DNA from: an uncultured bacterium
Lineage (GTDB): Bacteria; Patescibacteriota; Saccharimonadia; Saccharimonadales; 2-12-FULL-41-12
Assembly (NCBI GenBank): GCA_963834265.1
Contig: CAWIAU010000002.1
Span: forward strand, 75,929 to 139,928
DNA: 64,000 bases
Reading direction: 5' to 3'
Shown here: in pieces, positions 1 to 64,000 of the stretch
Layout of the letters: each line of letters starts with the position of its first letter
Position numbering within the stretch: the stretch's first letter is position 1
Program-made: the position numbers and the translations under genes
The notes under the pieces: model-generated
The model's input: the letters and a program-made list of their open reading frames with translations, nothing else
Told to the model about the DNA's origin: nothing
Database searches by the model: none

Positions 1-269
1 TGAGCCAGAAAGTACTCGACATTAGCAAAGATACAATCGTAACCAATCTCAAGACCACTAAAGAATTACTATTCAAAAAAGGTTTAAATCAGGAAAATGC
101 TAAGAAAATTACCGCTGCTATTCGCGAGCAATATCCCAAAGTAAAACCACAGATTCAAGGTGATGAAGTGCGCGTAAGCAGCGCCAAAAAAGATGAGCTG
201 CAAGCCGTAATGCAGCTGTTAAAGTCTCAGGACTTCGACTTCCCTCTGGATTTCACCAACTTTCGTTAG
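1..269 (+). CDS. yajQ: YajQ-family nucleotide-binding protein, C-terminal part (5' end outside window)
   Basis: The frame is open from the window edge to TAG at 267-269. The translation ...[43 protein letters not shown] matches the YajQ/UPF0234 C-terminus as I recall it. Confidence 0.7.
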
Positions 270-550
270 CGTGAATTCTGGACGTTTTGAATCGTTTCTT
301 TTGTGTTATCAAAAAATGGTCCTATCAGAGGTACCTGATCAAACAACGACAAAATCCATAGCACAATTCCCACCAACAATGTGGCCCCGATTACGCCTCC
401 CGCGCCAAAAACTATTCCGCGCACAAAGTTATGGAGGTAAAGTTTGCGGTGGTTTATATATTCGGATGCGAACAACACTTCCAGCGCCTTTTGCAGGTCC
501 AGTTCGTTCTTTTGTTGATTCTTTTTCGCCATTAGCGCCAATAATACCAC
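266..550 (-). CDS. Small membrane protein (one C-terminal TM helix), unknown function
   Basis: 94-aa ORF with a hydrophobic stretch [19 protein letters not shown]. It lies on the same strand as rmuC, just downstream. An alternative ATG start is at 532 (MAKKNQQ). Confidence 0.5.
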
Positions 551-572
551 AAATTTTTTGTTTACCGGCTCT

Positions 573-1628
573 TTAATCTATGAGTTTAGGTTCATTATCT
601 TTGGATTCGATTTGAGAATGGCCGCTGATCTGATCTACTACTTTGGTCAGCTGACGCGAGCGGGTACCTTCTACTTCATGAAAGGTTTTTTGGGCAGTTG
701 ATAGCTGCGTGCCTAACCTTTGCATGCTCTCACCAAACTTGCCATATTCTTCCTGAAACTTTGATACCAGGCCGAATATTTCCTGCAAATGCTTTTCGTA
801 GCCGAAATTCTTGTGTGCCTGCATGACGAGACGCAGAACTGCTGTAAAGCCGAAAGGACCGGCTAATACAACTTTGCGTTGATTGCAGTATTCATTGATT
901 TCGGGCAGTTTTTCGTAGATAAAGCTGAAAATCATTTCATTTGGAATAAACATCACTACAAAATCCAGCGTTTGATCCTGCGGGTTAATGTAATCTTTAG
1001 TCGTAATCGCTTTGACTTTGAGCTTCATTGAGTTACTGAATTTGGATAATGCAACTTTTTTGGCTGCTTCTGTTGTAGCTGCCTGATATTCCATAAGGTC
1101 ATCGAACGGGAATTTTGCATCTATATTTAGTTTGGCTCCATCTGGTAAAAGTATCGTAAAGTCCGGCCGCCCTTCAGCTGTAGCTGACTGTTTGGTAAAG
1201 TTAACTTTTTCAACAAAACCTGATGCCAACAGCAAATCCTCAGCTACCTGCTCACCCCACTCGCCACGCAGACGGTTGTTCGAAAGCAGATTTTTCAGAC
1301 TATCGGTCGAAGCTTGTAGGCCTTCGGTGATTTTAGCAGTGTTCATTAGTTGTTCGCGGATCGCGGCATTTTGTTTGCTTAGATCACCCACTTCTTTCCG
1401 GCTGCCTTCCAGTTGTTTCTCCAGACCTTTGGTTATCTCAGCTAACAATTTTTGGTTATGCTCCAAGATATCTTTAACGCCTGACTCAATCTCCTGTTTG
1501 CTATCTTTGCGTTTGGCCTCGCTGGTATTAGTCAGCTGCAACACAAACTTCTGCCCGAAAAAATATAACGCAATAACTATAGTAACGGCTGAAATAACTG
1601 CTCCGATAACAATGCCCACAATTTCCAT
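573..1628 (-). CDS. rmuC: DNA recombination protein RmuC
   Basis: 351 aa with an N-terminal TM helix, a long coiled-coil and a C-terminal nuclease-like core (RPDFTILLPDGAKLNIDAKFP ... FVVMFIPNE), which is typical of RmuC. Confidence 0.85.
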   Translation of the reverse strand: MEIVGIVIGAVISAVTIVIALYFFGQKFVLQLTNTSEAKRKDSKQEIESGVKDILEHNQKLLAEITKGLEKQLEGSRKEVGDLSKQNAAIREQLMNTAKITEGLQASTDSLKNLLSNNRLRGEWGEQVAEDLLLASGFVEKVNFTKQSATAEGRPDFTILLPDGAKLNIDAKFPFDDLMEYQAATTEAAKKVALSKFSNSMKLKVKAITTKDYINPQDQTLDFVVMFIPNEMIFSFIYEKLPEINEYCNQRKVVLAGPFGFTAVLRLVMQAHKNFGYEKHLQEIFGLVSKFQEEYGKFGESMQRLGTQLSTAQKTFHEVEGTRSRQLTKVVDQISGHSQIESKDNEPKLID

Positions 1629-1633
1629 AAGAG

Positions 1634-2392
1634 TTATTGTACACTAAAAACGGCGAGCAGAGGGGCATGGTCAGATGGGTGCATATCAAGGACCCGGAAG
1701 TGTTTCAGATTAAGCCTGCTGCTTGTTTTATAAAAAATATTATCGTAGTTTGCGCGAACTATTAGTCTTTTTTGCCCATTCCAACGCCAGGTTGGGTTCA
1801 AAAATGTTCCGGTTTTTCTCTGGAAACCTGTTAATCGGTCAAGACCTGATAACAACCATTTGAACTCATTGAAATCTCCTCCGATAATTACGTTCCGTTC
1901 GTGCACACTCTTTATAAGCCTATGGTATTTTTCCCGTTGCCTTAGATGTCTGCGCCAGTTACCCGGCCTGAGTACCACGAAGTGATTAACAAATACACTT
2001 ATTGGTGTACCGCCTACGTCGATGTTCGCTTCGACTAGTTGCAGTCGAAAGTCATGCCAATCCCGCTTGAGCCAATATGTATCATTTCCTAGTGGGTGTT
2101 CCGAGATTCTTTGCACTTTTTTTCTGCTGGCAAAGACACTGCCGATTTCCACCCCGGCTGAAATCGCACCGAATGAAGCGAAATGGATATGATAACCGGA
2201 TTTTTTTAATAGTTCGAGGAGCGGTGAAGTTTTGGTTTGTCGGTTGATAATCACTTCATTTAGCCCAAAAACATCAGGATTATACTCTGTAATAAGCTGC
2301 TCCAGCTTTTTACAAATCTTGGTTCCATCGCCGCGACTATCGTCCTGCATTTCGAACCAGGTATTCCAGAATATTGCTGTAAATATAGTCAT
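1634..2392 (-). CDS. Endonuclease/exonuclease/phosphatase (EEP) family protein
   Basis: Shows EEP motifs: FGLNEV near the N-terminus, GGDFNEF, and a C-terminal SDHAPL. Confidence 0.7.
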   Translation of the reverse strand: MTIFTAIFWNTWFEMQDDSRGDGTKICKKLEQLITEYNPDVFGLNEVIINRQTKTSPLLELLKKSGYHIHFASFGAISAGVEIGSVFASRKKVQRISEHPLGNDTYWLKRDWHDFRLQLVEANIDVGGTPISVFVNHFVVLRPGNWRRHLRQREKYHRLIKSVHERNVIIGGDFNEFKWLLSGLDRLTGFQRKTGTFLNPTWRWNGQKRLIVRANYDNIFYKTSSRLNLKHFRVLDMHPSDHAPLLAVFSVQ

Positions 2393-2404
2393 TACAATAA
2401 ATTA

Positions 2405-3295
2405 TCACTTTTTCGGTATATAGAATGGACAGGAAATAGGTGTTGTTGAGCAATACTGATGTGTTTCCCCCAGGCAGCACGGACTAATCTCATCTGTTTG
2501 ATTTGCTCGCTGTTGGCTACTTTTTGCTGTACTTGAATCCAGATAATAGTGGGCAAAATGAATTGTTAACCCCACAAATATCACTCCTAAAATCAATAGG
2601 TATGGTTTAACATTTAGTAATTTTTTATCAGACGATGTTTCGTGGACGGTGGGAATAATATCGCTCATTGCGATATACAGCAGGAAGCCGGCGCTTATGC
2701 CAAGCAACCACCCGATCGGTAATTTGTCATCAGAACCGAGGGCAAAGGTAAAAACTGCCATCAATGTAGTAGCCAGTGAACTAATAACGTTCCAGAATAG
2801 TACACGTCCGCGGCTCATCCCTTTGGCCATGAGCAAACCAAAATCTCCAATCTCCTGTGGTATCTCATGAGCAGCAACGGCGATAGTAGTTACAATTCCG
2901 GTAGGCACGCTGACCAGGAATGCCGCGGCAATGGCTATCCCATCGAGTGCATTATGTGCCAGATCACCGGCCAGAACCAGACTAATTGTCGGATCTTTAG
3001 TTTTATCCTCGTGTTCGTGATGATGATGAAACCAGTGCAAAAAACGTTCGGCAAAAAAGAATATGACAATACCTATGAGCGTAGCCATGAATACTATATC
3101 TGCGCTGCTCTCTTCGACGCCGTCTTTTAACAGATCTAAAAATACAGCAGCGAGAAGACTACCGGCTGCAAAAGGCATAGCATAATCGGCTAAAACTTCG
3201 GCAAAACGCTGACGGCTAAGCAAAATCAAACCGCCGAGCAGCGAGAACAAGCCACCGATGAGTGAAAACAAGATAACTGTAGGATAATCCGCCAT
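2405..3295 (-). CDS. ZIP-family divalent metal (zinc) transporter with His-rich loop and Cys-rich C-terminal tail
   Basis: Multi-TM protein with a HWFHHHHEHED loop and the HEIPQEIGDFG ZIP signature. The C-terminal tail is ...SPCCLGETHQYCSTTPISC. Confidence 0.8.
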   Translation of the reverse strand: MADYPTVILFSLIGGLFSLLGGLILLSRQRFAEVLADYAMPFAAGSLLAAVFLDLLKDGVEESSADIVFMATLIGIVIFFFAERFLHWFHHHHEHEDKTKDPTISLVLAGDLAHNALDGIAIAAAFLVSVPTGIVTTIAVAAHEIPQEIGDFGLLMAKGMSRGRVLFWNVISSLATTLMAVFTFALGSDDKLPIGWLLGISAGFLLYIAMSDIIPTVHETSSDKKLLNVKPYLLILGVIFVGLTIHFAHYYLDSSTAKSSQQRANQTDEISPCCLGETHQYCSTTPISCPFYIPKK

Positions 3296-3325
3296 ACCAT
3301 CAACCGTACCTGGCTTTCACACGAA

Positions 3326-3342
3326 TTGCAAATTATTCGCAA
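3326..3342. promoter_or_regulatory. Candidate Fur-family (Zur-like) operator, 8-1-8 inverted repeat TTGCAAAT-T-ATTCGCAA
   Basis: Imperfect palindrome (7 of 8 positions symmetric) in the 77-bp divergent intergenic region between the ZIP transporter and the Fur-family regulator. A related aattgcaat copy overlaps the regulator's start at 3363-3373. Confidence 0.35.
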
Positions 3343-3372
3343 ATTGTATGAAAAAGATGCTAAAATTGCAAT

Positions 3373-3798
3373 ATGGATGTAAAGGATAATGCAGAAATTA
3401 AGGAATTCAAAAAGTTGCTCAAAAAGCATCGGCAATATGTTACAAAAGCACGATTACGCTTGTTTATACTTTTGCAAAAACACTCTGCCCTGACAATCAA
3501 CGAACTTATCAGCTTACTGGATAAGCATGATCAGGCTACTATTTATCGTAATGTCAAAGTCTTCGAAAAATTGGGCGTAATCTCCAGATTGCAACTCGGA
3601 TGGCACTCGAAGCTGGAAATGAGCGATATGTTCCGGCATCACCATCATCACCTGACCTGTATCCGATGTAATCGTGTAATCATACTAAGAGAAGACCCGG
3701 TCATCGAACGGCAGATAGCTCAATTGTCCCGAGCCAAAAATTTCCGGCCTGTTGATCATCAGCTCGAAATCAGCGGTATTTGCGCTAAATGCCGATAA
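3373..3798 (+). CDS. Fur-family transcriptional regulator (probably zinc-responsive)
   Basis: 141 aa with an N-terminal winged helix (TKARLRLFILLQKH), an HHHHH..C..C motif and a C-terminal CAKC. It is divergent from the ZIP transporter. Confidence 0.8.
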   Translation: MDVKDNAEIKEFKKLLKKHRQYVTKARLRLFILLQKHSALTINELISLLDKHDQATIYRNVKVFEKLGVISRLQLGWHSKLEMSDMFRHHHHHLTCIRCNRVIILREDPVIERQIAQLSRAKNFRPVDHQLEISGICAKCR

Positions 3799-3805
3799 AT
3801 ATCGC

Positions 3806-4777
3806 TTAGCTTAATTTCGTACTCAGCGCGTATAATGCGCGCCTGCTATGACTCACCGTGATGGTTGTGTTTTCGGGTATGGTAGTAGCTTCCCCGTCGA
3901 ACTGTGCCCAGGCTCGCTCCCGGACAATAAAACGGACGGAAGTATGTTTAATTTCTCCGAGTTTTTTGCCACGCAGCAACCTCAGAATATAAGAAACTGT
4001 CGGAGCATTGTCAGAACGAACTGTGTAATAAAATGCTTTGTCGGTAAGTCGCACTGGTAGACGATCAATTTTTGCCATTCTGGAACCGTTGGAAAAAAGC
4101 TGTTCAAAAATTATGACCCTTTCCCCGTCTTGTTCCATATCAAAGCCGGGAGCAGCAAGCATAGCGCGTACGACACGTCCGAATTCATTCAGAATACCTC
4201 TGGCGATAGATTTACCGAAGATTCGCTTATCTGCTGCCGGTTTGGTCAGCTGATCCGCAGTATAGGCAGACGCACCAAAACTGGCATAGCACACGGCATA
4301 ACGAACAGTGTCTCCGGATGATTCTGTCGATTTGATGCTGAGAGGATGTATAGGGATAATCTGAGCCCGGGCAAACAAATTTTTTAACTTAACGCGGTAT
4401 GGCAACCCGTTCAGCATGCAAGACAGATCATTGGCATTGCCGCCCCAAAGTGGAAGAAGAATGATTTTGTGTAGATTAACACCCGGCATAATTGTCAACA
4501 GGGCATTTGCTACGAGATGTACCGTACCATCCCCTCCTCCTATACATAGCAATGTGCTCTTGTGAGCAGTATTCAGATTCTTTTGCAACATGCGTCTAAA
4601 ATGATTCAGATCAGGTACAGTTTCTATAATTTCCATCGGAATATCCGGAAATAACTTTGTTAGCTCCTTAGCACGGGTTTCTATGCGTTGGATATTGCTG
4701 CTCTGGGGATTAATAATAAGAATAATATGCGAGAAGCCGTGAATAGGTCCTGACCGTAATGTATGTAATAATCTCAC
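3806..4777 (-). CDS. Diacylglycerol/lipid kinase family protein (YegS/DagK-like)
   Basis: The CIGGGDGTVHLVANAL glycine-rich motif and overall length fit the DAGK catalytic-domain family. Confidence 0.75.
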   Translation of the reverse strand: MRLLHTLRSGPIHGFSHIILIINPQSSNIQRIETRAKELTKLFPDIPMEIIETVPDLNHFRRMLQKNLNTAHKSTLLCIGGGDGTVHLVANALLTIMPGVNLHKIILLPLWGGNANDLSCMLNGLPYRVKLKNLFARAQIIPIHPLSIKSTESSGDTVRYAVCYASFGASAYTADQLTKPAADKRIFGKSIARGILNEFGRVVRAMLAAPGFDMEQDGERVIIFEQLFSNGSRMAKIDRLPVRLTDKAFYYTVRSDNAPTVSYILRLLRGKKLGEIKHTSVRFIVRERAWAQFDGEATTIPENTTITVSHSRRALYALSTKLS

Positions 4778-4991
4778 TCCTTAAAGATAACGTATAACCC
4801 ACCCCAAAAAAAGTTCGGGCTGAAAAATGTGCTGTTTTGGCTGCAAAATTTGAACCACTTGTCAGCGTAACTTTGGTTATGCGTTCTCACGCTTCAACTT
4901 TTTCGCACAATATCTCTGTTTTTCACATCCAAAATTATTTCAGGTTGGTTTACGTCTTTCTTTTCTCTTTATAGTTATAGTCTTATATAGT

Positions 4992-5621
4992 ATGGGTATG
5001 GATTTTGTTGAACCGGTGCGGGCGTATGTACGCAAAGTTATCAGGTATCTTGCCGTCGGGCTCAACAAACTATTTCGAGGCAGGCTCAGTCCTGATATGG
5101 TCACAACGACTAGCTGGATAATGCATATTCCGATTGGAATATTAATTGGTTATGGCAAACTAGAGCTGGCGGCTGTTCTGTTGATTATTTTTGGATTGTT
5201 TGACGTGTTGGATGGCGAGCTTGCACGGCTGCAAAAAACGGCGAGTGAACGTGGCATGTTGTACGACGCCTCTACGGATCGAGTCAAAGAAGTTATTTTA
5301 TATAGCGGCGTCGCCTTTTGGCTGTCTGCGACAGAATATTCCTCGTGGACTTTTCTGGCGGTAATTGCCTGCGGTGCATCCATCACGGTTAGTTATGTTA
5401 AAGCTAAGGGTGAAGCAGCAATTGCAGTCAAAAATAAAAGTATCGGTCATCATGAGCTAAACCGAATGTTCAAAGAAGGAGTTGTAAGCTTTGAAGCCAG
5501 AATTTTTATTTTGATCCTAGGGCTTATATTCAACCAACTGCTTGTGACAACAGCTTTGATCGCCGTTTTATCAAGCTACACCGTATTTGAACGTCTTGTG
5601 ATTATAGGAAGGAAGTTATAG
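4992..5621 (+). CDS. CDP-alcohol phosphatidyltransferase family protein
   Basis: Contains the full signature D-x2-DG-x2-AR-x8-G-x3-D-x3-D (FDVLDGELARLQKTASERGMLYDASTD) and multiple TM helices. Confidence 0.8.
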   Translation: MGMDFVEPVRAYVRKVIRYLAVGLNKLFRGRLSPDMVTTTSWIMHIPIGILIGYGKLELAAVLLIIFGLFDVLDGELARLQKTASERGMLYDASTDRVKEVILYSGVAFWLSATEYSSWTFLAVIACGASITVSYVKAKGEAAIAVKNKSIGHHELNRMFKEGVVSFEARIFILILGLIFNQLLVTTALIAVLSSYTVFERLVIIGRKL

Positions 5622-5630
5622 GTATTTTGG

Positions 5631-6287
5631 ATGCATAAAGTTGATCTGCATACTCATTCATTTGTATCACCGGACGGGTCATTAACGGCAGATGACTATA
5701 AGCACATGCTTTTAACAGAAAAACTTAATTTTATTGCCGTAACTGATCATAATGAAGTTTCATTTGCCCTGAAATTGCATGCTGAAATCGGTGACCGGAT
5801 TATCGTTGGTGAAGAAATTATGACAAGCGAGGGAGAAATTATAGGATTATTCCTGCAGGAACGAATTGAACCTTATCTTAGTCCCGAAGAGACTATAGCT
5901 AAAATCAAAGTTCAGAATGGCTTGGTTTATATTCCCCATCCCTTTGAATCATCGCGGCGTAGCGGTGTCTCAGAAGCAACGCTTAGCCGGATAGTTAAAG
6001 ATGTGGATATCCTGGAAATCTATAATGGTCGGGCATATATTCAGGATAAATCGAAGCAGGCCCGGCTTTGGGCTGATGAACATTTCAAGCCCGGTGCAGC
6101 CAGCAGTGATGCCCACGGGCGCTTGGGCTGGGGCAAAACCTACAGTAGTATTCTGGCTCCGGCCACGAGGCAAAGCCTGGTTCATCTGATAAGTTCTGCC
6201 GAATTATCAGAACGCCGGGTAGGATTACGCGGAGCTATGTATCCGGCCATAAACAGAACGAGAAAACACCCTGGACCCCTTTCCTGA
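5631..6287 (+). CDS. PHP-domain metal-dependent phosphoesterase
   Basis: Shows an N-terminal DLHTHS motif, internal VTDHN and IPHP motifs, and SSDAH near the C-terminus. The stop overlaps the next start at 6287. Confidence 0.75.
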   Translation: MHKVDLHTHSFVSPDGSLTADDYKHMLLTEKLNFIAVTDHNEVSFALKLHAEIGDRIIVGEEIMTSEGEIIGLFLQERIEPYLSPEETIAKIKVQNGLVYIPHPFESSRRSGVSEATLSRIVKDVDILEIYNGRAYIQDKSKQARLWADEHFKPGAASSDAHGRLGWGKTYSSILAPATRQSLVHLISSAELSERRVGLRGAMYPAINRTRKHPGPLS

Positions 6288-6838
6288 TGCATGATATTTT
6301 ATACGCCCTATGGCTTTTTTTGCCAGCAGGCGCAGCCAACGTCACACCAATTCTCGTAACCCGAATGCCGTATCTGGAAAAATGGACTTCCCCTATAGAT
6401 TTTGGTTGTAAGTTCAGAGGCCATCGTCTCTTCGGGCCTAATAAAACATGGCGGGGACTTATTACCGGTACTTTTATAGCCATTCTGACTTTTATACTTC
6501 AGCACAAAATCGCACCTGAACTCGGTAATTTTTCAAATTATTTAATGTCTGTGGGATACATGGAACTTCCTGTTGTACTTGGATTTTTGCTGGGGTTCGG
6601 AGCTCTTGCCGGTGATGCACTAGAAAGTTTTTTTAAGCGACAGCGTGGTATAAGACCCGGTGGCAGCTGGCCGGCCTTTGATCAGATGGACTATATAATT
6701 GGTAGCAGTCTGTTTGCTGCGGTGATCATAATATTGCCCCTGCATATATATGTATGGGTATTTATAATCTGGTTTGTGATGCATCTGATGTTCAGCTATA
6801 TCGGCTACCGGACAGGTCTGAAGAAAACAGCGATTTAA
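6287..6838 (+). CDS. CDP-archaeol synthase (CarS/DUF46) family CTP-transferase homolog
   Basis: The blocks WLFLPAGAANVTP ... SPIDFG ... GPNKTWRG ... FGALAGDALESFFKRQRG ... FDQMDY align along the whole length with archaeal CarS as I remember it. Confidence 0.8.
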   Translation: MHDILYALWLFLPAGAANVTPILVTRMPYLEKWTSPIDFGCKFRGHRLFGPNKTWRGLITGTFIAILTFILQHKIAPELGNFSNYLMSVGYMELPVVLGFLLGFGALAGDALESFFKRQRGIRPGGSWPAFDQMDYIIGSSLFAAVIIILPLHIYVWVFIIWFVMHLMFSYIGYRTGLKKTAI

Positions 6839-6953
6839 TAAACGACGGAAAACATGAGACCCCGGAATTAACCGAGGTCTATGGAAGCCTCACACTTCCG
6901 GTTATTACTGTATGCGCTTATGGCAAAAATGGCAATAGATGCAAATCGAATGG

Positions 6954-8771
6954 TTACTTACGTTTGCGCTTATTCGGATCAAGTTCTTTTTTACGAAGTC
7001 TCAGACTTTTAGGTGTGACCTCCAGCAGTTCATCATTTTCGATGAAGTCGATACATTGCTCCAGACTGAAGATGGTCGGAGGAGTCAGCTGCACTACACC
7101 GTCACTGCTACTACTGCGCATATTGGTAAGCTGTTTACCGCGACAGGCGTTGATCTCCATATCTTCGCTTCGGGTGTTAAGTCCGATTATCTGCCCCGGA
7201 TACACCTTTACCCCGGCGCCAATAAAACAGGTTCCCCGTGCTTCAACATTCTGCAGGGCATAGGCAGTTGTGGCGCCTGCTTCATAAGAAATAAGCACTC
7301 CGTTTCTAAGCTGTTGCAACGGCGAACCCATGGGTTGGTATCCGACCATAAGACTATGCATAATGATCGTACCTTTGGTATTGGTCAGCAATATGCCTTT
7401 CGCGCCCAGTAGCGCACGTGTAGGCAGCTCATAAATAAGTTTGGTAACGCCCTTGGGACTTGCAAACTGCTCTTTAAGAGTCGCCCGACGCGAACCAAAC
7501 TCCTGCTGAATTGTACCGACGTGCTCAGCGGGAACTTCTATAATTAATTCTTCTACCGGTTCTTCGGTTTTGCCATCTTTCTCCCGGGTTACTACCTGAG
7601 GTCGGCCAACTTCAAATTCGAAACCTTCACGGCGCATTGTTTCGATCAGTACGCTTAGGTGCAACTCGCCCCGGCCTGCCACCAGAAAGCCGATTCCTTC
7701 TTCTTCTACTTGCAGGCCAACATTTATTTCCAGTTCTTTTTTCAGACGATCACCAATTTGTCTGCTGGTTGTAAATTCGCCTTCAGTCCCCTTTAGCGGA
7801 CTGGTATTAGGTCCAAGATAAATCTTCAGGGTTGGTGCTTCAACTTCCAGTACCGGCAGCGCTTCCGGTTTATCAGCGTCGGCAATTGTTTCGCCAATCT
7901 GAGCATCGGCAAGACCGGTAAGCTGGACTATATCACCGGCCACACCCTCAGCAACTTCATACCTGCTAACGCCGTGACTCATAAAGACCAGATCTATCTT
8001 ACCTTTGACGATGCTGCCATCTTTTTTGCACAATGACACGTTGCTGCCGGCTTTTATCCCCCCGCGGGTTATACGGCCTATAGCATATTTGCCCTTGAAA
8101 CTATCCCACGACAAAGCTGTAACAAGCATCTGAAAGGGTTTATTCAGTTCGACTACCGGCGCTGGTACATGCTGCGCAATTGCTTCAAAGATCGGCTCAA
8201 GATCAGCTTTGCCACCCGGATTTGTCGGTTTTTTTTGCCATGCTTTTCCTTCGCGTCCTATTGCATAGTACACAGGATAATGCAGTTGATCTTCATGCAC
8301 TGCCAATTCAAGGAACAAGTCCGCGAGCTCATTTTCGACTTCGCTTAAACGACTGCCCGATTTATCAATTTTATTTATAATTACAATTGGCTTGAGCTCA
8401 GCAGCCAGGGCTTTGCCAAGTACAAACTTGGTCTGAGGCATTGGCCCTTCCTGCGCATCAACAATCAGTAAACAGCCGTCGGCCATATTAAGCGTACGCT
8501 CAACTTCTCCGCTGAAGTCAGCATGTCCGGGCGTATCGATAATGTTAATACGGTAATCGCCGTGCTGAACAGCTGTTACTTTGGCAGTGATCGTAATACC
8601 CCGCTCCTTTTCCTGATCGCCGCTGTCCATGATCAGGTCCTGACTCATTTCGGCTTGGTTTTCACGAAAGGTCTGACTTTGTTTGAGCAGGCCGTCAACA
8701 AGAGTTGTTTTGCCATGGTCAACGTGAGCTATTACAGCAATATTGCGAATTTTTTGCGGATCCTGAGTCAT
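6954..8771 (-). CDS. typA: Translational GTPase TypA/BipA
   Basis: 605 aa with G1 [14 protein letters not shown] and NKID motifs, and the TypA-specific C-terminal domain. Confidence 0.95.
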
Positions 8772-8851
8772 AGAAATAGTATTGCCCTTTAATGTGTATC
8801 GCTTAAGTTTTACAAAGTTTACATTTTATTATATCACAAAACGGCTTGTGT

Positions 8852-9790
8852 TTACAGCCACCGGCGATATCGGAAAAACCGTATTGCTGCATACACAATT
8901 GCGCTAATAACGATGGCAACAATCCAAAAGCCGTATTCACTGTTCCGGAATGGTATTCCGTCTACATTCATGCCGAAAAGTCCGCTGATAACTGTAGCTA
9001 CCGACAGGAAAATAGCTATTGAAGTCAACCGCTTGAAAGTCCGGTTCAGGTTGGTAGTAGCAATAGCATCATAGGCCTGACGAATATTGATAACGGTACG
9101 AACGCGGGATTTAGCCAACTCCACTAATTCGTTGGTGCTGAGCAAAATATCTTCTACCAGATCTTTATCGTCTTCGTAAAGCTTCATATACTTGCCGCTT
9201 TCCAGAGCAGTCACAACCAGGCTTTGAGGCTGTAATGCAGACAAGAATTCGTTTAGATCCTCTTCCATCTCTATGAATTTGACCAATTCCACACTGCTTA
9301 TTTCTGCACGCCGTAAGCGGGCACGGAATTGCAATACCTGTTTGGAGACGAGGTTTAACTGCAAGCGGTAGGATCTGTTGATTTGCTCGAGCATATGCAG
9401 AAATGTCTTGGTTTTCTGCGTTGTCAAAATAGGGACACGACCATTGATAATCTGATCCAGCACGCTGCCGTTATAACGCATAATAGTAATGATGTTGCTT
9501 GAGGTATAGATAATCAGCATAGGTTCAGTAGCAATTTCCTGACCTTCAGGATGACAGTATCGGGCAAAGACATAGGTAGAGCCGGCGTCAACCTCGACAC
9601 GCGGTACTTCATATATATCTGTGGCATCTGTCAGAATATCCCGATCGAGATTAAATGTCTTAGCCAGATAGTCCAGTTCTTCTTCTTTAGGCTCTACAAC
9701 ATGGCACCAACTACCCGGTTTGGGCTCGTCTATAACACTGAGCTCGCGAGCACGAGCCGCCGAATGATAATTCGTAATCATGGACTCCAT
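8852..9790 (-). CDS. corA: CorA-family magnesium/cobalt transporter
   Basis: 312 aa with two C-terminal TM helices carrying the GMN motif (LFGMNVDGIPF). Confidence 0.85.
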   Translation of the reverse strand: MESMITNYHSAARARELSVIDEPKPGSWCHVVEPKEEELDYLAKTFNLDRDILTDATDIYEVPRVEVDAGSTYVFARYCHPEGQEIATEPMLIIYTSSNIITIMRYNGSVLDQIINGRVPILTTQKTKTFLHMLEQINRSYRLQLNLVSKQVLQFRARLRRAEISSVELVKFIEMEEDLNEFLSALQPQSLVVTALESGKYMKLYEDDKDLVEDILLSTNELVELAKSRVRTVINIRQAYDAIATTNLNRTFKRLTSIAIFLSVATVISGLFGMNVDGIPFRNSEYGFWIVAIVISAIVYAAIRFFRYRRWL

Positions 9791-9834
9791 TGTACATGCA
9801 GTAAGACAAAACCTATAACTATAAAAAGGTTATT

Positions 9835-11019
9835 ATGTGTATTATGAATACACCTCTTGCAGAGAAAATGCGTCCGCAAACTCTGAGCGATGTTGTGGGC
9901 CAGGAACATTTACTGGCATCAGGGCAAATTATCAGAGAAATTATCAGGAGCAAAAGACCTGCAAGTCTGATTCTGTGGGGACCTCCCGGTAGTGGCAAAA
10001 CAACCCTGGGCAGGATTATTGCTAATGAAACGGACGCAAAATTTATTGAGATTAGTGCTGTCATGGCCGGCAAAGCCGACATTACCCGCATAATTGAAGA
10101 TGCGCAGGTCTATCAGCGTCTGGGAGAGAAAACTGTTCTTTTTGTTGACGAAATTCATCGATTTTCCAAATCCCAGCAAGATACCTTTCTGCCGTACGTT
10201 GAGGACGGAACTATTATATTGATCGGGGCTACGACCGAGAATCCGGGCTTTGAAGTAATAACCCCGTTACTTAGCCGTTCACGCGTATTGGTACTGGAGC
10301 CATTGGATAAAGCAAACATAGAAAAAATTATCAGGAAAGCCGCTAAATCTGAAAAGCTGAGCGCAAAACGGCTGCCCTCCAAAAGTATAGCTTTACTAGC
10401 TGAGCTTTCCGGCGGCGATGCCCGCGTAGCCCTGGGAAATCTGGAATTGGCACTGCAATTAAGCAACGGTCCGGTTACACCAGCTATCGTAGAAACAGCT
10501 GCTCAAAAGCGGGTGCCCGGATACGACAAGAACGGCGAAATGCACTATAACATCGTCAGCGCCTTCATCAAATCAATGCGCGGTAGCGATGCCAATGCGG
10601 CCCTTTACTACATGGCCCGTATGCTTGCGAGCGGAGAAGATCCCAAATTTATTGCCCGCCGGATGGTAATTTTTGCCAGTGAAGATATCGGTATTGCTTC
10701 ATCACCGGCACTTAATCTTGCTGTTTCAACATTTGAAGCAGTAGAACAAATCGGAATGCCTGAATGTCAATATAATCTCTTTCACTGTGCTTTAGTACTG
10801 GCCAAATGTCAGAAATCACGCGTAGTAGCAGAGGCTATGAGCGCGGCATTGTTAGCAGCAAAACAGTATCCTGACCTATCCGTACCTTTGCACCTGAGAA
10901 ACGCCCCTACAAAACTTATGAAAGATTTAGGTTATGGCAAAGGCACTAAATGGGAAGCAGAATTCAAACACCCAAAAGGCTTCCTGCCGGAAGACATTAA
11001 AGATCTGGATCTATTCTGA
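9835..11019 (+). CDS. rarA: Replication-associated recombination protein A (RarA/MgsA AAA+ ATPase)
   Basis: Shows LAEKMRPQTLSDVVGQEHL, Walker A GPPGSGKTT, Walker B VLFVDEIHRF, and the MgsA C-terminal domain (HYNIVSAFIKSMRGSD). An alternative start is at 9844. Confidence 0.9.
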   Translation: MCIMNTPLAEKMRPQTLSDVVGQEHLLASGQIIREIIRSKRPASLILWGPPGSGKTTLGRIIANETDAKFIEISAVMAGKADITRIIEDAQVYQRLGEKTVLFVDEIHRFSKSQQDTFLPYVEDGTIILIGATTENPGFEVITPLLSRSRVLVLEPLDKANIEKIIRKAAKSEKLSAKRLPSKSIALLAELSGGDARVALGNLELALQLSNGPVTPAIVETAAQKRVPGYDKNGEMHYNIVSAFIKSMRGSDANAALYYMARMLASGEDPKFIARRMVIFASEDIGIASSPALNLAVSTFEAVEQIGMPECQYNLFHCALVLAKCQKSRVVAEAMSAALLAAKQYPDLSVPLHLRNAPTKLMKDLGYGKGTKWEAEFKHPKGFLPEDIKDLDLF

Positions 11020-11122
11020 GGGTATAGCAGAACGTACAATATATAACTTCTTACCAGGGTATACTACAGGTAAGGGTTACGGGAAACCCGTGTGTTGATG
11101 TTGCTCAGAATTCAGGAGGCTT

Positions 11123-13318
11123 ATGGATAAACAGAAATTTATTATCGTATCAAATCGATTGCCGATTAGCGTTGCCAAAGTTGACGGCAAACTTGTGTAT
11201 ACCTCCAGCCCGGGCGGATTAGCTACAGCTATGTCGTCACTAGGCAAAGATCCTTCAAAACGACTTTGGATCGGTTGGCCGGGTATTGCTTCTGATGATC
11301 TTACAACAGCAGAGAGACGTCAGATAACTAAAAGACTGCTGGCAGAGAACTACTATCCGGTATTTTTGACTGGTCAGCAGATTGCCGGTTTTTATGATGG
11401 TTACAGCAACGAGACAATATGGCCGTTGTTTCATTATTTTCAGGCTCACACCCAATACAGCGATACTTACTGGCAGGCCTACAAAGAAATTAATAATCTG
11501 TTCAAAATAGCAGTTACAAAAAACGCCCATAGCCGTGCAACTGTATGGGTACATGATTACCACCTGATGTTACTCCCTCAAATGCTCAGAACTATGCTTC
11601 CTAAAAGCTCTATTGGTTTTTTCCTGCATATTCCCTTCCCTTCTTTTGAACTTTTCCGCTTGTTGCCCAATCGCAAAGAAATTATTGACGGTTTGCTCGG
11701 AGCCAACTTAATTGGTTTTCATACTTATGATTATGTACGGCATTTTATAAACAGCGTTGTGCGTACTACCGGCTTTGAAAGTGAGCGGGGCGTTATTATG
11801 CTTGACGAGCGAACAGTCGTTGTGGACGCCTTTCCGATAGGCATTGACTATAAGAAGTTCACGGAAACCCTTGAAAGCCCGGAGACAAAAAAGGAAATTA
11901 AAATACTGCAGGACCACTATAAGGATACACAGATTATACTGTCAGTCGATAGATTGGATTACTCAAAAGGGATCATTAAGCGGCTCGAGGCATTCGAGCA
12001 ATTTCTGGAAAAGTATACACAGTTTCACAAAAAAGTCGTCCTTATTGTGATCGCTGTTCCTTCCAGAACTGATGTAGAAGCATATAAAAAGCTACGACGT
12101 ACTATCGAAGAGTCAGTGAGCCGGATCAATGGAATGTATGGCACTGTTGACTGGACACCCATTTCCTACCAGTTCAAGAACCTGGACTTTGTGCCATTGG
12201 TGGCACTATATGCACGGGCTGACTTAGCTATGGTAACTCCTCTCCGTGATGGTATGAATCTGGTTGCTAAAGAATATATCGCTTCCAAGCAACACTCTAC
12301 AGGCGTGTTAATTCTCAGCGAGCTTACAGGCGCCGTTGATGAGCTGCCGGAAGCGCTTCGCATTAATCCGAATGATACGCTATCGATTGTCCGCGCTATT
12401 AAGCATGCACTCACTATGCCAAAGATTACCCAGCTGGAGAAACTTGCATCAATGCAGAACCGTTTATCAAGTTATACCGTACAAAAATGGGCAGCCGATT
12501 TTATACACCAGCTGGAGTTATCGAATCGTACACAGATTGAACGCTATGACAAATTATTAACAGTAACAGAACAAAAAGAAATAGTTCAGGCATACAAAAA
12601 AGCAAAGCATCGTACCTTACTGCTGGATTACGATGGTACGCTATCCGCTTTCGTATCAAGTCCTATGCATACTAAAGCAGCACCATCAAAAACTCTGCTT
12701 CAAGTTCTGAAAGCATTAATCGATCAACCAAACACCACACTTTACATTATCAGCGGGCGGACAAGAGAGGCGCTGGATGAATGGTTCGGTCATCTGCCAA
12801 TCTCGTTGGTTGCAGAACATGGATTCTGGGTCAAACAAGGCGATACCTGGGCACAGGAAGATGTATCATTCAGGAAGCATAAGCAGGATGTATTACGCAT
12901 AATGCAAAGTTATGCGGAAAGAACACCCGGTGCCGTAATTGAAGAAAAGAATTTTTCGGTTGTATGGCATTACCGCAACACTCCGCCGGAACTTGCGTAT
13001 GCACGTAATGCAAGTTTACGGCACGATCTGCGCAATCTGTTGTCTGATAGTGATATCCGTGTTCTTGGTGGCAGCAAGATTATTGAAGTCAAGCCTCACG
13101 GCACAAACAAAGGTACGGTAGTGAGTGAGTTATTATTCGAAAATCAGTCCGATTTTGTTTTATCAGTTGGCGATGATGATACAGATGAAGATATGTTCGA
13201 AGTCCTGCCCGGATCGGCGTATTCGATAAAAGTAGGCCTCGGCAACACACGGGCCCGCTACCAGGTAGCATCAGTCAGCAAAGTCATAAATCTCCTCAAA
13301 ACCCTGTCTCAATCTTAA
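11123..13318 (+). CDS. Bifunctional trehalose-6-phosphate synthase / trehalose-6-phosphate phosphatase (GT20 + HAD fusion)
   Basis: 731 aa. The N-terminal ~470 aa are OtsA-like (VSNRLP, WVHDYHL, LRDGMNLVAKEY). The C-terminal part is HAD/OtsB-like (LLLDYDGTL ... GDDDTDEDMF). Confidence 0.9.
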   Translation: MDKQKFIIVSNRLPISVAKVDGKLVYTSSPGGLATAMSSLGKDPSKRLWIGWPGIASDDLTTAERRQITKRLLAENYYPVFLTGQQIAGFYDGYSNETIWPLFHYFQAHTQYSDTYWQAYKEINNLFKIAVTKNAHSRATVWVHDYHLMLLPQMLRTMLPKSSIGFFLHIPFPSFELFRLLPNRKEIIDGLLGANLIGFHTYDYVRHFINSVVRTTGFESERGVIMLDERTVVVDAFPIGIDYKKFTETLESPETKKEIKILQDHYKDTQIILSVDRLDYSKGIIKRLEAFEQFLEKYTQFHKKVVLIVIAVPSRTDVEAYKKLRRTIEESVSRINGMYGTVDWTPISYQFKNLDFVPLVALYARADLAMVTPLRDGMNLVAKEYIASKQHSTGVLILSELTGAVDELPEALRINPNDTLSIVRAIKHALTMPKITQLEKLASMQNRLSSYTVQKWAADFIHQLELSNRTQIERYDKLLTVTEQKEIVQAYKKAKHRTLLLDYDGTLSAFVSSPMHTKAAPSKTLLQVLKALIDQPNTTLYIISGRTREALDEWFGHLPISLVAEHGFWVKQGDTWAQEDVSFRKHKQDVLRIMQSYAERTPGAVIEEKNFSVVWHYRNTPPELAYARNASLRHDLRNLLSDSDIRVLGGSKIIEVKPHGTNKGTVVSELLFENQSDFVLSVGDDDTDEDMFEVLPGSAYSIKVGLGNTRARYQVASVSKVINLLKTLSQS

Positions 13319-13390
13319 GGAATTCTTTTGCAAAGAATCAAAACGTATCTTTTTTTGATAAAAAGACATGTTCTTCCGACGAAGAACCAA

Positions 13391-13640
13391 GTCGATACTT
13401 TTGTCTCCAGCAACAAAAGTATCCAAAAACGCCGCAGGCTTGAAAAGCTCTTTATGGTCTCATTGCCAAAGCCAACAATGCCTTGGACGACTCCTTCCGG
13501 TCGGTCCGAACTTTTATTAAGCTCTAAGGAATAAGTTCGGACTGGGTCCAAGGACTAGAATTGTTGTTTTGGCACTCGCCCATCAGGAGCTTCTCAGGCC
13601 TGGAGGGATCCAAGGAAAAATTACTAAAGATAGTTTTGGT
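13391..13640 (+). repeat. Left arm of a long imperfect inverted repeat; candidate structured RNA element (copy 1, sense to otsAB)
   Basis: Reverse-complementary to 14561-14803 in two conserved blocks that flank a copy-specific hairpin. Several internal helices are preserved by compensatory changes (see findings). Confidence 0.75.
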
Positions 13641-13747
13641 TTATAAAACGGCGTTTACTCAGATATGACTCCGCTCAGTACGATTGGTCTCAATCGGTTT
13701 CGTTTAACGCCGGGTATCAAACTATTCTAATTTTTAGAAAAATACTA

Positions 13748-13776
13748 TTGATTAAATAGCAATTGTGTGTTATTTT
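13748..13776 (+). promoter_or_regulatory. Candidate sigma70-type promoter (TTGATT - 17 nt - TGtTATTTT) giving a leaderless or near-leaderless transcript
   Basis: The -35-like TTGATT is at 13748-13753 and the extended -10-like TGTTATTTT ends at 13776. The ATG at 13782 is only 5 nt downstream, and no Shine-Dalgarno sequence is present. Confidence 0.4.
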
Positions 13777-13781
13777 AAAAA

Positions 13782-14455
13782 ATGACCCCCCCCATAACAA
13801 TAGATCCTGCCTTAGCCGCGGTAATTGAGGCTGCTAGGGAACCTTATGTAAAATTTGCGGAAGTAGCAGAAAAAGATGGTGTTAATCCGTTACCTATTCA
13901 AGAATTAGCTCAACAGGTAGGATATACAGCGGGATTGGCTTTTGTCCGGAATCTTGCTGTACAGTTGAGTCGATAAGAATAGCTGAAGAAATAGCAGACC
14001 GAAGTACTGCTCCGCAAAGTTATGCATTTATACCTTACACTCCTTACGAGATTACCGCTAGAACACTAACCGCAAAGCAGATACAGGAAAGCATACTTGA
14101 TGCCGGCAACGGTAAAGAATTATTAGATGTAGCAGCAGGCGTTATTGCTACGACTGATACTTTTACTAATGCCTACCTAACAACCGAAGCCAAAATTTCT
14201 AGACCATCGAGTATAGCTGCTATAAAGTTCATGCGTTCTAATGGTTTGATAGAAGATGTTGATCATCCAGAGAAAAAGAAAAATAAAAAATTTCGGCGAA
14301 CACCAATTTTTGATGAGTATGTTGGGTGTCTTCCAGCTTGGCAAAGAGAAATAAAACTTAGAACCCTTGAACATAAACTAGGCATGAACAGAGAAGGTGT
14401 GCTGGACTATTTAATTACTCTGGGCGGATTAATAGTTTCACCAGAACAAGAATAA
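13782..14455 (+). CDS. Hypothetical protein (~224 aa if joined) split over two frames; starts with a C8 homopolymer
   Basis: The 13782-13976 ORF (64 aa) overlaps a second frame that is open from 13886 to 14455, and the two read as one protein if a 1-nt shift occurs near 13886-13976. A C8 tract sits at 13786-13793, directly after the ATG. I recognise no family. Confidence 0.45.
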
Positions 14456-14560
14456 AGCTTTAATACTCGGATCCTGACAAGTATTTCCAAGAATGGATCA
14501 GCGCACAATCACGCTGGTTTATGTCATTGATTACTAAGCAGTTGTTTTTTTATAATAAAT

Positions 14561-14803
14561 CAAAATTATCTTTAGTAATTTTTCCTTGGATCCCTTCAGG
14601 CCTGAAAAGTTCCTGAGGGGCGAGTGTCGAAAGCACAATTATTAGCGAGGGGGTGTTTGAAGCTGTTTCACTCATTAGAAATTAATAGAAGAAACAGCAA
14701 GTTACTCGAGCATTGTGCTTTTCGACAATGAGACCATAACGAGCTTTTAAAGCCCGCGGCTCTTTTGGATACTTTTGCAGCTGCAGGGAAAAGTATCTCG
14801 AGT
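14561..14803 (-). repeat. Right arm of the long imperfect inverted repeat; candidate structured RNA element (copy 2, sense to metK)
   Basis: Its reverse complement aligns with 13391-13640. It lies directly 3' of the metK stop (14881) on the minus strand. Confidence 0.75.
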
Positions 14804-14880
14804 GGACTGCGAAGCAGGCTAATTGAAACTGGATTTATCTAATCACTAAACCCTAAAACCTAACCACTTTTCAAAACTTT

Positions 14881-15999
14881 TTAAACTTTTACGGTTTGCT
14901 CCCATGGGAGGTCTTCTTTGCCGAAGTGGCCGTAGGCAGCCGTTTGAGAGTAAATTGGGCGGCGTAGGTCCAGCTTTTCTATAATTCCCCGGACAGATGT
15001 ATCGATTAACTTGTCTTTAAATGTGTATAGTTCATCGTCACCCACAGCAGCAGTACCAAATGTTTCGATTGTCTGCATCAGTGGCAAAGGCTGTCCGATA
15101 ACGTATGCCAGGCCGACCTCACACTTTGTCGCCATACCAGCAGCTACAATATTTTTTGCGATATAGCGGGCTGCATAAGCTCCGGAGCGATCCACCTTAG
15201 ATGGATCTTTACCACTGAATGCGCCGCCGCCTACACGGGCATAGCCGCCGTAAGTATCGACGACAATCTTGCGTCCCGTTAATCCTGCATCCGATTCAGG
15301 TCCCGGAATATGCCACAAGCCAGTACCATTTATCGTAATATTTTCGTCACGGGGAATGTTAAAGCCGTATTTTTCCAGAACCGGTTTAAAGACCGAGTTG
15401 ATCACATCGGAGTGAACCTGTTCCGGTGATGTAGTTTCGTCGTGAGCAACAGCAGCAACTATTTTTTCAATCGAAACCGGTTTGTCTCCCTCATATCGTA
15501 CGGTGACCTGAGCTTTTCCGTCGGGACGGAGCCACTTTAGTTCACCGTTTATACGTGCCTCATCAATACGGCGCGTCAATGCGTGTGCCAGACAAATCGG
15601 TAGCGGCATCAGCTCGGGTGTCTCGTTGCAGGCATAACCAAACATCATACCCTGATCGCCGGCACCATCCTGATCAACACCTTGAGCAATTTCCGGAGAT
15701 TGCTGATGTACGTCATTTCCAAATACTGACTCCTGACTAAATCCCCAGGCCGGATTGGTATAGCCGAGTTCTTTGACTTTATCGCGGGCAATTTTTTCAA
15801 AATTGAGTTTAGCGGTCGTTCTGATCTCTCCGAATAAGCATATCTGATTAGCGCCGGCTACAGTTTCGATACCGGTTCGGCTATACGGATCCTGTTTTAG
15901 TGCTGCATCTAAAATTGCGTCGCTAATCGCGTCACAAATTTTGTCCGGATGGCCTGCGCATACTGACTCACTCGTAAACAGTTTAATGATGGCTGGCAT
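14881..15999 (-). CDS. metK: S-adenosylmethionine synthase
   Basis: Shows FTSESVCAGHPDKICD, GAGDQGMMFGYA and GGGAFSGKDPSKVDRS motifs. The ATG at 15999 follows a GGGGGAAGG Shine-Dalgarno sequence. The ORF-track start at 16017 is an upstream GTG. Confidence 0.95.
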   Translation of the reverse strand: MPAIIKLFTSESVCAGHPDKICDAISDAILDAALKQDPYSRTGIETVAGANQICLFGEIRTTAKLNFEKIARDKVKELGYTNPAWGFSQESVFGNDVHQQSPEIAQGVDQDGAGDQGMMFGYACNETPELMPLPICLAHALTRRIDEARINGELKWLRPDGKAQVTVRYEGDKPVSIEKIVAAVAHDETTSPEQVHSDVINSVFKPVLEKYGFNIPRDENITINGTGLWHIPGPESDAGLTGRKIVVDTYGGYARVGGGAFSGKDPSKVDRSGAYAARYIAKNIVAAGMATKCEVGLAYVIGQPLPLMQTIETFGTAAVGDDELYTFKDKLIDTSVRGIIEKLDLRRPIYSQTAAYGHFGKEDLPWEQTVKV

Positions 16000-16040
16000 A
16001 AAAAATCCTTCCCCCACACATACAGAGAAAGGATATCAAA

Positions 16041-16142
16041 CCGGATATCTTCCCCTTATTGCGGGACCAGATGGAGCACCCAACTTAAACGGGTTGCCGG
16101 CGGTTCAACAAGCTGGATCTCTCCCCGCACTCTTTATATCTG
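16041..16142 (-). promoter_or_regulatory. SAM-I-clan riboswitch-like leader of metK
   Basis: The minus-strand RNA is GAUAUAAAGAGUGCGGGGAGAGAUCCAGCUUGUUGAACCGCCGGCAACCCGUUUAAGUUGGGUGCUCCAUCUGGUCCCGCAAUAAGGGGAAGAUAUC. It contains a closing helix GAUAU/AUAUC, an AAGAG junction, UGCGGGG/UCCCGCA pairing, a GAGAGA...UUGAA (k-turn-like) element, and the hallmark CCGGCAACCC-loop-GGGUGC helix with a bulged A. Confidence 0.6.
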
Positions 16143-16171
16143 TTAAATTGTTAAATACAAAAACCTTACCT

Positions 16172-17104
16172 TCAGGCCTCGCCGGTCATCTCGCGTGAAG
16201 TCTTAAATACTTTAGCATAAGTAAGGACTACGCGTCTACGCATTGCCCGGACCATGCGTTTTAATACCCTGAGAACATGAGGAGCCGCATAAAAAGCTCC
16301 TGCCGCGTAGCCGATACCCAGTAGAGCATCAACGACGTAATGCTCGCCCTGATAAACAGTACCGACGTAAATCAAAGCAGGATACAAAAGCGACAAAAAA
16401 CGCCATCGCGATTTGAGCAGAGTAATTATAAAAATTGCAAAAAGAGTTGAGAATGCAGCATGCAAACTCGGGACTGCTGCTACCGGATTGGGTGCAATTT
16501 TATTGTAGAGACTTGGAAAATCGTTCACGCCAAGAGCAAACCATACATCGCTCGAAATCCGCGTAACAGGCTCTATCAGTTTCGCATCACTGGCCATCCA
16601 CGGCGGAGCGGCAGGAAATAAGGCGTACGTTATGAAGCCTCCGATCATAAGCAGGGACAAGCTGGTTATAAAACGCCAGTAATGCCGGGGGAATTTTTTC
16701 CATATCACCACTGCTAGGGCTATAGGAAATACAAAATGCATCATATAAGCCAGATAAAATATAAAGTCGTACCATTGCACCTGACCATTCCACAGCCATT
16801 GCTGAAGGGTTGTTGTTGGTAATACCCCGCCGAACAGCTGGCGATCAAAATCAACCATGAACATAAAGTTTACCTTGTCATTCAGTCCGACAGCTATTCC
16901 CCTGAACGATTCATATATTAGTATAATGGCTACAAACGGCGCGAAGCGTTTAAGCATTTCGACAGCCTGGCTAAAACACATGAATAAAAATGTCAGAAAA
17001 ATCAATAATTTATCAGGAGTCGGAAAGCTGGGTGTCATCGCAAATATGACAGTACAGATAACGACTCCTGCTCCCCCTAAAATCTGAAACATCCGTGCCT
17101 GCAT
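16172..17104 (-). CDS. PAP2-superfamily membrane protein (PAP2_C / phosphoinositol-transferase-like)
   Basis: Polytopic membrane protein carrying PSLHAAFS ... YQGEHYVVDALLG, which are the C2/C3 motifs of the PAP2 superfamily. Confidence 0.7.
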   Translation of the reverse strand: MQARMFQILGGAGVVICTVIFAMTPSFPTPDKLLIFLTFLFMCFSQAVEMLKRFAPFVAIILIYESFRGIAVGLNDKVNFMFMVDFDRQLFGGVLPTTTLQQWLWNGQVQWYDFIFYLAYMMHFVFPIALAVVIWKKFPRHYWRFITSLSLLMIGGFITYALFPAAPPWMASDAKLIEPVTRISSDVWFALGVNDFPSLYNKIAPNPVAAVPSLHAAFSTLFAIFIITLLKSRWRFLSLLYPALIYVGTVYQGEHYVVDALLGIGYAAGAFYAAPHVLRVLKRMVRAMRRRVVLTYAKVFKTSREMTGEA

Positions 17105-17170
17105 TCCTAATATTGTAGCGCACTAAACGTGAGAGTTGGCTGAACAGGTGTGCACGTTTATAATAAATTT

Positions 17171-17929
17171 ATGGCCAAATCAATCATCGATGTAATTGAT
17201 CTGCAAAAAACGTATGGCGACACGGTTGCCGTTAACAGTATAAGTTTTTCTGTCCAAAAAGGCGAAATTTTCGGCATCCTGGGCCCTAATGGCGCAGGCA
17301 AAACAACTACTCTTGAAATGATCGAAACGATGCGCCCTATAGATAACGGCAAAGTTTTGATCGATGGCATTGACGTCGCCAAAAATCCTCAGGCAATCAA
17401 GCACATTATAGGCGTACAACTGCAGAGCACAGCGTTTATGGATAAACTCACTTTGCGTGAACTGTTGATGCTATTTAGTTCATTTTACGGCCATCAGGCA
17501 GATCCTGATAAACTCCTGGAGCAGGTACAGCTTACTGAAAAAACGAAAAGTACTGTTGATACTCTCTCCGGTGGTCAGCTTCAGCGTTTTTCTATTGCCA
17601 CCGCGCTCGTCAACAAACCAAAGGTTATATTTTTGGATGAACCAACAACAGGCCTGGATCCTCAGGCACGTCGTAATCTCTGGGAACTAGTAGCTTCACT
17701 CAAAAGTAGTGGGATAACAGTTCTGATGACCACACACTACATGGAAGAAGCTGAGGTTCTGTGCGAGCGTGTTGCGATCATGGACGGCGGCAATATTATA
17801 ACTATTGATTCGCCCAAAAATCTGGTTAAGCAACTGCTCGGCAGAGGCTTTAAGAAAAAACAACCTGTCGAACAAGCCAGCCTGGAGGATGTATTCATAG
17901 ATTTAACCGGTAAGGAACTGAGGGATTAA
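17171..17929 (+). CDS. ABC transporter ATP-binding protein (ABC-2 type exporter)
   Basis: Shows Walker A GPNGAGKTT, signature LSGGQLQR and Walker B IFLDEPTTGLD. The ATG at 17171 is preferred over the GTG at 17150. Confidence 0.9.
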   Translation: MAKSIIDVIDLQKTYGDTVAVNSISFSVQKGEIFGILGPNGAGKTTTLEMIETMRPIDNGKVLIDGIDVAKNPQAIKHIIGVQLQSTAFMDKLTLRELLMLFSSFYGHQADPDKLLEQVQLTEKTKSTVDTLSGGQLQRFSIATALVNKPKVIFLDEPTTGLDPQARRNLWELVASLKSSGITVLMTTHYMEEAEVLCERVAIMDGGNIITIDSPKNLVKQLLGRGFKKKQPVEQASLEDVFIDLTGKELRD

Positions 17930-17934
17930 TCATA

Positions 17935-19038
17935 ATGTATGCTTACTGGAAAGTAGTTACTAATCTTGCAAAAATGCTTACTAAGGCTTTCTTCCGTGAC
18001 AAGGTAGCGATGTTCTTTACATTTATCTTTCCCTTAATTTTTCTGCTGGTATTTGGTTTTATGAACAAGGGCGACAGTGGTTCAAAGTTTGATGTAGCTA
18101 TAATAAATCAGTCAAATTCTGAGTTTGCCAAAGAATTTATTGACCAAAGCAAAAAAAGTAACTTTATAACCGAAAAACCGGTCCGGTCACTGGAGGATGC
18201 GAAACAAAAGATGTCCAGGGGGCAATTAGATACCGTTTTGCTGCTACCGCCGGAATTCGGTCAGCTCAATGACAAACAACAGCCAAATGGTAAAGCCGTC
18301 GTTTTTGTTGATCCGGGTAGTCCGCAGACTGGCCAGACTTTCGCATCAATAATGGAGGGTACTCTGGGGGATATAGACATTGAGATAACGAAGCAACCAA
18401 AGTTATTTACTGTAGAGCAACGCTCTACCGATACGAAGGGTTTGAGTGCTTTTGACTATACATTTGCCGGCATCCTTGCGTTCTCACTACTATCGCTCGG
18501 GCTTTTCGGACCGACAAACTCCCTGCCGGTAATGAAAAAACAAGGCATCCTGCGCCGGCTGCGTACTACACCGCTAAGGGTGTCGCAGTTTATGTTCGGC
18601 AACGTTCTGAACTATTTGCTGATCGGAATAATTTCTACAATATTTTTATTCATCGTAGGACTTACTGTCTTTGATTTCCGTATGCAGGGAGATTACTTGT
18701 CATTTGCTGCCATTACGGCTCTGGGTATCATTCTGACATTTGGCTTCGGGCTGGCAATCGGAGGCTGGGCAAAGAACGAGAATCAGGCGGCACCGATCAC
18801 CCAGCTGGTATTTTTTCCTATGATATTCCTCACCGGCATATTTTTCCCCCGGTTTTTAATGCCGGAATGGCTGCAGAATATATCGGCGCTTTTGCCACTT
18901 ACGCCGATTGCTGACGGAATACGTTTTATAATTGTTGAAGGCAGATCCCTGCTTGACCTTGGTCCACAACTGGCTCTGATAGCTGGATGGACTATTCTGA
19001 TCTATGCAATTGCCTTCCGTGTATTCAGATGGGAGTAG
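17935..19038 (+). CDS. ABC-2 family transporter permease
   Basis: 367 aa with an N-terminal TM helix, a large extracytoplasmic loop and a C-terminal 5-TM ABC-2 core. It follows the ATPase after a 5-nt gap. Confidence 0.85.
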   Translation: MYAYWKVVTNLAKMLTKAFFRDKVAMFFTFIFPLIFLLVFGFMNKGDSGSKFDVAIINQSNSEFAKEFIDQSKKSNFITEKPVRSLEDAKQKMSRGQLDTVLLLPPEFGQLNDKQQPNGKAVVFVDPGSPQTGQTFASIMEGTLGDIDIEITKQPKLFTVEQRSTDTKGLSAFDYTFAGILAFSLLSLGLFGPTNSLPVMKKQGILRRLRTTPLRVSQFMFGNVLNYLLIGIISTIFLFIVGLTVFDFRMQGDYLSFAAITALGIILTFGFGLAIGGWAKNENQAAPITQLVFFPMIFLTGIFFPRFLMPEWLQNISALLPLTPIADGIRFIIVEGRSLLDLGPQLALIAGWTILIYAIAFRVFRWE

Positions 19039-19489
19039 TTTGACCGGAGTTGACTCATCTTGTTGAACATCTTAAATGTTTCCTATTCCCCGCTCACGCT
19101 GCAGTCTCGTCAGAACTTTATCTCAGTAGTCGGTAATTTTTATATAAACATTAAAGGTTTAGCATTGCTAAAAAAATTATAAATATATATTTATCAGATG
19201 TAATTAAAAATATACTCGGGAAATTCAACCATAACCAAAATAGTTCACTTTGTGAAATAAACAACGAATGAATTTATACAACAAAGTAGGCGGAAAGTGC
19301 AGAATATTTTGCGTAAATAACACTTTAAATTATGTACTGCTTAGACTATGCCTATTGTCAAAAATATCGCTTAAAACCTCACAAATTTGTCAATTTTGTG
19401 TAATAAATATCACAGACCATGCGATATAGTAGTTTTATTCTCTAAGAGGTGCTTGGAGACTAAAAAGAGAAATGAGGAGGGTTCACGCT

Positions 19490-19999
19490 ATGTATAGTCA
19501 CAGCTATAAAAAGCTAAATATATTTCCGGTTATTTCATTTCTCAGCAAAAAGGCTACTCTCAAATTTGCCCTCGCTATATCTCTGATTATTACAATTTTA
19601 TCTCTATTGGCAGTGCAAATTGCGCGTGCCATTAACGGACAGGCTAATACCCTGCTGACCGAAACCGCTCAAAGAGTACAGCTACAGGCAGATGCCCCGT
19701 TGATTTCCTCTGACACTGAGCCTGTTACTGCTGCATCTGCAATATCTACATCCACCACATATGATCAGTCAGGCACTGACTCAAATGTAAAAGTAATTAT
19801 TAACGGCGAAGAAGTACCTGTCCCCCCGAATGGTACTGTAAATAAAGAACTCAGGAATGAGAACGGTCACTCCCGCGTCGACATATCAGTTCAGAATAGT
19901 CAGGTAACTACCTCTTCACAGACTAACAGCGGATCAGGTAGTTCATATTCTCATAGTTACTCCTCTACGAGGCAGACAATTAACGGAGTCCCTCAGTGA
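19490..19999 (+). CDS. Membrane-anchored Ser/Thr-rich hypothetical protein (first gene of surface-protein operon)
   Basis: GAGGAGG lies 8 nt upstream of the ATG at 19490. It has a single N-terminal TM helix (FALAISLIITILSLLAVQIA) and a low-complexity S/T/Q-rich tail. Confidence 0.5.
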   Translation: MYSHSYKKLNIFPVISFLSKKATLKFALAISLIITILSLLAVQIARAINGQANTLLTETAQRVQLQADAPLISSDTEPVTAASAISTSTTYDQSGTDSNVKVIINGEEVPVPPNGTVNKELRNENGHSRVDISVQNSQVTTSSQTNSGSGSSYSHSYSSTRQTINGVPQ

Positions 20000-20109
20000 T
20001 GCAGTAAATGCGTGATCGTTCGATATGGTTACAGATGTGTGCGCACAAGCTGTAACCATATCGGGTGAGCACCCGAGAGTAATAACAATAATAAAGAGAG
20101 GAGTAACTC

Positions 20110-20694
20110 ATGAAAAAGTTACGAACAATCATTGCAGCATCATTGCTAGGGGTAGCCCTGACAACTGGTTTTGCATCAGCTCAGACTGGTACCATCGGCA
20201 CAACTGGTCCCGGCTCTAACAATCAAATTACCTTCAATGGTACAACTGACATCGATGTCGACAACGACAACGACGTAAACGCATTAAACCTGAACCTTCA
20301 GGGCGCTACTTCCGGTAACGCTAACGCAAGCGGCAACACAACTGCCGGCGGTGCTACTTCCGGCAATGCCAGCAACAACGCTTCCAGCAGCACAAGCGTA
20401 TCTGTCAGCAACTCCGGCAGCTCTGCCGCAGCTCTGGCAGGACACGGTAGCGGTGGCTCTAACTCAGCCAGCATCAACCTGACTGGCCCTGGCTCTAACA
20501 ACCAGGTCGAGTTTAACGACACCTACGAAGTTGAAGTTGAGAACGAAAACGAAGTAAACGTTGTGAACTTTAACTACCAAAGCGCAAACAGCGGTGACGC
20601 AAATGTTTCCGGTAACACAACCGGTGGTTCAGCTACCACTGGTGGCGCCAGCAACACCAGCAACACCAGCACTTCTGTTAACGTCAGCAACTAA
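20110..20694 (+). CDS. Secreted protein made of two tandem 'TGPGSNN' Asn/Gly/Ser-rich modules
   Basis: Signal peptide MKKLRTIIAASLLGVALTTGFASA, preceded by an AGAGGAG Shine-Dalgarno sequence. It carries two ~85-aa repeats, each reading TGPGSNNQ.. / alternating N-x-N rungs / SGNANASGNTTAGGATSGNA / S-rich tail ending VSN. Confidence 0.8.
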   Translation: MKKLRTIIAASLLGVALTTGFASAQTGTIGTTGPGSNNQITFNGTTDIDVDNDNDVNALNLNLQGATSGNANASGNTTAGGATSGNASNNASSSTSVSVSNSGSSAAALAGHGSGGSNSASINLTGPGSNNQVEFNDTYEVEVENENEVNVVNFNYQSANSGDANVSGNTTGGSATTGGASNTSNTSTSVNVSN

Positions 20695-20723
20695 ATATTG
20701 CTCTCGGATTTAAATAGGTGTGT

Positions 20724-20770
20724 GATCCAACCTGAGGACCTGACCGTGCCGGGTCAGGTCCCCGGGGATC
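20724..20770 (+). promoter_or_regulatory. GC-rich intergenic stem-loop (GGACCTGACC-gtgccg-GGTCAGGTCC) between small and large module genes; possible attenuator/partial terminator
   Basis: A perfect 10-bp stem at 20736-20745 / 20752-20761 is extended by gatcc/ggatc. No U-tract follows. Confidence 0.4.
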
Positions 20771-20835
20771 AAACAGTAAGAAAAGCTAAGAATAATATTG
20801 TTTCAACAGGATTCTAAGAGAAAGAGGTATCAGCC

Positions 20836-22971
20836 ATGCAGAAACTTACAGTATCAATCCGAAAGATATTCATTGCTCTCGTAATATGCGTTCAGGTTTT
20901 TGCCGCCCCTGCCTTGATCGTTTCTGCCGAATCAGCCGATGAATCATCTACTGCAGCTGCAGCTGCTTCAACAAATGAAGCTCCCGCACCTGCATCAGAA
21001 ACGGCTCCCGTGGTCGAGGTTGTTACTTCACCTCCTCCTGCTCCGACATATGTTGCGCCAGCACCCCCAACCATAGTTGCTCCCGTACCTCCTGCGGCTT
21101 TGGCACCGGGAAGCACCGGACCGCAATCCCCGACAGGAGTTTCCGGCTCAACATATGTTTTCAATTCCGTCTCAGGACTTTGGGAGAATGACCAATACAC
21201 CTGGGATCCTGTAACAAAGCAGACAAAACCTAAAGTTGCTCCTACCTATAGCTTCAATCCCGTTACGCAAATGTGGGATACAACTGAATGGTATTTCAGC
21301 CCCGAAGCAGGTAAATATGTACCCAACAAAGTATCAACAGCCATCCGGCCGGTTAGTCTTGGTGGCGGAGGAGGTGGCAATTTCTCTATCAATGGCACAG
21401 GACCTAATTCCAATAATACTATTAACAATACCGGCACTTCTACAGGAACTTTTGATTTATTTTTCAACGCCAGTATTAGCAATCAAATAAGTTCAACTAC
21501 CTCCAGTGGCGATGCATTGCTGCAGGGCAATACTATCGGAGGTAATGCTCTCAGCGGTGATGCGGAGGCTATCGCTAATATTCTGAACCTGCTGCAGTCT
21601 TCCTGGGGTTCCCAGTCTGATATTGCAACTTTTATAGCTAGCCTGGACGGGACAATATTCGGCGATCTGTTACTTGATCCTGCTGCTCTGGCAGGGGCAG
21701 CCGGTAGTTCTGATGTCGATATAACCGTCTCCAATAATGCCAGTATCAATAATGACATTAATGTGGCAGTAAACAGTGGGGATGCGACCGTATCGGGTAA
21801 CACAAAGGCCGGAGATGCAACAAGCGGTAATGCCAGAGCATTAATAAATCTCCTCAATCTCATAAATTCGTCAATAACTTCTGACAAATCTTTTATCGGC
21901 ATACTTAATATTAATGGTGATCTGAATGGTGACATTTTGCTTCCGCAGAGTTTCCTCGAATATTTGTTGTATGCAACGGGACCAAACAGCAATAATCAAA
22001 TCAATGGTGGCACCAGTAATAATCTGGCGGTTACAACGGACACTAACCGTAGCATTGTTAATGATATTGATGCTGAAGCAGGAACAGGCGATGCCTCTGT
22101 AAGCCAAAACACCAGTGCGGGCAGTGCCGGCAGCGGAACTGCCGATACAAAGGTTAATACTATGAACCTGGTGGGTCAGAACGTGAACGGGAAAAACGGG
22201 CTGCTGGTATTTGTAAATGTTTTCGGTAAATGGGTCGGCTTGCTTTTCAACGCGCCGCAAGGAACCAGCTCGATAGCAACCACCGGGCCAAACTCTAACA
22301 ATACGATTAATGATGCCGGATCAAACAAACTGACTGTGAATGCAACTGAAAATAGTCTGATCAATAACGATGTCGATGTCACGGCCCGAAGCGGAGATGC
22401 CACTGTAAGCGGCAATACATCGGCAGGAAATGCTAAATCCGGTAATGCAGATATTGGTGTCAGTATTCTGAATCTGATTGACAGTAATCTTAATTTCTCT
22501 GACTTCTTCGGAGTCCTGTTCATCAACGTTTTCGGATCATGGAATGGTAGCTTCGGAATAGATACAGCGGCTGGTAACAGACCAGCAGCAGCTGCCGGCG
22601 GACAAGGCGGAGGTACTTTTGGGTTCGTACCCGCTGCTAATCAGGCCGCTCAGCAAAATCCGGCATCAACAGCTTCCGGGCCTGCGGATAAGTTCTTTGG
22701 CTTGATTGGTTCCCTGGGATCAGGTGGAGGGAATGTAGCGGTTGCTCCTCAGACATCATCTGCTTCTGTTGTTAATGCAGGTGCTGCGGTACCGGCGGCT
22801 AATAATGCTGCGGTTGCAGCCTCCGCATCACAGGCATCTACTCAGAACTGGTGGCTCCCGCTGGTAGCAATACTGCTTGTTGGTCCCCTGCTGTACGCTG
22901 ATCGAATAGTGGCTCTTGTACGACGCGCTGAGCTATTCAGCCACATCGGCTCCCTCCGCCGTATGCCTTAG
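20836..22971 (+). CDS. Large secreted multi-module protein with Pro-rich linker, aromatic repeats, four SGNT/SGNA modules and a C-terminal TM anchor
   Basis: 711 aa. Has a signal peptide and a PAP-rich linker, followed by aromatic repeats Y.FN...G.WEND.Y.WDP / YSFNP.T.MWDT.EWYF. TGPNSNN occurs three times and SGDA.VSGNT.AG.A.SGNA four times. The C-terminus is NWWLPLVAILLVGPLLYADRIVALVRR. Confidence 0.8.
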   Translation: MQKLTVSIRKIFIALVICVQVFAAPALIVSAESADESSTAAAAASTNEAPAPASETAPVVEVVTSPPPAPTYVAPAPPTIVAPVPPAALAPGSTGPQSPTGVSGSTYVFNSVSGLWENDQYTWDPVTKQTKPKVAPTYSFNPVTQMWDTTEWYFSPEAGKYVPNKVSTAIRPVSLGGGGGGNFSINGTGPNSNNTINNTGTSTGTFDLFFNASISNQISSTTSSGDALLQGNTIGGNALSGDAEAIANILNLLQSSWGSQSDIATFIASLDGTIFGDLLLDPAALAGAAGSSDVDITVSNNASINNDINVAVNSGDATVSGNTKAGDATSGNARALINLLNLINSSITSDKSFIGILNINGDLNGDILLPQSFLEYLLYATGPNSNNQINGGTSNNLAVTTDTNRSIVNDIDAEAGTGDASVSQNTSAGSAGSGTADTKVNTMNLVGQNVNGKNGLLVFVNVFGKWVGLLFNAPQGTSSIATTGPNSNNTINDAGSNKLTVNATENSLINNDVDVTARSGDATVSGNTSAGNAKSGNADIGVSILNLIDSNLNFSDFFGVLFINVFGSWNGSFGIDTAAGNRPAAAAGGQGGGTFGFVPAANQAAQQNPASTASGPADKFFGLIGSLGSGGGNVAVAPQTSSASVVNAGAAVPAANNAAVAASASQASTQNWWLPLVAILLVGPLLYADRIVALVRRAELFSHIGSLRRMP

Positions 22972-23057
22972 GCGATACTCAGAAGTATACTTATCTGAAT
23001 TTCGGATTTCTGGTAGTAAAAGCAAAAAACTTAATGACTGTTCGTACTCCGAAAAGA

Positions 23058-24020
23058 CTATACATTATAGGTACATACAGGCTCAGGCGCATTCTGTTTC
23101 GTGCTTTTAAGTAGTTTTCGCTCCAAAACGCACTGAGCAACGCAAGACATAGTCCCATCCAGCTGATCAGGAAATAGTGTTGTACTGTGAAATACAGCAG
23201 CCATATATATTAAATATGCATATACAAGGCTATCTAACAATAGAATTACCGTATGTTTAACAGCAAAACGTTCTGTCTTATAACTTTTAAAAAGTTGAGC
23301 ATAAGATGTTGTAGCCGGCCCATAAACCATAACATCATGCGCATAGAACCCCGACGAAGCCTCCGGATACTGTATAGCCTCGCGACGGGCAATGATACAG
23401 GGTGAAGTTTGCAGGCGACCTGCTTTACGGGCTCTTGCAGACAGAAGATACTCGAATTGCTGTAGCAGAGCAATAGTATTTGTTTTGTCTGTCTTAGGTT
23501 TGATATTTGGCCGAAGAACATTTGCTGAAGGGTTAGCTGCGAACTGATGTACTGCTTTATGCAGCGAATCCCCCGCTAGGATGTCCCGGGGTGATAGTAT
23601 TGCCAATAATCCACCCTTAGTGTATTTGAGAGCGGTTTCAGTAGCTCTCCTGTCCTTTCGACGACGCGCAACAAGGCGAATCTGCAACTTAGGATGAGTG
23701 GCGATATAACTACGTATAACTTTCCGGGTGTTGTCGCCGGAAGCCATGTCAACGATTATAATCTCGTACTTACGATACGATCCTGTGCGAATGCTTTCCA
23801 GACACGGTCCAATCGTTAATTCATTATTGCGGGCATGAATAAGTACGGAAACTAAAGGTCTGTGCCTGTATTGCCGGGCATTCGGATGTTGTTGCACTTC
23901 TCTTTCATGGCGCACGCTCTTTATATCATAAATAATGGCACGGCAATGGATAATAATTGCCCATGACAGTCTGCATATCAACCACCCGGTTACAACTCCC
24001 GTCAGGATATTTATGTTCAT
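23058..24020 (-). CDS. Family 2 glycosyltransferase with N-terminal TM helix
   Basis: Shows a PLVSVLIHARNNE GT-A start and a D-x-D-like IIVDMASGDNT motif. Its start overlaps the sortase stop by 4 nt. Confidence 0.75.
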   Translation of the reverse strand: MNINILTGVVTGWLICRLSWAIIIHCRAIIYDIKSVRHEREVQQHPNARQYRHRPLVSVLIHARNNELTIGPCLESIRTGSYRKYEIIIVDMASGDNTRKVIRSYIATHPKLQIRLVARRRKDRRATETALKYTKGGLLAILSPRDILAGDSLHKAVHQFAANPSANVLRPNIKPKTDKTNTIALLQQFEYLLSARARKAGRLQTSPCIIARREAIQYPEASSGFYAHDVMVYGPATTSYAQLFKSYKTERFAVKHTVILLLDSLVYAYLIYMAAVFHSTTLFPDQLDGTMSCVAQCVLERKLLKSTKQNAPEPVCTYNV

Positions 24021-24610
24021 ATTTTTTCTACCTTCAGCAATGTAAATTCAGCCAGTTGACGTTGCTCATACCAGCTACCTGCGCAGGTTTGCAGAGTAAG
24101 CTTAGGCGGACCACTATAATTAAAAAGTTCTACATTGTCCGGTCGTACACTTTCTGAATTTTTAAATAAATACGTAAATATCTGTGCGTTTTCAGTATAA
24201 ATCTGAACAGTATCGCCAGCACTAAGGTTTTTGAGTCTGTAAAATACCGGCCAGGAGTTGTGTCCGTATATAAGCGTATTTCCGCCGGCGTCGTTGACCA
24301 CAGGAGTAATAAGCGCATAATTTGCATTTATTTCTGAGATTGACCAGTCGCCGTTATCGGGATTGTAGAAGCCGGGCTCGATTACTAAATCTATCTGATG
24401 AGAAGGAACAATTATTCGGACGGGCTTGCCGGAAAGCACTATCTTTTCCGGGATTTGCGGTTTGGGTATTGCAGCATTAGCTGACGGAATGTTTACAACT
24501 TTTTGTCCTGGCAGTATTCGATCAACAGGCATAAATACGTTGACAATAAATAACAGCGTGGCCATGTTGATTATGGCCACGCTGACTATAAAGCGAATCT
24601 TTGGTAACAT
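24017..24610 (-). CDS. Sortase (transpeptidase) with N-terminal membrane anchor
   Basis: Shows the catalytic His context LIYGHNSWPVF and the TLxTC motif KLTLQTCAG, with a downstream Arg. It sits immediately downstream of an LPNTG substrate gene. Confidence 0.85.
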   Translation of the reverse strand: MLPKIRFIVSVAIINMATLLFIVNVFMPVDRILPGQKVVNIPSANAAIPKPQIPEKIVLSGKPVRIIVPSHQIDLVIEPGFYNPDNGDWSISEINANYALITPVVNDAGGNTLIYGHNSWPVFYRLKNLSAGDTVQIYTENAQIFTYLFKNSESVRPDNVELFNYSGPPKLTLQTCAGSWYEQRQLAEFTLLKVEKI

Positions 24611-24632
24611 GATCCGCTTCTACTACTTTCTG

Positions 24633-25172
24633 TTAGTTACCGGAACGACGGTAACCGGCCAGCGCAAACTGAGTTGCTGCAGCGATCGCACCAAGTACGA
24701 GAGCACTGATGCCAACCATTGTCAGCACATTGCTGCTTCCGGTGTTCGGAAGAGCCTTAACTGTAACAGGAGCCGGAGTTGCAGTTGCAGCAGGGGTTAC
24801 AGGAGCCGGCCCTGCACCTTGTCCGCCCGCAGGAGCTGCAGGAGCTGGTGTTGCAGCTGGTGCTGCTGCACAAAATACTGCAAGCTGGGTTGCTGTTGTG
24901 TTAATGTTTTCCGCATTTCCGCTGGTTGCTGTACCACTTATAGTATTGCCACTAACATTTGCTCCGCCACTTACTGCAGTCTGCAGATTGACGTTTGCGA
25001 CATTTACGCCATTGGTGCAGGTAACACTCACTACATTACTGTCATTAACTGTACAGGTGTTGTTCGAACCCGGGCCAGTTGTTGTAATCGTGCACGTTGC
25101 TGCGGATGCAGCGCCGGTCATTGTACCCATTGCTATTACTGTTATTGCTAAACCTTTGAATACCTTTTTCAT
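24633..25172 (-). CDS. LPXTG-anchored surface protein carrying one 'TGPGSNN' module
   Basis: Has a signal peptide, then a TTTGPGSNNTCTV ... ANVSGNTISGTATSGNA module and an Ala/Pro linker. The sorting signal is LPNTG followed by a hydrophobic helix and RRSGN. A GAGGGAG Shine-Dalgarno sequence precedes the ATG. Confidence 0.85.
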   Translation of the reverse strand: MKKVFKGLAITVIAMGTMTGAASAATCTITTTGPGSNNTCTVNDSNVVSVTCTNGVNVANVNLQTAVSGGANVSGNTISGTATSGNAENINTTATQLAVFCAAAPAATPAPAAPAGGQGAGPAPVTPAATATPAPVTVKALPNTGSSNVLTMVGISALVLGAIAAATQFALAGYRRSGN

Positions 25173-25253
25173 AATATCTCCCTCTATTAATTACCTTGTG
25201 AATCTAGTTTTACACAAAGATTACAAAATGTAAATAATATTATTTAACATAAG

Positions 25254-25435
25254 CACTTTCAGGGGTAAACTTTAGACCTCTTTTTCAACCCTATCTGTTA
25301 GCGAAATCATGTTTCAGGTGTGAGCAGGTGGTTTTATGGCCCAAATTGTAGTCATAGCTACTATTGGAAACAAAAAAACTAGCTGATTACCCTGAAACAT
25401 TGGTTGTAGTACAGAGAGGGTTGAGAAAGAGGTCT
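25254..25435 (-). promoter_or_regulatory. Long imperfect inverted repeat / alternative-hairpin leader upstream of the LPXTG gene
   Basis: The arms 25274-25320 and 25389-25435 are ~47 nt each and mostly complementary. A third segment, 25254-25270 (cactttcaggggtaaac), can pair with the same gattaccctgaaacat partner, giving mutually exclusive structures. Confidence 0.4.
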
Positions 25436-25451
25436 GGAGCAAATTCGGTTA

Positions 25452-25721
25452 TTAAATAACTTCGAATGACTTATAATTTTTCACTTTCCCGCTTTTTGTA
25501 TCCAAAGCATCTACTGAAGCCGTATCCGGACCATTCCGGCACCACTCTGTGAATTTCTGCAACTGTTTTGATGTCCCTTCGGCTTCAATGCTTACTGATC
25601 CGTCATCCTGATTTTGTACTACTCCGGTTATACCAAGCATATTTGCCATTTTCCGGGTATTGAATCGAAATCCGACTGCCTGCACACGGCCTTTGATAGT
25701 TATGTCTAAGTGTTTAACCAC
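25452..25721 (-). CDS. acyP: Acylphosphatase
   Basis: 89 aa. The segments ITIKGRVQAVGFRFNTRKMANMLGITGVVQN and GSVSIEAEG match the acylphosphatase signatures. Confidence 0.85.
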   Translation of the reverse strand: MVKHLDITIKGRVQAVGFRFNTRKMANMLGITGVVQNQDDGSVSIEAEGTSKQLQKFTEWCRNGPDTASVDALDTKSGKVKNYKSFEVI

Positions 25722-25755
25722 ATCTCTTAGTATATAATGTGTAAGTTAATCATAG

Positions 25756-25829
25756 TGGGGAGTGGCCAAGTGGTAAGGCACTGGGTTCTGGTCCCAGGAT
25801 CGGGGGTTCGAGTCCCTCCTCCCCAGCCA
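25756..25829 (+). tRNA. tRNA-Gln (anticodon CTG), CCA encoded
   Basis: Manual cloverleaf: acceptor TGGGGAG/CTCCCCA, D-arm GCC-AAGTGGTAA-GGC, anticodon stem CTGGG/CCCAG with loop TTCTGGT, and T-arm GGGGG-TTCGAGT-CCCTC. The discriminator is G, followed by CCA. Confidence 0.9.
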
Positions 25830-25837
25830 GATGCGAC

Positions 25838-25874
25838 AGCAGAATTTCAGACCTAAGTCCCTAATTCTGCTTTT
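25838..25874 (+). terminator. Stem-loop after tRNA-Gln (agcagaatt ... aattctgct + TTT)
   Basis: A 9-bp inverted repeat at 25838-25846 / 25863-25871 is followed by ttt. Confidence 0.5.
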
Positions 25875-25900
25875 GCATCAGCAAACAGAGAAATACTAAC

Positions 25901-25928
25901 AAAAAGAGTCGTTAATCCGACTCTTTTT
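25901..25928. terminator. Bidirectional rho-independent terminator (AAAAAGAGTCG-ttaatc-CGACTCTTTTT)
   Basis: A perfect 11-bp stem carries an A-run on the 5' side and a T-run on the 3' side. It lies between the tRNA and the 3' end of the recombinase remnant. Confidence 0.7.
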
Positions 25929-25935
25929 GTTTAGA

Positions 25936-27226
25936 TGCTTAGTCTGCGGTAGATCTGCTTATTCTTAACGAATAGTGGTAAGTTTAGACCTCGTATGAAA
26001 CCCGTCTTGTTCATGAATATTGTGCCTTGTCTAAGAACATAGCTCGCATAGTTTCTGAAATGTGCTCTTTCGGAGTGCTGTCAATTCCATGATCCTTTGA
26101 TAAGCTGGCTTGTAACGCGTTTGTATTGTTCGATCTTGTTGAATAATTGCTCGCTCGGCTCAATATCGTCGAATTCTCCCGCATCCGTCATTGCAAGATT
26201 TGTTCGGTGATCATGGTTGCTGTTATTGAGCGCTCCGGACAGTCAGGGTCTTTTGTCGATTTCGTGCACCGATAGTATACATGCCTGTTTCTGCCTCCGT
26301 CCGCTCGCTTTTTGAAATGCTCTTCGACCGTCAGCGTGAGCCACACGCCCCACAGTAGAATAGATGCTTGAACGGGAATTGTCTTTGATCCCCATGCTGG
26401 CTTTTCCGGTACTAGCGAGTCCATGCGTGACTCGAACAATGTCGAACAGTTCTTTTGTGATTATCGGCGGATGCTTACCCACATAGAGCGGACCTCCTGC
26501 GGGATATTCGAAATAGCCGTAGTAGAATGGGTTAGTCAAGGTTCTGTAGATCTGACTTAGCGACAATACAGCGCCAGACTTAGTTCTGAAGTCGATACTG
26601 TCCAAGCCAGTCTTTTATGGTACGCCGCTTTGGTGCAGTCAGACCTGAGCGTTCAAACATTTCCTTAACAATCGGTGCTCGATCGGTGTCCAGCACTATG
26701 TCTCGGACGCCACCGAAAGCTCGGTTTACATAACCAATTGGCGCTGCTCCCGGTCGCCAGCCCATCTCACATTTGGCACGTATGCCACGTTTGACGTTAA
26801 TACCACGATTATCGTTCTCGAGCTTGGCTTGAGAGCACAGGATCATCAGAAGGAACTTCTCGTTCGGCGTGTTGCTGAAGCTTTGTCCAAATGTACGGAT
26901 GCGCTGTAGTCGGTTTAAGTCCATTAAATCTACAAGAGACCCAAGATCTCCTGCATTTCTGCTTAGTCGATCCGGTGCCCAAGTCAGGATTGCGTTGTAT
27001 TCGCCGTTCCTCAAGTCGTGCAGCAAGTTCGTTGAATACCGGCCTATGACCAGACTCCTTTGCCGAGAAACTCTCTTGTTTGATGACAACTACATTCAGC
27101 TCTTCGCGTGTTGCCATAGCTTGCATTTCTTTGATTTGTGAATCGATCGACATTGCCTGTGCGTTCGTCAGACTCGCTCGATTTGCGGGCATAAAGACAG
27201 TATTTAAGTTGAGCAGTATTTTCCAT
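25936..27226 (-). pseudogene. Large serine recombinase (resolvase/invertase N-domain + recombinase + zinc-ribbon), multiply frameshifted
   Basis: Fragments lie in at least 5 frame segments: YCLYARKSSESDER (catalytic Ser region), SIDSQIKEM...RPVFNEL, ILTWAPDRLSRNAGD, GYVNRAFGG..., YYGYFEYP..., YYRCTKSTKDPDCP (zinc ribbon), and a C-terminal tail down to ~25936. Confidence 0.8.
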
Positions 27227-27290
27227 CAACAACAAGGTACCGCAAATCCAGGTAAAGTCTAGCTGTGATAACATCTTAAAAACAGATATA

Positions 27291-30200
27291 ATGTTACGTA
27301 ATATGGCATTCAATGAAGATACTAGAGTCAAAATACCCGCAATCATCCACTTAACTAGGCTAGGCTACAAGTATTTTTCACTTAAAGACAAGAACTATAT
27401 ATTCGATCCCGATACCAATATCATCAAAAACGAGTTTACAAAAAGTATACTTGCCCTAAACCCCGATGCAGAGCTAGATTCAATTGAACAAGAGCTGCGC
27501 AATATACGCGAAGAGCTTAACTATGAAGACCTTGGTCGTGCATTCTATAATCGTCTTTTGGGTGATGGAGATGGTGAGCTCAAGTTAATAGATTGGAATA
27601 ATTTTTCAAACAACTCATTCCACGTCACTACTGAGCTCACGTGCAAGAACGGAGAGGATGAATTTCGTCCTGATGTCACAGTGTTTGTTAATGGTTTACC
27701 AATATCTTTTATCGAAGTCAAAAAACCGAATAATTACGAAGGAATTAAAGCTTGAGCGCGATCGTATCCAAGTTCGTTTTAAGAATGATAAATTCCGAAG
27801 GTTTATTAACATAACTCAACTTCTCGTGTTTTCAAACAACATGGAATATGACGATACCGACACTAATAAACTGCAGGGTGCGTTCTATGCAACTACTGCA
27901 AAAAACGATGATGCAAAATTCAATAATTTTCGTGAGCAAAAGAAGTCTGAATACATAGACCTTATAAAGAATGTCGATGAAGAGATAGAAGACTTTATTC
28001 TTGCAGATAACAACTGTAAAGTGATAAAGCATTCTCCAGAATTTATATCAAATACAGATATTGACACTCCTACCAATCGGCTTATATCGAGTCTATATGC
28101 GACAAATAGGCTGCATGAAGTACTAAAGTACGCGCTTTGCTATGTCGATGAGGTAGATAAAGAGACGGGCGTTGTTTCAATACAGAAGCACATAATGAGG
28201 TACCCTCAGTTCTTCGCAACCAAAGCAATAAAATCCAAGCTGGCAGAAGGTATTAAAAAAGGCGTCATATGGCATACGCAAGGCTCAGGTAAAACAGCCC
28301 TTTCATTTTACAATGTCAGTTCGTTAAAAGATTACTTTGCAAAAAAAGGTATTGTACCGAAATTTTACTTTGTTGTTGATAGGATAGATCTTGCCAATCA
28401 GGCTAAGGATGAATTTAGTAAGCGTGGATTGAAAGTTCATTCGATTGATAGTAAGGATGCGCTGATCAAGGACTTCAAGAACAATACCTCTAATGAAGGG
28501 ATGACTGTACTCAATATACACAAGTTCCGCGAAGACACTGTTGCATTGAACGATAGCGGTTATGATATAAAAGTCCAACGAATATTCTTTATCGACGAAG
28601 CACATCGTAGCTATGATCCAAGAGGATCTTTTCTTGCAAATCTATATAACTCGGATAAGGACTCCATTAAAATTGCCCTTACTGGGACGCCTTTGATTAT
28701 TTATTCAGACCATGATGACAAGGGTGACATCAAAGATTCAACACAAAAAGAAGACAGCAAGACAACTCGCAACATCTTTGGTGATTATATCCACAAGTAT
28801 TACTACAATGATTCTATACGTGATGGTTACACCCTAAAGCTTTTGAGAGAAGAAATTGAAACAAGCTATAAAGAAAAAGTTAGGGGCATAATCAGCGATA
28901 TTAAGGTGCATGCTGGTGATATCGACAAAAGAGATTTATACGCTCATGAAAAATTTGTTGATCCTATGCTCCACTATATATTGAAAGATTTTACCGAATC
29001 CAGAATACGATTCGGAGATAAGTCTATTGGTGGTATGGTTGTGTGTGACAGCTCATCTCAAGCCCGTGAAATGTTTAAACTTTTCAAAGAATCTAGCGAA
29101 GTGCACGGGCTTACATCTGCGCTGATCCTGCATGACGAAGACGACAAAGATACTCGTAAGAAGAAAACGAAAGACTTCAAAGACGGGAAGATTGATATTA
29201 TGTTTGTCTATTCAATGCTTCTAACTGGTTTTGATGCGCCTAGACTAAAAAAGTTGTATCTTGGTCGAAAGATTAGGGCTCATAATCTGCTACAAACATT
29301 GACACGTGTCAATCGTCCTTACAAAAACTTTAAATTGGGCTATGTTGTAGACTTTGCAGACATATCTGCAGAGTTTGAAATTACTAATCAAGCTTACTTT
29401 AAAGAGCTCAAATCTGAATATAGCGAAAATCTTGAAGACGAAGATCCATCAAATATCTTTGGGTCACTATTTATGAGTAAAGCAGAGATAGATCAGCAGA
29501 TCAGTGAAGTTCAAGTAGCAATATCCGACTATACAACTGAAAATCTTGAAACTTTCAGTCAGCAGATCAGCCAAGTTGATGACCGACAGCATATCTTAGA
29601 ACTTAAAACGAGCGCTAGAATCAGCGCGAGATGTATATAATGTCGCGCGACTCCTAGGCTATACGGAAATACTAGAAAAGTTAGACTTTAAGAAACTTGC
29701 GAAACTACTGACTATGGTGAGTGATCGACTTAAGCTTCTAAATCTTAAAGATGCCATGAATGACATCAACTCAAAAGAGTTACTAAACACTGCAATTGAA
29801 GATGTAATATTTAGTTTTACAAAGACGGGCGAAGAAGAACTCAAGCTACTATCTGAAGATTTGCATAATTCTGCCGGCAAAGTTCGCCATGAGCTCGACA
29901 GGAATTTCAATAAAAAAGATCCAGAATGGCTGTCGCTTTATGAGGCTTTCATTAAACTTCTCGACAAGCATAATATCGATCCAGATTCTGAAAGTATAGA
30001 CTCGATGAAATTCGAATCTGAAGAACTTAAGAGAATCTTTGAACAGATAAAAGAGCTTAATAGAAAAAATTCAATGCTGACTTGCCAAGTTTGATGGTGA
30101 CCGTAAGTTTGCAGTTATCTACAAAAATCATCAACCAACCGGTAAGGTTAGCGACAATATAGCACTATACAACCTTCTAAACGATGCAAAAGCAAAGATT

Positions 30201-30380
30201 GACACACGACTTACAAATAGTCAGGATATTCTTTCAAATCAAGGCTATTTCCGTCAGACAACAGGTGAATACATCCTTGATAGTTTTGACAATGGAAGCT
30301 ACGATCTAAACGCTCGATTAGTCCGCAATCTAATAACAAACACTGCAGATGAATATTTGGCAGAATACCAAGGAGAATAA
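27291..30380 (+). pseudogene. hsdR: Type I restriction enzyme R subunit (HsdR), at least three frameshifts
   Basis: Shows the HSDR_N start (EDTRVKIPAIIHLTRLGY, FIEVKKPN), helicase motifs (HTQGSGKT, FIDEAHRS, TGTP, LLTGFDAPRL, QTLTRVNR), and a C-terminal KFDGDRKFAVIYKN. Frame breaks occur near 27753, ~29600 and ~30085. Confidence 0.85.
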
Positions 30381-31110
30381 ATGGAACACACAGATTTTTC
30401 AAATAAAGCAAAGCAACTTATTGACGAACTTAAGGGTATTTGTGCTAGTGCTGGGCTTGGTGGTGATGCGAACGAATACAAAATAGTTACCCAAAGTTTC
30501 TTGTATAAATTCTTAAACGACAAATTCTTGCACGAAGTTGGTAAGCTTGATCAAAGCCTGAAAACGTATGAAGACCTCAAGGCAATAGACAGCGATAAGT
30601 ATGATTTATTGATGATTAAAATCGGCACAAAGACTGCTCATCTCAAACCTGAGCATTTACTAGATTATTTATTTAAGCATCAGAACGATGGTGATTTTGC
30701 GAAACTATTCGATAATACCCTTAACGACATAGCAGTTGATAACTCCGATGTATTTTCTGTCCATACTGCCGGTAACACTGAGATTCGACTTTTTGAGGAA
30801 GAATTAATTGCTGATGCAGTTAACGACAAATCTCAACATGACATCACGGCACGTAAAATTATTAACAAACTTGCTGACAGTAAGTTTGAACTAGATGAAA
30901 TTTTATCGGCAGGCTTCGACTTTTTCTCAACAATGTTTGAGTATATGATCAAAGACTACAACAAGGATGGAGGTGGCAAATATGCCGAATACTACACGCC
31001 TCATTCAATAGCGAAAATTATGGCAGAAATTCTAGTCGGTGATGATACGCCAACTAACGTTACGGCATATGACCCAGCCGCAGGTTCAGGTACTTTGCTT
31101 ATGAACATCG
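30381..31110 (+). pseudogene. hsdM: Type I R-M methyltransferase subunit (HsdM), 3'-truncated
   Basis: Has the HsdM N-domain plus AdoMet motif I (YYTPHSIAKIMAEIL...YDPAAGSGTLLMN). Homology stops before the NPPF catalytic motif. No hsdS follows. Confidence 0.8.
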
Positions 31111-31112
31111 CA

Positions 31113-31326
31113 CAAGGCTGGCCAGAAGGTTGTTGCGCTTGTTGGTGATAATGCGACTATCAAGAGACTTAATAAAGAATCCGGATACTGGGTATTGGAG
31201 CCAGTTTCAAAAAACCCAATACATAAAAAATTAATTATGGTTGAGGACTTCGCGATACAGGGTGTGGCTGTGGATGTTGTTGAAACTAGAGGGACGGTAA
31301 GTGATGGCACTAGAGGATACGCTTAG
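31113..31326 (+). pseudogene. C-terminal fragment of an S24/LexA-type peptidase (phage-repressor-like)
   Basis: The third-frame translation VVALVGDNATIKRLNKESGYWVLEPVSKNPIHKKLIMVEDFAIQGVAVDVVETR has the typical S24 C-terminal beta-strand pattern. No N-terminal HTH or catalytic Ser region is present upstream. Confidence 0.45.
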
Positions 31327-32210
31327 AACTTGGGCGCAAAGGCCAAGTAGCTCGGAACAAGACAGAATAGACAGAACAGAGCGCATGATACGAGAGGCCA
31401 TTAGTAAATCCGGCGACCCCCGCGTGAGTGGTGCTAAAGTATTTGCTAAGGGTAGCGTAGAAAATGAACACTAAATATTCGCGCTACAAGCGATATAGAT
31501 ATATGTGTCCAGAGCTAATAATGTATTTTTCACCAACTACCCCGAAGGCACAGACAATTCAACCTTTGGCAATCATCGCGTCGACTACAGCTTCAAAGAA
31601 TTTCGTCGCAACGTAGAACTTGCGCTAACAAGTCACTTTGGTATACCTGATGTTGATGTCACTGGAAATAAAGCAATCCGCATCCGAAATACAGTCTCTA
31701 GCTCACGCGTTGATGCTGATGTTATCCCTGCTTTTGAGCATCGACGGTATAGCCTTGATGGCAACCACTTCCCGGCATTGAGATAATGCCGAAAAACGGC
31801 AGCAAGGTTATCAATTGGCCGCATCATAACTACAACAACAGTCTTACTAAACGACGAGGATCTGCTCGTAGGTACCGAAAAATGGTGCGAATTCTAAAGC
31901 GCACTCGCGAAGCCATGAAAGATTCTGGTACGCAGTATGCCCACGATGCTCGTCTTTTTTGATCGAATCACTACTGTGGAACGTGCCAGATGATCATTTC
32001 GGTTTTGATAATTATTTAGATGACATTGTTAATGTGTTGACATTTCTGAAAGCGCACCTAGCTTCGGCTGACTTAGTTAGCGAATGGGGCGAGGTAAATG
32101 AACTAAAATACCTATTCCATGGACCACAGAAATGGACACGAGAAGGTGCACTCGCCTTTGTTAACGATACCGACCAGTACCTTGGAGCATCCGGTAATGA
32201 ACAGAGTTGA
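31306..32210 (+). pseudogene. CBASS-type cGAS/DncV-like nucleotidyltransferase (CD-NTase/SMODS), multiply frameshifted
   Basis: Pieces lie in different frames: MALEDTLRTWAQRPSSSEQDRIDRTERMIREAI...VFAKGS, NIRATSDIDICV (GS...DxD active-site region), VDYSFKEFRRNVELALTSHFG...RVDADVIPAFEHRRY, INWPHHNYNN..., and LIESLLWNVPDDHF... Confidence 0.7.
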
Positions 32211-32811
32211 TTACAAAAAACTGGTTTGGCTATCCGCGTTGGTGGCTATAGCTACGGTTTTGGTGTTCGTCAAAGTACAAAATCTTGTGATTGGACTTAA
32301 TATCAATACCTTTGGCATGGTTGGCACGATAGCTGGTGTTAACTGGTTGCTGTGGGAGTTGTTTAAAAAATGGCTGTGGAAGTTACCACTTTTTAGACGC
32401 TGGCTAGTGATGATTCCGAATCTAGATGGTCACTGGGAAGGTACCCTGCGAATTACTTTGGGTTGATGAGAAGAACAGGTAAGATTATTGCTCCTATAGA
32501 TACAGAAGCTGTAATCAAACAAGACCTTCTCTACTACAATCGAGCTTTACGACTAAGCGAGATGGAGAGCCGTAGTATGCATAGCCGAAGATCAGCTGCG
32601 ACCCGCACCGACGTGTTGCTGAAATTAACTACACCTACCAGTCAAGACCCAGATGCAACGGTCAACAGCGCGCAGCGCTATTCACTACAGGCTCAGGCAA
32701 AGCTGCGTCTTACGGAAAGACCGCGAAGTACGAAACGCTAAAGGGTGACTACTGGACTGACAGAAAAACAACCGGAACTATGGAGTTCTTCTCAGAACGT
32801 AGCAAGAAATA
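32197..32811 (+). pseudogene. Cap15-like two-TM beta-rich CBASS effector (S-2TMbeta), frameshifted
   Basis: The start overlaps the CD-NTase stop. It has two TM helices (LVWLSALVAIATVLVFV, FGMVGTIAGVNWLLW), then PNLDGHWEGTL. After frame breaks the C-terminal end reads INYTYQS...LKGDYWTDRKTTGTMEFF. The total length is ~205 codons. Confidence 0.55.
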
Positions 32812-32835
32812 GTTGTCTGTTGGGGGTGAAAATAT

Positions 32836-32853
32836 AGGTGTGTATACACACCT
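32836..32853. repeat. Perfect 18-bp palindrome AGGTGTGTATACACACCT
   Basis: The sequence equals its own reverse complement. It lies 25 nt after the effector stop and upstream of the next (degraded) gene. Confidence 0.9.
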
Positions 32854-32859
32854 TGAAGG

Positions 32860-34036
32860 CGCAAATACTACGAAGACCTCTATGATAAATTAACCGTAGA
32901 GTTCTGCTCGCCGTGGCATCGGTTATTATTACGATTTTTACAAAGAAGATTTTGAAAAGAAGCTCCCCAAAGACGAAAAGATCGACAGACCTGGCAACGT
33001 TTTTGTACTAAACGTCTTCTATATCAGCAGCTGTTGGCAATGAACTGCTTGAACGTTACGAGAGACGCGATCAGCACATACGTGAATGGATGGAGCGAGA
33101 CGAGGCTAAAGACGAGCAAATAGCCACGGCTAGCGCCTGACAGAAGAGCCCCATTGCTATCACTGTGGCAAACACGGGCTACGCATTACCGATAAATCCC
33201 TGATGCACAGGAGCGAAGATTACAAATAGAAGACCCTGAAGAAGTGCTTTTTATGCTGCACTGCTCACATTGCGATAAAAATAGCGCTTTCTGGGAAGAC
33301 GGCACTGCTTGGAAAGTAAAACCTAGCCTATGCCCTAAATGTAAATCAGAAGTGACGCATAAAACCACTAAAACTAAGAACGCTATCATTATTACCTATA
33401 CTTGCACATCATGTAAGCATAGCTTCAAAGACAAAATGGACTTATCGACTAAAAAAGAAAAGCCCGACCCTGAATTTGCTACCGACCGTATACACTTCTG
33501 CCTAGAAGACGAAGAATTCCGTGATCGGCTCTTTAATATGCGCCATGATTTTATGGAAATGGCTAAGCTCGGCAAAGAATTTAAGGAACGTGAAGACAAC
33601 AGGCATGTTTACGATGCTGTAAAGGAAATGAAGAAGCCTAAGATTGCCGAGCTAGTACCAATGCTTGCACCCGTACTAGAAAAGGCTGGGTATATTGAAT
33701 TTCACCTAGATAAACCTGAAATGGGTCGTGATGTGTATGCGGCTCAGCTGTTTAGACAGTAAGCCCGATCGAAACGATAACGACAGCAGAAAGACATTGA
33801 AGAAGCTAGTTGATAGCGCACTTAGCGATGCAAACTGGCGATTAATGAGCGATGGCATATCTTATCGACTTGGGTACCTAAACGGCCGTGTTAAAGCCTA
33901 TGAAGGCGAAGATGCCATGAAAGAGTTAGTTATCAAGAGCGGAAAGTTGAAGAAGAAGGCAGTAAGTAGCGATGTTAGCTCAGAAGGCTTCAATAAAACC
34001 TATAAAGCGCCGGACGGCACTGAAATAATCCTTTAA
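32860..34036 (+). pseudogene. Multi-zinc-ribbon protein of unknown function, frameshifted
   Basis: Coding-like pieces lie in three frames: ...NELLERYERRDQHIREWMERDEAKDEQ, HCYHCGK, then 33244-33762 with CSHCDK...CPKCKS...CTSCKH, then 33728-34036. I recognise no family. Confidence 0.45.
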
Positions 34037-34038
34037 AA

Positions 34039-34085
34039 ATGAGACACTCAGGATATATGTGTTCGTGTCTCATTTGTCTCATTTT
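34039..34085 (+). terminator. Rho-independent terminator (ATGAGACAC ... GTGTCTCAT + T-rich)
   Basis: A 9-bp stem at 34039-34047 / 34065-34073 is followed by ttgtctcatttt. Confidence 0.55.
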
Positions 34086-34182
34086 GACCTGTAAACTGTA
34101 CTAGACCTGTTGTAGCCAAATATTTGATCGTGAGCATTATGCGCATGAACAAATCTGGTTTAATTCTACGCATTTTGCTTTT

Positions 34183-34602
34183 CTAGGTAATGCTTTCGGT
34201 AATATTCCCCTGAGAATCCGGCTGTAATATCTTATTTACAAGACCGTCGATCTGGTCATTCGATAGATTTACTTTTACTATATAACCCTCAATTCCCAGA
34301 TCCCGTAATCCGGTAGGGGCTTCAGATTCATTAAGATTTGAAATAATGAGAACGGGAATATTTTTGCCCCAATCGCTTTTACGTATAGTTGCCAGGATCT
34401 GATCTCCGGAAATATCGGGTACCATAAGGTCAAGCAGGACCAGATCAGGCATTTCTTTTTGTATAAAATAAAGCGCGGTAATGCCATTGTAAGCTAAGAA
34501 ACAGGTGTAACCAATCAATTCAAGTCTGGTTTTATAAATTTCTGCCAGGCTAAGATCGTCTTCGACTATTACTATTTTTTTCGACATTGCAACTTGTTCC
34601 AT
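34183..34602 (-). CDS. Single-domain response regulator (CheY-like receiver only)
   Basis: Shows IVIVEDD, the phospho-acceptor context DLVLLDLMVP, ISNL and a conserved K (GYIVK). No output domain is present. Confidence 0.85.
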   Translation of the reverse strand: MEQVAMSKKIVIVEDDLSLAEIYKTRLELIGYTCFLAYNGITALYFIQKEMPDLVLLDLMVPDISGDQILATIRKSDWGKNIPVLIISNLNESEAPTGLRDLGIEGYIVKVNLSNDQIDGLVNKILQPDSQGNITESIT

Positions 34603-34778
34603 AGGTTTGATTCTAGTGCATACAGTGAATTTTGACTATTTATTTGCGTTTTAAAACAATAGACCTCTCCTAAAATTTAAACCGGTTATGGTTTTGTGAT
34701 TAAATCGTTATGAGCAGATTGTAATAGAGTGCTATACTGCAGGTCGTTCTAAAATACAATTAATGAAAGGACAGATAT

Positions 34779-34952
34779 ATGGATCGCCCGTCAGCTTTTG
34801 GTACTATTTATTTTATACTGGGTTTAATTATTGCTTATAACCGCGGTTACCTGACATCAATTGTCGATATTGGCACACTCCTTTCAGCTATACTGGCGGT
34901 TGCAGCGTGGCCGTTACTGCTCTTCGGGATTGACCTGCATATAACTGCTTAA
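34779..34952 (+). CDS. Possible 57-aa two-TM membrane peptide between the two receiver genes
   Basis: The ATG at 34779 has a weak AAAGGA upstream. The translation is MDRPSAFGTIYFILGLIIAYNRGYLTSIVDIGTLLSAILAVAAWPLLLFGIDLHITA. It falls below the ORF-track length cut-off. Confidence 0.35.
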   Translation: MDRPSAFGTIYFILGLIIAYNRGYLTSIVDIGTLLSAILAVAAWPLLLFGIDLHITA

Positions 34953-34973
34953 CTAAGCTTCCTGAAGTGAAGT

Positions 34974-35414
34974 TTAGTTAAGATTTTCGGGTTCTTTTGC
35001 TTCCAATACTACATCTTCTTCCTGGTCGGCAGGTTTCAGAATATTATCGACGAGCTGATCAAGCTGATCATTCGATAAATTCATTTTGACGGCATAGCCT
35101 TCTATACCCTGTTCCCGCAAACCTGCAGGTGCATCCGCTTCATTAAGGTTCGATATAATCAGCACTTTTATACTTTTGCCCCACTCACTGGATCGCATGG
35201 TAGCCAAAATCTGATCACCGGCAATCTTTGGAACCATCAGGTCCAGCAGAACAAGATCCGGAAGTTCTTTCTCTATAAGAGCAAGCGCCGTTACGCCATC
35301 ATATGCAGCGAAACACTGATAACCAAGCATCTCCATCCTGATCTTATAAATATCAGCAAGGGCGACATTGTCTTCGACAATTACTACTTTCTGCGAAGTT
35401 CCGAATTGATCCAT
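34974..35414 (-). CDS. Single-domain response regulator (paralog of 34183-34602)
   Basis: Collinear with the neighbouring receiver, with roughly two-thirds identical residues by eye. It has the same DLVLLDLMVP acceptor context. Confidence 0.85.
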   Translation of the reverse strand: MDQFGTSQKVVIVEDNVALADIYKIRMEMLGYQCFAAYDGVTALALIEKELPDLVLLDLMVPKIAGDQILATMRSSEWGKSIKVLIISNLNEADAPAGLREQGIEGYAVKMNLSNDQLDQLVDNILKPADQEEDVVLEAKEPENLN

Positions 35415-35536
35415 ATACTACTGATTCTAACCCATAGATCAGACTTGCGCCAGATAGCTCTCTTAGGTGTTAATAAAAAATCGTTTATACTGATGGGTAA
35501 CGGTTGGTGCAAAACAAACTTACTCAGAAAGTTACT

Positions 35537-37204
35537 ATGATATTGTCCGCGGAAATTAAAGAAAAATCATTTGGCAGTAATCTGCTATATAGCGGGGTTG
35601 AGCTGGAGATTCAGGAAAATGAGAAAATCGGACTTATCGGACGAAATGGTACCGGCAAGTCAACATTGTTCAATATAATCAGCGGCGAAGATAGTGACTA
35701 TCAGGGCGAAGTACGCATAAAGCGCGGGGCAATTGTGATCAGCAGCCGGCAGGAACATCATGGCCACGAGGACAAAACTGTTCTGGAATATATTCAGGGC
35801 GATTTACCGGAATATAAAAAATTAACTCATATCATTGACACGTATCCGGACACAATGGGAAGCAATACGAAAAAAATGCAGGAATTCAGCGATGCACTGG
35901 AGCGATTTGGTCAGCTGGGATACTATCAGATCGAAGACGAAATCAAGCAGGCTTTTGAAATCTATCAACTCGACCCTGCTCACTTGCACAGGACACTCGG
36001 CTCGTTAAGCGGGGGCCAGAAGCGCATGGCCGAGCTTGTCAAAGTACAGCGAAGCCGTGGACATATAGCTCTTATTGACGAGCCGACAAACCACATGGAC
36101 TATATTGCCAAAACAGCATTTATTAAATGGTTCAGGGCGGCCGAAGAAGCAGTACTGGTCATTACTCACGACCGGGATGTACTGGATAATGTCGACCGCA
36201 TTATTGAAATCCGGGATGGCAAAAGCTATGTATTCAAGGGCAACTATAATGCGTACCTGCGAACTAACAAGGGTCAAATAACGTCAGAGGTCAGTACCTA
36301 CGATCTGACTCAGAAACGACTAATAACTCTGAAAGATGACATCGTACGTTTCCGGCGAATGAAAGAAAAGGCCCGTAACCCCGGCACTATCAGGCGCTTT
36401 AAAGCTCAGGAACAAAAAGCCCGTGAAGAATTACAAAAACTTAGTACGCTCGACAAGCCTTCTTTCTGGATTGACCAGGAGTCAGCCAGTGATATGAAAG
36501 ATAAATTAGCCAGTACCTACGACAAGTATAAAGCAACAAATATCAAGGTGCGTACGCGCGCCAAAAATACAAGTGATAGTGAACAAGCACTTATAAAGGT
36601 TGAGAAATTGTCACTTGGCTACGATAATACACCACTCTTCAGCAATATGAACTTCGCACTCCGGGCCGGGGAACGATTACGGCTGCACGGGCGTAATGGT
36701 ACCGGCAAAACCACACTTGTATCTGCGATTATGTCTCAGGCACTGGAAATTCCACTATTATCAGAGTGCAGTGCAGGTACTATACATATAGAGAATGGTG
36801 TTCGGATTGGTTTATACGAACAGGAAATTAATTATAAATATCTGTCTATGAGTCTGAATGATGCCCTCGAACAGGTACTACGGGAGAAGAATTTACCTAT
36901 AAATTCTCAGCATATTAAGCAACTACTCAGTGACTATTTATTTAATCCGGCTACGGATGGCGAAATGCCTGTACAAAAATTAAGCGGGGGACAGAAAGCC
37001 CGGCTTCAACTCATCGCAATGCTTGTCCACGATCCACAAATACTTATTCTTGATGAACCAACAAATCATCTGGATCTTCCCAGTATCGAAGAGCTGGAAA
37101 ATGCTTTGATTAAATATCATGGAGCAGTTATCTATATATCCCATGACAGCTTCCTTGCTTCAAAACTTGGTGGCAGTACCATCACAATTGATCAAAGTAA
37201 TTGA
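35537..37204 (+). CDS. ABC-F family ATPase (two ABC domains, no TM domain)
   Basis: Has two Walker A sites (GRNGTGKST, GRNGTGKTT) and two signatures (LSGGQKRM, LSGGQKAR), separated by a charged linker. The ATG at 35537 is preferred over the TTG at 35504. Confidence 0.85.
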   Translation: MILSAEIKEKSFGSNLLYSGVELEIQENEKIGLIGRNGTGKSTLFNIISGEDSDYQGEVRIKRGAIVISSRQEHHGHEDKTVLEYIQGDLPEYKKLTHIIDTYPDTMGSNTKKMQEFSDALERFGQLGYYQIEDEIKQAFEIYQLDPAHLHRTLGSLSGGQKRMAELVKVQRSRGHIALIDEPTNHMDYIAKTAFIKWFRAAEEAVLVITHDRDVLDNVDRIIEIRDGKSYVFKGNYNAYLRTNKGQITSEVSTYDLTQKRLITLKDDIVRFRRMKEKARNPGTIRRFKAQEQKAREELQKLSTLDKPSFWIDQESASDMKDKLASTYDKYKATNIKVRTRAKNTSDSEQALIKVEKLSLGYDNTPLFSNMNFALRAGERLRLHGRNGTGKTTLVSAIMSQALEIPLLSECSAGTIHIENGVRIGLYEQEINYKYLSMSLNDALEQVLREKNLPINSQHIKQLLSDYLFNPATDGEMPVQKLSGGQKARLQLIAMLVHDPQILILDEPTNHLDLPSIEELENALIKYHGAVIYISHDSFLASKLGGSTITIDQSN

Positions 37205-37205
37205 T

Positions 37206-37658
37206 TTATACTTTTTTAATATATTTTCGCGATAACAAATTAACCAGCATTATTAAAATAGACCAAATCAGGAGAACAAACGGAAACCAAATAATCACTA
37301 AACCCCCGAAGTCCTGGCTGGAGAGACTGAAGATATAGGTAAGAATAATTAAAATACATACTACCCAACCAGATAGATTAATAATGCGTTTTATTTTCTT
37401 TACTGCCATTTCTCGATTTTGCTGGTTATCATCCAACAAACCGGCTGCTATTCTATCTTTAGCGGTAAAGAATAGCTTTGCAAGAATTAAAAATATTATT
37501 GACCAAAGTATATATGAGAGCCAATCACTCGCACTATAACACCCTGAAGATCCTCTAAAGCACTTAGTATGGAAATAAGCGCCGTAAGGGCCAAAAAGAA
37601 TAGCTAAAGCATAGATTATATGTCTGATTTTCATATTGATGCTCAAATCAGTATACAT
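37206..37658 (-). CDS. Hypothetical four-TM membrane protein
   Basis: 150-aa ORF with four hydrophobic segments. No family recognised. Confidence 0.5.
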   Translation of the reverse strand: MYTDLSINMKIRHIIYALAILFGPYGAYFHTKCFRGSSGCYSASDWLSYILWSIIFLILAKLFFTAKDRIAAGLLDDNQQNREMAVKKIKRIINLSGWVVCILIILTYIFSLSSQDFGGLVIIWFPFVLLIWSILIMLVNLLSRKYIKKV

Positions 37659-37872
37659 AAAAGAAGGTAGCTTACGGAAATCATACGACTCTTGTGTATT
37701 AAGTTTGAAAGTTATTTACACTGGACTTTGGTACCAATATTGGTATCTGTTATAATTCGGCTGGAATCTATTCAAAGATAATTTTCGAGGACAAAAAAAT
37801 AATGATTATTGATCTATTTTGGGCAAAAAGGGCGATTCTAGATCGGAAACTTTATTTTGGGATAGGTATTAG

Positions 37873-38457
37873 ATGATACGAGCCGTTTTGTTTGATTTTT
37901 ATGGTGTCTGGACAACAGATATTTTTAACAAATATATTGCCCTTGCTGAGCAACAAAGTCCGGCTATCGCGCTTGAGCTCAGGCAGGTAATGGCCAAATA
38001 CTATGTTGGTCTGGCTGACATCGATTATGTAACCAGCAGTTTCAGAGTAATACTGAATTATCCTGATATCGAAGAAGGCATCTTTAATCTGAATCCGGAA
38101 GATATATCACCAGCTGTAGTTGAGTTCATGCAGTATCTCCATGGTCACTTCCTGAAATTAGGAATACTGGCAAATGTCGGACGGCAGGAATATAATCTTC
38201 TGGGCGAGTTTAACGCGCGTCATCAGCTATTTGAAGTCATTACTACATCTCTGGATATCGGAGGTTCAGTCCTGACTAAAGAGGCTTTCATAAAGACCCT
38301 TCAGGACATAGGTGAGCCTCCGAAGTCATGTCTGATTATAACGGGTAACGACGAGTATCACAGGTTTGCAGAAAGTTACGGTATACCTGTTCTGCAATTT
38401 CAGGATTTTCCGGCTTTAAAAGTAACTTTAGCGCAGCTTATTGAAGAAAACCGGTAA
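37873..38457 (+). CDS. HAD-superfamily-like protein with degenerate motif I
   Basis: The N-terminal AVLFDFYGVW resembles HAD motif I but has Tyr in place of the second Asp. The C-terminal part ITGNDEYHRFAESYG is motif-IV-like. Confidence 0.5.
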   Translation: MIRAVLFDFYGVWTTDIFNKYIALAEQQSPAIALELRQVMAKYYVGLADIDYVTSSFRVILNYPDIEEGIFNLNPEDISPAVVEFMQYLHGHFLKLGILANVGRQEYNLLGEFNARHQLFEVITTSLDIGGSVLTKEAFIKTLQDIGEPPKSCLIITGNDEYHRFAESYGIPVLQFQDFPALKVTLAQLIEENR

Positions 38458-38466
38458 CGGTTAGTA

Positions 38467-40145
38467 CTAGCTCTGTTTAGGTGGTTCGTCGTCTTTGGAA
38501 TCCAAAGGATTTGTAAGTTTATTCTTATCGACACCCAATATTCCACTCAGCGGATCTTTCGGTATATCTTCACCAGACCCCCAACCCCCTATCTTATGAA
38601 GCGCTTGTTCGGAAGCCCGTATATTGTCTGCGGCTTGTGTATATGTTGAATGTGTAGGAAAACCTGAATTCATAGTATCGGTATTTAAATCTATACCGCC
38701 TCCTTTTATTTGCGCCTGGCCGCCGGGACCGGTGGTGATATTAATGTCGCCATTTCTTATACTTGTAGTTCCGTCAGGTCCGGTAGTGATGCTCATAGAG
38801 CCTTTAACTATGTCGAGACTACCATTGCTGATTTTAACGTGATCATTATTGGTGCTTGCTTCATTTCCGCTTCCCGTTGCAGTAACTGTACCTTCAGGAA
38901 GATTCCCTGCTCCGGTGCCATAATCAGCGGGCGGGTCATTATTCGTTTCGGAAATATCAGTGTTTGCGTAATTGTTGCCGGAAGTCTGAATATTACTCTG
39001 GTTAAAGGTTGAGCTTTCGCCCACGCTGCTGACGGACTCTCCCGGTGCGCCCTGGGTGGCTGTGCCTTCAGAGCCTGATATATTGCCGTTTGACGATTCA
39101 AAAGATGGTTTAGTAGAAGCTACATTACCTGGTGACGATTCCTCAGATACAGGAAGAGCTACCGGGGTGCTATCGGTAGTAGGAATAGATACCGGAACTG
39201 TGCTGCCAGGATGATTATTACCGGAAACAAGTACGCCGTTATGATATGTCTGGGTATCGTTATGAGTTACCGTAGAACTTTCGCCCACGCTGCTGACGGA
39301 CTCTCCCGGTGCTCCGACTGCTGACGGACTGGAAACGCTGCTATCTCCGCTTTGATTACTCACAATCTGACCGGTCGATGCGTCGGCGCCATCTGCACCG
39401 GTATTAATGACCGGTGCACCGGGGGATGATTGATTATTAATGTTTGTAGCCTGAGAATAGTTAGTGTTAGATTGCGAACCTGTACCTGGAGTGCTGGTGG
39501 ACTGGCCGGACCCCCCGGAGTTGCAGTTCCCTGACTACTACTTGTGCTCCCGGGTATCGTAATCGTGCCCGGTTGTGCAAAAGAACTCTGCGGCATGCCG
39601 GTAATCGGGTTAATAGCAGGATGCTGCGTAGCTGTAACATTATTGTTATCCGAAATCTGCGTTTGCGATTGATTAGAAGTCTGGCTTGTACCTGTGCTGC
39701 TAACGGATTGTCCGGGTGCTCCCTGTACGGCTGTGCCCTGGGTATTATTCACATTTCCGGTCATACTATCACTGTTGCTGCTTTCTACAAACGGACCTTT
39801 GGCAGAAGCCACATTGGATGCACTTTCATCAAAAGCGGGTTTTGTAGAGGGGGTATTAACGGGAGGAGAACCGGTTACCGGTGATCCGTTATTAGAAATA
39901 TAGGTATCATTTTGAGTAACTGTAGAGCTTGCGCCCGTGCTGCTATCAGACTGGCCATCGGCCCCCTGTACGGCTGCACCGACTGCTGCACCTGTTGACG
40001 AATCATCAGTATTGGAAGTTTGCGCACCGCTGCCACCAAAAACTATACTACTGCCCTTGTCAGTATTTGTTAATCCGGGAGTTACTGCCGGATCATTATT
40101 ATCGAACACTATGCTATGTTCATCTGAAGAAAGACCTTTAGCCAT
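38467..40145 (-). pseudogene. Repetitive Ser/Thr/Gly/Asn-rich protein (~559 aa if joined) split by a 1-nt frameshift in a C6/G6 tract
   Basis: ORFs 39360-40145 and 38467-39363 become one frame if the plus-strand C6 run at 39511-39516 were C7. There are four ~100-aa repeats (GAPG[EQ]SVSS.G.S.T ... TKP[AS]F[DE]ES). The C-terminal beta-rich part contains TTGPDG/TTGPGG. No signal peptide is present. Confidence 0.6.
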
Positions 40146-40258
40146 AATTAATGAATCCTTTATTTATATATATTTATTATGCAATGAATGCTTATGCTAT
40201 CACTTATTATTGCACATTATTCACTTAATCAAAATAATTATTCTGATCTTATGTGCCG

Positions 40259-42166
40259 CTATAACTGACCGGTAACTTGTAACCGGTAAGTATATTTCTC
40301 TATACCGCCCAAAGACTCTACATCAACAAGCGTCCCGTTGTCTAAAACATATATTTTATCCATAAGACTTAAAAGCGGGATACGATGTGTCACGAGTAGT
40401 ACTGTCTTGTCTCTGATAAGATTTCCTATAGAGTCACGGACCAGTTTTTCTGATTTGTCATCAAGCGCCGACGTAGGCTCGTCCATGCAAATGATCGGCG
40501 CATTTTTGAGGAGTGCCCTTGCTATAGATATACGCTGGCGCTGACCACCGCTAAGACTTGATCCTCCCTCGCCGGCTATGGAATCCATACCCAGCGGCAG
40601 TTTTTGGGTAAATTCAGAAATATTAGCAGCCTCCGCAGCCCATACAATCTCTTGTGGGCTTATCCGTCGTCCTATATCACCGTCCTGCATATTGTTCAGT
40701 ATAGAGGTAGCAAACAACTGTGGTGACTGGCTTATCCATGCAATATTACGCCTTACATCATGCAGGCTGACATTCTGTATATCCTGTCCGTCTATCAGGA
40801 TCCGCCCCGCCGTCGGTTCAAGATAAAGATCCAGTAATCGCAGGAAAGTGCTTTTTCCTGATCCACTGGGTCCTACTATGCCTATTTTCTGACCGGGCTC
40901 GATCGACAGATTAACCTGATTCAAAACGGGTTCGCCTTTGTAGGCATAAGATACATTCTGAAACTCAATTCTGCCCTGCGGCTTATGCATTGGCTTGCCC
41001 TGACGCAGATTTTCTATGCCTTCGTGGTCACTCAGTATTTCGTATACTCTGTTTACGTTTACAAGTTTCTGCCGACGTACAGTTATCTGAGATGTAATTT
41101 CCTGTATCGGACCGATCAGGTAACCCATGTAAGTCATAAAGATTAACAGTGTCCCCAGTGTAAATTCATTATTCAGGACCTCTGTGCCGCCAAAATATAT
41201 AACTGCAGAAGTTCCCATCACAACCAGTAAACCGTTGCTGAAATTAAAGAACCTACCCCATAGCAGACCCTTTCTGGCTATTTCATAATTTTCCTGCCAT
41301 AGATTCTTTAGCTTATTGACCTGACGTTCCTGTAGGGTAAATGCCTGAACAGCTTCGGTGTTATCTATTGATTCAGCAATAAGCGATGATGTTTTACTTG
41401 ATATTTCGGCAAGTGCCCGCCCAAGTCTGCCCATTATCGGACCGAATATTCGAATGGTAATAATCAGAAACGGTATAACGACCAGGGTTATAAGAGTTAA
41501 CCTGGCATTAAGATTCAGCATGATGATCAGTACGCCCGTAACGAGAATAACTGATTCGATAATTTGCGATGTAGAGTCAAGAATCAGATCGGACAGGCTG
41601 TTTGTAACTTCATTCTGGCGATATATGTAATCACCTTTTGGCAGACGATTTTCGTGGTAAAGAGGAAGATGTAAAATATGCCGGAATGATTCTTCTTTGA
41701 TCGACCGGTTGAGCCAGTAACCGACCTTAAGCAAAAAGTAATCTTTTATTAGCCCGAAAAGCGCTCCCATAATAAAGATTACGATAGTCATCAGAGAGAC
41801 AATCAGAATAAGAGTAGGAGTGTGAGTATATGGCTCCAACGGACCCGGCGCCGGTATTGATCCGAATACCGAATCGGCAAGGATCTTCACCGGCCATGGT
41901 TTGAGCAATGCTATAGCCGAAGTAATAGTCCCGAGAAATACCATCAGCGCTACTGCCGGCGCTGCCTGGCGATAATACTTTTTCAGCCATTCGCTGAAAA
42001 CGGTGGTTTTTTGCGTTCGACCATTCTCCTGCAGCCATTCTTCGATAGCCGTTCTGACCATCTGTTCAGGCCATCCGGCACGCTTAAGGCTATAGGCAAT
42101 AAAATCCATCGGAACACCTTTGGAAACACCCTCATCGATTGCCGGTTTAAGTCGTTGATCCTGCAT
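40259..42166 (-). CDS. ABC exporter, fused permease + ATPase, with extra ~65-aa N-terminal cytoplasmic domain
   Basis: 635 aa with a 6-TM exporter core, Walker A GPSGSGKST, signature LSGGQRQR and Walker B ICMDEPTSALD. The N-terminal segment MQDQRLKPAIDEGVSKGVPMDFIAYSLKRAGWPEQMVRTAIEEWLQENG precedes TM1. Confidence 0.9.
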   Translation of the reverse strand: MQDQRLKPAIDEGVSKGVPMDFIAYSLKRAGWPEQMVRTAIEEWLQENGRTQKTTVFSEWLKKYYRQAAPAVALMVFLGTITSAIALLKPWPVKILADSVFGSIPAPGPLEPYTHTPTLILIVSLMTIVIFIMGALFGLIKDYFLLKVGYWLNRSIKEESFRHILHLPLYHENRLPKGDYIYRQNEVTNSLSDLILDSTSQIIESVILVTGVLIIMLNLNARLTLITLVVIPFLIITIRIFGPIMGRLGRALAEISSKTSSLIAESIDNTEAVQAFTLQERQVNKLKNLWQENYEIARKGLLWGRFFNFSNGLLVVMGTSAVIYFGGTEVLNNEFTLGTLLIFMTYMGYLIGPIQEITSQITVRRQKLVNVNRVYEILSDHEGIENLRQGKPMHKPQGRIEFQNVSYAYKGEPVLNQVNLSIEPGQKIGIVGPSGSGKSTFLRLLDLYLEPTAGRILIDGQDIQNVSLHDVRRNIAWISQSPQLFATSILNNMQDGDIGRRISPQEIVWAAEAANISEFTQKLPLGMDSIAGEGGSSLSGGQRQRISIARALLKNAPIICMDEPTSALDDKSEKLVRDSIGNLIRDKTVLLVTHRIPLLSLMDKIYVLDNGTLVDVESLGGIEKYTYRLQVTGQL

Positions 42167-42232
42167 AAATTACTATGCTTAAGTATACTCTAAATGAACT
42201 ATAATGGGACTGGTAAACAAGGAGGTGCGCAT

Positions 42233-42613
42233 ATGTTAAAAGATTCACAGGCATTCAGCGGGTTTTCGACTAATGATATTGCCAAAACCAAAGAATTTTA
42301 TGCTCAGATTCTGGGCCTTGACGTAACCGAAGAAACCGGTGACATGTCTATGCTTACGATTAAGCTTGCGACCGGCGGCAGTGTACTGATCTATCCTAAA
42401 GACAATCACATTCCTGCCTCGTTCACTGTGCTTAATTTTCCTGTAGATAATATCGATAAGGCTGTAGACGGACTTACAGCCCGTGGGGTTGTTTTCGAAA
42501 AATACGAAGGTGAAATACAAACAGACGGAAAAGGTATATTCCGGGGCGGAGGTCCATTGATAGCCTGGTTCAAAGATCCGGCCGGAAATATCCTGTCTGT
42601 ACTTGAAATCTAA
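42233..42613 (+). CDS. VOC/glyoxalase-family protein
   Basis: AAGGAGG lies 7 nt upstream of the ATG at 42233. It shows a ~127-aa beta-alpha-beta-beta-beta pattern ([10 protein letters not shown] ... [15 protein letters not shown]). Confidence 0.75.
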
Positions 42614-42617
42614 TAAC

Positions 42618-43427
42618 TTAAGCGGAGGTTTTGCGACGGAACAGCCATGATGCAAGAGGCACGGCAACAATCAGCATACCCAGGCACCAGCCAATTGCCA
42701 GCCAACCATAGTTACCGAGAGGCGTACCCAGCATTAACGCTCTGACGGCTTCGATTATTTGTGTGATCGGCTGATTCTCAGCAAAAGCCTTTAAGAAAAC
42801 GTTCATACCCTCTGTTGGCACAAAGGCACTACTGGCAAATGTCAGCGGAAATATGATGATAAATGTCAGCCACTGTACGGCCTCAATGCTTTTGGCCATC
42901 ATGCCAACAATAGCTGCCAGCCACGAAAAAGCCAGAGTAAATAACAATATAATAGACACGATCAAAAGCCAGTCAGTAAAGCCGGCACTCGTACGAAAAC
43001 CCATCGCCAGGCCTGTTACCAGCATAACAATGGTAGACATACTGTTCCGAAACAAATCAGATATTACATGTCCGTTTAGCACTGCCAGATTTGACATAGG
43101 TAGCGAACGGAAGCGATCAACAATCCCTTTCTGTAAATCGTTGCATACTGCAATTGCAGTAGTTGTTGAGCCAAACGCCAGAGTTTGTACGATAATACCT
43201 GCCATCAGAAAATTGAGATAGCTGACGCCGGGTGGCAAAGCTTTGGATATAGCAGGACCAAAGACCGCCGCAAACAAGACAAGAAACATAATGGGTTGGA
43301 AAAACGTACCCAGCAGCTGATCAGTATTACGAACGATATGCGTACTGCTTCGTTTGATCATTAGCAGCGAATCATTCAGAGCCAATACCGCTTTAGGCCT
43401 GGTATCAAATTCCAGTTTAACCGACAT
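42618..43427 (-). CDS. ABC-2 type transporter permease (DrrB-like)
   Basis: 269 aa with six TM helices. It abuts the upstream ATPase gene (43428). Confidence 0.85.
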   Translation of the reverse strand: MSVKLEFDTRPKAVLALNDSLLMIKRSSTHIVRNTDQLLGTFFQPIMFLVLFAAVFGPAISKALPPGVSYLNFLMAGIIVQTLAFGSTTTAIAVCNDLQKGIVDRFRSLPMSNLAVLNGHVISDLFRNSMSTIVMLVTGLAMGFRTSAGFTDWLLIVSIILLFTLAFSWLAAIVGMMAKSIEAVQWLTFIIIFPLTFASSAFVPTEGMNVFLKAFAENQPITQIIEAVRALMLGTPLGNYGWLAIGWCLGMLIVAVPLASWLFRRKTSA

Positions 43428-44420
43428 CTACTTATTCCCCTTTTTCTCTGTTTTTTTCTGTTTTCCCGTAAGTGATAAAAAAACATCATCAAGTGTTGGT
43501 TTATGAATAGCCATTGAGGCAACGGAAACATTAGCTTTTGACAGCGTATCAAGAGTCTTTCTGACATCAACGTTTGTGTCCTGAATAATCACTGTGGTCA
43601 TGAGTTCTTTTTTGTCGGTATTTATAACACCGGCACCCAATACTTTCACTGCATCTTCGAGTGCGGCATTCGTAGCAAACGTTAGCTCCAGACGATCTTT
43701 ACCAACCTTGCTCTTTAGCTGTGAAGGCGTACCGTCAGCTATAACTTTGCCCCCGTCAATCACTACGATCTTATCGGCCAGCTGATCGGCCTCATCCAGA
43801 TACTGAGTCGTCAGCAAAATAGTTGTTCCCTGCTCCATCAGATTTTTGATTATTGCCCACATGCTGAGTCGTGAACGTGGATCAAGACCCGTTGTCGGTT
43901 CATCGAGAAAAATTACAGGAGGCGTGGCAATCAGGCTGACCGCAAGATCAAGTCGGCGCCTCATACCACCGGAATAAGTTTTGGCCGGACGCTCTGCTGC
44001 TTTGACCAAATCAAACTCTTCCAGTAGCTCCTGTGCGCGGTTTCCGGCACTCTGATGGGTAAGGCGATACAACCGTCCCATCATTATCAGGTTTTCGCGC
44101 CCTGTTAGCAGCTCGTCCACGGCAGCGGTCTGCCCTGTCAGACCGATAACCCCGCGAACTTTGTCAGCCTCGCTGGTCACATCATAGCCTTCTACAGAAG
44201 CTGTACCTCCGTCAAATGTTAGCAGAGTACTAAGTATCCGGACAATGGTTGTCTTGCCCGCACCGTTCGGACCCAGTAACGCCAGCATTGTTCCGCGTCC
44301 TACATTCAAATCAATGCCTTTCAGCACATGGTTTGATCCGTATGATTTTGTAAGATCGTGGACCTCAATAACAGTATTATTATTTGTCATCTGTAATCTC
44401 CGTAAATCTGAACTTATCAT
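43428..44420 (-). CDS. ABC transporter ATP-binding protein (DrrA-like)
   Basis: Shows Walker A GPNGAGKTT, signature YSGGMRRR and Walker B IFLDEPTTGLD, plus a C-terminal regulatory extension. An alternative start is at 44390 (MTNNNT). Confidence 0.9.
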   Translation of the reverse strand: MISSDLRRLQMTNNNTVIEVHDLTKSYGSNHVLKGIDLNVGRGTMLALLGPNGAGKTTIVRILSTLLTFDGGTASVEGYDVTSEADKVRGVIGLTGQTAAVDELLTGRENLIMMGRLYRLTHQSAGNRAQELLEEFDLVKAAERPAKTYSGGMRRRLDLAVSLIATPPVIFLDEPTTGLDPRSRLSMWAIIKNLMEQGTTILLTTQYLDEADQLADKIVVIDGGKVIADGTPSQLKSKVGKDRLELTFATNAALEDAVKVLGAGVINTDKKELMTTVIIQDTNVDVRKTLDTLSKANVSVASMAIHKPTLDDVFLSLTGKQKKTEKKGNK

Positions 44421-44812
44421 ATTTTATCAACAGAGCATTGTTTTTCATATAGTCCCCTGCAAAACAAAACCTGTTTTGCTGAGGATGATTGATTAATGTG
44501 TCAAAAACTTTGATTGCCGGAAAAATCGTATCGCAGGTATGCTGAGTGCGTAAAGGAGGTTTTTGGCCGATGAGATGTAGCTCAGAATATTAGTTTTGTT
44601 TTGTGTGACATTAGATCAGAAAACAGATTATATAATAATATTTTTTACTCCCATTGCTGTCAGATTTATCACAGACAACTGCGCAGCATGTCAATTAAAC
44701 TGTGAGTGTCGATGCGAACCCGGTGGAGAGGATCAATCTTATTAAACCTCTCACTGCGCATCGACACCTGGTAAAGTAATCAGTTAACAACGGGGAAAGG
44801 AGGAGCCAACAA

Positions 44813-44992
44813 GTGCAAAAGTTTAATACAAAGGAAGCAGACAAAGTACTTATGAGATTGGACCGTAAATTCCAGCGTAAAGTGCAGTCTGAGGCAGAAC
44901 GCAGGCAAACAAGACGTATCAGCCACTCTTTTGATGATTCTCAGATCATAAACTGGGATTATATTTTTGAAGATATTTCCCGCCACCGCTGA
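44813..44992 (+). CDS. Possible 59-aa basic protein upstream of glsB-like gene
   Basis: A strong AAAGGAGG lies ~8 nt upstream of the GTG at 44813. The translation VQKFNTKEADKVLMRLDRKFQRKVQSEAERRQTRRISHSFDDSQIINWDYIFEDISRHR is preferred over the antisense 68-aa ORF. Confidence 0.4.
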   Translation: MQKFNTKEADKVLMRLDRKFQRKVQSEAERRQTRRISHSFDDSQIINWDYIFEDISRHR

Positions 44993-45039
44993 TTACAAAC
45001 TCACCCGCAGACGAATAATAACTTTAGAAAGGAAATAAC

Positions 45040-45303
45040 ATGTCAATAATTGTATGGATTATTTTTGGAGCATTAGCCGGATGGATAGCTTCAATGATCA
45101 CAGGAGATAATGCCCGTCAGGGAGCAATAGGTAATATAGTTGTCGGAATTCTGGGAGCACTATTAGGTGGCTGGCTATCTGGTTTCTTCGGAGCAAGCGG
45201 TGTTACTGGTTTCAATCTTACCAGCCTGATGATAGCCATTATAGGCGCGGTAATTCTGCTCTTCATAGCCCGTAGTTTCCGTGGTAGCTCGCATATGCGA
45301 TAA
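45040..45303 (+). CDS. GlsB/YeaQ/YmgE-family stress-response membrane protein
   Basis: 87 aa. The segment IIVWIIFGALAGWIASMI...GNIVVGILGALLGGWL is the family hallmark. Confidence 0.85.
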   Translation: MSIIVWIIFGALAGWIASMITGDNARQGAIGNIVVGILGALLGGWLSGFFGASGVTGFNLTSLMIAIIGAVILLFIARSFRGSSHMR

Positions 45304-45344
45304 AACGGTGGTGCGATAATTCTCAATAGAAAAAGATTTGATAT

Positions 45345-45380
45345 ATAATAGCCCTGTTACAAGGGCTATTATATTTTATT
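45345..45380 (+). terminator. Rho-independent terminator (ATAATAGCCCT-gttaca-AGGGCTATTAT + T-rich)
   Basis: A perfect 11-bp stem at 45345-45355 / 45362-45372 is followed by attttattt. Confidence 0.65.
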
Positions 45381-45399
45381 TCAGTATCAGATCGAATCT

Positions 45400-46512
45400 A
45401 TGAGACTTATCCTTATAAAAAAACAAACTGGTTTGCTCTTCGGTGGCTTACTTCTCATTGGTATAGTCCTGTTTTTAGTGATTGAATCACGGCCCCCGGT
45501 AACCCCTGTATTACCAGAACCTTCGCTGAAAGCCCTGGGAGCAAAACATAATATACAGATGGGTAATTTCGCTATGACCAGTATGATCGGCGAAAAACCA
45601 TATGCTGATATTCTGAGCAGTCAGTTTAATCTGGCGCTGGCTGATAATACGCCCAATTGGTACTTCACAGATGGCGGGCTCCGCCCTTCGCTTACGTCCT
45701 ATAACTACAAGCAAATGGACGAAGTTATGGCTTTTGCAGAACAGCATAAAATGGCTGTCCAGGCTCATCATTATTTATGGGGAGAAGAAAAATGGCTTCC
45801 TGACTGGCTCAAAGAAGGTAAATACTCCAAGGACCAGCTTCTGAATATTATTCACGAGCATATTCAAACGGTTGGTAATCATTACAGTGGTCGTATCCAG
45901 GAATGGACAGTCGTAAACGAAGCATTTACCCGCGACCAGCACCTCTACAATCTTCGTGACTGGTGGGCGGACAATTTAGGTAATGACCGTGAAGCCTATA
46001 TTGATCAGGCATTTATATGGGCGCGGGAGGCGGATCCGAATGCGAAGTTAATCCTGAACGACTTCAATAACGAGAGTATCAATGAAACCTCAAACAACAT
46101 GTACGCCTACATCAGAGAAGCAAAAATTCGTGGAGTGCCCATAGATGGCATAGGCATGCAAATGCATATTGACGGTAATCATCCCCCGACCAAGGACGAG
46201 GTAATAAGTAATATGAAACGCTTCGGCGAGCTGGGTGTTAGTGTCTATGTAACAGAGTTTGATGTCAACATGGATAATCTAAGAACAAACGGCATTGGTA
46301 AAGATCAGATAGAAGGCAATATATACTATGAAATGATGCGGGCCTGTATTGAATCAAAGGTCTGCCACAGCTTCTCAGTACTCGGGATTACGGACAAAGA
46401 AACCTGGTATAATCACATAGGCCTGAAAGATCCACGTCCCTTGCCTTTTGACAAAGACTATAATCCGAAACCCGCTTTCTATTCGTTACGAACAGCACTG
46501 GAACAGGATTAG
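45400..46512 (+). CDS. Glycoside hydrolase family 10 endo-1,4-beta-xylanase, membrane/signal anchored
   Basis: Has an N-terminal hydrophobic anchor. The acid/base context is WTVVNEA and the nucleophile context is VYVTEFDV, with a TIM-barrel length typical of GH10. Confidence 0.85.
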   Translation: MRLILIKKQTGLLFGGLLLIGIVLFLVIESRPPVTPVLPEPSLKALGAKHNIQMGNFAMTSMIGEKPYADILSSQFNLALADNTPNWYFTDGGLRPSLTSYNYKQMDEVMAFAEQHKMAVQAHHYLWGEEKWLPDWLKEGKYSKDQLLNIIHEHIQTVGNHYSGRIQEWTVVNEAFTRDQHLYNLRDWWADNLGNDREAYIDQAFIWAREADPNAKLILNDFNNESINETSNNMYAYIREAKIRGVPIDGIGMQMHIDGNHPPTKDEVISNMKRFGELGVSVYVTEFDVNMDNLRTNGIGKDQIEGNIYYEMMRACIESKVCHSFSVLGITDKETWYNHIGLKDPRPLPFDKDYNPKPAFYSLRTALEQD

Positions 46513-46533
46513 AACATCAGACCGGAATCTGTA

Positions 46534-47241
46534 ATGTCAGAAAATGTACCTATACGCGCACAAACGAATAAGTCAGGAGCACGACGCAACTGGGTGCGCG
46601 CAGCCGTGCTAGGTGCCAATGACGGTATAGTTTCTATCGCCGGTCTGGTAGTAGGCGTCGCCAGCGCTTCCGGTTCGAAGCCTATCATCTTTACTGCCGG
46701 CATGGCAGGATTAGTAGCCGGAGCATTATCGATGGCGGCCGGTGAATATGTCTCCGTTAGCAGCCAACGCGATACAGAAAAAGCTTTGCTTAAAAAAGAA
46801 GAGTATGCTCTGCATAATAATCCTGAGGAAGAGTTACTGGAGTTAGTAGACTTTTATGAAGCAAAGGGACTATCCGGAAAAACAGCACTTCTGGCAGCAA
46901 AAGAACTAACTGCTCACGATGCTTTTGCTGCTCACGTGGAAGTTGAACTGGGTATAGACCCGAATGATCTGACTAATCCATGGCACGCCGCATGGGCCTC
47001 AGCCGGCGCGTTTTTGGCCGGCGCAACACTTCCCCTCGTCGCAATACTATCCAGTCCCGAATCAGTGCGTATACCTGTTACGTTCGTATCTGTGCTGTTA
47101 GCTCTTGCCTTAACCGGTGCGCTTAGCGCCAAAGTTGGCGGTGCCCCCATTACCAGAGCGGCTTTGCGTGTCATGGTTGGTGGTGCCCTTGCAATGTTGA
47201 TCACCATTGCTATTGGAAATATTTTTTCTCTAAGAGTCTGA
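46534..47241 (+). CDS. VIT1/CCC1-family iron/manganese transporter
   Basis: Shows AAVLGANDGIVSIAGLVVGV and MAAGEYVSVSSQRD motifs, with C-terminal TM helices. Confidence 0.85.
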   Translation: MSENVPIRAQTNKSGARRNWVRAAVLGANDGIVSIAGLVVGVASASGSKPIIFTAGMAGLVAGALSMAAGEYVSVSSQRDTEKALLKKEEYALHNNPEEELLELVDFYEAKGLSGKTALLAAKELTAHDAFAAHVEVELGIDPNDLTNPWHAAWASAGAFLAGATLPLVAILSSPESVRIPVTFVSVLLALALTGALSAKVGGAPITRAALRVMVGGALAMLITIAIGNIFSLRV

Positions 47242-47466
47242 AAAAACTGATCAAAGCAGTAAAACAGTCAGGAGAAGCTAGGACCTGAGCAGATAATGAT
47301 CAATAATCAAAGTTTAATTGCTAATGCCCGGCTTTCAGCAGTAAATTTTGCTGTTGTCCAAAGTTATCCCGGGTACGCACAGTCTGCAAGAGCAACGCTT
47401 CAGGTACGAGCGCATACACTTGGAAACCGGCAATCAGAAATATTAGTATATCCAAGCTGACTTCCG

Positions 47467-47630
47467 TATACAGGACTTTCGCACTTTGCCACTGATTCCG
47501 GAGGTCTGCCCGGGTTTAGCAAAAATTTTCAGCATCCTGCGGGGTAGACGTTGCTACATTGAGAGAAGACGGGCAATTTGGCAGCCCAGATGAGTTCCGG
47601 GGCTGTGGGAAAGTGCGAGAGTCCTGTATA
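47467..47630 (+). promoter_or_regulatory. Long-stem structured element in a 476-nt intergenic leader
   Basis: The 26-nt arms tatacaggactttcgcactttgccac (47467-47492) and gtgggaaagtgcgagagtcctgtata (47605-47630) are complementary at all but 2 positions. They enclose ~110 nt containing further GC-rich pairings (tgcccg/cgggca, cagccc/gggctg). Confidence 0.4.
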
Positions 47631-47724
47631 GACTTCGGCTTATCCACATCCACCTATGTATAAGCGGATTACTCCATGATATGGTAATAGCGTAAACAAT
47701 GGTTAAGACAAAGGAGTTTTGAAT

Positions 47725-48291
47725 ATGCTCGATAGAATTATTAATGAAGTTAGTGATGCGATAGTGGCTGCTGTCGAAGGTGTAGACGATGTAGTAGGAG
47801 CTGTAACAGGAACAGTGAAAAATCAGGTTATCGGTGCCCTGCAAGGCACCAGTGAAATTGGCAGTACCAGCATTGAAGCAGTAGCTTCTGTCGCTGATGG
47901 TGCGATCAAAGGCGCCGGGCGTGTCGGAGGTTCGGTTATCGATGTCGCGGGCAATACCATGAGCGGTATTATCAGTGGTGTTAGCGAAGTAGGTGGAGAC
48001 ATTATCTCAGCTATCCGGGGTGCCGCTCAGGGAGTTGTACAGGGTACTGCCGAAACAGGCGGTGATATCGGCCAGGCAGCTGTATCTGCAGTTTCAAGTG
48101 CTATCAAATCAGCCGGCGATGTAGGTGCAGACACTTCTGAGGCTGCTAAGGCGGCTGCCGGAGGAGCGTTGGACGCAGCAACAACCGTAGGTGGCAACGC
48201 GGTCCAGACCGTACGCGATGCACTGTTATCTGCTGCAGCCTTGCCTCGGGACATAATAGAATCTGTCATAAAAGGTAGCGACAACAAATAA
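47725..48291 (+). CDS. Gly/Ala/Val-rich repeat protein (amphipathic-repeat, LEA/apolipoprotein-like), unknown function
   Basis: AAGGAG lies 8 nt upstream of the ATG at 47725. The sequence is a continuous degenerate repeat such as GA.G.V.G..E.GGDI..A. There is no TM helix or signal peptide. Confidence 0.6.
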   Translation: MLDRIINEVSDAIVAAVEGVDDVVGAVTGTVKNQVIGALQGTSEIGSTSIEAVASVADGAIKGAGRVGGSVIDVAGNTMSGIISGVSEVGGDIISAIRGAAQGVVQGTAETGGDIGQAAVSAVSSAIKSAGDVGADTSEAAKAAAGGALDAATTVGGNAVQTVRDALLSAAALPRDIIESVIKGSDNK

Positions 48292-48312
48292 TTTTTTAAA
48301 ACTCTTATTAAA

Positions 48313-48337
48313 GGCAGCCCTTTCGGGGCTGTTTTTA
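48313..48337. terminator. Bidirectional terminator (GCAGCCC-tttc-GGGGCTG + TTTTT)
   Basis: A GC stem flanked by A-rich and T-rich runs lies between convergent genes. Confidence 0.7.
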
Positions 48338-48338
48338 T

Positions 48339-49073
48339 TTATTCAAGTGATCGTTCGAAACGCCCGATTGGATCGTACCAACCCTGCTCCAGTATGTAAG
48401 TCTGGGCTTTCTTATCCAGGCCGAATGCAACCGATAGTCCTACTACAATAAAAATAATTCCTACTATTTTTTTCATTGAGCCGTGAGGATTACTGAGCCA
48501 GCCCAGTTTAGATATAACAGCCTTGCCGCCATATGCGACAAGTAATAATGCCCCCGCCATACCGATGGCATAAGCAATCAGATACAACAGACCACGGGCA
48601 AACGACTCGGGCAATACGCCTGCTACAACCAGTGCGTACGTCGGACTACAACTATTAAAAACCGGACCCAGACTCAAACCAATCAGAATTGCCGATATAC
48701 TTCCTTTGCCCTGTAAAGACTTTCCCAATAATTTGTTAGCAGATGTGTTGAACGAAGACGTGAATGGCAGACGATACCATAGATCAGGCTTCAGGAAATA
48801 AACTCCGAGCAAAATTACAATCAGACCGGAGACCACTGACCAGGCCATAGCCGGAATACCCAGAAACATTGTAGTGAACTTGAGTAGCAGCGTAAATAGA
48901 ATTACTGATATAGCCAGACTACCTGCGATGATAACCGGACGATACGTTGACGGCTTTTTGGAATTTTCATCCCCTACGAGTGTACCGCCGACTATTACCG
49001 GCAATAGAGGCAACACGCATGGTGCAAATATAGTCAGGACTCCGGCTACGAAAGATAGTATCAGGAGAGTCAT
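48339..49073 (-). CDS. ccdA: Cytochrome c biogenesis protein CcdA / DsbD-core thiol-disulfide transporter
   Basis: Six TM helices with conserved Cys in TM1 (FAPCVLPLLPV) and TM4 (NSCSPTYA). Confidence 0.85.
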   Translation of the reverse strand: MTLLILSFVAGVLTIFAPCVLPLLPVIVGGTLVGDENSKKPSTYRPVIIAGSLAISVILFTLLLKFTTMFLGIPAMAWSVVSGLIVILLGVYFLKPDLWYRLPFTSSFNTSANKLLGKSLQGKGSISAILIGLSLGPVFNSCSPTYALVVAGVLPESFARGLLYLIAYAIGMAGALLLVAYGGKAVISKLGWLSNPHGSMKKIVGIIFIVVGLSVAFGLDKKAQTYILEQGWYDPIGRFERSLE

Positions 49074-49079
49074 AGGAAT

Positions 49080-49577
49080 TTACAGGATATTTTTTTTGAG
49101 ATTAGCGAAGCTGGGCTCGTCATATGCAACGAAGTTCTTTATAACCTTGCCGTCAGCATCAAATTTGAGGAATGAAGTCTGCAGTTTAACCCCATATTTT
49201 TTGCGCAAATCCTGATTACTATCATAATCGATTTTATAAATGGTTGTTCCGGCAGGAATCTGACTCAAATTCGCTTTTATGTCCTTTTCTATCTCTCGGC
49301 ACTGGAAACACCACGGTGCATGGAAAAATAAAATACGGCTACCTTTAGCAGAGGCAAAAGTTGCTTCATCAAAGTCAGTGAATGTTCCAAGCTGAGTATT
49401 ATTCTGTTGATTTTGATTCTGTTGTTGGACCGGTAACTGAGCAGTATCTGAGGTTGTTGGTTTTTGTGTCGAAGCCTGGTTTGTTGTTTTTTCTTCCGGT
49501 CCCATTGCGAGATATGCCATACCGCCGCCAATTAAACCTATGAATACTATTATACCTATAAAAATATTTTTGTTCAT
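49080..49577 (-). CDS. Membrane-anchored thioredoxin-like protein
   Basis: Has an N-terminal TM helix, a Q/N-rich linker, and a thioredoxin fold with a WCFQC active site. Confidence 0.75.
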   Translation of the reverse strand: MNKNIFIGIIVFIGLIGGGMAYLAMGPEEKTTNQASTQKPTTSDTAQLPVQQQNQNQQNNTQLGTFTDFDEATFASAKGSRILFFHAPWCFQCREIEKDIKANLSQIPAGTTIYKIDYDSNQDLRKKYGVKLQTSFLKFDADGKVIKNFVAYDEPSFANLKKNIL

Positions 49578-49594
49578 AATGTAAAGTATATCAT

Positions 49595-50110
49595 TTATTT
49601 CAATCTGCTAGCAAATTTGGCGCGTAATTTATCAAGCTTGGGGTTAATGATAATTTGACAGTAATCCGGACGATCAGTTTCATAATCATATTGATAATCT
49701 TCGGCCGGATAGAACTTTGTCAAAGGTTTTATTTCTGTAACGATCGGATCTGGCCAAACTTTCTGAGCTTCCTTTTTGCTTGCTCCGATAATAGTTTTCT
49801 GACTGTCATTACCATACAAAATAATCGATCGATACGACGAGCCGACATCGGGCCCCTGCCGGTTCAACGTTGTAGGATCATGAATTGACCAGAATATTTC
49901 CAGGATATCTTTCAGTAAAATAACATTGGGATCAAACGTAACTTTTACGACTTCTGCATGTCCATACTCTTCCATATACACTTGCTGATAAGTAGGGTTT
50001 TCGCTGGTACCTCCTGCATATCCCTGCACGACTTCAGTCACCCCATTTACCAAACTATACGATGCGTGCAAGCACCAAAAACAGCCGCCGCCAAGTACAA
50101 CCGATTCCAT
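49595..50110 (-). CDS. msrA: Peptide-methionine (S)-S-oxide reductase
   Basis: Shows the GGGCFWC active-site motif and GHAEVVKVTFDP. Confidence 0.9.
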   Translation of the reverse strand: MESVVLGGGCFWCLHASYSLVNGVTEVVQGYAGGTSENPTYQQVYMEEYGHAEVVKVTFDPNVILLKDILEIFWSIHDPTTLNRQGPDVGSSYRSIILYGNDSQKTIIGASKKEAQKVWPDPIVTEIKPLTKFYPAEDYQYDYETDRPDYCQIIINPKLDKLRAKFASRLK

Positions 50111-50115
50111 TCTAT

Positions 50116-50517
50116 TTAGTCCTGCACCTTTTTAGAGTCAAATACCAGACAAGCGGAATTGATACAATAACGCTTGCCCCCATGATCAGCAGGGCCATCA
50201 TTAAACAAATGTCCAAGATGAGATCCACAGTTCTTACATGTTACTTCTTTTCGACTCATTCCTCTTGTCGTGTCATTGTATAGTTCCACATGTTCACGGT
50301 TAACCGGATCAGTAAAGCTTGGCCAACCCGTTCCGGATTCGAATTTTGCATCACTGCTAAACAATTGCCTGCCACATGCCGCACAGCTATATGCACCGTC
50401 CTCATGATTATCAACATACCGGCCGGAAAAGGGCGCCTCGGTGCCTTTCTCGCGCAATATCTGGTATTGCTCCGGGGTCAACTTCTGTTTCCAATATTCT
50501 TCGGATCTGTCCTTCAT
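50116..50517 (-). CDS. msrB: Peptide-methionine (R)-S-oxide reductase
   Basis: Has two CxxC zinc motifs (CAAC, CKNC), the GTGWPSF motif, and a catalytic RYCINS. Confidence 0.9.
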   Translation of the reverse strand: MKDRSEEYWKQKLTPEQYQILREKGTEAPFSGRYVDNHEDGAYSCAACGRQLFSSDAKFESGTGWPSFTDPVNREHVELYNDTTRGMSRKEVTCKNCGSHLGHLFNDGPADHGGKRYCINSACLVFDSKKVQD

Positions 50518-50584
50518 GTCTTCGCTCTTAGAATCTCCTTAGCCTTTAGTATTATATCAATTTCTCTGTATAATTAGTTAGCCT

Positions 50585-50959
50585 ATGCTGGATATTAGCG
50601 ATAAAGATTTTGAAGAGCTGGTCAATAAGGCGCTCGACGCATTACCCAAAATTTATCTGGAGAATCTGAATAATGTTGCTATCGTAACAGCTGATAATCC
50701 GACTTCTGAACAGCGTACCGAACTTAAACTACACTGTAACGAAACTCTCTTCGGCTTATATCAGGGCATTCCTCTGACTAAACGCGGTAGTAACTACAGT
50801 CTGGTCCTGCCTGACAAGATTACTATCTTCAAAAGGCCTATTCTTGCCGTAAGTCATAATCCGGAACAAGTAGCCGAACAGGTGCGGCACACAATTTGGC
50901 ACGAAGTAGCTCACTTCTACGGTTTGGATCACGTTCAAATCCACAAACTAGAAAAGTAA
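50585..50959 (+). CDS. Small zinc-metallopeptidase-like protein (HExxH)
   Basis: 124 aa carrying WHEVAHFYGLDH. It resembles the minimal 'metallopeptidase family protein' (DUF1025-like). Confidence 0.6.
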   Translation: MLDISDKDFEELVNKALDALPKIYLENLNNVAIVTADNPTSEQRTELKLHCNETLFGLYQGIPLTKRGSNYSLVLPDKITIFKRPILAVSHNPEQVAEQVRHTIWHEVAHFYGLDHVQIHKLEK

Positions 50960-50961
50960 AA

Positions 50962-52176
50962 CTAGCTTTTTGCCTGGCTGTTTGCGAAGCAGCGGGGACA
51001 GGACTCTTCGGTTTCATATTCGGCCAGCCAATGCTTCGTCGCGCGGAACCATGGCTCATAGTCATGATAAGCTATCAGGTCGGCAGCCCTGCGCAACCAC
51101 CAGCCCATGCGGCCATAAATGCGCACTGAGCCCCATAACACTGCGGCCCAGTTCGGACCGGCCGGCATAACATAGATGGGTTTTTTGGCATGATATGGCT
51201 GGTTGCTTTTGCCATCGGCAAGACGTATAAGATTGTTTGCAACGAACACGCCGTCGCGCAGAGCAGTCTGCGCCATACCGCTATATGGTGTATCTGCATT
51301 ATCCCCCAGTACATAAATACCCGGTTCAGCCTGTAGGAACTGGTCAACACGCACTTTTCTATTTGGTGATGGCTGGAAACCCTGTTCAGCAAAAAAAGGA
51401 TTGTTACTCATACCGGCAGTCCAGACAACCGTATGGCTGCGAATCGGCTTGCCACCTATGACAAGCTCGTCGGGTGTCTGGGACTCTACAGCAGTTTTGA
51501 GATATAATTTGACACCTTGTCTGCGCAGTTGCCGTGCAATGGCCCGCGAAATATCTTTTGGCATGCGCGGTACCAGATAAGGCGCGGCCTCTACCAGATC
51601 TACATGTACTTTTCGTTTGGGCAAACCATGTTTACGGCGAATACTCTCTACGTAATCGCCTAATACGCCGGCTAGTTCTATACCAGTCGGACCACCGCCA
51701 ATAACAACATAGTTCAGATCAGGCTGGTTTATATCAAGTAGCTGCGCGTGCAAATGATCTTTTAATTCCTCAGCATCTTCCGGAGTTTTAATACCGAAAG
51801 CGTTCTGCTCTATCCCGGGTATATTGAAGTAATTGGTCACAACACCTAATCCCAGGATTAGCGCGCTATATGTATATTTCTCTCCGTTATCAGTCGTAAG
51901 AGATTGTGTTTTACGATCCAGTCCTGTCGCTTTAGCATATACAATTTTTACGCGGGGATGTTCGGTAAATATTTCTTCTAACGGGATTGAGGACACCTCA
52001 CTGCTGCCTCCCATAGCCGTATGATAAAGCGTTCCGTAATAACGGAAATTCGGCGTGTCGCTAATAAGCGTTATGTGGAATCGAATGTCCTGAGCTAACT
52101 CCAAAGCAGCCTTGACGCCCGCGAAGCCGCCACCGACGATGACTATCTGATGTTTTTGTTTTGGCATATTGTTCAT
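50962..52176 (-). CDS. ndh: Type II NADH dehydrogenase (NDH-2)
   Basis: Has two Rossmann motifs (IVIVGGGFAGV; VVIGGGPTGIELAG) and GDNA near the C-terminus. The start at 52176 or 52167 is preferred over the upstream ATG at 52272. Confidence 0.85.
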   Translation of the reverse strand: MNNMPKQKHQIVIVGGGFAGVKAALELAQDIRFHITLISDTPNFRYYGTLYHTAMGGSSEVSSIPLEEIFTEHPRVKIVYAKATGLDRKTQSLTTDNGEKYTYSALILGLGVVTNYFNIPGIEQNAFGIKTPEDAEELKDHLHAQLLDINQPDLNYVVIGGGPTGIELAGVLGDYVESIRRKHGLPKRKVHVDLVEAAPYLVPRMPKDISRAIARQLRRQGVKLYLKTAVESQTPDELVIGGKPIRSHTVVWTAGMSNNPFFAEQGFQPSPNRKVRVDQFLQAEPGIYVLGDNADTPYSGMAQTALRDGVFVANNLIRLADGKSNQPYHAKKPIYVMPAGPNWAAVLWGSVRIYGRMGWWLRRAADLIAYHDYEPWFRATKHWLAEYETEESCPRCFANSQAKS

Positions 52177-52231
52177 AATTGTATCTAAACAGTCGTCATC
52201 TGTAAATAAGCTTATGGTATTATTCTTATCT

Positions 52232-53907
52232 ATGGACAAAGTAAAGCAGAGTCTGAGCGACGAGCTGGCCAAAATCTTCAGAGGCGAAATAGATTCTTCG
52301 GATGAAGCACGGGAATTCTATAGTCATGATGCCAGCATGTTTGAGCTGGTACCGGAAGTCATCGTATCTCCTGAAGATACAAATGATATCGAACAACTTG
52401 GTAGCATTTGTTGCAAAGCACAAAAAAGATAATCCCGGCCTGTCCTTAACTGCCCGCAGTGCCGGTACCGACATGAGCGGTGGTGCGATTAATGACTCGA
52501 TCATTGTTGACTTCAGCAAGCATTTTACTACTATCAAAAAGGTTGGCAAAACTACCGCGCATGCTGAGCCTGGTGTATTTTATCGCGATTTTGACCTGGC
52601 AACTCTCAGGCATAATTCCCTGATGCCTAGCTATCCTGCCTCACGCGATCTTTGCACTATAGGCGGCATGGTCAACAACAATTCCGGCGGCGAAAAATCA
52701 CTGGAATATGGCAAAACTGAAGATTTCGTAACAGAACTTGAATTTGTGTTTGCCGATGGCATTGCCCGCAGAGTCAAGCCCCTGAATAAGCTGGAACTTA
52801 GTGCGCAAAATGGGACAGAAGGACTTTGAGGGGCGGGTATACAAACAACTATTTGATTTGTGCGAAAAAAACTATGACGAAATCAAAGCTGCAAAGCCGC
52901 ATGTTACCAAGAACTCAACCGGCTACAATTTATGGGATGTCTGGGACCGCGAAACGGGTATATTTGATCTGACTAAAATAATTGTCGGCGCCCAGGGCAC
53001 CTTAGGATTTGTGACAGATATACATTTCCGGCTTGTAAGACGCCGTCCACACTCCGGCCTGTTGGTTTTGTTTATGAAAGATATCAATAAATTAGGTGAA
53101 ATTATTCCTCTGGTACTTGCCCACAAACCCGCAACCTTTGAAAGCTTTGATGATGCGACACTCAAACTTTCAATACGTTTTATGCCCAGCTTCTACAAAA
53201 TGCTGGGGCTCAAAAAGTTCATCCATCTGCTTGTGAGTCTGATACCTGATGGGCTTCAGTTGTTGCGTGGTATTCCTAAGTTGATTCTGATGATTGAGTT
53301 CAACGGCGAAACAAATGAGGAGGTTCGAAGTAAAATCAAAGCTCTGCACAAAGAACTTGGCATGAAACGCGCACGCTATGAGATAAATGGATTTGAGGAA
53401 GACGATTCAGAAATGAAGAGCGAGAAGTTCTGGATCATGAGACGGCGCAGCTTCCAGTTACTTCGCAGTAAAGTCAAAGACAAACACACCGCTCCATTTA
53501 TTGACGACCTGGTTGTCAATCCGCCCCACCTGGCCGAATTTTTGCCTGAACTTCGTAGAATTATCAAAAAATATAAGCTTCTTGCGACCGTCGCCGGCCA
53601 TATGGGCGACGGAAACTTCCACATTATCCCTCTGATGCAATTAGAGAATCCGAAAGACCGGGCGAAATTGCTTCCGGCAATGAAAGAAGTAAACACGCTT
53701 GTTCTCAAGTACGGAGGATCGCTCAGCGGAGAGCATAATGATGGCTTGGTACGTGGCCCCTGGCTGAAGCTGATGTACGGCCAGAAAGTTCTCAACCTCT
53801 TCAAAGAAACCAAGCATATTTTTGATCCTGATAATATATTCAACCCACATAAAAAAGCCGATGCCAAATGGGACTATAGCTTCTCCCACATCCGCGATAA
53901 ATTCTAA
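52232..53907 (+). pseudogene. FAD-linked oxidoreductase (GlcD/D-lactate dehydrogenase-like), two frameshifts
   Basis: Three frame segments (52232-52432, 52302-52829, 52801-53907) read as one FAD_binding_4 + FAD-oxidase_C protein: PEDTNDIEQL|VAFVAKH...RSAGTDMSGG...GGMVNNNSGG ... HMGDGNFH ... SGEHNDG. The breaks are near 52400 and 52810 and are not in long homopolymers. Confidence 0.8.
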
Positions 53908-53989
53908 GCTTCAGGTCCTGTGGTCCTTTAACGCAAGAATCGTTATACTATCCCTATAAACATAACCGAATTTTGGGACTAACTGCTGC

Positions 53990-54907
53990 ATGGCCTTACT
54001 CAGGAAAAGAAAGATGACAGAGAAAGAAAAGCTGAGCCTTGCTATTGTGCTTTCTCTGGCTATCTTATCTATAGGTACATTTTTGTTATTCAATAATAAT
54101 ATCGCGGTATTGAATCCGAAAGGTCCTGTCGCTGAGCAGCAGCGGGACCTGATTGTGCTGGCTTCATTACTGTCATTGATTGTGGTTGTTCCTGTGTTTG
54201 CGTTGACTTTCGGTATAGCCTGGAAATACCGCGCCGGAAACAAAAAAGCCAAATATACACCTGACTGGGACGGCAATCGCAAGCTGGAATCTATATGGTG
54301 GGGCGTGCCATTGATTCTGATTATTATCTTGTCAGGAATGATTTATAACAGCAGCCATGAGCTGGAACCCGGCCGCCCGTTGATATCAGACAAAAAACCA
54401 CTTACAATTCAGGTTATTGCATTGCAATGGAAATGGCTGTTCATATACCCTGATCAAAATATAGCCAGCGTAAACTATGTACAATTTCCGGAGGATACAC
54501 CTGTTGATTTTATGATTACCGCCGACGCACCGATGAATTCGTTCTGGATTCCGGAATTAGGGGGACAAATTTATGCCATGGCCGGGATGACTACGCAGCT
54601 TCATCTGATGGCAGACGAACAGGGGGAATACCGCGGATCATCGGCAAATATTAGCGGACGGGGGTTTTCGGGTATGAAGTTTGTAGCACAGGCTACAAAC
54701 CAGACAGAATTCAATGGCTGGATACAATCGGTTAAAGATACAAGTGGGCCCCTGACTACTGAGACCTACTACGATCTTGCCAAACCCAGTGAAAATGAGA
54801 AACCAGCGTATTATTCGATTTTTGATACTTCACTGTATGATACTGTTATTACGAAATACCTGGGACCCGGCCACGCGGCAACCGGCCGAAAACACGGAGG
54901 CTTTTAA
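53990..54907 (+). CDS. cyoA: Cytochrome bo3-type quinol oxidase subunit II
   Basis: Has two TM helices plus a cupredoxin domain lacking CuA ligands ([28 protein letters not shown], as in CyoA). An alternative start is at 54014. Confidence 0.85.
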
Positions 54908-54909
54908 AA

Positions 54910-56882
54910 ATGCTCGGACGATTAGATATTGACGCGCTGCCGGCTGATCCGGTAACCATCGGTGGTGTACTGGGAATGATATTTACCAGTTTGGCTCTGG
55001 TTGGATATATAACCTATAAAAAGCGCTGGACATGGCTATGGAAAGAATGGCTTACTTCCCTAGATCCTAAGAGGATTGGAGTTATGTATATTGTTATTGC
55101 TGCTGTTATGTTGCTGCGAGGTGTTGGTGACGCCGCATTGCTAAGGCTTCAAACTGCATTATCGGTTGGTGACTCAAATGGCGTTTTGAATACAGACACC
55201 TTTCAGCAGATCTTTTCTGCACACGGCACAATAATGATTTTTTTTGTAGCTATGGGGTTGATGTTCGGTCTCATTAATTTGATAGTACCGCTACAGATAG
55301 GTGCTCGCGATGTGGCTTTTCCCTTTATGAACTCAATTAGTTTCTGGCTATTTGCCGCTGGGTTCGTACTTATTAATCTGTCTTTATTCCTAGGTGAATT
55401 CTCAGCAGCAGGTTGGCTGGCATATCCGCCTCTTTCCGGACTGGAATACAGCCCGGGGGTTGGCGTAGATTACTGGATCTGGGCGCTCCAGATCGCAGGT
55501 GTAGGTAGTTTGCTATCCGGTATTAATTTCTTTGTCACAATTCTGAAAATGCGTCGTCCGGGCATGACCTATATGAAAATGCCTATGTTCGTTCATAGTG
55601 TTCTGGGTAGTATGATCCTGGTTATTTTTGCCTTCCCTATCCTGACTGCTACCTTGGGAATGTTATCACTGGATCGTTTATTGGGTATGCACTTCTTTAC
55701 ATCTGATTTCGGTGGTAATGCCATGATGTATATCAATCTGATTTGGGCATGGGGTCATCCTGAGGTCTATATTCTTATACTTCCGGCCTTCGGTATATTT
55801 TCAGAAATTGTAGCAACTTTTTCTAGCAAACGTTTATTTGGGTACAAATCAATGGTCGTAGCTCTTATGGCCATCACGGTACTTTCATTTTTGGTTTGGC
55901 TGCACCACTTCTTTACTATGGGTGCAGGAGCCAATGTTAATGCATTCTTCGGTATCATGACTGCTGTCATTGCGGTGCCTACGGGCGTTAAAGTCTTCAA
56001 CTGGCTATTTACAATGTACGGCGGCCGGATCCGCTTCGATTCTCCAATGCTATGGTTTCTGGGCTTTGTGGTGACATTTACGATCGGTGGAGTGGCCGGA
56101 GTATTGATGTCGGTACCAGCAATTGATTTTCAGGTGCATAACAGCTTGTTTTTGGTAGCACATTTTCACTCTATGATTATTGGCGGAGTAGTGTTCGGTT
56201 TTATTGCAGGGATTACTTACTGGTTTCCTAAATTCACCGGTTTTAAACTTAACGAGCGGCTAGGCAAGTACGCTTTTGGTTGCTGGCTTGGCGGTTTTTT
56301 ATTAGCATTTATCCCTCTATACATTCTCGGTCTTATGGGCGCCACGAGGCGCTTGGATCATTATGACGCAAGCCTTGGATGGCAAGGATTATTCATCGTG
56401 TCGGGCATAGGCGTAATGGTTATTATTGCCGGTATAAGCTTTCAGATTTTGCAGCTCATTGTTAGTATCAAGCAACGGCGCATAGATAGAGATATAACTG
56501 GTGATCCGTGGAATGGTCGGACGCTGGAGTGGTCTACGGCCTCGCCGGTACCGTTTTATAACTTTGCACACGAAACACCTGTCACTAAGCGCGATGAATG
56601 GTGGGAAATAAAACAGTCTAAAGTTTCTGCAACAGTAAAGCAAAATTATGAAGACATATGGCTTCCAAAGAACACTGCCATGGGAATATATATTGCGGCT
56701 TGCAGCTTCCTGTTCGGATTCGGTTTGATCTGGCATATGTGGTGGCTGGCTATCGTCGGTTTGCTGGTATTATTGTCTGTTTAATCATTCGTTCCATGGA
56801 AGAAGAAACAGAATATTGCATACCGGCAACCACGATTAAAAACCTGGAACTTGCACAAACGGCTAAGGTGAAGCACGTATGA
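54910..56882 (+). CDS. cyoB: Quinol oxidase subunit I (heme-copper oxidase), last ~35 codons displaced by a 1-nt frameshift near 56760
   Basis: Heme-copper oxidase subunit I motifs are present throughout ([24 protein letters not shown]). The annotated frame stops at 56784. The +1 frame continues ...WWLAIVG|[30 protein letters not shown], matching the E. coli CyoB C-terminal region, and ends in an ATGA overlap with cyoC at 56879-56882. Confidence 0.9.
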
Positions 56883-57457
56883 ACCGGCATACCATGACCA
56901 CACAGGATAAGACACTATTCGGATTCTGGGTCTATATCATGACAGACTGCATATTATTTGCCAGCTTATTCGCTACATATGCTGTACTACAGGGCAATAC
57001 ATTTGGCGGACCCGATGCTCAGGAACTATTCAGTATGCCATTTGTGCTCACCGAAACTCTGATACTGCTGACAAGCAGCTTTACGTGCGGTCTGGCAATA
57101 TTGGCTGTCCATAGTGGAATGAAAAATCAGGTGCTCACCTGGTTTGGCATAACATTTCTGCTTGGTCTGGCTTTCCTCGGACTGGAAATCAGTGAATTCT
57201 CACAACTGTATCGTGAAGGACACAGCTGGCAGGCCAGTGGCTTCCTGTCCGCATTCTTTACGCTTGTAGGAACACATGGACTGCATATTACTGCCGGTCT
57301 GATCTGGACAGTTGTATTGATGAGCTATGTTCTCAGACGCGGCCTGACCGACATCATCGTTAAACGGCTTGTGCTTCTCAGTATGTTCTGGCATTTTCTT
57401 GATATAGTCTGGATATTTATCTTTACAATCGTGTACCTGATGGGAGCTGTCGGATGA
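56879..57457 (+). CDS. cyoC: Quinol oxidase subunit III
   Basis: 192 aa with five TM helices and CyoC-like motifs (FGFWVYIMTDCILFASLFATY, GTHGLHITAG, FWHFLDIVWIFIFT). Confidence 0.85.
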   Translation: MNRHTMTTQDKTLFGFWVYIMTDCILFASLFATYAVLQGNTFGGPDAQELFSMPFVLTETLILLTSSFTCGLAILAVHSGMKNQVLTWFGITFLLGLAFLGLEISEFSQLYREGHSWQASGFLSAFFTLVGTHGLHITAGLIWTVVLMSYVLRRGLTDIIVKRLVLLSMFWHFLDIVWIFIFTIVYLMGAVG

Positions 57458-57822
57458 ACCGGATTAAACAAAGAGCTACTTTGGCATCTTATATAACCGG
57501 CTTTGTTTTCTCTATTATTCTCACACTGGGAGCTTATGTTTTAGTCGTGAATGAGACGTTCAGTAAAAGTACACTGATAGCTATTATTTCGGTGTTGGCT
57601 ATAATCCAGCTATTAGTACAGCTGGTCTTTTTTCTGCATCTGAGCGATGAATCAAAGCCCCGGTGGAATTTGCAAGTTCTGTTGTTTGCCGTATTGGTTG
57701 TAGTGATCGTTGTTTTCGGCAGCCTATGGATTATGAATCATTTGAGCTACAACCATATAATGTCCCCTGCAGACACGAATACCTATATTGAGCACGAAGA
57801 ATTAATCCGAAAAGCAAAATGA
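57454..57822 (+). CDS. cyoD: Quinol oxidase subunit IV
   Basis: 122 aa with three TM helices. It has 4-nt overlaps on both sides within the cyo operon. Confidence 0.8.
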   Translation: MNRIKQRATLASYITGFVFSIILTLGAYVLVVNETFSKSTLIAIISVLAIIQLLVQLVFFLHLSDESKPRWNLQVLLFAVLVVVIVVFGSLWIMNHLSYNHIMSPADTNTYIEHEELIRKAK

Positions 57823-58955
57823 TCAGGCAGTACTACCGACTTACGAAACCAGGTATTATCTACGGCAATTTATTGACAGCCTCAGGAGGATTTTTACTGG
57901 CCTCAGGAGGACATATTGACTGGTTATTATTTCTTGCTGTTCTATCCGGTACGGCGCTGGTCATTGGTTCCGGCTGTGTGATCAATAACTATATCGATCG
58001 CGACATAGACCGCAAAATGGCACGTACCAGGAAGCGTGCTCTTGTTTCGGGCCTGATCCCGGGACGCAATGCCATTATTTTCGGATCACTTTTAGGTATA
58101 TCGGGCATGCTGATTTTATTATGGACCAATTTTTTTGTTGTGGGCATAGGGTTGAGTGCCTGGATTTTCTACGTTGTTCTCTACGGCATCGCTAAGCGTC
58201 ATTCGGTTCATGGAACTTTGGTAGGTACAGTGCCGGGTGCTGCTGCTCCCGTTGCCGGTTACGTAGCTGTAACGAATCATTTTGATTTAGGGGCACTATT
58301 ACTATTTTTGATTATGGTGTTCTGGCAGATGTCTCATTTCTATGCGATTGCTATATACAGGTTAAGAGATTATACGGCCGCTGGACTGCCAGTAAGGCCA
58401 GTGATACACGGAATGCCTAATACTAAGACACAGATACGCGTCTACGCCACTGCTTTCATCGTGGCTATTCTTTTGCTGGGACTTTTTGGCTACACCGGGC
58501 CGGCTTTTATGATAGTAATGTCCGTGATGGGTCTCCGGTGGCTTTGGCTGAGTATTAAAGGGCCTGATAAGGAAGCAGATGATTCTGTCTGGGGACGTAA
58601 AATGTTCCTGTTCTCATTAGTAGTAATTACATCATTTAGCATAATGCTTTCACTCGATGCATGGTTGGCCACTGAAATAATATATAGTTTAGGTATGCTC
58701 GTGATTATTCACGTAGTAGCCGCGTTTGCAAGTCTTGCTTATACAACCTATATGTTTATCAATCCCGTAAGAACCAGATCTTCTATTGCATACGGTTTGG
58801 CCATTATTACTTTGGCGACTGGTACCTATTTGGTATGGAGTACAGGAACTCATCTTCTACAGGCTTGCGCAACCGGTCTCTTATATGCGGCAATCGTCAT
58901 TTTCGGCATTATCGCTACCGGCAAAAAGTTAGATAGCCTCAACTCTATCTCCTGA
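57819..58955 (+). CDS. cyoE: Protoheme IX farnesyltransferase (heme O synthase) with ~85-aa C-terminal TM extension
   Basis: Shows UbiA-family motifs (NNYIDRDIDRKMARTRKR, second Asp-rich region). Its 378 aa compare with ~300 typical, and the extra tail carries about three additional TM helices. Confidence 0.85.
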   Translation: MIRQYYRLTKPGIIYGNLLTASGGFLLASGGHIDWLLFLAVLSGTALVIGSGCVINNYIDRDIDRKMARTRKRALVSGLIPGRNAIIFGSLLGISGMLILLWTNFFVVGIGLSAWIFYVVLYGIAKRHSVHGTLVGTVPGAAAPVAGYVAVTNHFDLGALLLFLIMVFWQMSHFYAIAIYRLRDYTAAGLPVRPVIHGMPNTKTQIRVYATAFIVAILLLGLFGYTGPAFMIVMSVMGLRWLWLSIKGPDKEADDSVWGRKMFLFSLVVITSFSIMLSLDAWLATEIIYSLGMLVIIHVVAAFASLAYTTYMFINPVRTRSSIAYGLAIITLATGTYLVWSTGTHLLQACATGLLYAAIVIFGIIATGKKLDSLNSIS

Positions 58956-59124
58956 TAATTAAATCTAGCCTTCTTATGCAAAAATTATTAAATACTAGGT
59001 AATAATCTAAAATATTTAAAAAATCTTTTTTCAGCTAAAAGGTTCAGAGGACAAGGTGATGAAGTATAGAACTTTTTATGATATTCCACGGGAAAACCAT
59101 GTTTTTTGATTAGAATATCTATAA

Positions 59125-59367
59125 CTACAACTTATTTATCTTCTCCTGTCGTTCTTTAGCTTTGTTCATAATTTTTTTGAACTCTGTTTTAATCTTGTCA
59201 ATATAAGGTCGTGTCCACTCAAATTCCAGGGATAGGATTAATAATGCGACAAAACAGACCAGTAACCCAGGTCCTGGCAGAGGTATTAAAATTATTCCTA
59301 TTATTAGTAGCGGGAAACCAATTGCTCCAATAACTATTTTGCGTAATATTTTCGTAGAGTTGTGCAT
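59125..59367 (-). CDS. PGPGW-motif small membrane protein
   Basis: 80 aa with two TM helices carrying LIPLPGPGLLV, followed by a basic C-terminal helix. Confidence 0.6.
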   Translation of the reverse strand: MHNSTKILRKIVIGAIGFPLLIIGIILIPLPGPGLLVCFVALLILSLEFEWTRPYIDKIKTEFKKIMNKAKERQEKINKL

Positions 59368-59474
59368 ACTCTTCTATTCTACGCTAAATGTTCGCAAAAA
59401 TTATCGGTCAACTTGGATATAAAAGAGTTTATGGTTATTATTATTGTATGCCTGATATAAATGGAGAAGTCATT

Positions 59475-59897
59475 ATGTCGAATGACCCAACGGTGATTGA
59501 TCGTGTGTTGGATCCGGAAACAATTGCTGGCATGGCAAAACTTGACGCACTTGGACTTGGTCATCTGGGCGATGTGCAAGTTTCCTTCGGTGGAGTATGC
59601 ACTGGAGGACTCGCTCAGATGTTTGGCAAAGCTAAGCACGAGGAATATACCGCAAAGATGCTCGGTATGGCGGAAAAAGCATTACAATATGGCCACGGAG
59701 AAGAAGGAGCCGAAAAAGCCTTATTAGCACCAATTGCTTTTTTTATAGAAAGGGACGAAAATACCGGTGGCTATACTAGAATTAATTCCGCGGGGATGGT
59801 AGCGACTCCAGAAAACCAAATAGCCAATGCTTTTACAAAAGATGCGCCTGAACGAACAGCGGAATCCGTTGTGCCTAAAAAAAAAGCGACAATATAG
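59475..59897 (+). CDS. Hypothetical soluble protein (140 aa)
   Basis: GGAGAAG lies 5-6 nt upstream of the ATG at 59475, so the longer ORF-track start at 59388 is unlikely. No family recognised. Confidence 0.5.
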   Translation: MSNDPTVIDRVLDPETIAGMAKLDALGLGHLGDVQVSFGGVCTGGLAQMFGKAKHEEYTAKMLGMAEKALQYGHGEEGAEKALLAPIAFFIERDENTGGYTRINSAGMVATPENQIANAFTKDAPERTAESVVPKKKATI

Positions 59898-60019
59898 TCG
59901 ACACCTCAGATAGGAACCAGATCGTAGAAAAACCTGTCAACAAAATATCTGATATCGGGACTGCTAATATACATAAACTAACGATTGATCATTTAACAGC
60001 TGAAATCCATAATAAATCT

Positions 60020-61189
60020 TTGATAGAAAAATCGGCTAAAAATGAAGTATCTACATTAGCAAAACAACAGAAAGATGTTTCATCGCATCATTCGACAAAT
60101 ATGTTAGTCGAAAATGCTCCAAATAGAACGGAGGTAATCGTTCAGGGGTCACTACAAGCCGAATTTGAAGCACAACGCATACAGAAAGCGGACTTTTTAC
60201 AATCCGGTGGGCAAAACATTCTTACTGATACCGAAAGTCAGATAAGGCACTCATCCATACTTGTAAACAACTCTGATGTCGCACAAGAGTATACCTTGCC
60301 GTCGGAAACATTAATTCCGGATAGCAATCAAAATCATTTAGATACTTTATACCTGCACCTAGGCTTTACAACGGATAAAATGAATCCGGTTGCCAGTAGC
60401 ACCGGTTCTAAAACAACGGGAAAAAACACAGATTCAACGCCACAATTCGCCAATACTTTACCAAAGACCGTACCTACATATTTAAATAATCTAGAGGTAA
60501 ATTCCGATGATCAAGTAATTGAGACCTTTGGAGAACTCATTGCATTAATAAATTACAGTGAGACAGGAGTAAATTCACCTACGTATGAGAACTTTGATTT
60601 TTCTGTTGAAGAGCCTGCTAATCAATTAATTATCATCGGGTTTGGACATGATATGGCAAAACGGGTAAATTCTTTCGAAGAAATGGTCCGAAAACACCCG
60701 CCACGAGAATTAGGTATAAATATTGATAGCATTCGAGCTTCTGCGAACGAACAACCGCTGGAAGAAACATTCGTACAACTAGCCTCTATACTGCCCGAAA
60801 ACAGCAAACAAATTGAGGAGATAAAGACAGCACTGGCAGAGCTTTCAGAAATATTATTTAAGGTAGATGACGAGACAGATTCAGAATCGATGCTCCTGTC
60901 CACGGAATCCATTAGCAAAATACTTGCCCTTATTAATACGCTCGGATATGACAATCCAAAGCAGGCACTACTGAAGCTTGTGTCCGGACACGATCTGCCA
61001 TTCCTAGCGCAAAACATGAAGTATTTGACGCAGGCTGCGAGCAGGATTGAAAAGCACGAGATACTATCTGATCCACAAGATAATTCTCTACTGGCGATTT
61101 TTCATAAATCTATTTACATCTACGTAGGCAGGGTAGTTTTGGCAGAAGTTAAATCAAAGATGTTTGCAACACAACTTGTAGCAGCCTAA
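60020..61189 (+). CDS. Hypothetical soluble protein (389 aa), TTG start
   Basis: Long ORF with coding-like composition, no TM helix or signal peptide, and no recognisable motifs. Confidence 0.5.
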   Translation: MIEKSAKNEVSTLAKQQKDVSSHHSTNMLVENAPNRTEVIVQGSLQAEFEAQRIQKADFLQSGGQNILTDTESQIRHSSILVNNSDVAQEYTLPSETLIPDSNQNHLDTLYLHLGFTTDKMNPVASSTGSKTTGKNTDSTPQFANTLPKTVPTYLNNLEVNSDDQVIETFGELIALINYSETGVNSPTYENFDFSVEEPANQLIIIGFGHDMAKRVNSFEEMVRKHPPRELGINIDSIRASANEQPLEETFVQLASILPENSKQIEEIKTALAELSEILFKVDDETDSESMLLSTESISKILALINTLGYDNPKQALLKLVSGHDLPFLAQNMKYLTQAASRIEKHEILSDPQDNSLLAIFHKSIYIYVGRVVLAEVKSKMFATQLVAA

Positions 61190-61470
61190 TCTGCGGCCAC
61201 GCGCACATAGATAGCACAGAAGAGCACAATAAAGCCTAATGTGCGGCGAAAATAGCTGATACCGCTAACAACCTCCAGGCTGGCCCAAATAATCAGACAT
61301 CCAAAAGCCAGAAATTCTATCAGTGTTTCGGCATCCCCTCCAGGTATAAGCTTGGCAATCAATGTCAGTACTGCCCAACCAATCAGCGTTGCACTGGCCG
61401 GCTGAATTATCCCTTGCTTACCATGCTTATCTTTCCAGAATTTATTCCAAAAAGTCAGTTTTTTACCCAT
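61186..61470 (-). CDS. Small three-TM membrane protein
   Basis: 94-aa ORF with hydrophobic segments. It converges on the previous gene with a 4-nt overlap. Confidence 0.5.
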   Translation of the reverse strand: MGKKLTFWNKFWKDKHGKQGIIQPASATLIGWAVLTLIAKLIPGGDAETLIEFLAFGCLIIWASLEVVSGISYFRRTLGFIVLFCAIYVRVAAD

Positions 61471-61533
61471 AAACTTCGCACATTACCTTTGCTTTTAAGA
61501 TATAATACTAACACAAAAGGAGAATAAGCACTT

Positions 61534-62133
61534 ATGTTTACATTGCCGGAATTACTTTATGACTATAGCTCTCTGGAGCCTTATATAGATACTCAGACCA
61601 TGGAGCTTCATCATTCCAAACACCATAAGACGTATGTTGATAAACTGAATTCTGCTATCGATGGCACAGAATGGGCTGAGAAAAGTATTGAAAAAATTCT
61701 ACAGAGTCTGAATCAATTGCCTGCAGATATTCAGACAGCTGTCCGCAATAATGGGGGCGGCCATTACAATCACAGTATGTTCTGGGAAATCATGAGTCCG
61801 GATGGTGGTGGCGAACCCTCAGGAGAATTAGCCGTTAAAATCAATCAGACATTCGGTAATTTCAATGATTTCAAATCCAGAATCAGCGATGCTGCAATAG
61901 CCCGCTTTGGCTCCGGCTGGGTTTGGCTGGTTAGCTCTAACAACGAACTGGAGATAGTCTCAACCCCCAATCAGGACTGTCCGTTAAGTAGTGGCAAGAC
62001 TCCGGTGCTCGGGCTGGATGTCTGGGAGCATGCTTATTATCTCAAATATCAGAATCGTCGCCCCGAATACATAGAAGCCTGGTGGAACGTGGTTAACTGG
62101 TCAGAAATCTCCCGTCGTTTCGGGCAGACGTAA
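61534..62133 (+). CDS. sodA: Fe/Mn superoxide dismutase
   Basis: Shows [22 protein letters not shown] and a [10 protein letters not shown]-terminal signature. A GGAG Shine-Dalgarno sequence lies upstream. Confidence 0.9.
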
Positions 62134-62167
62134 ACAACCTTTGATCAACTGATATACTGAAGTTATA

Positions 62168-62866
62168 ATGACTTTTTATAAGATCAGTTCTCCTGAACCC
62201 GTAGCACGGATTATTGCCGACAAGCTACTTGCGCAGTTAAATGCAGGTAAAATAGTCTTCTGGCTGGTTACCGGTGGTTCAGCAATCACTATAGAATCTG
62301 AGACGAGCGCACTTCTGCAAAAAGTTGATTTAAGCAACTTAACAGTGGCTTTGATGGATGAGCGCTTTGGTCCGGTTGGTCACCCTGACTCCAATTGGAA
62401 GCAGCTTATACAAGCTGGGTTTGACTTGCCGGGTGCAGAAATGATTCCGATTTTACAAGGAGAGGATCGGGAAATCAGTACTAAGAAGTTTGCGGATGTT
62501 CTTACCGCTAATTTTATGTTATCCGATTACTCGCTCGGCCAGTTCGGGATGGGCCCTGATGGCCATACAGCAGGCATCTTGCCTGATAGCCCGTATATCA
62601 AAACCGATGAACTGGCAATCAGTTATGCCGATAGTGAAGCAACAAAGCAGCTCACGCCCGGGGTTTACCGTGACAAAGACCGTATTACTATGACGGTGAC
62701 GGCAATTGCCAGACTTGACGAGGCTATAGTGACTGCATTTGGCAAAGATCCGGAACTTTTTGATAGACTAGAGCATAAGATACCTATTGAAAAAATGCCT
62801 GCTCAGGCGCTTAAGCTGGTTAAAAATGTAAATATATATAATGACCAGAAAGGGATTCAGATATGA
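62168..62866 (+). CDS. pgl: 6-phosphogluconolactonase
   Basis: Shows LVTGGS, LMDERFGPVGHPDSNW and GMGPDGHTAGILP motifs. Confidence 0.8.
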   Translation: MTFYKISSPEPVARIIADKLLAQLNAGKIVFWLVTGGSAITIESETSALLQKVDLSNLTVALMDERFGPVGHPDSNWKQLIQAGFDLPGAEMIPILQGEDREISTKKFADVLTANFMLSDYSLGQFGMGPDGHTAGILPDSPYIKTDELAISYADSEATKQLTPGVYRDKDRITMTVTAIARLDEAIVTAFGKDPELFDRLEHKIPIEKMPAQALKLVKNVNIYNDQKGIQI

Positions 62867-63795
62867 AAATCGGCTTTATAGGACTAGGCAAAATGGGTGG
62901 ACGCATGAGCGAAAAACTTCTTAACGACAGGCACGAAATTGTTGGCCTGGATCTATCAGCAGAGGCGTGTAATCAGCTGCGGGCAAAGTTCCCTGATACT
63001 AATTCCCTTTCGTTTGTAGATGATATCGCTGAGTTCGTGTCTGCCCTCCCTGTGCCCCGCGTTATTTACATCATGCTGCCCGCCGGAGAAATCACACACA
63101 CCACTTTGGCTCAAATATCAGAGCTTGTTAAGCCGGGTGACATAGTTATCGACGGCGGCAACTCACACTACGAAGACACAGACCGCCAGTACAATGAGTT
63201 TGCCTCCAAAAAAGTAAGATTCCTTGGCATTGGTATTAGCGGAGGTATAGTAGCTGTCGAACAGGGTTATCCCATGATGGCAGGCGGTGACCATAGTGCC
63301 TACCAACATGTTAAACCCATTCTGGATAGTCTTGCCCGCCCGCACGGTGGTCATGAATATTTTGGTTCGGGTGGTGCCGGCCATTATGTCAAAATGGTTC
63401 ATAACGGAATCGAATACCCTATCATGCAGGCTCTTGGCGAAGGCTTCGGTGTTCTGGCTAATTCTCCTTACGATTTGGATCTGGTAAAAGTTGCCCGGCT
63501 TTATCAGAAGGGCACGCTCGTGTCCGGGTTCATGATGGACCGTGCTCTGGAAGCTCTGGAAGATGACCCGAAGCTGGATCAGATTGCAGGAGTTATCGGC
63601 TCCGCCTCCGGAGAGGCAGCCTGGACCGCGGATGAAGCCCGAAAGCATAATTTGCCGGCAGAATCGATAGAACAGTCCCTGGACTTTCGTAAGCGTTCAG
63701 AAACAGATCCATACGTTCAGAATTCTTTTGCAGCCCGCATGGTCGGTGCTCTGAGAATTAAGTTCGGCGGACACCCCGTCAAACGCAAATCCTGA
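62863..63795 (+). CDS. gnd: 6-phosphogluconate dehydrogenase, short (decarboxylating-like, YqeC/Gnd-like) form
   Basis: Shows MKIGFIGLGKMGGRM (Rossmann), GGNSHYEDT, GISGG and GAGHYVKMVHNGIEY motifs. Confidence 0.85.
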   Translation: MKIGFIGLGKMGGRMSEKLLNDRHEIVGLDLSAEACNQLRAKFPDTNSLSFVDDIAEFVSALPVPRVIYIMLPAGEITHTTLAQISELVKPGDIVIDGGNSHYEDTDRQYNEFASKKVRFLGIGISGGIVAVEQGYPMMAGGDHSAYQHVKPILDSLARPHGGHEYFGSGGAGHYVKMVHNGIEYPIMQALGEGFGVLANSPYDLDLVKVARLYQKGTLVSGFMMDRALEALEDDPKLDQIAGVIGSASGEAAWTADEARKHNLPAESIEQSLDFRKRSETDPYVQNSFAARMVGALRIKFGGHPVKRKS

Positions 63796-63834
63796 CCCGG
63801 CTGCGTTCACAAATCATGTTAGTATAGATGAAAC

Positions 63835-64000
63835 ATGAAACGCGCGGAGACACTTCTCAAACCACAGCCAGGTGTTCTCGTTATTGCCGGAGTTACCGGA
63901 GACCTGTCCCAACGTTATTTTCTCCCTGCTCTCTATGATCTGCTTGCCGCGGATGTCTTGCCGGATCCTTTCAGAATTGTGGGGCTTAGCCGGCGCAAAA
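63835..64000 (+). CDS. zwf: Glucose-6-phosphate dehydrogenase, N-terminal part (continues beyond window)
   Basis: The segment VLVIAGVTGDLSQRYFLPALYDL is the Zwf NADP-binding N-terminus. Confidence 0.8.
   Translation, partial: MKRAETLLKPQPGVLVIAGVTGDLSQRYFLPALYDLLAADVLPDPFRIVGLSRRK

What the first reader, a model, noticed from the sequence alone, without database searches (positions are those of the whole stretch)
31306..32811. Remnant of a minimal (type I-like) CBASS operon: CD-NTase overlapping a Cap15-like two-TM beta-barrel effector
Re-framing recovers the CD-NTase hallmarks: ...KGS..., then NIRATSDIDICV carrying the DxD catalytic pair, then RVDADVIPAF carrying the third acidic residue, and a C-terminal LIESLLWNVP helix.

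The effector start (32197) overlaps the cyclase stop. The effector shows two TM helices followed by PNLDGHWEGTL, and a C-terminal LKGDYWTDRKTTGTMEFF. This matches my recollection of S-2TMbeta/Cap15 effectors.

CBASS in CPR-type, ultra-small genomes is rarely discussed. Here it is caught in the act of decay, directly downstream of an S24-type repressor fragment, which may hint at repressor-controlled expression.
Basis: partly seen in the sequence, partly recalled or inferred. Interest (0 to 1): 0.6.

Follow-up and report, generated by a model that had tools for sequence, protein, structure and literature searches.

The report
Decayed CBASS phage-defence operon remnant
This is a broken, non-functional copy of a known two-gene anti-phage suicide system (a CdnE cyclase plus the Cap15 membrane effector) in a decayed mobile island of a Saccharibacteria genome; the copy itself is ordinary, but its intact relatives start with a LexA-type self-cleaving repressor that nobody seems to have described for such systems.

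Summary
Frame-corrected translations of 31304-32197 and 32197-32812 match a CBASS cyclase (PADLOC E=4e-96, full length) and a Cap15 2TM effector (PADLOC 3e-37; Pfam Cap15_CD_rec above its cut-off). The closest solved structures are clade E CD-NTases (ClCdnE, 1e-53).

The host is a Saccharimonadales bacterium (CPR). Many other Saccharibacteria assemblies carry an intact, 79-98% identical cassette: lexA-like, cdnE, cap15 and a 397-aa Zn-ribbon gene.

The window copy is dead. A clean 6,445-nt deletion (junction 31114|31115) removed the cassette promoter and operator, 146 codons of the repressor, and most of a type I R-M and terminase block. cdnE carries 8 single-base indels, cap15 carries 19 indel events, and the Zn-ribbon gene carries 9. 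The whole island from 25.95 to 34.04 kb, next to tRNA-Gln, is broken, including the serine integrase and hsdR.

One caveat: the indels are insertion-biased, purine-biased, not in homopolymers, and clustered. That is atypical for natural decay, so some may be consensus errors. Only the reads can settle this.

The system is a known kind, type I CBASS with CdnE and Cap15, as in Staphylococcus schleiferi. The modest novelty is the LexA/S24 regulator and the fourth gene, seen in the intact relatives.

The parts
25756..25829 (+). tRNA-Gln (CTG), intact. It marks the left border of the decayed island.
   Evidence: ARAGORN and Rfam at 62 bits. The DNA after this tRNA differs in the nearest relative found, L092.
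25952..27290 (-). Large serine recombinase (integrase) pseudogene, split over at least 4 reading-frame pieces.
   Evidence: The fragments hit Resolvase positions 8-64 and 54-143, Recombinase, and Zn_ribbon_recom. tblastn with the intact L087 recombinase hops frames -1, -2, -3, -1. The intact homologue matches PHROG integrase at 1e-60.
27291..30380 (+). Type I restriction enzyme hsdR pseudogene, in three frames.
   Evidence: Pfam HSDR_N, SWI2_SNF2/ResIII and T1R_D3-like fall on separate ORFs. It is 90% amino-acid identical to the intact L087 HsdR but read in frames 1, 2 and 3, with +T at 29603 and +G at 30079.
30381..31114 (+). 5' fragment of hsdM (about 245 codons), cut off by the deletion. 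The ORF runs out of frame into the next piece and stops at 31148.
   Evidence: The Pfam N6_Mtase match stops at profile position 64 of 311. It aligns to L087 hsdM exactly up to L087 3366.
31114..31115 (.). Junction of a 6,445-nt deletion relative to the L087-type island. Lost: the hsdM 3' part, hsdS, terminase large and small subunits, ParB-methyltransferase, a 196-aa gene, the cassette promoter and operator, and lexA-like codons 1-146.
   Evidence: blastn maps L087 1-3366 to window 27747-31114 and L087 9812-12629 to window 31115-33952. There is a short, imperfect microhomology at the junction.
31115..31326 (+). 3' fragment (70 codons) of the LexA-like (wHTH + peptidase S24) repressor gene. 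It keeps the catalytic Lys but lacks the HTH, the cleavage site and the Ser.
   Evidence: 100% nucleotide identity to L007, with no differences. 93% amino-acid identity to L004 LexA-like residues 147-216. Aligned with E. coli LexA. Weak Pfam Peptidase_S24 match to profile positions 73-116.
31304..32197 (+). cdnE (clade E CD-NTase) pseudogene with 8 single-base indels. Translation from the start codon stops after 57 codons. The GS, DxD and D codons survive but lie in different frames.
   Evidence: PADLOC Cyclase at 4.4e-96. 94% identical to intact P0001. Indels listed against L001, L004 and L007. PDB ClCdnE at 1.2e-53. Invariant G51 S52 D64 D66 D139 in the family alignment.
32197..32812 (+). 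cap15 (2TM + beta-barrel cyclic-nucleotide receptor) pseudogene. The TM part (32197-32456) has no indels. The receptor domain carries 19 indel events (16 insertions, 3 deletions).
   Evidence: PADLOC 2TM effector at 3.1e-37. Pfam Cap15_CD_rec at 35.8 bits, above the 31.2 cut-off. Frame hops shown by tblastn. Indel list against L007.
32840..34036 (+). Pseudogene of the conserved fourth cassette gene (Zn-ribbon protein, about 395-397 aa when intact). It has 9 indel events, and its substitutions are mostly synonymous.
   Evidence: tblastn with L087 397-aa protein hops frames. Against L007 there are 4 insertions, 5 deletions and 91 substitutions, 68 of them at third codon positions. No family scores above threshold.

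Best explanation
Window 31115-34036 is a dead copy of a four-gene cassette: lexA-like repressor, cdnE, cap15 and a Zn-ribbon gene. The cassette circulates among Saccharibacteria on a prophage- or satellite-like island. That island also carries a type I R-M system, terminase genes, a ParB-methyltransferase and a serine integrase.

How the intact form works (inferred). The LexA-like protein binds a palindrome that fills the spacer of its own promoter. This keeps the operon low until RecA-stimulated self-cleavage lifts repression. On phage infection, CdnE makes a cyclic dinucleotide. Cap15 binds it with its C-terminal beta-barrel and disrupts the membrane through its two TM helices, killing the infected cell.

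What the window shows. This machinery cannot work as written:
- A 6.4-kb deletion removed the promoter and operator and two thirds of the repressor.
- cdnE is interrupted after codon 57 and shifts frame 8 times.
- The cap15 receptor domain is shredded by 19 indel events.
- The fourth gene, the integrase and hsdR are also frameshifted.

The whole 8-kb island next to tRNA-Gln is a fossil of a mobile defence island in an otherwise intact, compact Saccharimonadales genome.

What is shown: the identity of the genes, the lesions, the deletion, and the existence of intact orthologous cassettes. What is inferred: the regulation, the signalling nucleotide, and that the indels are real mutations. I put about 0.6 on the indels being mostly real.
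For: Identity. PADLOC cyclase 4.4e-96 and 2TM effector 3.1e-37. Pfam Cap15_CD_rec is above its cut-off, and the intact orthologue scores 83 bits. PDB CdnE structures match at 1e-53 to 1e-50. The catalytic G51 S52 ... D64 x D66 ... D139 are invariant in 17 homologues, and their codons are present in the window.

Intact cassettes. L004, L007 and L087-L091 all carry LexA_DNA_bind+Peptidase_S24, CD_NTase_C, Cap15_CD_rec and a 397-aa gene, with overlapping or closely spaced genes. Nucleotide identity to the window is 98.2% for L001, 94.3% for L007, 92.9% for L087 and 79% for L088.

Lesions. The same 8 cyclase indels appear against three independent intact references. Sister lineages L007 and L087 have 0-1 indels over the same stretch. 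The deletion maps to the base.

Island. Terminase large subunit 5e-76, small subunit, integrase 1e-60 and a repressor family are found in the intact relative. The integrase, hsdR and hsdM fragments are in the window.

Host. MetK is 81-85% identical to Candidatus Saccharibacteria / Saccharimonadales proteins.

Regulator. The cleavage site (Cys-Gly), Ser and Lys align with E. coli LexA. An invariant palindrome, TTACACTAC(A/T)AGTGTAA, sits between TTG(T/C)AT and TATAAT, 7 nt before the ATG, across alleles that differ by 20% elsewhere.

Known counterpart. The CdnE03 + Cap15 two-gene operon of S. schleiferi, flanked by a type I R-M system, kills by membrane disruption (PMC10686824).
Against: The indel spectrum is not what natural decay usually gives:
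- There are 27 indel events against 26 substitutions in cdnE plus cap15.
- Across the whole 31115-33951 segment, insertions outnumber deletions 25 to 12.
- Across that same segment, the single bases gained or lost are G15, A13, T4, C0 on the + strand (p=1e-4).
- Only 9 of 32 lie next to an identical base.
- No substitution creates a stop codon.
- The events are strongly clustered (dispersion 2.8, p=2e-6).

This resembles insertion-prone long-read consensus error. None of 5 island ORF fragments is reproduced in Logan re-assemblies, against 8 of 15 core proteins, which is a weak signal. I could not see the reads or the record.

The regulation model is untested. The consensus promoter scan did not flag the site because its -35 element is weak. 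The signalling nucleotide is unknown, since CdnE enzymes make different products.
Confidence: 0.85

Rival explanations
1. The CBASS genes, and perhaps the whole island, are intact in the organism. Under this view most of the 37 small indels are consensus errors from a locally low-coverage or unpolished long-read patch, for instance because the mobile island is present in only part of the population. The window would then hold a working cdnE-cap15 pair that has merely lost its repressor and promoter, or not even that if the junction is a misassembly.
For: In cdnE plus cap15 the indel-to-substitution ratio is about 1 (27 to 26). Over 31115-33951 there are 25 insertions against 12 deletions, the indels are single-base and purine-biased, they are mostly outside homopolymers, no substitution creates a stop codon, and errors come in dense patches. 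Sister branches have 0-1 indels for 39-77 substitutions. hsdR and the integrase are also broken only by 1-nt shifts. Island ORF fragments are absent from Logan re-assemblies, 0 of 5.
Against: The other roughly 55 kb of the window show no broken genes, so the error rate would have to rise more than 300-fold locally. Error-free stretches of 270-345 nt alternate with patches holding one event per 18 nt, a scale too fine for long-read coverage changes. The window carries four unique amino-acid changes at positions conserved in all close relatives, with a natural transition bias, which fits relaxed selection. The deletion junction is clean to the base on both sides. The Logan signal is not significant once short core proteins are used as controls, 1 of 5.
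Confidence: 0.33
2. The LexA-like gene is simply the CI-type master repressor of a prophage. On this view cdnE-cap15 are passenger genes co-transcribed with it in the lysogen, as rexAB are with lambda cI. The repressor would control the element's lytic genes rather than being a dedicated CBASS regulator.
For: In L087 and L007 the gene lies divergent from a block with terminase small and large subunits and a ParB-methyltransferase, and the island has a serine integrase. The protein matches PHROG repressor families.
Against: The lexA-like, cdnE, cap15, Zn-ribbon block moves as a unit into other contexts. In L088-L090 and L004 it follows hsdR and a small FtsK_gamma gene, after a terminator-like hairpin, and it keeps the same invariant promoter and palindrome. 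A 41%-identical LexA-like gene also sits upstream of CdnE-Cap15 in a Nitrospiraceae MAG. The two readings are not mutually exclusive.
Confidence: 0.25
3. The broken genes are still expressed as a functional system through programmed frameshifting or as split subunits.
For: The net frame change across cdnE is zero, and several indels compensate each other within a few codons.
Against: Stop codons follow the first shift: translation ends at ENEH* after codon 57. There are 27 shifts in 1.5 kb with no slippery-site pattern. The native promoter is deleted. All close relatives encode single uninterrupted proteins.
Confidence: 0.01

Closest known systems
Type I-B CBASS of Staphylococcus schleiferi (Ssc-CdnE03 + Cap15; PMC10686824)
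   Same: [quoted passage not shown] Cap15 kills by membrane disruption. PDB CdnE enzymes are the closest solved relatives of the cyclase here.
   Different: The window copy is a pseudogene. Its intact relatives carry a LexA-like first gene and a conserved Zn-ribbon fourth gene that the staphylococcal operon lacks. The activating signal (cabRNA there) and the nucleotide product (cGAMP there) are unknown here.
Cyclic di-pyrimidine-synthesising CdnE enzymes (ClCdnE 7x4a, EfCdnE 7x4c, 7x4f; PMC10442399)
   Same: These are the best sequence matches among solved structures, at E=1e-53 to 7e-50 over nearly the full length.
   Different: The relationship is by sequence only. I did not examine the donor- and acceptor-pocket residues that set pyrimidine specificity, so the product cannot be assigned.
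DNA-damage-responsive controllers of immune operons: CapW/BrxR, CapH+CapP, CapK+CapS (10.1101/2022.04.27.489752; PMC13373217)
   Same: In both cases a repressor is encoded at the promoter of a CBASS operon. A close relative of this cassette (L005/L006) actually has an HTH_3 + Peptidase_M78 pair, which is CapH/CapP-like, in the corresponding position.
   Different: Here the regulator is one LexA-family protein (wHTH + S24 self-cleaving peptidase) encoded in the operon as its first gene. The three described families are a WYL ssDNA sensor, an HTH plus separate metallopeptidase, and a kinase plus STAS repressor. Neither paper I checked mentions LexA or S24.
lambda cI-rexA-rexB (established knowledge, not tested here)
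   Same: An S24-family repressor gene is co-transcribed with abortive-infection genes on a temperate element.
   Different: The defence genes are unrelated. Here the cassette also occurs away from the phage-like genes.

Membership tests
CD-NTase (CBASS cyclase), clade E | Full-length similarity to CD-NTase profiles and to characterised CdnE enzymes | tested here: met
   PADLOC Cyclase PDLC00801 at 4.4e-96 over 3-295 of 302 residues. PDB ClCdnE 1.2e-53, EfCdnE 6.6e-50, Rm/Em CdnE 3e-31. Homologues carry PF26305 CD_NTase_C and PF18144 SMODS.
CD-NTase (CBASS cyclase), clade E | Pol-beta-type active site: GS motif plus the acidic triad DxD...D | tested here: met
   G51, S52, D64, D66 and D139 are invariant in 17 homologues. 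The corresponding codons (KGS, SDIDI, VDADV) are present in the window but in different frames, so the site is recoverable but not expressible.
CD-NTase (CBASS cyclase), clade E | Uninterrupted coding sequence (a functional gene) | tested here: not met
   There are 8 single-base indels relative to three intact references, and a stop follows codon 57.
CD-NTase (CBASS cyclase), clade E | Synthesis of a cyclic di- or oligonucleotide | not testable with these tools
   This needs an enzyme assay on an intact orthologue.
Cap15 (S-2TM-beta effector) | C-terminal beta-barrel cyclic-dinucleotide receptor domain (Pfam PF18153) | tested here: met
   The stitched window protein scores 35.8 bits against a cut-off of 31.2, covering profile positions 1-120 of 122. 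The intact orthologue L087 scores 83.4 bits.
Cap15 (S-2TM-beta effector) | Two N-terminal transmembrane helices | tested here: inconclusive
   Two hydrophobic stretches (LVWLSALVAIATVLVFV and FGMVGTIAGVNWLLWELF) are visible in the sequence. PADLOC 2TM effector profiles match from residue 1. Pfam Cap15_TM scores only 15.9 bits, below its 28.2 cut-off. No TM predictor was available.
Cap15 (S-2TM-beta effector) | Encoded immediately downstream of a CD-NTase | tested here: met
   The genes overlap at TAATG in the window and its relatives. A Cap15 homologue lies next to the cyclase in 76 of the 80 genome loci, 73 of them on the same strand just downstream.
Type I (minimal) CBASS | Cyclase plus effector only, with no Cap2/Cap3 (E1/E2/JAB) or HORMA/TRIP13 ancillary genes | tested here: met
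   Neighbouring genes in L007, L087 and L088 carry none of these domains. The extra genes are a LexA-like regulator and an unassigned Zn-ribbon protein.
LexA / S24 self-cleaving repressors (upstream gene) | N-terminal winged-HTH, an Ala/Cys-Gly cleavage site, and a Ser-Lys dyad | tested here: met
   This holds for the intact relatives: Pfam LexA_DNA_bind 9.7e-10 and Peptidase_S24 3.4e-23. VACG, GDSM and TIK align with E. coli LexA A84-G85, S119 and K156 (the E. coli sequence and residue numbers come from my own knowledge). The window keeps only the last 70 residues, including the Lys.
LexA / S24 self-cleaving repressors (upstream gene) | RecA-stimulated autocleavage and operator binding | not testable with these tools
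   The only evidence is a conserved palindrome in the promoter spacer.

The most novel reading that the evidence does not exclude
In Saccharibacteria, and independently in a Nitrospiraceae MAG, CdnE-Cap15 CBASS operons begin with a LexA-family (wHTH + S24) self-cleaving repressor. Its operator is a palindrome filling the spacer of the operon's own promoter. [quoted passage not shown] It travels with an uncharacterised Zn-ribbon fourth gene that may be a new CBASS accessory protein. The window holds only the fossil of this cassette.
Probability: 0.4. Interest if true: 0.55.

Novelty: new member of a known kind. Interest (0 to 1): 0.3.

Why it matters
On its own, the window shows only that an ultra-small episymbiont genome once carried, and has lost, a standard abortive-infection system on a mobile island. 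That is a small data point on the turnover of costly defence genes in reduced genomes.

The relatives are more useful. They show that CBASS is common and horizontally mobile among Saccharibacteria. They also point to an undescribed way of wiring CBASS expression to DNA damage, through a LexA-type repressor inside the operon, and to a conserved unknown fourth gene. Both can be tested directly with the intact sequences identified here.

The peculiar indel spectrum is also a practical warning. 'Pseudogenes' in MAG accessory islands should be checked against the reads before they are interpreted as decay.

Tried and rejected
- **Pfam on the stitched cyclase** gave only sub-threshold NTP_transf_2 hits. 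The Pfam copy scanned here gave neither the stitched nor the intact cyclase a match above threshold (PF26305 appears only as a precomputed annotation on the homologues). PADLOC and the PDB search settled the assignment instead.
- **Locating the window's own record** failed. The look-up of encoding contigs did not return the 191,838-nt contig, so the sequencing technology and coverage remain unknown.
- **Searching for independent copies of the deletion junction and of the indel alleles** found nothing. The JGI metagenome scans and the IMG/VR scans gave no hits, so these tests were uninformative.
- **Using presence in Logan re-assemblies as a test of the indels** gave 0 of 5 island fragments against 8 of 15 core proteins. 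Short core controls were only 1 of 5, so the result is inconclusive.
- **Defining an empty integration site in the nearest relative (L092)** failed. The DNA after tRNA-Gln is different there, with no shared flank.
- **The PDB sequence search with Cap15** gave no hit.
- **The consensus promoter scan** did not flag the promoter I propose for the cassette, because its -35 element is weak.
- **Rejected outright:** programmed frameshifting or split-gene function, and a non-CBASS nucleotidyltransferase such as a toxin-antitoxin MNT. The latter is excluded by the full-length CdnE match and the Cap15 linkage.
Full report

Yes. The region contains only short ORFs.

I stitched the frames into a 302-aa and a 204-aa protein.
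- The cyclase matches the PADLOC CBASS cyclase profile PDLC00801 at E=4.4e-96 over essentially its whole length.
- The effector matches the PADLOC 2TM effector profile PDLC00702 at E=3.1e-37.
- Pfam Cap15_CD_rec is above its curated cut-off even for my crude stitch, at 35.8 against 31.2 bits.
- Pfam gave the cyclase only sub-threshold nucleotidyltransferase hits.

A search of solved structures places the cyclase with clade E CD-NTases: ClCdnE 1.2e-53, a cyclic dipyrimidine synthase 1.7e-51, and EfCdnE 6.6e-50. In an alignment of 17 homologues, G51, S52, D64, D66 and D139 are invariant. The window keeps those codons, but in different frames.

**2. Intact relatives and exact lesions**

A protein search found 1,766 homologues. 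The best is an uninterrupted 298-aa protein 94% identical to my stitch. Its contig, L001, is 98.2% identical in DNA to window 31115-32428 and differs by 16 substitutions and 8 single-base indels.

The same 8 indels appear against L004 (82% identical) and L007, so they are derived in the window. They are +G 31460, +A 31473, +A 31513, -G 31770, +G 31853, -A 31861, -A 31951 and -G 32183. Reading from the start codon, translation stops after 57 codons.

In cap15 the transmembrane part (32197-32456) has no indel. The receptor domain has 16 insertion and 3 deletion events between 32457 and 32795.

**3. What the cassette looks like when whole**

L004, L007 (a GTDB representative MAG labelled Candidatus Saccharibacteria), L087 and L088-L091 all carry the same four genes:
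- a 216-aa LexA_DNA_bind + Peptidase_S24 protein, whose end overlaps the cyclase start by about 23 nt;
- the 297/298-aa cyclase;
- the 199-aa Cap15, overlapping the cyclase at TAATG;
- after 26 nt, a 395-397-aa Zn-ribbon protein of unknown family.

The exact cyclase protein of L088 occurs on at least 15 contigs. No Cap2/Cap3 or HORMA/TRIP13 genes are present, so this is a type I CBASS with two extra genes.

Among 80 loci from one genome per species, a Cap15 homologue lies next to the cyclase in 76, and 73 of those are just downstream on the same strand. The hosts span many phyla, including other CPR lineages (Daviesbacteria, Zambryskiibacteriota).

The closest characterised system is the S. 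schleiferi CdnE03-Cap15 operon, which is likewise flanked by a type I R-M system (PMC10686824).

**4. The surroundings**

It is identical in DNA to L007.

L087 aligns to the window in two blocks that abut exactly: L087 1-3366 with window 27747-31114, and L087 9812-12629 with window 31115-33952. The window therefore has a clean 6,445-nt deletion. It removed:
- the 3' two thirds of hsdM, and hsdS;
- the terminase large and small subunits;
- a ParB-methyltransferase and a 196-aa gene;
- the cassette's promoter;
- codons 1-146 of the repressor.

Further left, hsdR is read in three frames. A large serine recombinase next to tRNA-Gln is split into at least four pieces. To the right, the Zn-ribbon gene has 9 indel events.

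Every gene between 25.95 and 34.04 kb is broken. The flanking acylphosphatase and response regulator genes are intact, and so are the other long ORFs of the window.

The intact island has phage-like genes: terminase large subunit 5e-76, small subunit, integrase 1e-60. None of the island proteins I scanned matched a capsid or tail family, so it is a prophage remnant or a satellite-like element.

**5. Host and mobility**

MetK from the window is 81-85% identical to proteins labelled Candidatus Saccharibacteria / Saccharimonadales.

Ten of the 13 core proteins found in the collection stand alone in their 90% clusters. The cyclase falls into an 11-member 90% cluster drawn from other Saccharibacteria assemblies. 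The cassette is therefore horizontally mobile within the group.

**6. How it most likely worked**

In the intact relatives, the 40 nt before the repressor ATG are almost invariant across alleles that differ by about 20% elsewhere. The sequence is TTG(T/C)AT, then the 17-nt palindrome TTACACTAC(A/T)AGTGTAA, then TATAAT, then 7 nt. A repressor bound there would occlude the promoter.

The consensus scan did not flag the site because its -35 element is weak. In L088 a terminator-like hairpin precedes it.

The repressor has a Cys-Gly cleavage site, a Ser and a Lys aligned with those of E. coli LexA.

I infer the following sequence of events.
1. The operon is autorepressed.
2. RecA-stimulated self-cleavage derepresses it.
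3. CdnE is activated during infection.
4. Cap15 binds the nucleotide and permeabilises the membrane.

Steps 3 and 4 rest on the characterised homologous systems. Steps 1 and 2 are inference.

The same block occurs both next to the terminase genes (L087, L007) and after hsdR and a small FtsK_gamma gene (L088, L004). A 41%-identical LexA-like gene precedes CdnE-Cap15 in a Nitrospiraceae MAG. This favours a dedicated regulator over a prophage master repressor, although the two roles are not exclusive.

A sister cassette, L005/L006, instead has an HTH_3 + Peptidase_M78 pair, which is CapH/CapP-like.

The papers that define the three known DNA-damage-responsive controller families do not mention LexA or S24. 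My text searches found no paper describing CBASS encoded by Saccharibacteria (one of the hits checked).

**7. Real decay or sequence error?**

The deletion is a structural lesion with both sides mapping to the base, and it alone removes the promoter and the repressor. The small indels are stranger.
- Over 31115-33951 there are 37 indel events, 25 insertions and 12 deletions.
- In cdnE plus cap15 there are 27 indel events against 26 substitutions.
- The sister branches L007 and L087 have 0-1 indels for 39 and 77 unique substitutions.
- The single bases gained or lost are G15, A13, T4, C0 (p=1e-4).
- Only 9 of 32 lie next to an identical base.
- No substitution creates a stop codon.
- The events are clustered (index of dispersion 2.8, p=2e-6).

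From general knowledge, bacterial pseudogenes usually show a deletion bias and far more substitutions than indels. An insertion-dominated spectrum is typical of error-prone long reads.

Several points argue against an artefact.
- The rest of the window is clean.
- Clean stretches of about 300 nt alternate with very dense patches.
- The window has four unique amino-acid replacements at positions conserved in all close relatives.
- The substitutions in the Zn-ribbon gene are mostly synonymous (68 of 91 at third codon positions), as expected for a gene that was functional until recently.

Attempts to find independent copies of the junction or the indel alleles gave nothing. The Logan comparison is not significant.

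I put about 0.6 on the indels being mostly real and about 0.33 on them being mostly artefact. Only the reads can decide.

**8. Verdict**

The finding is correct and well read. It is a fossil of a type I CdnE-Cap15 CBASS in a Saccharimonadales genome, immediately downstream of the stump of its LexA-like repressor.

As a system it is a known kind, and here it is non-functional, so its interest is low to moderate. The parts worth following up lie in the intact relatives: the LexA-type in-operon regulator with its promoter-embedded palindrome, and the conserved Zn-ribbon fourth gene.

Noticed in passing
window 32840-34036; L007 11523-12710; L087 11520-12713; L005 5292-5603: A conserved Zn-ribbon protein of about 395-397 aa always follows cap15 in the Saccharibacteria cassettes. 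This includes L005/L006, whose upstream regulator is CapH/CapP-like rather than LexA-like. No Pfam or PADLOC family reaches threshold. It may be an undescribed CBASS accessory gene. In the window it is frameshifted.
   Followed up: partly
L087 9340-9375, L088 9340-9375, L004 1128-1163 (deleted in the window): There is an invariant promoter-like site before the lexA-like gene. Its 17-nt spacer is the palindrome TTACACTAC(A/T)AGTGTAA. TATAAT lies 7 nt before the ATG, which suggests a leaderless, autorepressed operon.
   Followed up: partly
L013 8940-11506 (Nitrospiraceae MAG): A LexA-like gene 41% identical to the Saccharibacteria one, with the same Cys-Gly / Ser / Lys features, lies upstream of CdnE-Cap15 with an 80-aa gene between them. 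The S24-CBASS linkage therefore recurs in an unrelated phylum.
   Followed up: partly
window 31115-33951 (also 27291-30380 and 25952-27290): The indel spectrum is unusual: insertion-biased, purine-only on the + strand (G15, A13, T4, C0), mostly outside homopolymers, strongly clustered, and with no nonsense substitutions. It may be a consensus artefact or an unusual mutational process.
   Followed up: partly
window 31114|31115: This is the clean junction of a 6,445-nt deletion that fuses a truncated hsdM out of frame to codon 147 of the lexA-like gene. There is only a weak microhomology (TGG.CA.GA) at the breakpoints.
   Followed up: yes
window 32836-32853: A perfect palindrome, AGGTGTGTATACACACCT, lies over the start of the Zn-ribbon gene. 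Its GTGTA/TACAC half-sites resemble the operator half-sites upstream of the lexA-like gene in relatives.
   Followed up: no
window 25756-25829 and L092 341-414: tRNA-Gln is followed by entirely different DNA in the window (the island) and in the nearest relative found (MetK 91% identical). The gene order between metK and the acylphosphatase gene also differs, so this locus is variable.
   Followed up: partly
window 20110-20694, 20836-22971, 24633-25172 (-): Three secreted or surface proteins carry repeated 'TGPGSNN' motifs, and one ends in an LPNTG sortase-type signal. No Pfam family was found for the two I tested.
   Followed up: no
L005 2390-3336: A sister CdnE-Cap15 cassette (67% identical cyclase) has a divergent HTH_3 + Peptidase_M78 pair and a DUF3892 gene upstream instead of the LexA-like gene. 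Regulators are therefore swapped between closely related cassettes.
   Followed up: no
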